From the IMG/VR virus record IMGVR_UViG_3300031853_000026: 20,000 nt of DNA. The stretch is one strand, 5' to 3'. Position 1 is the first letter of the stretch, and every line of letters begins with the position of its first letter. This document shows, one piece after another, positions 1-20,000 of the stretch. The position numbers were made by a program, and so were the translations under genes. Below the pieces are notes generated by a model. The model had not been told where the DNA came from, did not search any database, and worked only from the letters and a program-made list of their open reading frames with translations. The DNA comes from an uncultured virus (IMG/VR IMGVR_UViG_3300031853_000026) (Duplodnaviria; Heunggongvirae; Uroviricota; Caudoviricetes).

Positions 1-1104
1 CTGTGTGAACTGCTGAGGCTGTTGTGTGAACTGATTTGCATTTCCTACCGGTACATTGGGCTGTACTTTAGCAGGATTTACAAAGGGATCTGCAGAACCT
101 TGAACAGGACCTCTCTGTGGAGTGGCTGTTGCACTGGGATCCGCTGCATAACCTTGACCGGCATCAAAAGCTGCGTTTAATCTTTTGAGCTCGTCCAACA
201 TTTCAGCATAATACTCCCTGTTGAAAAGGTTCCTCTGTCCAGGAGCTTTGGTCAACTCTTCCGGTTTGATATACTGACTTCCGATGAAGTTCTCTACCGG
301 GTTGTTTTCCATAAGAGCCCTGTCCTCCTCACTCATCTTTATTTCAATGGGTTGCTGAGCGATATTATGCGTTACAGTGATCTGATAACCAGTAGTCCTT
401 GTAACATTAAGCATAATGCTGCCCATTCTGCTATTCGGATCAAAATTATAGATGTTGTTCACCCAATCTTGATTACCTCCGTTTGTAGCAGAGATCTGGA
501 GAATGTTGTTCTGAACAGACTGAATCATTGCAGCTGAAGGAATTACGATCAACGCCGGATAGTTAGATTTAATAACATTCCTCATAGATGCGTCATATCG
601 AGATATAACGAATCCATTAAAGATCGTGTAATTCTTAGATCCAACACCTTTGTCTTTGTCTCGAAGCATCTTTTGCTCCTCAGGTGTTCTCTCGGCTGCT
701 TTCTTGTAACCGCCCATCTTTCGATAAAGATCATCCCATTCTTTAGAAACTTCTTTGTGAAGTGCAAGATCATCATTAGTCAACGGGCTGATAACCCTCT
801 GAGTTTGAGGATCGAAGATGTCATACGCGTAAGTCGGAAGAATCTTCTTCGTTACAAGATAAGAGTTCTCTCCATACTTCTTAGATACTTTGTACTGTTT
901 TACACCGTTCAAAAGAACGTAAGGCAAAGCACCATAGATCGGATTCGGCAAGGGGATCAACAGATAGCTACCGTGTTGGTTCGGATCAGCAAAGTGAACC
1001 ATTTCTACTCTTTTTCGGGAAGCTACATTGTTGTTGCCCTTCTGCTGAGACTGAACATCAAGTTGTCCGAGTCTGCTCATTACATCAAAAATTTTATCTG
1101 CCAT
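1..1104 (-). CDS. Probable T4 gp32-like single-stranded DNA-binding protein, partial (runs off the window edge), with a P/Q-rich C-terminal tail
   Basis: Hand translation from the ATG at 1104 (MADKIFDVMSRLGQLDVQSQQKGNNN...HGSYLLIPLPNPIYGALPYVLLNG...) stays open for 368 codons to base 1. It is absent from the ORF track because there is no stop in the window. The N-terminal layout resembles gp32, and it lies near topoisomerase II. The CDS is solid; the function is inferred. Confidence 0.55.
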   Translation of the reverse strand, partial: MADKIFDVMSRLGQLDVQSQQKGNNNVASRKRVEMVHFADPNQHGSYLLIPLPNPIYGALPYVLLNGVKQYKVSKKYGENSYLVTKKILPTYAYDIFDPQTQRVISPLTNDDLALHKEVSKEWDDLYRKMGGYKKAAERTPEEQKMLRDKDKGVGSKNYTIFNGFVISRYDASMRNVIKSNYPALIVIPSAAMIQSVQNNILQISATNGGNQDWVNNIYNFDPNSRMGSIMLNVTRTTGYQITVTHNIAQQPIEIKMSEEDRALMENNPVENFIGSQYIKPEELTKAPGQRNLFNREYYAEMLDELKRLNAAFDAGQGYAADPSATATPQRGPVQGSADPFVNPAKVQPNVPVGNANQFTQQPQQFTQ

Positions 1105-1201
1105 TTGTAGGTTGTGATAAATAAATTAAACAATAAATTATTTTTAAAGTGTATGAGAGGATTTCCTCTCGTATTTTCGTATTAGTAAGAAATTGACTAC
1201 C

Positions 1202-1735
1202 TTAAATTATTACTTTTTTTAATTTCAATACATCTAAATTGGTAAATGGACCTTCTTTCAGATTTATACCAACTTGTTGCATTGCCCAACCTAATCCGGT
1301 TAAATTATTATACTGATCCATATAAAGTCCAGAAGAGGGATCGATCATATTGATTTTTGGAAGATAGAGTCTATGTTCTGATTCGTCATATTCTCCGTAG
1401 CCTTTGATCAATAAATCATCAGCTTTATTCAATTTCTCCTCATCAACATAACGTCCATTGAATTGAACTTTATCATTTATTCGGATTATGTATGGTTGGA
1501 TTTCTATTTTGTCAAAATTAAAAAATACTCTTGAAATTACCTTGTTTCCATTATCCACTAATTGTAACAAATTTACAAATGGATAATCAGTTTTCGTTAT
1601 GATTATTGTTTTATTTGTTACGTATTTGATCTGATCGGGATTGATAAATATCTGGGATTTACCTAGCGTAGTGCTAAGTAAATCACCGAGATATATCGAT
1701 TCGATAATAGAATCAAGACCGCTTAAATATACCAT
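1202..1735 (-). CDS. Hypothetical protein, 177 aa
   Basis: ORF starts 11 nt downstream of the topoisomerase gene on the same strand, with an A-rich leader. No motif recognised. Confidence 0.8.
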   Translation of the reverse strand: MVYLSGLDSIIESIYLGDLLSTTLGKSQIFINPDQIKYVTNKTIIITKTDYPFVNLLQLVDNGNKVISRVFFNFDKIEIQPYIIRINDKVQFNGRYVDEEKLNKADDLLIKGYGEYDESEHRLYLPKINMIDPSSGLYMDQYNNLTGLGWAMQQVGINLKEGPFTNLDVLKLKKVII

Positions 1736-1746
1736 GATTAAATATT

Positions 1747-3108
1747 TTACATTTGTTTGATAATATCCTCTGTAAATTTCACTGGATTAAATGCTCTTAA
1801 TGCAGTAAGTTTCTTTTGAAGTCTATTCAAAACTTCTGTATTTTCAGCATTTTGTCTTATTGTGAACAGGGACTTAGAACTGAGTGCTTTCAAGATTTCT
1901 GGTGTGAATCCAAGATTCTTTATAAGCTCTTCATCTGTTGCTTTCGGATTGACATTGAGAATGTAATTACTGAAGGCTGGAATGGCTTTCTGTACTGTTA
2001 TCGCAAATTCACATTCCACAATCTTTTTCTGATTGACTTTTGTTACAAGATCAATGTAGTTCTTGTAGACAATATCAATCCATCTTTTTAATGGAATTGT
2101 TTTTGCTGATTCCTCTGACGTTACTTTGAGCTCGTAATTGATTGTAGTATAGTACATTTCTTTTGCTAATGATACTACATCACTTACTGTAATTCCTCTT
2201 ACATCAGGTACTTTTCCCATAAATACTTTCGGGCCATCGATATCTGTAAGATCCAACTTAAAGATCTTTCCATCTTCAGATAATTTTTGGTACTTATCAT
2301 TCTTCCAGTTCGGAACAAATTTCCAAGTATCACCCTCAAACAATACTCCTTCAGATCTTCCATCAGGTCCTTTACATGGGGTTACGTTATAATAATACGT
2401 AATAGATCCCTTGCCCTTTTCCCAAATGTCCTTTAATTTGCTCTTAGCTTTGTCTATGTTAATATTAGAGTTAACTTCAAGTAAATTCGGATCATCATGA
2501 ATATAGGCTTGATACAAAGACCATGGACTAAATGACGGAATTATTGTTCTTACTGCAGAAAGTCCCATTACATCAGACTTCAAGCAACAGGATAATGGAA
2601 GTGGTAGCGGAATATATACTGGCTCTAATTCACCTGTTGGAGACTCTACCATAGGTACCTCTCTAATCAAATCTCCTAATATTTTATGATATACAGGAGA
2701 TAATGATATATGAAGATACCTCAGAGCTGCACAAGGATCCATTTCACCATCAGATATATTTATTCCACCAAATGCACCTTCACCTGAAAATACACCAGAA
2801 TGTACAAATAAAGCCATTGTACCATCAAGACCATCCACAGAGTGTGGGTGCCATCTTGACACAGACTTTACAAGACTCTCGGCTGGAGATAATGTTCCCT
2901 CTTTATACATCAATATAGCAGCCCATAACAATCTCCTATATGAATCTTTACATCCATCATAAAGAGTTGGTACAGCTCTGTGATTGATTGCATAACGACA
3001 GAAATCATCGTAGTTCTTGTAAACTAATTCTCCAACCGGTATATTCTCCGGTTCTCTCCAAGCAATTGGTGCTGGATTTGTAATTTTAATTTCTTTTTTT
3101 CTTGGCAT
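1747..3108 (-). CDS. Type IIA DNA topoisomerase, A (breakage-reunion) subunit, GyrA/ParC/T4 gp52-like, without C-terminal pinwheel
   Basis: Motifs RAVPTLYDGCKDSYRRLLWA (cf. RALPDxRDGLKPVxRR), WHPHS (YHPHG), GEGAFG (GQGNFG) and CAALRY (AAMRY, catalytic Tyr). The 453 aa length fits gp52. Confidence 0.92.
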   Translation of the reverse strand: MPRKKEIKITNPAPIAWREPENIPVGELVYKNYDDFCRYAINHRAVPTLYDGCKDSYRRLLWAAILMYKEGTLSPAESLVKSVSRWHPHSVDGLDGTMALFVHSGVFSGEGAFGGINISDGEMDPCAALRYLHISLSPVYHKILGDLIREVPMVESPTGELEPVYIPLPLPLSCCLKSDVMGLSAVRTIIPSFSPWSLYQAYIHDDPNLLEVNSNINIDKAKSKLKDIWEKGKGSITYYYNVTPCKGPDGRSEGVLFEGDTWKFVPNWKNDKYQKLSEDGKIFKLDLTDIDGPKVFMGKVPDVRGITVSDVVSLAKEMYYTTINYELKVTSEESAKTIPLKRWIDIVYKNYIDLVTKVNQKKIVECEFAITVQKAIPAFSNYILNVNPKATDEELIKNLGFTPEILKALSSKSLFTIRQNAENTEVLNRLQKKLTALRAFNPVKFTEDIIKQM

Positions 3109-3135
3109 AATAAAAATAATTTATTTGATAATTTG

Positions 3136-3151
3136 TCAGGTATAAGAAATT
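3136..3151 (-). promoter_or_regulatory. Putative promoter motif (AATTTCTTATACCTGA)
   Basis: Matches the recurrent consensus, about 28 nt upstream of the topoisomerase ATG. Confidence 0.6.
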
Positions 3152-3187
3152 CAACCCCTGCATATTATTGATTCAGTTAAAATGAAG

Positions 3188-3237
3188 AAAAAAAAAATAA
3201 CACACAACCTGAAATAAATCAAATTGTGTGTTATTTT
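3188..3237 (-). terminator. Intrinsic terminator
   Basis: 14-bp inverted repeat (3194-3207/3224-3237) followed by a T-run on the minus strand, after ORF 3268-3933. Confidence 0.8.
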
Positions 3238-3267
3238 AATGTTGTGTGTGTTGTTGTTGTGTTGTCG

Positions 3268-3933
3268 TTAGTTCATCGGAAGAGTTGCCGGACCGCCGAA
3301 GATACCGACGTCTTTAGTCTTCTCCCTCGCGGATTTTGCGAGGTTGTAGATGTTCTCAAAGTTGACGTCCTTGAGCTTGTCTAACTCGGCATCCGAAAGA
3401 ACCATTATTAGGCGTCTCTTTTCAAACCACGAGCGAACATCCTCCCGATTAATCTCAGTAAGATCGTGCTCAAATGCCTTGAATGGCAGGTAGCCCTTGT
3501 TCTGACCCTCCTGATCCAAAGACACTACTGGGTACGCCGTGATTACCTGAAGATTACCTGAGTTCTCGCTGTATTTAACCCAAATAGTTTTTGTGTATTT
3601 GAGGTTGTTACAGTTCGACCGCGAGGTGATCCAGTAGATACCAGGACGATTGCCCCACTTGACGAAGCGGGCTCTGTCGAGGTTCTTGATGTCTCCGGTG
3701 GAGTGTTCTTCCACTTCGAGAGGATCCGGAACCTCCAGGTAAAACCCTCTTTCCCTGCGAATTTTGGGTTTGCCCGTGTTAGGGTCGATGTCTGGGCCCT
3801 GGGTCTCAGGAATTGGTCCCTTGTTGTTGTAGTCTTCAAGGACCTTCTCTTTGACCCATTCTTCCGAAATTGAATTGTGAATTCTCGCCTTAACGGCGAT
3901 GTTTTTAACGGTGTATGTTTTTGTCTGTGCCAT
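3268..3933 (-). CDS. Hypothetical protein, 221 aa, GC-richer codon usage
   Basis: Standalone unit with its own promoter motif, leader hairpin and terminator. Confidence 0.85.
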   Translation of the reverse strand: MAQTKTYTVKNIAVKARIHNSISEEWVKEKVLEDYNNKGPIPETQGPDIDPNTGKPKIRRERGFYLEVPDPLEVEEHSTGDIKNLDRARFVKWGNRPGIYWITSRSNCNNLKYTKTIWVKYSENSGNLQVITAYPVVSLDQEGQNKGYLPFKAFEHDLTEINREDVRSWFEKRRLIMVLSDAELDKLKDVNFENIYNLAKSAREKTKDVGIFGGPATLPMN

Positions 3934-3977
3934 AATTTAAAAAAATTAGTTAATAAATAATTGTTATCTATTTTGAT

Positions 3978-4042
3978 AGCAAAGAAAAAGAAGAAGATAT
4001 AAACTTAAAATCGTTTATATCTTCTTCAATATTAAGGTTTTA
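3978..4042 (-). promoter_or_regulatory. Promoter motif plus overlapping leader hairpin and U-tract (attenuator-like)
   Basis: AAAACCTTAATATTGA, then a perfect 15-bp stem (3990-4004/4013-4027), then TTTTTCTTTGCT. Confidence 0.6.
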
Positions 4043-4050
4043 AGAGGTGT

Positions 4051-4086
4051 AAAAAAGAAGATGGACAGTTGCGCTTACTGTCCATC
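4051..4086 (-). terminator. Intrinsic terminator of the 5649-4143 operon
   Basis: Perfect 10-bp stem GATGGACAGT/ACTGTCCATC followed by TTCTTTTTT on the minus strand. Confidence 0.8.
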
Positions 4087-4142
4087 CAAAGAACCCGTCC
4101 GGTAAAAAACACATAAAAAACCGGTGAGGGTTGAGTTTCTTT

Positions 4143-4469
4143 TTAAAATCCTCCTACGCCAGCTCCAGTTCCTCCTATACTAGGTCCAGCAGGTGCTCCC
4201 ATTTCTATGGAAGCATTTGTTGAGGGTACTGTTACTTTCTTGCCATATAACTTTTTAATGGCACTAATATGTTCTGAATTAGGATTTCTATCTATGTATC
4301 TTTGTGCATCAGAAGCAGTTTGTACGAATCCCTGCTTTATAGCTGATCCCCATCCTTCGTGTTTCCTAGCATCCACCTGAATTGCTTTTTTAGCTGCCAT
4401 TAATTTCTGACCACCAAAGGGGTCAGTGGGGTCAAAAAATATTTTTCTTTTTAATCTGAAACTTCCCAT
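4143..4469 (-). CDS. Hypothetical protein, 108 aa, basic N-terminus and Gly-rich C-terminus
   Basis: Overlaps the end of the upstream gene and is followed by a terminator. Confidence 0.75.
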   Translation of the reverse strand: MGSFRLKRKIFFDPTDPFGGQKLMAAKKAIQVDARKHEGWGSAIKQGFVQTASDAQRYIDRNPNSEHISAIKKLYGKKVTVPSTNASIEMGAPAGPSIGGTGAGVGGF

Positions 4470-5059
4470 GATACTTTTTTCCTTTCTTTAAAGATCAAAC
4501 TTATTGCGTCTGTGAGAGTTTCACATGTAATAAACTGAAGCCACTTACTAGTCATTTCAGTTATTGTCCATACAATAGCTTTATTCAGATCTTCTTCAGA
4601 CATTTCAGTTGGTACATCTTCTGTGTAGTATTCTCTATTAAGTAGAACTGTACATCCCATGCCCTGAAAGAATGCCCTGAGTGCTTTGTAAAAAAGCCTA
4701 GAATTCATTCTTCCTACCGTGTCTGTTCTGTTATTGAATTCTTTATTTTTATATTTTTCAATTGCTACATCACTCCAGTTAGAATTTAACCTGCTATCAT
4801 AACAAACAATAAAGAAATTAACAATGTCAGTTAGATTCTTTATAGATACTGCATCAACAATCTTCTTCAAATTCATAAAGATCGGATTCTCTGGACTGAC
4901 TGTAGATAAAGCTGAATTGAACTCTGTATTAGAGATCTTTTCTGGTTGAGATTCATACTCACTTACATAGTTCTGTTGCTTGTATTCAATGTTCGGGAGG
5001 AGGAAAAATAACTTAATTTTCCACCAAATTTTACTAAACAAGTACTTTATTAATTCCAT
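4451..5059 (-). CDS. Hypothetical protein, 202 aa
   Basis: Operonic ORF with an A-rich leader. Confidence 0.8.
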   Translation of the reverse strand: MELIKYLFSKIWWKIKLFFLLPNIEYKQQNYVSEYESQPEKISNTEFNSALSTVSPENPIFMNLKKIVDAVSIKNLTDIVNFFIVCYDSRLNSNWSDVAIEKYKNKEFNNRTDTVGRMNSRLFYKALRAFFQGMGCTVLLNREYYTEDVPTEMSEEDLNKAIVWTITEMTSKWLQFITCETLTDAISLIFKERKKVSWEVSD

Positions 5060-5073
5060 TTTTAAATCTGATT

Positions 5074-5649
5074 TTATGAAGGTAATCCTGGATTAGATAA
5101 ATTATTTGTTTTGAATTTAGATAAGAAGCTTCCCATTGTAAGCAATATATCTTTCACGTTAGCTGTACCATTTAATAGGGGAACGTTGTATTTTTCACAA
5201 TATAACCTGATTTGTGAATACATCATGTGTTGTTCTCCACATCTAACAATTGCTTTTCCTGTTTTGAGATTTGTACCAAATTCAAGAATAGGAACAGGGG
5301 ATTTGCTTTTATTCATAATGTTAATAAACACTATATCAGCCATATCCTGCATCTGCATTCTCCATTGCATTGTTTGTACAAATTCTGGGTTATTCAGGTC
5401 TGGTGCTACTTGATTCTGAGGTGGTACATGAGGATTGAATATAACAAATCTCGTAGTCTTATACATTAACAATCCTTTTATCGGATCTGTTAATTGTACT
5501 ATTCCATTCTGAAATTTTGTTTGCCAATCATTATCTGATGAACCAAAATCCATTGTACCAGCTAGATATATTTTTAAGGCCTCTGTCGTCATCTGAGGTA
5601 GTTGATCACCTGGATACAAGACCATTATTCTATCGTTTAAATTTTGCAT
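5074..5649 (-). CDS. Nucleoside 2-deoxyribosyltransferase-like protein (Nuc_deoxyri_tr2-type)
   Basis: Motifs IYLAGTMD, DWQ, IFNP, QxxWxxxxxxxADIVF and SPVPILEFG (putative catalytic Glu). Confidence 0.8.
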   Translation of the reverse strand: MQNLNDRIMVLYPGDQLPQMTTEALKIYLAGTMDFGSSDNDWQTKFQNGIVQLTDPIKGLLMYKTTRFVIFNPHVPPQNQVAPDLNNPEFVQTMQWRMQMQDMADIVFINIMNKSKSPVPILEFGTNLKTGKAIVRCGEQHMMYSQIRLYCEKYNVPLLNGTANVKDILLTMGSFLSKFKTNNLSNPGLPS

Positions 5650-5673
5650 GATTTTAAATATTTTATTTTAACA

Positions 5674-5748
5674 TCAGATTTAAGGATTTTGTATTTATTA
5701 AAACACCTTTTTCGATATTTCACAAACCACTCAATACTTTATATTTGA
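5674..5748. promoter_or_regulatory. Divergent promoter pair
   Basis: Minus strand AAATCCTTAAATCTGA (5674-5689) and plus strand AATACTTTATATTTGA (5733-5748). The plus copy contains the Bacteroidota TAnnTTTG element. Confidence 0.6.
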
Positions 5749-5769
5749 TAATCAATAAAATATAAAATT

Positions 5770-6651
5770 ATGATACAGAAAATACCGATAATTTTCAGCA
5801 GAACGGATCTGAAGGTTGATACAAAGGTAAGTAAGAAAAATGACATTGGGGAATTCATATCAGTATTTAATAAACTGTATGAAAGCTCCGTTTACTACAC
5901 TTCTGATTTTCTTAATGTAATTGCTGCATTGGATTCTTTTTTGTGGGAATATGAAATGTGCGTTCAAAATAAAATTGATGTGGATGAATTTGAAAGAGAC
6001 ATTAAATTCTTAAATGAAGCACGTGTAAATGTTCCTGTTCCCTACAAAAGAAAAAATTTTGGATTGATAAAGAGAGTTGATGTAGATAATTCTGGTATAT
6101 TTCAGGAGTTCACAGTAGATGAATTATTCTACAAAGCTAGAGACGAAAAATCTGTAACTATATACCATTGTACATCTAAGTTAGGGAATATTAGCCTAAA
6201 CATAGAAACCTCCGGTACCTATACCTTAATAAAATCAGCTAAGACACTCATTGTGGACGAATCTGGAAAAAATCCATCTATTTATGTTGATTTTGTCAAG
6301 GATGCATTAGGCACTAAAGAAGAGCTCAGTAAATATATTCCTATATGGGATACATTGACTTACCCTGGTATCTATACTGGCTATATTGATTTTCTCAGAC
6401 AGATCAAGGATGATTCTTTCGATCCAAAAACAGCTGAAGTAGATTTGAATTTTTATGCAGATAAATTCAACAATGTCTTGAAATACCCAACAAGAATATA
6501 TAGGGGTGCTAAACTTTATCAGTACACATCTATTCTTTGTGAATTTATGTCGAAAGTAGTATGCCTCTGTAAAATTTCTATGGGAGATAAAGCACCAACT
6601 CCAACATTAGTTCTGAAAGATAATAAAGAATTTAGTTTCGAATGGAATTAA
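5770..6651 (+). CDS. Hypothetical protein, 293 aa (paralog family A)
   Basis: Long ORF with weak similarity to the next two genes. Confidence 0.85.
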   Translation: MIQKIPIIFSRTDLKVDTKVSKKNDIGEFISVFNKLYESSVYYTSDFLNVIAALDSFLWEYEMCVQNKIDVDEFERDIKFLNEARVNVPVPYKRKNFGLIKRVDVDNSGIFQEFTVDELFYKARDEKSVTIYHCTSKLGNISLNIETSGTYTLIKSAKTLIVDESGKNPSIYVDFVKDALGTKEELSKYIPIWDTLTYPGIYTGYIDFLRQIKDDSFDPKTAEVDLNFYADKFNNVLKYPTRIYRGAKLYQYTSILCEFMSKVVCLCKISMGDKAPTPTLVLKDNKEFSFEWN

Positions 6652-7523
6652 CTGATTCATACGTAATTAATTTTCCTAAGCCTGATGGTTTCGACAATAA
6701 ATCATTTTCCCCTCCGTTTCCAAGTAAGGAGGAAGGTATTAGAGAACTTTATAGAAGGTTCATATTAAATGTACTTCCAATATACGAAAAGATCTCACAG
6801 GATAACCCAGAAAAAAGAGTGAAGAATCATGTAATGAGAAATCTAGCTGACATATTTTACTCAAGGTGGGAACCTGAATACAATGGTAAAAATGGCGGTT
6901 TCTTGAAATGGTCTATGAGACAGTTTCCGGATAATTTATTCAGTGTAAAAGAATTCGGAGAAAATTCACATTACGAATACAATTACCTCGACTATTATAG
7001 TAACTGTATATTTGATCCCTTTTTCGATATACATAGTTTTTATGAAAGACATCAGTATTCTAAAGCAACCGGTACAAAACATTTCCTGTCTTTCATAGGA
7101 ATAGTTGATGATATCACAACAAAAATATTAATAAGAGAAGGATCCTCAACACCTAATGTAGAGATTACAAGCCCTAAGGGAGAAATACTTACTATATCTT
7201 CCAAGGAAGAATTTGATGAGATATGTAAGGGCATGTGTGATATGAATTGTGAGGCACAAACAAACTTATGTCTGAACTCAAAACTTCAAACGTGGGGTTT
7301 TAATACCGGAAGATTTCTTGATAGTATTCCGAGATCTTTTAAATTCAGTGAAGATGATCTTGAACTGATTAATAAGTTCCTCGGAGGGGGTGAAGATTCC
7401 CCAGTGTACACAAGCCTCTACTTGGATCGAATATTATCGAACCTGATAGCTATATCTCTTTATATTGATACAAAATTCATAATAACCGTAGAAAATAATA
7501 ACGTTAAATTAATACAAGTATGA
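6642..7523 (+). CDS. Hypothetical protein, 293 aa (paralog family A)
   Basis: Overlaps both neighbours; ISSKEEFDEIC resembles ISSNEEAQKIC of the next gene. Confidence 0.85.
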   Translation: MELTDSYVINFPKPDGFDNKSFSPPFPSKEEGIRELYRRFILNVLPIYEKISQDNPEKRVKNHVMRNLADIFYSRWEPEYNGKNGGFLKWSMRQFPDNLFSVKEFGENSHYEYNYLDYYSNCIFDPFFDIHSFYERHQYSKATGTKHFLSFIGIVDDITTKILIREGSSTPNVEITSPKGEILTISSKEEFDEICKGMCDMNCEAQTNLCLNSKLQTWGFNTGRFLDSIPRSFKFSEDDLELINKFLGGGEDSPVYTSLYLDRILSNLIAISLYIDTKFIITVENNNVKLIQV

Positions 7524-8257
7524 GTGTAAGTATAAAGCTCGACTTCTCTCTTAAAAAAGAGGAACGAAATAAAGAACTTCAGAGAATAATTTCTGATATG
7601 AATGATGACAGAAATCGAGATGATTACTTTTCTGCAAAGCATCATCTCGATTCTTTCGCAGTCGGTCATTTCAGCCCAAATTCATCTCGTAGTATTCGAT
7701 TTGATTACAAACGTGTTATCTCATCATTCGGAGTAGTTGGTCATAATCTGTTCCAAACACGAGATCTTGATTATAAGGTGAAATGGGACAACAAAACAAA
7801 GAGTGAAGTTATTACTTTTGTGGGTAAGCGCAATGATGTAACTCTTGTGATGAAGCTTACAAAAGAAAAAACATATTGCTCTAAGTTCGAAGCTTATTTG
7901 TGCGATGATTCAGGAGCTAATCCGATCTACTGTATCTCTTCTAATGAAGAAGCACAGAAAATCTGTAATACATATTGCAGACACGGATATGGAAGTACTA
8001 CTGAATTAAAGGAAAAGATCAATGACTTAGTTAAAGATCCTGTAAATCCTGTAAAAAAGGAGGGATTAGAGCAGTTTTTGGCTGATCTCTTCAATTACAG
8101 AATTCACGATTATGCACATCTTTTCAGAGAACAAATAGATCTCCTTCTAACATTCGTAGCGAGATCCGTATCATTGGATTATGACAGTGCTACGAGAACA
8201 ACGACAGCAAGAATAGAACTTCTCTCTAAAGAAAATATGAATTTAGCTCCAAAATAG
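7520..8257 (+). CDS. Hypothetical protein, 245 aa (paralog family A)
   Basis: ATGA overlap with the upstream gene. Confidence 0.85.
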   Translation: MSVSIKLDFSLKKEERNKELQRIISDMNDDRNRDDYFSAKHHLDSFAVGHFSPNSSRSIRFDYKRVISSFGVVGHNLFQTRDLDYKVKWDNKTKSEVITFVGKRNDVTLVMKLTKEKTYCSKFEAYLCDDSGANPIYCISSNEEAQKICNTYCRHGYGSTTELKEKINDLVKDPVNPVKKEGLEQFLADLFNYRIHDYAHLFREQIDLLLTFVARSVSLDYDSATRTTTARIELLSKENMNLAPK

Positions 8258-8259
8258 AA

Positions 8260-8361
8260 ATGGAAGAGGTAATATTTGCAGGAATAATAATAGTTCTTAT
8301 TGTAATTAACATCTTTAGAAGCAACAGAGATGGAAACTGCACTTTCAACCCAAACGACTGA
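8260..8361 (+). CDS. Small membrane peptide, 33 aa (MEEVIFAGIIIVLIVINIFRSNRDGNCTFNPND)
   Basis: Starts 2 nt after the upstream stop, fills the operon gap and has one hydrophobic helix. Below the ORF-track cutoff. Confidence 0.55.
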   Translation: MEEVIFAGIIIVLIVINIFRSNRDGNCTFNPND

Positions 8362-8659
8362 ATGGAAAATCTACAAAACATTCAAGTCTATTGTCGATTT
8401 CGAAATCGATTTCTCATTAAAGAAATCATTAAGAGAAATTGGTATCGTATTTGACGTAACAGATCAGGGACTTACAATGCTCTATAACACAGGAAGAATT
8501 AAGACCTTTAAGGTAAATAGCTCAATCAATAGTGGAAGTGTTGTTTGGTGGGATATGAACAACAATGAATTTGAAGTCCTCCCATCATTCACCAAAATGT
8601 ACTTCTCGAAGAACAAAAAAGAGCTTGGTTGGGCAAATATCGAATATATTGACGATTAA
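8330..8659 (+). CDS. Hypothetical protein, 109 aa
   Basis: Last ORF of the operon. Confidence 0.75.
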   Translation: METALSTQTTEWKIYKTFKSIVDFEIDFSLKKSLREIGIVFDVTDQGLTMLYNTGRIKTFKVNSSINSGSVVWWDMNNNEFEVLPSFTKMYFSKNKKELGWANIEYIDD

Positions 8660-8684
8660 GAAAAATACCGTCTAAAAAACGATA

Positions 8685-8763
8685 TAAACCTTAAATATGT
8701 ATTAATTAAAATAAATTAATCAGAATATAAACGTAAAAATTTATATTCTGATTTTTTCTTTTT
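8685..8763 (+). promoter_or_regulatory. Promoter motif plus leader hairpin and U-tract
   Basis: TAAACCTTAAATATGT, then a 14-bp stem (8718-8731/8740-8753), then a T-rich tract. It may also terminate the upstream operon. Confidence 0.55.
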
Positions 8764-8875
8764 GAAAATTCATACCCTGCATCTCCAGGGTTAATATATT
8801 ATCATCAACACCGATGAGATTGAGTTCCCGGATGGGAATCAGGTGCTGATAAAAACCTTAAAAAACATAAAAAAA

Positions 8876-9352
8876 ATGGCAACACTTGAAAACAACAACG
8901 ATCAGAATCAGATGGATTTCGACATGCAGCTCGCTGTCACCAAGGAGCAGAACCGCCACGAGGAAGAAATGGCAAGAATCAACGCATGCAACTCTCAAGA
9001 GGATCGAAAGATCACTCTCGACGAGAAACGCGTCGATTCCGACATCGAAGAAGCGAAGGTAAGGATCAAAGCCACCGAGGCTAAGATCGCAGCTGACAAG
9101 GCGGAAAACGACTCCGCTCTCGCAGTAAGGAAAACGGGAATGGCCCTCTTGGGTCAACTCGTAGGTCTGGCCGAGAAGGCCCTTGATCTCAAGTTGAAGC
9201 AGGAAGAGATCCGCTTTAACTTCAACAAGGCCTACGACGCCTTCCGCTCGGGAGCGGACGTAGAGATCGGCGACATAAAGCTGACTCACCCTACCACCGT
9301 CACCTCTGACACTACAGTTGGCAAGACCGCTCAAGGTCCGTCACTGAAGTAG
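8876..9352 (+). CDS. Hypothetical coiled-coil protein, 158 aa, GC-richer codons
   Basis: The ATG at 8876 follows the AAAAAACATAAAAAAA leader and is a better start than the GTG at 8843. Charged helical sequence. Confidence 0.8.
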   Translation: MATLENNNDQNQMDFDMQLAVTKEQNRHEEEMARINACNSQEDRKITLDEKRVDSDIEEAKVRIKATEAKIAADKAENDSALAVRKTGMALLGQLVGLAEKALDLKLKQEEIRFNFNKAYDAFRSGADVEIGDIKLTHPTTVTSDTTVGKTAQGPSLK

Positions 9353-9380
9353 TGTAGTAACCTGATCGCACCACATTTTT

Positions 9381-9476
9381 AACAAACCCCAAATCCCCGC
9401 CACACAGCCCTAACGCCAACATCAGCGGTTATACACACCGACCGAGGGCCTGGCTGGGAGGGGTTTGTTTTTTTTT
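9381..9476 (+). terminator. Extended multi-stem 3' structure ending in a U-run
   Basis: Nested stems AACAAACCCC/GGGGTTTGTT, GCCA/TGGC, GCCCT/AGGGC and CGGT/ACCG, then a T-run. Confidence 0.65.
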
Positions 9477-9483
9477 GCTCGTT

Positions 9484-9975
9484 TTAAAGATCTATTTCAT
9501 CTGTCAATTTGAAGTTTCTGATACACCTACTAAATTTAACAGTATTCCAATCTCTATCTATTTTTGATGTATGGAATATTTCTTTTATTGTTACTGGATT
9601 CTGTATTAACTTCAATTCTTCATATAACTTATTCATTATATTTTCATTCTTGAAATCATTTATAGTGAATAAGTTATCTCTATTTTTCCAGATCACTTCA
9701 TTCATTGTTTCGAAAGATTTGTGAAAGAGTTGAACAACATCATCAACATCAACAAACCATTCATTCAGAAAATCGAGTTTATAACCAAGAGATTTAAGGT
9801 ATGTATGAACTCTAGCTTCATCTAGACTACTTCCTTCTCTCGTTGCAATCAATTCAGAAAATGGATTGTGATATTTATAAGAATCAATTCTATTCTTTAA
9901 ATCACTGGAATAACCAACCTTTAATGCTGTTTTATTAGCACTTCTACCAAATGTTCTTATTAAATATAATGACAT
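9484..9975 (-). CDS. GIY-YIG superfamily protein (T5orf172/MUG113-like)
   Basis: Pattern LYLI...LKVGYSSDLKNRI...NP...ExxVH...NEWF. Confidence 0.8.
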   Translation of the reverse strand: MSLYLIRTFGRSANKTALKVGYSSDLKNRIDSYKYHNPFSELIATREGSSLDEARVHTYLKSLGYKLDFLNEWFVDVDDVVQLFHKSFETMNEVIWKNRDNLFTINDFKNENIMNKLYEELKLIQNPVTIKEIFHTSKIDRDWNTVKFSRCIRNFKLTDEIDL

Positions 9976-9992
9976 GATTTTTTTTATTTAAT

Positions 9993-10075
9993 TCAGTATT
10001 AAGGTATTACAAGCTGATTAATGGCATAAAGATAAAAACAGAGGATATAAATCCCCCCAAAAATCTTAGTGTTGA
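9993..10075. promoter_or_regulatory. Divergent promoter pair
   Basis: Minus strand AATACCTTAATACTGA (9993-10008) and plus strand AAAATCTTAGTGTTGA (10060-10075). Confidence 0.6.
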
Positions 10076-10114
10076 TAGTAAAATAAATTATTAACATTAT
10101 AATAATATAAAATT

Positions 10115-10759
10115 ATGACAGTAAATAACAACAACCGTCCAATCATTATCGCTGTTGACGTAGATGGTAATTCTTTCTCAGTTATTCTCAAACAGAACGA
10201 CATGTATTCAAGATTCCAATCTAATTTTAAGAACCTGGCTAAAGAGAAATTGTTCCCGGCACTTAAGGGTCCTGATTCAATGGATGTTAAGAAGTTTGTG
10301 GATTCTTCTAATGAGGAGAACTTGAAAATAACATTCTCTTACAATAGCGAGAGGAGCATTGACTGGAAGAATGAGTCACCGGTATTTGCTAATGCTGTTA
10401 TGGGATTCATCATGGAATTCACAGAGAAGGCAATCCGACAAATGCTTGATTCTTCTGAGTTTGTGCCGTTGAGTGGATATTCTTTCTCTAAATTGAAAGA
10501 GGAATCTAAACGAGCTCTGACTGAACGCAGAAAATTGATCTTAATTAAAACATTTGATCAGTACGAGAAAATGGGTACAGTAGAGAATGAGAACAAGTAT
10601 AAGTTTGATATAAAAATACTCGATCCCGAAAAAGATAGAACTGAGTATGCAAACGTTTATCTGATCCTTCAAAACGAAGACCCCAAAGCTGCTCAGAAAG
10701 AATTGACAAAAAAATATCTCAGTGAATTGAGATTCACTGATTGGAATAACTGGCTCTAA
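10115..10759 (+). CDS. Hypothetical protein, 214 aa
   Basis: Standalone ORF with a promoter motif and a terminator. Confidence 0.85.
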   Translation: MTVNNNNRPIIIAVDVDGNSFSVILKQNDMYSRFQSNFKNLAKEKLFPALKGPDSMDVKKFVDSSNEENLKITFSYNSERSIDWKNESPVFANAVMGFIMEFTEKAIRQMLDSSEFVPLSGYSFSKLKEESKRALTERRKLILIKTFDQYEKMGTVENENKYKFDIKILDPEKDRTEYANVYLILQNEDPKAAQKELTKKYLSELRFTDWNNWL

Positions 10760-10780
10760 ATCATTAACTAATTTCGAAAT

Positions 10781-10830
10781 AAAAAAAAAATACAATAAGA
10801 TCTTAAAAAGTCTTATTGTATTTTTTTTTT
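10781..10830. terminator. Bidirectional terminator
   Basis: Perfect 20-bp inverted repeat A10-TACAATAAGA / TCTTATTGTA-T10 between convergent genes. Confidence 0.85.
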
Positions 10831-10855
10831 AATCAAAATAGTAGTGTGTAACGCA

Positions 10856-11533
10856 TTAGAACAATCTCATGCAGAGAGATTTAGCAACACTTGTTTGGTT
10901 GCCAAGACCAGTACGGTTCATGGCGTCCCTGTTGGCAAGGTTGTTGGTCTCAGCAGTGAGTCTGTTCCGCTGTTCCTCGAACTTCCTCTGGTTGTCCGCA
11001 GCAACAGTAGCTGTGGTTTTACCGAAATATCGGTTGTACAACCACACGCAGCCTAATGTTACTAACACGGATGCTGCGACGGTTATAATTATCGTCCAGC
11101 CCGGGTGTTTGATAATGAACTGTAATATTCCGTTCTTCATCCTCGCAAAGAAGCCGGGCTTTTCAGCTGGCTGTTGCGGGTTCTGAGCGGGTGCCGTTCC
11201 GGGGATTTGAGGTGCCACAGGAGTGGTGCCAGGAACCTGTACGCCCTGCTGGGCGAGGTTCTGCATCATCTGCTGCTGTTGCTGTGCGGTTCCAACTGCA
11301 ACGGTCTGGCCGTTTGCAAGACCAGCCTGTACATTGGGGTTGCTCAGCAACTGAACGAGCATGTTGGGATCGAGATTGATCGCCATGCCTGCAGGTGCAG
11401 TGCCTTGCTGCTGACCAGCGTTGGGGGTGGTTACTGTAACCTGGCCCTGAACGGGCTGCTGGTTGTTCTGCTGTGCGTTGTTGTTCTGTACGCCGGGAGT
11501 CTGTACGCCGGCATTGTTTACTTGTTCTGCCAT
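10856..11533 (-). CDS. Membrane-anchored protein with a Q/P/N-rich disordered N-terminus, 225 aa
   Basis: Low-complexity first ~125 aa, then one TM helix (WTIIITVAASVLVTLGCVWLY). GC-richer codons. Confidence 0.85.
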   Translation of the reverse strand: MAEQVNNAGVQTPGVQNNNAQQNNQQPVQGQVTVTTPNAGQQQGTAPAGMAINLDPNMLVQLLSNPNVQAGLANGQTVAVGTAQQQQQMMQNLAQQGVQVPGTTPVAPQIPGTAPAQNPQQPAEKPGFFARMKNGILQFIIKHPGWTIIITVAASVLVTLGCVWLYNRYFGKTTATVAADNQRKFEEQRNRLTAETNNLANRDAMNRTGLGNQTSVAKSLCMRLF

Positions 11534-11567
11534 TTTTTATGTGTTTTAAATTGTTAATTAATATGTT

Positions 11568-11729
11568 TTATGCAATCGGCCTGAGGCCGAGCATGTAGTT
11601 CCATTTGAGATTAAACAGGTAAACCCTGTCTTCATACGTGATTTCATTGGCCCAGCTAAAGAAACTGATCCAAAGAATCACAAATACCGCGATAAATAAA
11701 ATATCAGCGGCTGTCAAATATGTTTTCAT
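11568..11729 (-). CDS. Small membrane protein, 53 aa (MKTYLTAADILFIAVFVILWISFFSWANEITYEDRVYLFNLKWNYMLGLRPIA)
   Basis: Hand-translated. It has a TTAACAATTT-type leader, fills the gap between the leader hairpin and the 11533 gene, and has a hydrophobic helix. Confidence 0.65.
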   Translation of the reverse strand: MKTYLTAADILFIAVFVILWISFFSWANEITYEDRVYLFNLKWNYMLGLRPIA

Positions 11730-11762
11730 GATAAATGAAATTTAAAATTGTTAAAGTATTGT

Positions 11763-11829
11763 TAGCAAAGAAAATAAAGGAAGTAACAATGTTTTTTATG
11801 CATTATTACTTCCTCATAAAATAGGGTTT
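11763..11829 (-). promoter_or_regulatory. Promoter motif plus overlapping leader hairpin and U-tract
   Basis: AAACCCTATTTTATGA, then a 14-bp stem (11778-11791/11801-11814) with a U-G pair valid only on the minus strand, then TTATTTTCTTTGCTA. Confidence 0.6.
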
Positions 11830-11836
11830 AACCACT

Positions 11837-12046
11837 TTATAACCTCCAAATTTTTTTTAGGGTATTTATCACGCTTTCGTCACCAGAAGGCTGTAAACTG
11901 TTGAAATCACAAGACTCAAAGCTCCATCTACATCTAAAATCAGAATTATTAAACTGACATAAAAATAGAAGTAGAGATAGGATATATACAAGAATTAGTT
12001 GTATAGTCTTGAATGTTGCTTCAAATATTTTTCTTATTTTTGTCAT
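11837..12046 (-). CDS. Small membrane protein, 69 aa
   Basis: Hydrophobic segment IQLILVYILSLLLFLC; fills the gap between neighbouring units. Confidence 0.55.
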   Translation of the reverse strand: MTKIRKIFEATFKTIQLILVYILSLLLFLCQFNNSDFRCRWSFESCDFNSLQPSGDESVINTLKKIWRL

Positions 12047-12167
12047 AATGTTTATATATTTAATTAGTCATTATTAATTAGGTTTAGATTAATAAAACTC
12101 TCACCTACATACCTTAAAATCTTAAAAGAGAAATATTTAATATTAACTTAATAAAAATACTAAAATT

Positions 12168-12581
12168 ATGGCAAGGATTGTAAAAGTAGTTACCCAAGTA
12201 GATGGTACAACAGACACTACCTATAACAAGGTATATGTCGTAACAGATGAGCTTCTCAAAGTAAGTTCTAAGCTTCCCACAGGTCTAGGAAGAATGAAGG
12301 AGACAACAGTTCTAAGTAATATTGATCTTATCGACAAGAGTACTGAACATAAAGGTAGTTCTCCTTATGCTTATACTCTTTATGAGATCAAGCGTAGTGG
12401 CTATGGTTCAGTTATTTATGTTCTGTTGGATACGCCTGGATTTGATACAGCAGTGAATATTGCTCTGAAATACATGCATTCTCGTGCTAAACACATCTCA
12501 GAGGATTATGTGAATTTGGAGGAGGCTGATAAGGAAGGCTATATTACACACGTAGAAGAGCTTGGTAAGTGCTTTAAGTAG
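12168..12581 (+). CDS. Hypothetical protein, 137 aa
   Basis: Promoter-like AAAATCTTAAAAGAGA at 12116-12131 and a terminator just after the stop. Confidence 0.85.
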   Translation: MARIVKVVTQVDGTTDTTYNKVYVVTDELLKVSSKLPTGLGRMKETTVLSNIDLIDKSTEHKGSSPYAYTLYEIKRSGYGSVIYVLLDTPGFDTAVNIALKYMHSRAKHISEDYVNLEEADKEGYITHVEELGKCFK

Positions 12582-12587
12582 AAATTT

Positions 12588-12622
12588 TTGAGGTTGGTTT
12601 TTATATCAGCCTCAATTTTTTT
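12588..12622 (+). terminator. Intrinsic terminator
   Basis: Stem TTGAGGTTGGT/ATCAGCCTCAA with G-U pairs, followed by T7. Confidence 0.8.
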
Positions 12623-12681
12623 ACTCCACCTCAATTCCTAACATATGAATAATTTTTCACGAAAATTCAAAATAAGAAATC

Positions 12682-13344
12682 ATGTTAATAATAAGACCAG
12701 AAAATCCCTCTGAGATAATAAAAGAGGGGTACGAAACGGAGAAGGAGTACGTAATTAATTTTGCAAAAAAGTTGATTACAGAAATAAAAGAACGAAAATT
12801 TGATGTACTTCAACTGAGAAAGTTGTGGGAAAATAATAGACGTCTTTTGAGGAAAGAATATCCTATCTCCAAAATAGTAAGTAAAGAAATAGATGAGAGG
12901 GACTCTTTTGATTTTGTCGGAACTGAATTTTGTTATGAAACAGGTAACCAGTTTAGATTTGACACCGATACTGATAACTTTAATGATCTTGGTGCTAGAC
13001 AGTGGTACATGTTAGATTATGATAGAATTAGATTCTATTTCACATTCTACTATCTAAGTGTAGTCATAGAAGCACAAATCGGGAGTTACAGTGATGAAGA
13101 CGACAGACCAAGAATGTCTATGAAGATCTATGATATTCCCAATAAAATGATCTTAGAACGAATAGACGAGAGAGATATGAGAATTTGGTTAGATAAGGAT
13201 GTATCTATATATTCATTCACAAAAAGAATGAAGGAAGCCGCTGAAAAGGGCGAAGACTTAGAACCTATTATAGCTGAATTCAAGAAATATTTCCCGGTTG
13301 ATTATCTTGATAACGAATATCGCTATATTTTTTATAAAAAATAA
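12682..13344 (+). CDS. Hypothetical protein, 220 aa
   Basis: Preceded by the promoter motif AATTCCTAACATATGA (12633-12648). Confidence 0.85.
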   Translation: MLIIRPENPSEIIKEGYETEKEYVINFAKKLITEIKERKFDVLQLRKLWENNRRLLRKEYPISKIVSKEIDERDSFDFVGTEFCYETGNQFRFDTDTDNFNDLGARQWYMLDYDRIRFYFTFYYLSVVIEAQIGSYSDEDDRPRMSMKIYDIPNKMILERIDERDMRIWLDKDVSIYSFTKRMKEAAEKGEDLEPIIAEFKKYFPVDYLDNEYRYIFYKK

Positions 13345-13352
13345 AACATAAA

Positions 13353-14393
13353 ATGGGAAGCGAAGATACACACGGAATATCCACAACAATCGTGGATGAA
13401 GATGATGACAACCTTTTGGACATTTCTCCCGGAGAAGATGATAAAATTGAAGAAGAGATTATGAATAATAAATCAACTACATCTTCAGTAACACCAACCT
13501 CATCTCCATTTGGAAGTCCATCAAGCATTTATAATACACCAACAACACCATCTACAGGGCTTCCTTTTGGTAGTCCATCAACCCCTCAATGGAATTCTGG
13601 TATGTTTGGAGTATCAAATAATAACAATAACTTTGGTTCATCTTATACACCATCAACATCTATTTGGGGTACTAACAATAACTCAAATAATTATGGATGG
13701 GGAAGTAATAATAATTCTTCTCCTGGATGGTCATGGGGCAATAATAACAATAACTTCAACTCATTTAATAATTCGAGTAATTGGGGATCTGGTTGGAATA
13801 ATCACAACACCATGAAACCTGGTAATGCTCCGGTTATAAACAAGAGACTAGTGTTCTGTAGTTTCTTTGATACTATTGTATGTAGTTTGGGCTCATTCAA
13901 TAATGGTAGATTCACTATTATAAATCAAGTTCCATCTGATATATCTGACTTGTATATTAGAAAGGAAGTTTTATTTAAGATGAGTAGAATAACTGCAGAC
14001 GCTATTGTAATTATAGTTCCAAGAGAATTTATTAGGGGACTTGTATGTAATTCATCGCTAAATGAGAAAAGAGGAGATGATCTTGAAAGGGATATGAACA
14101 CAATCGTTAATTATCTAAGAATGGGTGTAATGACCTATATGAAGCATACAATATCAGATGCTAAATATTGTCAATTTATACTCGTTTCAGATGTAGATTA
14201 TAGGAATATCTCTAACATTATATGTGGAGAGCTTCAAACTATCAATTCAGTCTCAAACAACTTTTATACGAATGATAAAGTTGTGTTCCTAGGTGCCAAT
14301 GGTGGTGCTAATGGTTATGGATTGAATGATAAATTGATAGCCGAAACATGTAAAATTGATTTCTTAGATACTAATATATTATTGAATAGTTAG
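13353..14393 (+). CDS. Degenerate HAD-IIIA (PNK 3'-phosphatase-like) domain fused to an S/N/G/W-rich low-complexity N-terminus
   Basis: LVFCSFFDTIV, DLYIRKEV and VFLGANGG...NDKLIAETCKIDFLD align with the motifs of 16751-17959, but the catalytic aspartates are replaced. Confidence 0.6.
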   Translation: MGSEDTHGISTTIVDEDDDNLLDISPGEDDKIEEEIMNNKSTTSSVTPTSSPFGSPSSIYNTPTTPSTGLPFGSPSTPQWNSGMFGVSNNNNNFGSSYTPSTSIWGTNNNSNNYGWGSNNNSSPGWSWGNNNNNFNSFNNSSNWGSGWNNHNTMKPGNAPVINKRLVFCSFFDTIVCSLGSFNNGRFTIINQVPSDISDLYIRKEVLFKMSRITADAIVIIVPREFIRGLVCNSSLNEKRGDDLERDMNTIVNYLRMGVMTYMKHTISDAKYCQFILVSDVDYRNISNIICGELQTINSVSNNFYTNDKVVFLGANGGANGYGLNDKLIAETCKIDFLDTNILLNS

Positions 14394-14511
14394 TGTTAAA
14401 ATATTTACGAATACCTTTAGAACGTTATAAGAGATCTGAAGGTATTCGTTTCTTTTGTATAGAGGTTGCATGGGGTCCTCTTTAAAAAATTACTCCTATA
14501 AATTTTAAAAT

Positions 14512-15024
14512 ATGAGAAAACTTTTATTAATTTTGTTCTTGTTATTTTTTCAAGGATCAAGTATTGAGGAGAATTATTCGATTGTTGAAATTCAATCTGT
14601 ATCGGAATCATCTAAAGTAGTGACACCAAGAAAAGTAAAAGAAAAGCCAAAAGAAATTCTAGCAGAACATTACATCAATGAAAACACAATCAAATTAATG
14701 TATGCTACAATTTATAGAGTAGACCCTAAACAATGCTGGGGAAATCCTCTAATTACGGCTGATGGAACTCACATTGATACAGTTGCATTAAACAGAGATT
14801 CTATTAAGTACATAGCAATATCCCAAGATATGCTAAAAAGAAATGGAGGTCCATTCATGTACGGAGATTCTGTATTTATAAACATACCAAATAATCCTTC
14901 TTTTACCGGAAAATACGTAATTCATGATTGTATGAATAAACGTTATAAAAGATCTGTTGATATTTTAACTGGTGTAAGGAAGAAGGGTAATCTTTGGAAA
15001 AATGCATCAATAACAAAACTATGA
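14512..15024 (+). CDS. 3D (Asp-Asp-Asp)/MltA-RlpA-like double-psi barrel protein with N-terminal signal sequence; putative peptidoglycan-acting
   Basis: Motifs ATIY...ITADG...IAISQD...YGD.V.I...IHDCMNKRYKRSVDIL; signal-like MRKLLLILFLLFF. Confidence 0.8.
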   Translation: MRKLLLILFLLFFQGSSIEENYSIVEIQSVSESSKVVTPRKVKEKPKEILAEHYINENTIKLMYATIYRVDPKQCWGNPLITADGTHIDTVALNRDSIKYIAISQDMLKRNGGPFMYGDSVFINIPNNPSFTGKYVIHDCMNKRYKRSVDILTGVRKKGNLWKNASITKL

Positions 15025-15033
15025 TAAAGTCTG

Positions 15034-15092
15034 AAAACCTAGGATTTGAAGAGAGTAAATAAAAAAAAATTACTCTCTTCTTTTTATTTTTC
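15034..15092 (+). promoter_or_regulatory. Promoter motif plus overlapping leader hairpin and U-tract
   Basis: AAAACCTAGGATTTGA, then an 11-bp stem (15048-15058/15070-15080), then TTTTTATTTTT. It may double as the terminator of the 3D gene. Confidence 0.55.
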
Positions 15093-15115
15093 GTGATTAA
15101 ATTAACAATATTAAA

Positions 15116-15874
15116 ATGACAGAAAAAGAAAAGCAATTTATCACGGTATTCAATGAAGTAATCAATAACCGTGAAAAAATAAAAACACCGGATGAAGTAG
15201 GCAAATCTCTTGACTCACTCCAAGAAGTAGTTAATGATCTGTTTACAAAGTCAAATCCGGTAAAAATAGATCATAAACTTCTCGTGAAATACAATAAGTT
15301 TCTCGCCGAGGATTTAGCAAAAGTTTCCATGGACATTGATAGTTTTGGAAAACGAAAAAACTCTCTTAATCAGAGCTCTTTACCAACAGAACTCAAAGGA
15401 AAGGAGTTTGAAGATATCTGTTCCGGAATTAAATCAAAGACAGAGCATTTCATTCTCAACCACGACATTAACGAGTGCAAGTTTTTTGAATGCTACAGAG
15501 TATACTTGAACCCCGGAGTATGGGATGAGTATAACTCTTTGTCTGAATGGTACACAAAAGAATTCCTTAATAAGAATAGTATAACTAACCACATAAGGAA
15601 GCTGTTATCTATCATAAACGGATTCTACAAGATCCTAATAAGATCTGGTATATCCTTCAGTGACGAGGAACGTTCTTCTTGGAAAAATATTGCACTAATT
15701 CAATGTAGAGCTCTCTTCTTCGTGAAAACAGCAGCTGCTAAAATTCTCTTCTCTTTTAGAGAGGCTTTATACCCGGAATTAATAAAACAAGGCGACACAT
15801 CTGACATATCTAATTTAAATGATCTGTTTGATGTAACAGTAGAAGGATCGTATAAATATCTTAAAAATAAATAA
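15116..15874 (+). CDS. Hypothetical helical protein, 252 aa (paralog family B)
   Basis: Colinear similarity to 15886-16746. Confidence 0.85.
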   Translation: MTEKEKQFITVFNEVINNREKIKTPDEVGKSLDSLQEVVNDLFTKSNPVKIDHKLLVKYNKFLAEDLAKVSMDIDSFGKRKNSLNQSSLPTELKGKEFEDICSGIKSKTEHFILNHDINECKFFECYRVYLNPGVWDEYNSLSEWYTKEFLNKNSITNHIRKLLSIINGFYKILIRSGISFSDEERSSWKNIALIQCRALFFVKTAAAKILFSFREALYPELIKQGDTSDISNLNDLFDVTVEGSYKYLKNK

Positions 15875-15885
15875 ACACAAAAAAA

Positions 15886-16746
15886 ATGGCTAAACTTAAT
15901 CTTTTTACATCACATTTTGTTGATGTATTCGAGAACGCAATGAATGCCTATTGCGAAAAATTCTCCGAAATCAGAGAAATGATGGCAGAACTCTCTTCGG
16001 CAGTGCAGGATCTCATCTCTGCGGACATTGACATGGAAATTCCTCTGCCTATTGATGAGGCGACTGTATGGAAGTACTGGAAATGGCTCTTGAATGATGC
16101 TCTTGTCGATGTGAGAGATGTAGCTAACTACGACTCCGTAATCGAACAGCTTGAGAAATACAAGAAACTGGGAATTGTTCCTGGTGATGTTCTGAGGTCT
16201 GTCTCCGTACCAAAAGTAGGAGATAGTGAAAGAGCGTACATCATGTTCGGATTTTTCTGGTCTATTCCTTGGATCAACATCAAAGACATCAACTACGACC
16301 CAATTGATTCACTCGATTGGATCAAGAAGCAGTGTTGTGATGAGTATTTCTCTATGTACACACTCTTTGGTGATTTTCTGAAGTTGGTAGGTAAGTACTC
16401 TCTTCTCCTTGACAAACTGGATGCTTCGTTCATCAAGTTCGAACATTCAGGTCTCCCCAGATCATGGAGTAGTCAGCACGAGAATGCAGTAAAGTTCTAC
16501 GAACTCTACTCAAACTTCCGGAAGCAGTGTTATGATAATTCCTTGGTTACCTACAACCTCAACAGAACATTCCCTGACAGGGTTGCTGAGTTGATAAGAA
16601 AGGATAATCCAATCCCAGTCGAATTTGTTGAAGTTCACCTCAAGGAGGCTGACCCGAAACTTGATACACTCAAACCAGAAAAATGTGATCTGATTTCTAA
16701 ATTCTCTTGTTCCACAGTAAGTGGATCATTAATAAAAATTAATTAA
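15886..16746 (+). CDS. Hypothetical helical protein, 286 aa (paralog family B)
   Basis: Colinear similarity to 15116-15874. Confidence 0.85.
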   Translation: MAKLNLFTSHFVDVFENAMNAYCEKFSEIREMMAELSSAVQDLISADIDMEIPLPIDEATVWKYWKWLLNDALVDVRDVANYDSVIEQLEKYKKLGIVPGDVLRSVSVPKVGDSERAYIMFGFFWSIPWINIKDINYDPIDSLDWIKKQCCDEYFSMYTLFGDFLKLVGKYSLLLDKLDASFIKFEHSGLPRSWSSQHENAVKFYELYSNFRKQCYDNSLVTYNLNRTFPDRVAELIRKDNPIPVEFVEVHLKEADPKLDTLKPEKCDLISKFSCSTVSGSLIKIN

Positions 16747-16750
16747 TATT

Positions 16751-17959
16751 ATGAGTGTAATTAATCTTGGTAATGGTCTTGCACAGGTCATTACCGGACC
16801 TGGAGTTCAAGTAATTCAGAACCCTACAGCAGCTGACGTAAAGAAGCTTATCCAACAAGCAAAAACAATGGCAGCAAATAGCGGTGGAACAGTAACGGTT
16901 CAGTCTGGTTCAGTTTGTGTAACTAACATACCACCACAAGTAGGTCAGACTACCACTACTACAACAGCACCTTCTTTTGGTCTTCCCAAAGCAGTAACCC
17001 CTACTCCATTGTCAGTACCTAATCCTATCATACCCAAAAAGAAGTATGAATATATGGTTGCTGATTTGGACGGTACATTGATCGACACAATATCTGGTAA
17101 TGTATTCCCGAAAGGCGTCTTTGATATGCGATTCAAATACGATGTTTTGGATGCCATCAAGAAATACAGTCCGAAAGTATTATTTGTCGTATCTAATCAA
17201 GCCGGAATTTCTAAGGGATTCGTCAAGGAAGACAGTTTCAAAGCAAAACTTGATTATGTAACTATGTCTCTAAGGGATTATCTCGGAATCAATGTCTATT
17301 CTGATTATTGTACAGCAGAAGACAACAACGATCCCCGTAGGAAGCCCAATACAGGCATGATAGATGATCTCGTAACAGCTCATATTCCGTTCTCATTGAG
17401 CAAATTCAAAGAGAAATGCTTGATGATTGGTGATGCTTCTGGAAAAGAAGCAAACGAAACACCAGACGGTAAGAAACAATTCTCGGATTCTGATAAGAAA
17501 TGTGCAGAGAATTTTGGGGTTGATTACATGGACGTTTGGGACTTCATTGAATCTGCAGATACAACAGCGGTTCTCGTTGAACACGATTTCTTGAGAAATT
17601 CAAAAAAGAAGAAGAAATTCGGCGTTGTTAGGCTCACATGGGATGGTGGCTATCAGGATCTCATAGACAATTGTAAGAAGACGATTGAGGATGTGCCTGG
17701 TAATATCTATTACGTAGCAGAATATGATAAATACTGGGATAAGAATATTCAGAAAAATAGTCCATACCACACCAATCCTGAATGGATTGACAAAATTCTG
17801 GACAAAGTTGGAATTACAGCTTCTTACAGAGTATTCAAGTCCACCCCTGTTGTAGATACTATTCTTTACATTCCTGATGCAGAGATAACGAAATTGTTGG
17901 ATGATGCGGAAATTTATGTCTCTCGCCCGATCAACAATTTTCTTGACGTATTAAAATAA
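16751..17959 (+). CDS. HAD-IIIA polynucleotide 3'-phosphatase (PNK3P-type) with a T/P-rich N-terminal extension and an extra C-terminal domain
   Basis: Motifs DLDGTLI, VVSNQAG, RKPNTGM and MIGDASG...FSDSDKKCAEN. Confidence 0.88.
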   Translation: MSVINLGNGLAQVITGPGVQVIQNPTAADVKKLIQQAKTMAANSGGTVTVQSGSVCVTNIPPQVGQTTTTTTAPSFGLPKAVTPTPLSVPNPIIPKKKYEYMVADLDGTLIDTISGNVFPKGVFDMRFKYDVLDAIKKYSPKVLFVVSNQAGISKGFVKEDSFKAKLDYVTMSLRDYLGINVYSDYCTAEDNNDPRRKPNTGMIDDLVTAHIPFSLSKFKEKCLMIGDASGKEANETPDGKKQFSDSDKKCAENFGVDYMDVWDFIESADTTAVLVEHDFLRNSKKKKKFGVVRLTWDGGYQDLIDNCKKTIEDVPGNIYYVAEYDKYWDKNIQKNSPYHTNPEWIDKILDKVGITASYRVFKSTPVVDTILYIPDAEITKLLDDAEIYVSRPINNFLDVLK

Positions 17960-17966
17960 TAACGAA

Positions 17967-18435
17967 ATGGAAAAGACAGTGACCCCTGTAACCCGCTATT
18001 TAGGTGACGAAGTTGTGCTCAATGTAAAACCAAGCGGTGTTGTGGAACATTCAGTAATTCTTAACTACGACTACCTCAAATTGATCTACCCGAATGATCA
18101 GAAAAAGTATGAGGAAGCTAAGCAAATTATTGAGAAATGCGTCCAAGAAAAATGGAGTGATGAGGAAGTTGTAGAACATTTCCAGAATCTCTTCGCTGAA
18201 AAAGTAGGAGAAATTGTTGGAACTGAACTCGAAAAACCGATAAACTCTTTCAAGGATTTGCCTGAAGAGATGCAAAAAAGACGTACACGAAGCGTGTGAA
18301 AACATCTGGAGGGACATTGCAAGAGCAGTAAATTCCTCTTGGTTGTATGACGTCTTTCTGTTGGCTGGTAAGGAAACACTTCTCATCGGTGATCCCCTCG
18401 TTCCACTGGACCGTAAAAAGCACATTGTTCTCTAA
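17967..18435 (+). CDS. Hypothetical protein interrupted by a +1 frameshift at an A6 run (0-frame ORF ends at 18299)
   Basis: Removing one A at 18274-18279 gives ...MQKDVHEACENIWRDIARAVNSSWLYDVFLLAGKETLLIGDPLVPLDRKKHIVL*, which stops just before the terminator. Confidence 0.65.
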
Positions 18436-18446
18436 TTAAAAATAAT

Positions 18447-18500
18447 AAAAAAAAATAACATATACAATTTCATTTAAGATTTTGTATATGTTATTTTTTT
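18447..18500 (+). terminator. Intrinsic, probably bidirectional, terminator
   Basis: Long inverted repeat A-run-TAACATATACAA / TTGTATATGTTA-T-run. Confidence 0.8.
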
Positions 18501-18601
18501 ACTCCAAAACTCATAAAACTCCGTAAAACAAGATCGAAATTCTAATAGTTGTATTGTCGGTTTTTAGAAAAGTTGTAAAAAAGCACCTTTCAAAAGCCAC
18601 A

Positions 18602-18617
18602 TGTTTCTAATATGTGA
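18602..18617 (+). promoter_or_regulatory. Putative promoter of the tRNA-ncRNA unit
   Basis: TGTTTCTAATATGTGA, with a second copy AAATTCTAATAGTTGT at 18537-18552. Confidence 0.5.
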
Positions 18618-18641
18618 ATGAAAATTCAAAGAAAAATATAT

Positions 18642-18714
<73 letters not shown>

Positions 18715-18719
18715 CAAAT

Positions 18720-19470
18720 AGTCAGCCCTCATGACTGAGTGGTTTTTAATCACTCATGGATAAACTGGGTAACCAGGATAAATGGATGTCTCGCCAAGGA
18801 TGTCCACTACCAGACCATGGGTAGCCATAGAAGGGATCGATGATGAATGCATATACTGGAGCTAGGTTTGAAGGCTCAGTTTTCAAAGCAGTATGTGTAG
18901 CTTCCTGTGATGGGAGTGAGGAGTTAGGGATAATTCCAGATAATCACGATGGTACTTGTACAAGACATAAGCAACCAAGTGCAAGTATTATTGAGTATTG
19001 AGGCTAAGATCTGAAACCCAGCTTAGTACAGATATATTCAAAGAGACAACTGAAGCAAAAGGGAGTCTCAGAGGGTGTCGTAATGGGGTTTCCCCAAAAG
19101 GGAGACAATTACAAAGAGGAGTCACCACATCCTCATTATTGGCGAAGCACGGACTTCATATTCCGTACATATTTACAAAAGTAAAATTATTAAATGCAAA
19201 AGTGTGACTCCACTCTTGCACAAAAGGCAGCTTATCCCTCTGTAATATGGGGGTGATCGGGAGTACCGCAAGAAAACCGATTGAAAAGTAGTTAATTAGC
19301 ATCATGGTAAGGGATGGAACCCTGAATGCTCCCAAGGCAACTAGGTGTGAAAGATGAAATTATGAGTGCTTGAGTAAAAGTTTGGTCTGAACTTATCAGA
19401 TCGCTGCTGAGCTTTACATGTAGAAATATATGTGTGACTGACTGAGGCCAACCTCAGGAAATAAGCTCAT
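18720..19470 (+). ncRNA. Large ornate structured RNA, ROOL-like (GOLLD-class is the alternative)
   Basis: ORF-poor, GC-richer stretch directly 3' of a tRNA, with at least 12 helices whose G-U pairs work on the + strand, GNRA loops and a terminator at the end. Short purine-rich motifs resemble ROOL as I recall it; no search was run. Confidence 0.7.
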
Positions 19471-19471
19471 T

Positions 19472-19503
19472 AACAACCCGATAGTCTCAGGGTTGTTTTT
19501 TTT
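19472..19503 (+). terminator. Intrinsic terminator closing the tRNA-ncRNA transcript
   Basis: Stem AACAACCC/GGGTTGTT followed by a T-run. Confidence 0.75.
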
Positions 19504-19512
19504 GTTCCTCTT

Positions 19513-19528
19513 AAAACCTTATAAATGA
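19513..19528 (+). promoter_or_regulatory. Putative promoter motif AAAACCTTATAAATGA
   Basis: The 15-mer CCTCTTAAAACCTTA (19507-19521) is identical to the minus-strand site at 4033-4047. Confidence 0.65.
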
Positions 19529-19575
19529 ATTACAATTAATTTTTTTTTTATTAACAATTTAAAAACACATAAAAA

Positions 19576-20000
19576 ATGGCAACAAACATTATTCTTTCAA
19601 AAGAACAGCTCCACAAGTGGTTCTCGTATGAGAACCCCGAACTTCAAGGCAAGCTTGATGAATACCCAATTCTCAACGATTCAGCCCCCATCTTCATTGG
19701 TGTAAGGGGATCGGTTGCTCAGGGATTGAACACATCGGACTCCGACACTGACTGGGTGACAATACTCTACAATCCCATGTGGTTGATCTGGCCAGACGCT
19801 GGAGTCGACACAGTAGAGGACGAAGATCGCGACCACCTCTTCTGGAGCATTACAAGGTTCATTCAGCTCCTCGAAAAGGGTGACATCAACGCAGTAGAGA
19901 CGGCTCATATACAAAAGAGCTCCTGCTGGGATGATGCCAAGTGGATCTTCATGAATCCTGAAGCCTTCATTACAAAGAGATTCCTGACATCTGTGTCTGG
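19576..20000 (+). CDS. Pol-beta superfamily nucleotidyltransferase, RlaP/YcgL-like (partial)
   Basis: Hand translation MATNIILSKEQLHKW...GVRGSVAQGLNTSDSDTDW...ITRFIQLLEKGDINAVE shows the GS..GL.T..SDxD signature. Open to the window end. Confidence 0.85.
   Translation, partial: MATNIILSKEQLHKWFSYENPELQGKLDEYPILNDSAPIFIGVRGSVAQGLNTSDSDTDWVTILYNPMWLIWPDAGVDTVEDEDRDHLFWSITRFIQLLEKGDINAVETAHIQKSSCWDDAKWIFMNPEAFITKRFLTSVS

What the first reader, a model, noticed from the sequence alone, without database searches (positions are those of the whole stretch)
18899..19503. ROOL-like giant structured RNA downstream of tRNA-fMet
Seen: about 600 nt with no credible ORF and dense + strand pairing. Helices include GGTACTTGTAC/GTGCAAGTATT (18951-18989), GTAAT..GTTTCCC/GGGAGAC..ATTAC (19080-19112), long-range GGAGTCAC/GTGACTCC (19118-19125/19204-19211), ATCGG/CCGAT, AGCAT/ATGCT, GGTCTGA/TCAGATC (19384-19402), TACATGTA-GAAA-TATATGTG and CTGAGG/CCTCAG. 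A candidate closing helix joins ~18899-18913 to ~19455-19475. Known: ROOL and GOLLD RNAs are tRNA-adjacent, phage-associated large RNAs of unknown function. Inference: the motifs GCAAGTAT..TGAGTA, CCACATC, TTGAAAAGTAG (19281), GTGTGAAAG (19345) and AGTAAAAGTT (19373) occur in the order I recall for ROOL. This is therefore a divergent ROOL or a new sister class, in a probable Bacteroidota jumbo phage.
Basis: partly seen in the sequence, partly recalled or inferred. Interest (0 to 1): 0.85.

Follow-up and report, generated by a model that had tools for sequence, protein, structure and literature searches.

The report
Divergent GOLLD RNA of rumen phage
This gene-free stretch encodes a large, intricately folded non-coding RNA of the known GOLLD family (not ROOL), in a divergent form carried next to a tRNA-Met gene by giant cattle-rumen phages; like all GOLLD RNAs, its function is still unknown.

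Summary
The structured RNA is real, but it is GOLLD, not ROOL, and it is longer than reported: about 18716-19503 (+), roughly 785 nt, starting right after tRNA-Met.

- **Family.** Rfam's GOLLD model (RF02032) matches 19070-19493 end to end at E 2.4e-30 and 111.7 bits. That is below the curated cut-off of 150, so a standard scan shows only the tRNA. No ROOL match appears at E<=10.
- **Relatives.** Two lineages at 71-72% identity were found, in a 119.6-kb metagenome contig and a 210-kb viral contig. They score 91.6 and 88.2 bits.
- **Covariation.** On a three-sequence alignment, 45 of 189 pairs change on both sides while staying paired, against 0-3 when partners are slid. This includes two pseudoknot helices that also covary in canonical GOLLDs.
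Seven of nine hold.
- **5' domain.** It shares only a short 5' motif with canonical GOLLDs, and the central junction of the 3' domain is rearranged.
- **RNA libraries.** Contigs of 604-727 nt from three cattle-gut RNA libraries span the RNA.
- **Host genome.** The window's genes match the 210-kb phage, which supports a jumbo phage.

Verdict: a divergent variant of a known family, of moderate interest.

The parts
18642..18715 (+). tRNA-Met (anticodon CAT), initiator-like, directly upstream of the RNA
   Evidence: Rfam tRNA 67 bits. ARAGORN tRNA-Met CAT. U1-U72 mismatch and A11:U24 read from the sequence. The sister lineage also has tRNA-Met upstream.
18716..19503 (+). Whole GOLLD-family RNA, about 785 nt. 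The 5' end is approximate (18716-18740); the 3' end is at the U-run.
   Evidence: Aligns with L154 and L175 over its whole length at 71-72% identity. 45 of 189 pairs change on both sides. RNA-library contigs cover 18728-19417, 18736-19461 and 18740-19339. Fold z -5.4.
18716..19069 (+). 5' domain, about 354 nt: about 14 helices and a local pseudoknot (UUUGAA 18867-72 with UUCAAA 18882-87)
   Evidence: In one search, helices 1-14 hold 23 pairs changed on both sides. 68.8% identity to L154. No significant match to canonical 5' domains with model R1.
18760..18787 (+). Conserved 5' motif AUAAAC - stem/GNRA/stem - GGAUAAA-U-GGAU, shared with canonical GOLLDs
   Evidence: These columns are invariant in the alignment of window, L154, L004 and L033. 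The same motif lies near the 5' end of the env-38 construct in the supplement of PMC12286853. The stem covaries: CUGG/CCAG versus CCCA/UGGG.
18951..18990 (+). Hairpin with a conserved 17-nt loop (18962-18978, ..CAUAAGCAACCAA)
   Evidence: Ten pairs kept, three with one-sided changes (helix 10). The loop is nearly invariant in L154 and L175. Contigs of more distant RNAs in two RNA libraries share only 18957-18992.
19070..19493 (+). 3' domain: full-length match to Rfam GOLLD RF02032
   Evidence: 111.7 bits, E 2.4e-30, model positions 1-416 of 416, gathering score 150. 72.6% identity to L154.
19118..19211 (+). Pseudoknot helix GGAGUCAC (19118-25) with GUGACUCC (19204-11). It closes the variable linker (19135-19203) and crosses the first Rfam helix.
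   Evidence: Two pairs changed on both sides in L154 (GUGGUCAC/GUGACCAC, helix 17). L004 (AGGUAAC/GUUACCU) and L033 (GGUGGAC/GUCCAUC) are complementary at the same place. The linker is only 50.7% identical.
19212..19375 (+). Long-range helix ACUCUUGCAC (19212-21) with GUGCUUGAGU (19366-75), enclosing the central junction
   Evidence: Rfam consensus helix. Four of its 10 pairs change on both sides in the three-sequence alignment (helix 19).
19226..19408 (+). Second pseudoknot: GGCAGC (19226-31) with GCUGCU (19403-08)
   Evidence: L154 has AAUGGC/GCCAUU. Three pairs changed on both sides (helix 20). L004 (GGUGAC/GUCACU) and L033 (GGUGCG/CGCAUU) are also complementary.
19254..19283 (+). Hairpin UGAUCGG/CCGAUUG with a conserved 16-nt loop GAGUACCGCAAGAAAA, replacing the canonical inner stem
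   Evidence: Four of 7 pairs changed on both sides and 3 on one side (helix 22). The inner Rfam stem is mismatched in the window and in L154.
19472..19503 (+). Terminal hairpin with the conserved loop GAUAGUCUCA, followed by U8: the last GOLLD hairpin, which looks like an intrinsic terminator
   Evidence: -10.7 kcal/mol, z -3.8. Matches the end of the Rfam model, GUAaUCUCA. Identical in L154; one loop change in L175.
16751..17959 (+). Upstream gene with a polynucleotide kinase 3'-phosphatase (PNK3P) domain; this neighbourhood is conserved
   Evidence: Pfam PF08645, E 1.7e-19. A homologue with 48% identity lies about 2.8 kb upstream of the sister RNA in the 210-kb contig.
19576..19998 (+). Downstream gene (cut by the window end): RlaP-type nucleotidyltransferase; this neighbourhood is conserved
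   Evidence: Pfam PF10127, E 4e-5, 23.9 bits against a cut-off of 23. PHROG 388 nucleotidyltransferase, E 3.3e-11. A homologue with 38% identity lies about 1.3 kb downstream of the sister RNA.

Best explanation
**What it is.** Positions about 18716-19503 (+) encode a divergent member of the GOLLD family of giant ornate phage RNAs. It is carried by an uncultured large phage of the cattle rumen.

**Shown:**
- A two-domain RNA of about 785 nt.
- Its 3' domain has the GOLLD architecture: the first three helices, a variable linker closed by a pseudoknot helix, a long-range helix, a second pseudoknot, and the terminal hairpin with the conserved UCUCA loop.
- Its helices covary with two sister sequences.
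- Long contigs of it occur in RNA libraries.

**Inferred:**
- In the window it is probably made as one precursor with tRNA-Met, because no terminator lies between them and homology to the sister RNA starts within about 10 nt of the tRNA end. It would then be released by tRNA 3'-end processing.
- In the sister lineage, a strong hairpin plus U-run and a spacer of about 140 nt separate the two genes, so there the RNA probably has its own promoter.
- Transcription would end at the terminal hairpin plus U8.
- By homology with the solved GOLLD env-38, the RNA would assemble on its own into a closed homo-oligomeric shell (a 14-mer in env-38). The 3' domains would form the ring, the 5' domains the caps, and the variable linker would lie inside. 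I put this step at about 0.5.

**Open.** The biological role is unknown for the whole family. The constant neighbours (tRNA-Met, a 3'-phosphatase, an RlaP-type nucleotidyltransferase) point towards tRNA or RNA-end metabolism during infection, but that is speculation.
For: **Family match**
- Full-length GOLLD match at E 2.4e-30. The sister RNAs match at E 2.3e-24 and 1.3e-24.
- No other large-RNA family appears at E<=10.

**Covariation**
- Window against L154: 177 pairs, 98.3% of cells paired, 38 pairs changed on both sides. Slid controls give 0-3; 0 of 500 shuffles reach the observed value.
- With L175 added: 189 pairs, 45 changed on both sides, again 0-3 when slid.
- Both pseudoknot helices are also complementary, with different letters, in the canonical GOLLDs L004 (287.3 bits) and L033 (284.6 bits).

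**Population variants**
- 19239 U>A occurs together with 19250 G>U in two runs, turning a U-G pair of an Rfam helix into A-U.
- 19072 A>G turns an A-U pair into G-U.

**Family traits**
- The linker is 50.7% identical against 72.6% for the 3' domain. This fits the unresolved variable linker of env-38 (PMC12286853, section 7).
- The 5' motif AUAAAC-hairpin-GGAUAAA is shared with L004, L033 and env-38.
- tRNA-Met lies directly upstream, as reported for env-38 and as seen in L004.
- Contigs of 691, 727 and 604 nt from three RNA libraries of three studies span both domains. Six RNA runs hold 47-72% of the stretch's words.
- The small ORFs are not conserved.

**Phage context**.
Against: - The score (111.7 bits) is below Rfam's curated cut-off of 150, and canonical GOLLDs score about 285.
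- The outer 5-bp helix of the central junction in the Rfam model has no counterpart, the next 4-bp helix is badly matched, and the inner stem capped by CGCAA is mismatched.
- A model of the first 90 nt of the 5' domain finds nothing significant in L004 or L033. The best hit has E 0.41 and is in a shifted register.
- blastn sees no similarity to canonical GOLLDs.
- Covariation rests on three distinct sequences from only two lineages. The 5' structure was derived from those same sequences, so the percentage paired is biased upward.
- Contigs cannot show the strand, the ends or the level of an RNA, and RNA libraries can contain DNA.
- Nothing here tests oligomer formation.
Confidence: 0.85

Rival explanations
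1. It is a divergent ROOL RNA or a sister class of ROOL.
For: It has the same lifestyle as ROOL: a large ornate RNA, next to a tRNA, in a phage of the rumen, the habitat ROOL is named for (PMC12286853 passages).
Against: No ROOL match at E<=10 when all 4227 Rfam families were scanned with lax filters over 1 kb, whereas GOLLD matches end to end at E 2.4e-30. The two-domain layout with an internal variable linker is the GOLLD layout. [quoted passage not shown]
Confidence: 0.02
2. It is a chimera or separate class. A GOLLD-type 3' domain is joined to an essentially unrelated 5' domain, with a remodelled central junction, so it may form a different assembly (or none) and do a different job from canonical GOLLD.
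For: - The 5' block model finds no significant match in canonical GOLLDs.
- Scores are 88-112 bits against about 285.
- The central junction helices are missing or shifted. An alternative 4-bp helix, CAUC 19300-03 with GAUG 19353-56, is kept instead.
- In env-38 the caps of the cage are built by 5' domains, so a different 5' domain could change the oligomer.
Against: - The 5' region of GOLLD is known to be the less conserved part.
- The AUAAAC-hairpin-GGAUAAA motif near the 5' end, and islands such as GUACAG and UGUAG, are shared.
- The 5' domain length (about 354 nt) is close to that of env-38 (420 nt).
Confidence: 0.1
3. It is not one RNA. Instead it is a tRNA trailer plus a long structured 5' leader, or several small RNAs, regulating the downstream nucleotidyltransferase gene.
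For: The RNA lies between a tRNA and a same-strand gene that starts 73 nt after the U-run. That gene family stays downstream in the sister phage.
Against: - A hairpin plus U8 ends the RNA before the gene.
- In the sister lineage another 204-codon ORF lies between the RNA and the homologous gene.
- Single RNA-library contigs of 604-727 nt bridge both domains.
- The family match covers the whole 3' domain.
Confidence: 0.03

Closest known systems
GOLLD RNA (Rfam RF02032; the env-38 cryo-EM structure in Kretsch et al. 2025, PMC12286853)
   Same: - Size class: about 785 nt against 833 nt.
- Two domains, with a conserved 3' domain that matches the whole Rfam model.
- An internal variable linker closed by a pseudoknot helix, a second pseudoknot, and a terminal hairpin with the UCUCA loop.
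- The AUAAAC-hairpin-GGAUAAA motif near the 5' end.
- Phage origin, and tRNA-Met directly upstream.
   Different: - 88-112 bits for the three clade members against about 285 for two canonical examples; all three fall below the curated cut-off of 150.
- The outer helices of the central junction are absent or shifted.
- A canonical inner stem is replaced by a conserved 16-nt loop.
- Most of the 5' domain is not alignable by blastn or by a small covariance model.
- The habitat is the cattle rumen, in a jumbo-phage lineage.
ROOL RNA (rumen-originating, ornate, large)
   Same: A large ornate RNA of phages and prophages near tRNA genes, found in the rumen. Its function is unknown, and it forms RNA-only cages.
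   Different: No sequence or structure match. ROOL is one intertwined domain, whereas this RNA has two separable domains as GOLLD does.
Canonical GOLLDs of huge phages (LR745206.1 = L004; LR756502.1 = L181; IMG/VR 207-kb contig = L033)
   Same: They sit in very large phage genomes among tRNA genes. In L004 the RNA directly follows an initiator-like tRNA-Met.
   Different: These are env-38-like, with 5' domains of about 470-540 nt and scores of 284.6 and 287.3 bits for L033 and L004 (L181 was not scored). L033 and L181 have no tRNA-Met called upstream.

Membership tests
GOLLD (RF02032) | Statistically significant, full-length match to the family covariance model | tested here: met
   Window 19070-19493: E 2.4e-30, model 1-416/416. 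L154: E 2.3e-24. L175 record: E 1.3e-24.
GOLLD (RF02032) | Score at or above Rfam's curated gathering cut-off of 150 bits (an operational threshold, not a structural feature) | tested here: not met
   111.7, 91.6 and 88.2 bits. The gathering-mode scan of the window lists only the tRNA. I treat this as a sign of divergence, not of non-homology.
GOLLD (RF02032) | Helices of the conserved 3' domain present and supported by covariation | tested here: met
   In one search, helices 15-30 hold 22 pairs changed on both sides. Exceptions: the outer 5-bp junction helix is absent and the next 4-bp helix is shifted.
GOLLD (RF02032) | Pseudoknots of the 3' domain | tested here: met
   Two crossing helices (19118-25/19204-11 and 19226-31/19403-08) covary within the clade and are complementary in L004 and L033. 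I could not map them onto the pseudoknots named in PMC12286853 because the figure is not held.
GOLLD (RF02032) | Variable, poorly conserved linker inside the 3' region | tested here: met
   19135-19203 is 50.7% identical to L154, against 72.6% for the 3' domain. Population variants cluster there.
GOLLD (RF02032) | A less conserved 5' domain of several hundred nt, homologous to that of other GOLLDs | tested here: inconclusive
   A structured 354-nt 5' domain exists, and a motif of about 28 nt is shared with L004, L033 and env-38. However, model R1 gives no significant hit in L004 or L033 (best E 0.41).
GOLLD (RF02032) | Encoded by phages or prophages, often beside tRNA genes | tested here: met
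   tRNA-Met ends at 18715. Phage-type genes. Kin of a 210-kb viral contig.
GOLLD (RF02032) | Self-assembly into a closed homo-oligomeric RNA cage (14-mer in env-38) | not testable with these tools
   Known only for env-38 (PMC12286853 section 7). It needs in-vitro RNA and cryo-EM or mass photometry.
ROOL | Match to the Rfam ROOL covariance model | tested here: not met
   No ROOL row among the 4 matches at E<=10 on 18600-19600, both strands, all 4227 families.

The most novel reading that the evidence does not exclude
The rumen clade may be more than a diverged copy. It could be the RNA component of a conserved phage module, in the order 3'-phosphatase (PNK3P) - initiator-like tRNA-Met - GOLLD - RlaP-type nucleotidyltransferase. 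That order is kept across two lineages only 71-72% identical in the RNA.

On this reading the RNA would act with RNA-end-healing enzymes on tRNAs during infection. For example, it could shelter or present phage tRNA against host anticodon nucleases. If true, this would give GOLLD its first functional context. The remodelled junction and 5' domain could also give a cage of different size or symmetry.
Probability: 0.1. Interest if true: 0.75.

Novelty: new variant of a known kind. Interest (0 to 1): 0.4.

Why it matters
GOLLD is one of the largest bacterial or phage RNAs without a known function, and its only solved member forms an RNA-only 14-mer cage.

- **Undercounting.** This clade shows that the family reaches further than the curated Rfam threshold detects. 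All three members score 88-112 bits, so family censuses miss them. One member was even missed at E<=0.01 when 6 kb was scanned.
- **Range.** It extends the family to giant phages of the cattle rumen.
- **Natural experiment.** The clade keeps the ring-forming 3' core and both pseudoknots, while changing the central junction and most of the cap-forming 5' domain.
- **Material to work with.** The RNA is held in 20 listed runs from 16 studies, mostly of cattle gut, six of them RNA libraries. Expression, ends and partners can therefore be studied in existing data.
- **A lead on function.** The conserved neighbours (tRNA-Met, a 3'-phosphatase, an RlaP-type nucleotidyltransferase) give a testable hint.

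Tried and rejected
**Searches for relatives that led nowhere**
- Protein route: the PNK3P protein against IMG/VR found no relative.
- Exact 19-mer from the 3' domain against IMG/VR: 0 loci.
- Degenerate 5' motif against IMG/VR: 81 loci, of which only L033 is a GOLLD, and a canonical one. The rest are chance matches in coding sequence.
- Second 5' motif: 66 loci, none similar by blastn.
- 3' motif: 0 loci in IMG/VR and 14 in genome contigs, none similar. That pattern missed L175 because of one loop change.
- blastn of the window against 50,697 phage records matched only the tRNA.

**Structures set aside**
- The MAFFT alignment of the window with canonical 3' domains (A1) was out of register, so I did not use it.
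- RNAalifold's long-range closing pairs (columns 28-33/804-809 and 373-389/779-801) conflict with the Rfam helices. I replaced them in the curated structure.
- Model R1 of the 5' block against L004, L033 and 30 decoy loci gave nothing significant.
- AUAAGC 18967-72 and GCUUAU 19230-35 are complementary and invariant. The pairing overlaps the second pseudoknot and is not kept in L033, so it remains only an idea.
- The sigma-70 promoter and terminator scans gave nothing above shuffles.

**Read cover**
- In runs X2 and X18 the protein genes beside the RNA have no cover. In X20 they have only short contigs, while DNA run X3 covers them.
- The RNA contigs start at 18728, 18736 and 18740, where a DNA contig runs on. 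This is at most a weak hint of a 5' end.

**Other**
- No whole genome is held for the window.
- The scan's own notes hold nothing on this sequence.
Full report
**Observation.** The window holds one tRNA, tRNA-Met (CAT), at 18642-18715. The next long ORF starts at 19576. The stretch between them, 18716-19503, folds at -237 kcal/mol. Twenty dinucleotide-preserving shuffles give -203.2 +/- 6.2 (z -5.4, none as good). The short ORFs inside it are broken by stops or frameshifts in the closest relative. The one exception is a 46-codon minus-strand frame over the most conserved helices.

**Family.** A standard Rfam scan of the whole window at gathering thresholds lists only the tRNA. With E-value thresholds on 18600-19600, GOLLD (RF02032) matches 19070-19493. 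The score is 111.7 bits at E 2.4e-30, and all 416 model positions are covered. The family's gathering score is 150. The only other rows are the tRNA and two chance-level hits with E above 4. ROOL does not appear at E<=10. The Rfam model covers only the conserved 3' half of GOLLD. According to Kretsch et al. 2025 (PMC12286853; passages and section 7 read):
- GOLLD RNAs often exceed 800 nt.
- They are encoded by phages and prophages near tRNA genes.
- The solved example, env-38, lies downstream of a Met-tRNA and forms a 14-mer cage.

**Relatives.** blastn against 50,697 phage records matched only the tRNA. Several motif scans of IMG/VR and of GTDB genomes gave only chance hits. They did turn up one canonical GOLLD, L033, at 284.6 bits. 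A second canonical GOLLD, L004 in the 635-kb phage LR745206.1, scores 287.3 bits and directly follows a tRNA-Met.

The lead to true relatives came from laying public runs. Contigs in two RNA libraries shared only 18957-18992 with the window and carried different flanks. A motif built from that region found two metagenome contigs, L154 (119.6 kb) and L158. They are identical over the RNA and 72% identical to the window over 805 nt. A further motif found L175 in a 210,316-bp IMG/VR contig. It is 95% identical to L154 and 71% to the window. Their GOLLD scores are 91.6 bits (E 2.3e-24) and 88.2 bits (E 1.3e-24). L154 was missed altogether at E<=0.01 when 6 kb was scanned. The three sequences thus form a clade that standard annotation does not see.

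**Structure and covariation.** For the 3' domain I took the Rfam helices. I added a helix that closes the linker, and for the 5' domain I used the local helices from RNAalifold.
- Window against L154: 177 pairs, 98.3% of cells paired, and 38 pairs changed on both sides. Slid partners give 0-3, and 0 of 500 shuffles reach the observed value.
- With L175 and two more pairings found by a complementarity search: 189 pairs in 30 helices, 45 changed on both sides, again 0-3 when slid.
- Caveat: there are three sequences from only two lineages, and the 5' structure was derived from them. The percentage paired is therefore biased. The count of two-sided changes against the slid controls is the informative figure.

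Two of the helices cross others, so they are pseudoknots absent from the Rfam structure line.
- GGAGUCAC 19118-25 pairs with GUGACUCC 19204-11. This helix closes the linker and crosses the first helix.
- GGCAGC 19226-31 pairs with GCUGCU 19403-08. This helix crosses the long-range helix 19212-21/19366-75.
- Both are complementary, with different letters, in L154, L004 and L033.

Natural variants in the laid runs agree with the structure. 19239 U>A and 19250 G>U occur together in two runs and turn a U-G pair into A-U. 19072 A>G turns an A-U pair into G-U. The linker 19135-19203 is 50.7% identical to L154, against 72.6% for the 3' domain and 68.8% for the 5' domain.

Seven of nine are kept. AGCAT/ATGCT keeps only 2 of 5 pairs in the relatives. 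The proposed closing helix remains complementary (GAUGGG 18909-14 with CUCAUU 19466-71), but it has no compensatory change. It also overlaps a 5' hairpin and an Rfam helix.

**Differences from canonical GOLLD.**
- In the Rfam alignments of both the window and L154, the outer 5-bp helix of the central junction is deleted and the next 4-bp helix is poorly matched.
- A 4-bp helix, CAUC 19300-03 with GAUG 19353-56, built partly from inserted bases, is kept instead.
- The canonical inner stem capped by CGCAA is mismatched. In its place stands a covarying 7-bp stem with a conserved 16-nt loop, GAGUACCGCRAGRAAA.

**The 5' domain.** It is about 354 nt, against 420 nt in env-38 and about 540 nt in L004.
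- Shared with L004 and L033: the motif AUAAAC-stem-GNRA-stem-GGAUAAA at 18760-18787 and a few short islands.
- The same motif stands about 24 nt into the env-38 construct printed in the paper's supplement.
- A covariance model of the first 90 nt found nothing significant in L004 or L033 (best E 0.41, shifted register).
- Homology of most of the 5' domain therefore remains open.

**Ends and transcription.** Homology with L154 begins within about 10 nt of the tRNA's 3' end. Contigs from three RNA libraries of three studies cover 18728-19417 (691 nt, no mismatch), 18736-19461 (727 nt, from a library of 33 million letters) and 18740-19339 (604 nt). Each bridges both domains. Contigs cannot prove transcription, strand or ends. 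Their similar starts, where a DNA contig runs on, are only a weak hint. The RNA ends in the conserved last GOLLD hairpin followed by U8 (-10.7 kcal/mol, z -3.8). In L154 a strong hairpin plus U-run (-22 kcal/mol, z -4.9) and an A-rich spacer separate tRNA-Met from the RNA. Co-transcription with the tRNA is thus likely in the window but not obligatory for the clade.

**Genome context.**
- Pfam and PHROGs give phage-type functions for a minority of the 19 ORFs tested. Five reach a Pfam cut-off and four have a PHROG hit. They include a topoisomerase II/gyrase A-like protein, a nucleoside deoxyribosyltransferase-like protein and a T5orf172 protein.
- Directly flanking the RNA are a PNK3P 3'-phosphatase-domain protein and an RlaP-type nucleotidyltransferase.
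- The 210-kb viral contig, estimated by CheckV at 56% complete, encodes a topoisomerase-like protein 72% identical over full length. It lies about 19 kb from its GOLLD, on the opposite strand, as in the window.
- The same contig has a PNK3P domain (48% identity) about 2.8 kb upstream, tRNA-Pro and tRNA-Met directly upstream, and an RlaP-like gene (38% identity) about 1.3 kb downstream.
- The window's phage is therefore kin to a phage of more than 200 kb, and the neighbourhood of the RNA is conserved.
- The nearest PNK3P domains in named phages are in human-gut and crAss-like phages, at 45-49% identity. This fits a Bacteroidota host but does not prove one.
- The stretch is held by 20 listed runs from 16 studies, mostly cattle-gut metagenomes.

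**Mechanism.** Shown: a two-domain, pseudoknotted RNA of about 785 nt and GOLLD architecture, present in RNA libraries. Inferred:
- It is released from a tRNA-Met precursor in the window.
- Transcription terminates at the last hairpin.
- By homology with env-38, it self-assembles into a closed homo-oligomeric shell with the linker inside. I put this at about 0.5, because the cap-forming 5' domain and a junction differ.

The role of the RNA is unknown, as for the whole family. The conserved RNA-end-healing neighbours and the tRNA-Met suggest a link to tRNA metabolism during infection. I rate that at about 0.1.

**Literature.**
- Full-text searches for GOLLD with ROOL listed 15 of 18 papers.
- A search for GOLLD alone was dominated by an author name.
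- A search for 'GOLLD RNA' together with rumen, huge phage, jumbo, Prevotella or Bacteroidetes listed no paper holding the first term among the 20 shown.
- So I found no description of a rumen GOLLD clade.
- I did not see the GOLLD alignment supplied with PMC12286853 (Supplemental File 3). Weinberg et al. 2009 is cited from recall. Of Weinberg et al. 2017 I saw only the search listing.
- Earlier notes of this scan mention other large RNAs beside phage tRNA-Met genes on other DNA, and none on this sequence.

**Verdict.** This is a divergent GOLLD clade of rumen jumbo phages: a new variant of a known kind, of moderate interest.

Noticed in passing
L004 720-822 and 1915-2017 (LR745206.1): Two 103-nt direct repeats, 98% alike and 1195 nt apart, flank the tRNA-Met plus canonical GOLLD module of this 635-kb phage. 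By eye they look like tRNA-like genes with inserts, but ARAGORN calls no tRNA there. They could mark a cassette or a duplicated split tRNA.
   Followed up: partly
window 16751-19998; G001 118309-123611: The gene order PNK3P-domain protein, tRNA-Met, GOLLD, RlaP-type nucleotidyltransferase is kept in two phage lineages whose RNAs are only 71-72% identical. In the sister lineage there are extra ORFs and a tRNA-Pro in between.
   Followed up: partly
window 18835-18877; L154 1590-1643: A C-box-like GAUGAUGA lies in an invariant long-range helix of the 5' domain. It draws chance-level snoRNA-family hits in both the window (E 5.2) and L154 (E 7.3). It may be a kink-turn-like motif. Not tested.
   Followed up: no
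L154 and L158, 6 kb against 971 nt: The same GOLLD was not reported at E<=0.01 when 6 kb was scanned, but scored 91.6 bits (E 2.3e-24) when 971 nt was scanned. The speed filters hide divergent GOLLDs, so earlier 'no Rfam match' verdicts on similar RNAs may need re-checking on short stretches.
   Followed up: yes
tRNA-Met upstream of GOLLD: window, L154/L175, L004; not L033, not L181: A tRNA-Met lies directly upstream in 3 of the 5 GOLLD lineages looked at here. By eye it has initiator-like features, and the list of determinants is recalled. env-38 is reported to be downstream of a Met-tRNA. The link is frequent but not universal.
   Followed up: partly
window 5770-8257 (+), 10856-11533 (-), 13353-14393 (+): Three back-to-back ORFs with overlapping ends have no Pfam or PHROG hit. 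The window also holds a Q-rich protein (not among the 19 scanned) and an N/S/T-rich low-complexity protein with no hit.
   Followed up: no
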